DNA of 655 nucleotides from Escherichia coli (GTDB lineage: Bacteria > Pseudomonadota > Gammaproteobacteria > Enterobacterales > Enterobacteriaceae): NCBI RefSeq assembly GCF_003334255.1, contig NZ_QOWU01000202.1; one strand, given 5' to 3'. Under the pieces are notes generated by a model. The model saw nothing but the letters and a program-made list of their open reading frames with translations, had not been told where the DNA came from and searched no databases. How positions within the stretch are numbered: the stretch's first letter is position 1; every line of letters begins with the position of its first letter. A program made the position numbers and the translations under genes. Shown here one piece after another: positions 1 through 655 of this stretch.

Positions 1-300
1 CGCCAGCGCGATGTTGCTGCGCTCGATGCAAAATACTCGAGGGAATTAGCCGATGCGAGAGCTGAAAATGAAACTCTGCGTGCTGATGTTGCTGCTGGTC
101 GTAAGCGCCTGCGGATCAACGCCACCTGCTCCGGTACCGTGCGTGAAGCCACCGGCACCTCCGGCATGGATAATGCAACCGGCCCCCGACTGGCAGACAC
201 CGCTGAACGGGATTATTTCACCCTCAGAGAGCGGTTGATGATGATGCAGAAGCAGCTGGAAGGGGCACAGGAATATATCCGCACTCAGTGCCTGAAATAA
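1..300 (+). CDS. Rz: i-spanin (Rz family, inner-membrane spanin subunit); 5' end lies outside the window; C-terminal 99 codons plus TAA
   Basis: Frame 1 is open from base 1 to TAA 298-300 (hand translation): RQRDVAALDAKYSRELADARAENETLRADVAAGRKRLRINATCSGTVREATGTSGMDNATGPRLADTAERDYFTLRERLMMMQKQLEGAQEYIRTQCLK*. From memory this is near-colinear with the C-terminal part of phage lambda Rz (...RQRDVAALDAKYTKELADAKAENDALRDDVAAGRRRLHIKAVCQSVREATTASGVDNAASPRLADTAERDYFTLRERLITMQKQLEGTQKYINEQCR). The match includes both periplasmic Cys residues (codons 127-129 and 289-291). It has no in-window start codon, so it is absent from the ORF track. Confidence 0.93.
   Translation, partial: RQRDVAALDAKYSRELADARAENETLRADVAAGRKRLRINATCSGTVREATGTSGMDNATGPRLADTAERDYFTLRERLMMMQKQLEGAQEYIRTQCLK
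39..43 (+). promoter_or_regulatory. Shine-Dalgarno-like GAGGG serving the internal Rz1 start
   Basis: GAGGG at 39-43 lies inside the Rz coding frame, with 9 nt of spacing to ATG 53. A weaker GAGAG at 57-61 lies 6 nt before the alternative ATG 68. This is motif-level evidence only. Confidence 0.4.
53..238 (+). CDS. Rz1: o-spanin (Rz1 family, outer-membrane lipoprotein), entirely embedded in the +1 frame of Rz
   Basis: ORF-track entry 53..238: MRELKMKLCVLMLLLVVSACGSTPPAPVPCVKPPAPPAWIMQPAPDWQTPLNGIISPSESG. It has a basic N-terminus, a hydrophobic core and a lipobox V-S-A-C with Cys20 at 110-112. The mature part is 42 residues with 12 prolines and a second Cys at residue 30 (140-142). The C-terminal AWIMQPAPDWQTPLNGIISPSESG is almost identical to lambda Rz1 as I recall it (AWIMQPPPDWQTPLNGIISPSERG). 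GAGGG lies 9 nt upstream of ATG 53. An in-frame ATG at 68 is an alternative start that would still give a workable signal peptide. Confidence 0.93.
   Translation: MRELKMKLCVLMLLLVVSACGSTPPAPVPCVKPPAPPAWIMQPAPDWQTPLNGIISPSESG
101..112 (+). other. Lipobox (V-S-A-C) / signal peptidase II cleavage and lipidation site of Rz1
   Basis: Codons 17-20 of the 53..238 ORF read GTC GTA AGC GCC TGC around this site, giving ...LLLVVSAC. This fits the [LVI][ASTVI][GAS]C lipobox pattern directly after a hydrophobic stretch. The position matches the lipidated Cys20 of lambda Rz1. Confidence 0.8.
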
Positions 301-527
301 GTTTTGCTGATGCGCCGTATCGTCGCAGTATTCCCGCATTAACAGAGACCTCAGCCAGACACTGGACCTCCTGCGCGAGTGTGTGGGGATAATCAAAAAC
401 GATGCACACCGGGCTTTCCACGTTTTCAGGTAACGTGAGCGTTTTCCCGCATGGCCGCCTGTCCGGTGCGGTGGTGGAAGAAACCGGATAAAACAACCAT
501 ATTGTGTAAATATCAATCAAACAAGAC

Positions 528-560
528 GCTGCTGTGTGAATTCTGAAAAATCACAGCGGT
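528..560. repeat. Imperfect inverted repeat / potential hairpin with TGTGA-N11-TCACA core
   Basis: GCTGCTGTGTGA (528-539), then attctgaaaaa, then TCACAGCGGT (551-560). The perfect 5-bp core is 535-539 paired with 551-555. Bulging T535 and G536 lets GCTG..TGA pair with TCACAGC (7 bp), plus C529-G559 and two G-U pairs. It sits about 40 nt upstream of the ATG at 602. Confidence 0.45.
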
Positions 561-601
561 CATTATGCGTCAGTTTTTAACAGAGGACGTCAGAAAGTGA
601 C

Positions 602-655
602 ATGGCAAAGCTGGACTGGAAAAAACTGGAGCAGGCATTCCGACGCGAACATGCC
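602..655 (+). CDS. 5' end of the next late-operon gene, 3' end outside the window; hypothetical, possibly a small terminase subunit
   Basis: ATG 602 is the first start after the in-frame TAA at 578-580, and the frame stays open to the window edge (18 codons: MAKLDWKKLEQAFRREHA). The slot directly after the lysis cassette is where lambdoid genomes begin the packaging and head module. The N-terminal D-W-x-x-L-x-x-x-F pattern reminds me of some HTH-type small terminases, but 18 residues cannot establish that. The ribosome-binding signal is weak: GAAAG at 593-597, or GAGGA at 583-587 with 14 nt of spacing. Confidence 0.5.
   Translation, partial: MAKLDWKKLEQAFRREHA

Follow-up and report, generated by a model that had tools for sequence, protein, structure and literature searches.

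A conserved element behind the lambdoid Rz/Rz1 lysis genes, probably non-coding and most likely acting as a structured RNA

The 655-nucleotide stretch of Escherichia coli DNA analyzed here (the window) raises the question of what occupies the gene-like sequence that follows the lysis gene Rz. The Rz stop codon lies at 298–300, and the DNA beyond it keeps a high G+C content (102 of 180 nucleotides over 301–480) with no complete gene in any frame. The preliminary description of this locus recorded the reading frames accurately. ATG 310 in frame 1 gives MRRIVAVFPH* (stop codon 340–342), frame 2 is open over 311–433 (CAVSSQYSRINRDLSQTLDLLRECVGIIKNDAHRAFHVFR*, with 22 of the 31 codons at its head ending in G or C), and ATG 402 in frame 3 gives MHTGLSTFSGNVSVFPHGRLSGAVVEETG* (stop codon 489–491). 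On the minus strand, an ORF at 224..520 begins at TTG, encodes 98 aa and shares 77 nt with Rz; a longer one at 46..516 (156 aa) was absent from that description. Three options had been left side by side, namely a decayed gene, genuine micro-proteins and an untranslated RNA, and it is the last of these that the evidence backs. The ORF pattern alone is within chance for DNA of 57% G+C; the non-random part is the segment itself. G+C content drops from 0.57 at 311–489 to 0.375 at 490–601, and the segment ends (about 311 and 489) match almost exactly those of a module conserved across lambdoid phages. The layout of the window is as follows.

1–300, + strand: final part of Rz (i-spanin), which contains the embedded Rz1 at 53–238 (PhiR12_3 annotation); context outside the element
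301–310, + strand: junction joining the Rz stop to the element, the moron insertion point in relatives
311–489, + strand: the whole conserved element, read here as non-coding (blastn and alignments; covariance-model match 307–490)
490–601, + strand: AT-rich spacer, conserved in 933W-like (Sepvirinae) phages only; context outside the element
602 (ATG) onward, + strand: start of a DNA-packaging (small terminase-like) gene, the window ending at 655; context outside the element

The element is a sharp-edged module. Covariance model R1 scores 166 bits on the window (E 3e-43), and blastn matches 311–489 at 72–86% identity across 433 phage records. The retrieved loci with the element number over 120 in lambdoid phages and prophages, carriers including lambda, the K-12 prophage DLP12, Stx phages and Salmonella ES18/S107. 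The lambda copy (46,864–47,034; 131 bits with R1) has bor on one side and lambdap78 on the other, and the K-12 DLP12 copy sits in the borD-ybcV spacer. On both sides of the element, the flanking DNA is wholly divergent between lineages. Its diversity is narrow, being confined to Escherichia, Shigella and Salmonella with a mean alignment column identity of 82%; two further viral scans for variants from outside E. coli returned nothing beyond the Salmonella ES18 type, and blastn outward from that type reached no more distant carriers. A scan of genome contigs with the element returned mostly lambda control-DNA contamination in unrelated assemblies.

Linkage to Rz and orientation are fixed. At every carrier locus the element lies downstream of Rz and on the Rz strand, while the downstream neighbors differ. 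Among 80 loci chosen solely by Rz homology, 69 have the element, every copy on the + strand. By our own tally, it starts 10 nt past the Rz stop in about 41 of these 69, and at about +255–284, +443, about +740 or +1736 nt in the remainder. Junction inserts in relatives comprise bor (minus strand), rha/KilA-N (plus strand) and a segment of ~255 nt; in lambda, HK630, 1H12 and Sakai Sp5, bor is a distinct piece of DNA that separates the element from Rz. The earlier impression that no frame resembles Bor is borne out by this arrangement and by the absence of a Pfam match. In a comparison with PhiR55_1, identity is 82% over the element but only 57–63% in Rz, whichever codon position is counted, and 52% at the third positions of R. 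Because the element exceeds the third-position identity of neighboring genes in several such pairs, selection is favored over hitch-hiking. The decayed K-12 DLP12 prophage still has the element.

The element carries no coding signal. Its variable sites are distributed 35/38/40 over the three codon phases, against 33/25/53 in Rz, so that the periodicity check suggested in the preliminary description went against a gene: substitutions lack codon periodicity in the element and show it in the adjacent Rz. Of 17 indel events, 16 have lengths that three does not divide. Each of the six frames meets stops in some lineage, and none is open in all homologs. The layout of the + strand frames had been described as the pattern expected for a gene broken by two frame-shifting indels, and relatives such as VT2-Sakai do have an uninterrupted ORF of 86 codons here (orf48), from which the window is a 2-nt indel away. 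That much of the reading stands; the orf48 frame, however, is not conserved in other lineages, which carry indels of 1, 2, 10, 14 and 16 nt as well as in-frame stops. In the window and in the L086, L153, L121, L129 and lambda types, the Sakai-type frame is closed (1–4 stops in the named types), and it is open in the L182 and L085 types only via differing indel combinations. When the 2-nt indel of the window is corrected, an in-frame TGA remains at 436–438 by our own reading of the letters. ATG 402 is replaced by ATA in about one third of homologs.

Database proteins that map to this DNA form a "family" of 47 clusters, 48–147 aa in length and found in Escherichia and Shigella only. Their coverage of the query is mostly 33–62% with local identities of 75–90%, as happens when conserved DNA is translated in frames that shift from copy to copy. 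Searches of all window ORFs against Pfam and PHROGs gave no match, and PHROG 6954 is matched by the Sakai ORFs only (E 1e-50 to 1e-53). The ORFs annotated on the element (VT2-Sakai orf48, ECs_1218 and PHROG 6954 "Rz-like spanin") are probably artefacts, and the "spanin" label is unsupported, since Rz and Rz1 are located upstream. As part of the explanation favored below, the ORFs in the window and in database records are likely by-products of a G+C-rich structured sequence.

A consensus fold was predicted with RNAalifold. The plain run gives P1, P2 and P6, and RIBOSUM scoring gives the full set of helices P0–P6, listed here.

P0, 312..458, + strand: predicted closing helix around P1–P5, GCG 312–314 with CGC 456–458 (RNAalifold with RIBOSUM)
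P1, 317..405, + strand: predicted helix, GUAUCGU 317–323 with ACGAUGC 399–405
P2, 329..391, + strand: predicted helix of 11 bp, UAUUCCCGCAU 329–339 with GUGUGGGGAUA 381–391
P3a enclosing P3b, 350..375, + strand: predicted helices, CUCAG 350–354 with CUGCG 371–375 and CCAG 355–358 with CUGG 362–365
AUCAAAA, 392..398, + strand: predicted single strand from the P2 3' arm to the P1 3' arm, columns invariant or at least 90% conserved
P4 enclosing P5, 410..449, + strand: predicted helices, CGGG 410–413 with CCCG 446–449 and CACGUU 419–424 with AACGUG 432–437
P6, 462..488, + strand: predicted helix, UCCGGU 462–467 with ACCGGA 483–488, closing a 15-nt loop

The helices differ in how they vary. P0 is the weakest, with 92.5% of cells paired and no compensatory changes. 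P1 is 98% paired and is independently predicted in most single-sequence folds; its variation is limited to U-A/U·G and C-G/U·G, again with no compensatory change. Four pairs of P2 show compensatory change: in the lambda type a C-G pair has become G-C, and in the Salmonella type a U-A pair has become C-G, one C-G pair A-U and another U-A. One pair of P3b is A-U in the window and C-G in others, and a 10-nt deletion in the Lyz12581 type removes exactly the P3b hairpin. Both-side changes affect three pairs in P4 and four in P5. P5 is lineage-specific: the Sakai, L086, L182, L121, L129 and Salmonella types also form a hairpin at this position, but with a different sequence. In P6, five of six pairs have undergone compensatory change (CCGGU/ACCGG, CCUGU/ACAGG and CUCGAU/AUCGAG). 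The stretches UAAC, AAUCAAAAAC and UCAU are invariant and single-stranded in the fold, as is the P6 loop with its GGAAGAAAC at 476–484. AUCAAAA belongs to the motif AAUAAUCAAAAACGAU, and the model places both AUCAAAA and GGAAGAAA as unpaired. An alternative pairing of the P2 3' arm (381–391) with a repeat after P5 (441–453) is strong in the Salmonella, L086 and L115 types; it is missing in lambda, L129 and L085, and its register is not conserved.

Statistical support for the fold was assessed on two alignments. In the model-based alignment of 98 sequences (A4), which was itself fitted to a fold derived from the same sequences, 96.9% of cells are paired, compared with 91.7% in shuffles and 35–59% in slid-partner controls, which preserve sequence relatedness. 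Both-side changes occur there in 18 of 43 pairs, a number reached in 0 of 500 shuffles, a kind of control that related sequences can exceed according to the tool's stated caveat. In the unfitted alignment, 97.6% of cells are paired and six pairs have both-side changes, reached in 1 of 500 shuffles. When the Salmonella sequence is compared pair by pair with the E. coli types (our own reading), the P2 and P6 pairs that differ are mostly compensatory, six of them, with one C·A exception; P2 of Salmonella has one or two C·A mismatches that are G·U on the opposite strand. The helices are kept up by compensatory and wobble changes, as expected of a conserved RNA. Folding energies are unremarkable: + strand single-sequence minimum free energies of seven variants are not below those of dinucleotide shuffles (z −1.0 to +0.65), and the lambda and VT2-Sakai copies score better on the minus strand (z −2.6 and −2.1). 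Plain RNAalifold yields 28 pairs at −29.9 kcal/mol, and single sequences fold at about −57.

The pairing record also bears on the strand. G·U is found in 306 cells of 19 pairs and A·C in 45 cells of 8 pairs, a bias that is partly an ascertainment effect and that favors the + (late-transcript) strand; the RIBOSUM consensus fold scores −82.5 on the + strand and −70.0 on the minus strand. Lambdoid late transcripts run from pR' through S-R-Rz into the packaging genes, and from this established picture we infer that the + strand is transcribed in the present phage. The HK630 annotation places a minus-strand promoter within the element (45281–45307; TGGACA-15-TACAAT by our own reading), and lambda has it likewise by coordinate offset. 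By our own reading, its hexamers lie mainly in unpaired regions of the fold and are not kept in the window or most carriers; the letters are AGGTCT...TACTGC in the window and GGTCAT...TACGGC in the bor-bearing 1H12. The lambda bor promoter was rejected as the cause of conservation, the hexamers being lambda-specific. In many carriers, including the window, neither side of the element has a minus-strand gene.

Comparison with known RNAs gave no counterpart at this position. Rfam 15 run on the window with E up to 10 returned two chance-level matches only (E 1.4 and 7.8), and at gathering thresholds Rfam placed none at the element in four related loci (including Sakai Sp5, Sp9 and K-12 DLP12). 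A scan of the window found no tRNA or tmRNA, and on either strand there are zero promoter-like and zero terminator-like sites. Conservation does not extend upstream of the element, and P6, with its 15-nt loop, has no conserved U run. Two marks of an independent Hfq-type sRNA gene, its own promoter and a U-tailed intrinsic terminator, are both absent. AsxR/AgvB and 63 EcOnc Hfq sites were placed on Sakai coordinates (offset about +140), and none overlaps the element; EcOnc10-12 adjoin it on the minus strand, the EcOnc12 peak lying just outside it. The Hfq CRAC table has no peak on the element (PMC4104026), but it describes uninduced cells, and in these the late operon is not expressed. In the available passages of published RIL-seq work, no RNA is reported at this position. 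Pas sRNAs are located elsewhere (bioRxiv 10.64898/2026.05.13.724894), as are lambda LPR1/PreS, LPR2 and 6S (bioRxiv 10.1101/2024.10.31.621285). A full-text literature search for characteristic strings of the element returned unrelated papers only, and a published CRISPRi essentiality paper has nothing on the spacer.

Several other readings of this DNA were weighed. If the window were a frameshifted pseudogene of the orf48/ECs_1218/PHROG 6954 family, intact in VT2-Sakai-type phages, the uninterrupted 86-codon ORF one 2-nt indel away, the PHROG 6954 match of the Sakai ORFs and the "hypothetical protein" entries would be explained. This is highly improbable, however, given an open frame that is not conserved, the TGA that survives indel correction, the lack of codon periodicity and of a Pfam family, protein relatives that are partial and taxonomically restricted, and a start codon at 402 that is often ATA. 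A real moron gene in the bor slot on the minus strand, either 224..520 or 46..516, is scarcely credible. Both ORFs are open in the window, and lambda has a nearby minus-strand moron; but the closest relatives, VT2-Sakai and Lyz12581, have stops in all three minus frames, and these interrupted homologs effectively refute the reading. The TTG start also has no Shine-Dalgarno sequence by our own reading, as the preliminary description had observed (the 25 nt upstream are CAGAATTCACACAGCAGCGTCTTGT). The ORFs run antisense to Rz over 77 nt or longer, have neither a Pfam or PHROG match nor a promoter-like site on either strand, and are not represented by bor, which in relatives is a separate upstream insertion rather than an element homolog. 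Function might instead reside in minus-strand RNA, as a leader or promoter region for leftward, lysogen-expressed morons such as bor. The HK630 and lambda promoter, the stable minus-strand folds of lambda and Sakai, the Salmonella P2 mismatches that become G·U and the adjoining EcOnc10-12 Hfq peaks all point that way. It is nevertheless distinctly unlikely, in view of hexamers that are lambda-specific with nothing promoter-like in the window, the many carriers with no flanking minus-strand gene, the excess of G·U over A·C and the position of the EcOnc12 peak outside the element.

Two further readings dispense with RNA. A DNA-level element, whether a strand-specific single-stranded fold (such as a signal for priming or recombination), a group of sites bound by proteins or a module-boundary "linker" that helps mosaic phages to recombine by homology, would account for mosaic breakpoints exactly at both ends, morons inserted at the 5' junction, long invariant stretches in unpaired regions and unremarkable RNA folding energies; G·T is, moreover, the mildest mismatch in DNA hairpins as well. 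Yet neither a linker nor duplex sites would require 18 helix pairs to change in a compensatory way, the many G·T positions (A·C on the partner strand) would be incompatible with a duplex cruciform, and this lambda region is not known to have a single-strand DNA stage or a matching enzyme. The excess of identity over third positions of neighboring genes in several pairs also weighs against it, and the reading is on balance unlikely. It could alternatively be that the element is conserved without function, as young, horizontally spread DNA whose helices stem from relatedness and G+C content. A narrow host range, the limited variation implied by 82% mean column identity, z-scores near zero and shuffle controls that related sequences can exceed are in keeping with this. 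Such an origin is very unlikely all the same, because pairing far exceeds that of the slid-partner controls in which relatedness is kept, independent lineages have swapped whole hairpins for new ones, most changed Salmonella P2/P6 pairs are compensatory by our own reading, and the element is retained in decayed K-12 DLP12 and in 69 of 80 Rz-anchored loci.

The reading we favor is that 311–489 is probably a conserved, non-coding, structured element of the 3' flank of the lambdoid Rz/Rz1 module, most likely acting as RNA. Such an element would explain the gene-like composition past Rz without a gene. It would form a folded domain of ~180 nt on the + strand, inside the Q-dependent late transcript, in which P0 would surround two domains, a 5' one formed by P1, P2 and P3a/b and a variable 3' one made of the hairpins P4 and P5, followed by hairpin P6. 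The several invariant single-stranded stretches suggest recognition by a shared, probably host, factor. As to function, which we can only infer, the best single guess is that the element works in cis on processing or stability, capping the lysis-gene segment of the late mRNA and/or docking a host RNA-binding protein; this guess is itself doubtful, and the next would be a released trans-acting RNA. More broadly, and tentatively, lambda (the best-studied phage), Stx phages and relatives may share a new class of late-operon riboregulator, an RNA domain whose recognition loops are invariant and which may have a second fold, with the P2 3' arm paired to the post-P5 repeat instead of its own 5' arm. 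It would coordinate lysis and packaging gene expression through host-factor binding or action on the transcript. If real, it is an unannotated conserved functional RNA in lambda (at the coordinates given above) and in Shiga-toxin phages, placed at the boundary of lysis and packaging genes and at a moron-insertion hot spot, and it would offer an easily mutated target for studying how the 26-kb antiterminated late transcript is partitioned, processed or sensed. The "hypothetical protein" and "Rz-like spanin" annotations on this DNA should probably go.

The lambda bor-lambdap78 region, with the bor promoter annotation of HK629/HK630, is homologous DNA. Its sole annotation is a minus-strand promoter that is not conserved in the window or most carriers, whereas conservation covers all 180 nt of the module, which phages without bor have as well. 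VT2-Sakai orf48 (NP_050547.1), ECs_1218 and PHROG 6954 correspond to this DNA as it occurs in close relatives, where records treat it as protein; in contrast, the window frames have no PHROG match, and the ORF is not conserved and has no coding signature. Prophage sRNAs (AsxR/AgvB, EcOnc, StxS, Pas, LPR1/PreS, LPR2 and 6S) resemble the element in being lambdoid-borne non-coding RNAs, several of them at moron sites. They sit at the pR' moron site, at ea10-ral or in the structural-gene operon, are 50–90 nt long and, where described, end in terminator-type 3' ends (PMC4104026; bioRxiv 10.64898/2026.05.13.724894; bioRxiv 10.1101/2024.10.31.621285). The element differs from them in place and length, and Rfam has no match for them in the window. 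The HK022 put sites are two stem-loops of ~70 nt that lie just past the early promoters and act on RNA polymerase, and intercistronic mRNA stabilizers are usually simple hairpins. Like these, the element would be a sense-strand structured RNA within a long antiterminated transcript, without its own promoter or terminator. Compared by description, it would be set apart from both as a predicted seven-helix domain of 180 nt, with invariant unpaired stretches, situated after the lysis genes.

The segment at window 311–489, 3′ of Rz, is a sharply bounded, non-coding, structure-conserving module that is orientation-locked to Rz. Window 301–601 matched 433 phage records by blastn. Other Sepvirinae share 311–601; many other lambdoid phages, including lambda, HK630, 1H12, PhiR55_1, and Salmonella S107/ES18, share only 311 to about 489 (the blastn match in lambda and HK630 spans 311–416). 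Alignments place sharp edges near 311 and 489, with flanking DNA unrelated between lineages, and G+C falls from 0.57 at 311–489 to 0.375 at 490–601. All 655 bases of the window are 100% identical to the Escherichia phage PhiR12_3 (PV340552, 30,013–30,667), a 933W/Stx-like lambdoid phage; prophages of several E. coli genomes match them equally.

Features of the window and two further element copies
1–300, + strand: 3′ end of Rz
53–238, + strand: Rz1, embedded in Rz
301–601: region without annotation in the PhiR12_3 record
ATG 602, + strand: start of a DNA-packaging (small terminase-like) gene
Lambda 46,864–47,034: element copy between bor and lambdap78
K-12 DLP12: element copy in the borD–ybcV spacer

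Of 80 viral contigs picked only because they encode a close relative of Rz, 69 carry the element, in every case on the Rz strand (69/69), and by our tally most of these copies begin 10 nt past the Rz stop. Gene content 3′ of the element varies (lambdap78-like, small minus-strand genes, or different terminases). Window 490–601, immediately 5′ of the packaging gene, is an AT-rich spacer (37.5% G+C) whose conservation is restricted to 933W-like phages and which contains an imperfect hairpin (GCTGTG...CACAGC, near 528–560); it may serve as a leader or as a site related to packaging.

The Rz–element junction accommodates insertions. In Lyz12581-type Stx phages, an inserted rha separates base 311 from the Rz stop, and minus-strand bor occupies the same junction in lambda, HK630, 1H12, and the Sakai Sp5 prophage. 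Two records of nominally one prophage differ here: the element directly follows Rz in the VT2-Sakai phage record (L002, NC_000902; L-numbers denote fetched homologous loci), and bor (ECs_1217) intervenes in Sp5 of the Sakai chromosome (L205, NC_002695.2). In about a quarter of the Rz-anchored loci, Rz and the element are separated by about 255 nt of inserted DNA that is neither bor nor rha; loci with the element about 255–284 nt past Rz include L247, L254, L262, L268, and L270. L237, L239, and L240 have a 12-nt tandem duplication (GTATCGTCGCC repeated) at the element start, in the region of the 5′ arm of predicted helix P1. Among loci L012–L083, contigs from unrelated organisms (e.g., L020, L023, L027, L047, L054, L060, L064, L079; among the organisms are Cohnella, Flavobacterium, Pedobacter, Polaromonas, Aeromicrobium, Shewanella, and Neobacillus) are 99.6–100% identical to lambda 45,900–48,488, as are an Arcanobacterium "plasmid unnamed1" (CP136411.1, 3566 bp) and a Brevibacillus "plasmid pContig2" (3552 bp). 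These look like lambda control-DNA contamination in public assemblies.

The preliminary description had treated 301–491 as a coding-like orphan segment: a decayed moron, micro-proteins, or an untranslated RNA. Its inventory holds on re-checking the sequence, namely three + strand peptides with their stops, G+C of 102/180, 22 of 31 codons with G or C at the third place, and a minus-strand TTG ORF (224..520, 98 aa, 77-nt Rz overlap, no Shine-Dalgarno sequence), to which a second, longer minus-strand ORF (46..516) is added here. ORFs this long are nothing unusual at 57% G+C; the remarkable part is the segment itself. The suggestion of a + strand gene broken by indels is borne out in so far as VT2-Sakai orf48 is an open 86-codon frame over the element, a 2-nt indel apart from the window, but the coding signature is absent across homologs. 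Variable sites by phase number 35/38/40 in 59 distinct homologs, with no codon periodicity, versus 33/25/53 in the adjacent Rz of the same loci. Sixteen of 17 distinct indel events are 1, 2, 10, 14, or 16 nt long, and none of the six frames stays open in every lineage; both window minus-strand ORFs, including that of 98 aa, are broken in the nearest relatives. ATG 402 is ATA in one third of homologs, the mini-ORF at 310 is missing in lambda (where we read GTG CGA TGA), and no window ORF matches Pfam or PHROGs. The VT2-Sakai ORF defines PHROG 6954 ("Rz-like spanin"). A search of 5.8 billion proteins returned 47 clusters of 48–147 aa, only from Escherichia/Shigella and mostly with 33–62% query coverage at 75–90% local identity. 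Conserved non-coding DNA gives such a pattern when it is read in frames that drift. With no third-position excess, non-triplet indels, and no consistent full-length protein family, the broken gene is rejected, as are the other coding readings. RefSeq NP_050547.1 and PHROG 6954 (L002 2288–2548; L205 11476–11679) correspond to an ORF over the non-coding element that, in VT2-Sakai, overlaps the Rz stop; the spanin label is probably a propagated annotation artefact.

RNAalifold predicted helices P1 (317–323/399–405), P2 (329–339/381–391), and P6 (462–467/483–488) from 62 sequences, and RIBOSUM scoring added P0 (312–314/456–458), P3a, P3b, P4, and P5, reproducing the helices derived beforehand by eye. 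In the MAFFT alignment 97.6% of cells are paired, and both-side changes occur in 6 pairs, as many as 1 of 500 shuffles attained. Aligning 98 copies to R1, a covariance model of the element, gave 96.9% paired cells (shuffles 91.7%, slid partners 35–59%) and compensatory changes in 18 of 43 pairs, reached by 0 of 500 shuffles, the fold being derived from the same sequences used in testing. None of these changes falls in P0 or P1. The Salmonella ES18-type copies are decisive for conservation of structure: in P2, U-A, C-G, C-G become C-G, A-U, U-A; in P6, UCCGGU/ACCGGA becomes CUCGAU/AUCGAG; and P5 is swapped for a different hairpin with the unpaired motifs unchanged. Salmonella P2 carries one or two C·A mismatches. 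P5 is formed by unrelated hairpins in the window, Sakai, L121, and L129 types, a clean 10-nt deletion removes hairpin P3b alone in the Lyz12581 type (L003/L153), and P4/P5 are deleted in the L085 type. The unpaired motifs UAAC, AAUCAAAAAC, UCAU, and GGAAGAAAC are invariant. Individual + strands do not fold more stably than their dinucleotide shuffles (z −1.0 to +0.65).

The P2 5′ arm is repeated after P5 (UUCCCGCAU at 331–339 and 444–452), and a direct repeat (GTATCGTCGCAGTATTCCCGCAT / GTAACGTGAGCGTTTTCCCGCAT) spans 317–339 and 430–452. The second copy can replace the 5′ arm as partner of the P2 3′ arm (381–391 with 441–453). Lambda lacks this pairing, which is strong in the Salmonella, L086, and L115 types; in Salmonella the alternative helix, GCAAUGA:UCAUUGC, is free of mismatches and surpasses P2 in strength. 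Two alternative folded states may exist.

Helix cells with G·U number 306 (19 pairs), against 45 (8 pairs) with A·C, and the consensus fold scores −82.5 on the + strand versus −70.0 on the minus strand; lambda and Sakai versions have better folding z-scores on the minus strand. The Q-dependent late transcript of lambdoid phages runs on the Rz strand from the lysis genes into the packaging genes, and we take the + strand of the element to be the strand of this transcript. Neither strand of the window contains a promoter-like or terminator-like site. Because the + strand is favored, is presumably the late-transcript strand, and has no promoter or terminator of its own, a domain embedded in late mRNA is the simplest reading.

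Overall, we consider a functional structured RNA on the + strand the somewhat better bet, an estimate held down by unremarkable energies, P0 and P1 without compensation, the C·A mismatches, a fold tested on its source sequences, and the narrow taxonomic range of the copies. The remaining weight is shared by action at the DNA level, a function of the minus strand, neutral hitch-hiking, and coding. Acting, as we infer, inside the late transcript, the RNA might conceivably cap the lysis-gene segment for processing or stability and/or let a host RNA-binding factor dock, a role we propose only speculatively; since the loops are invariant, specific recognition would be expected rather than a mere hairpin.

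A minus-strand promoter (HK630 45281–45307), which we read as TGGACA-15-TACAAT, is the sole annotation on homologous lambda-group DNA and is presumably the bor promoter. It corresponds to lambda 46,882–46,908 (L241 983–1009), minus strand, inside the element. Its hexamers occupy mostly unpaired parts of the fold, at the P1/P2 junction and P2 internal loop, and lambda deviates from the consensus of other lineages exactly at these positions; it looks as if lambda gained a leftward promoter while leaving the helices intact. As the cause of conservation this promoter is rejected, the hexamers being absent from the window (AGGTCT...TACTGC) and from bor-carrying 1H12.

Searched against Rfam 15, the window and three further element copies had no matching family, and a full-text literature search with characteristic sequence strings of the element returned nothing relevant. 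On the current version of the E. coli O157 Sakai genome, the AsxR/AgvB anti-sRNAs and the remaining EcOnc Hfq sites (PMC4104026, Table S2) all map outside the element. EcOnc12, an Hfq CRAC peak in Sp9, lies 25–75 nt to the right on the other strand (L206: element 7455–7639; EcOnc12 about 7663–7712, minus strand, in the ECs_1788 3′ region); EcOnc10 and EcOnc11, in Sp12 and Sp10, have almost the same signal. In L098, an identical copy to L206, a T-run terminator serving the leftward gene directly adjoins the 3′ edge of the element. Comparative sequence analysis supports window 311–489 as a structured element, new and so far uncatalogued, in the late operons of lambdoid phages, in line with the untranslated-RNA option, and its position differs from those of the Pas sRNAs (bioRxiv 10.64898/2026.05.13.724894) and of lambda LPR1/PreS, LPR2, and 6S (bioRxiv 10.1101/2024.10.31.621285).
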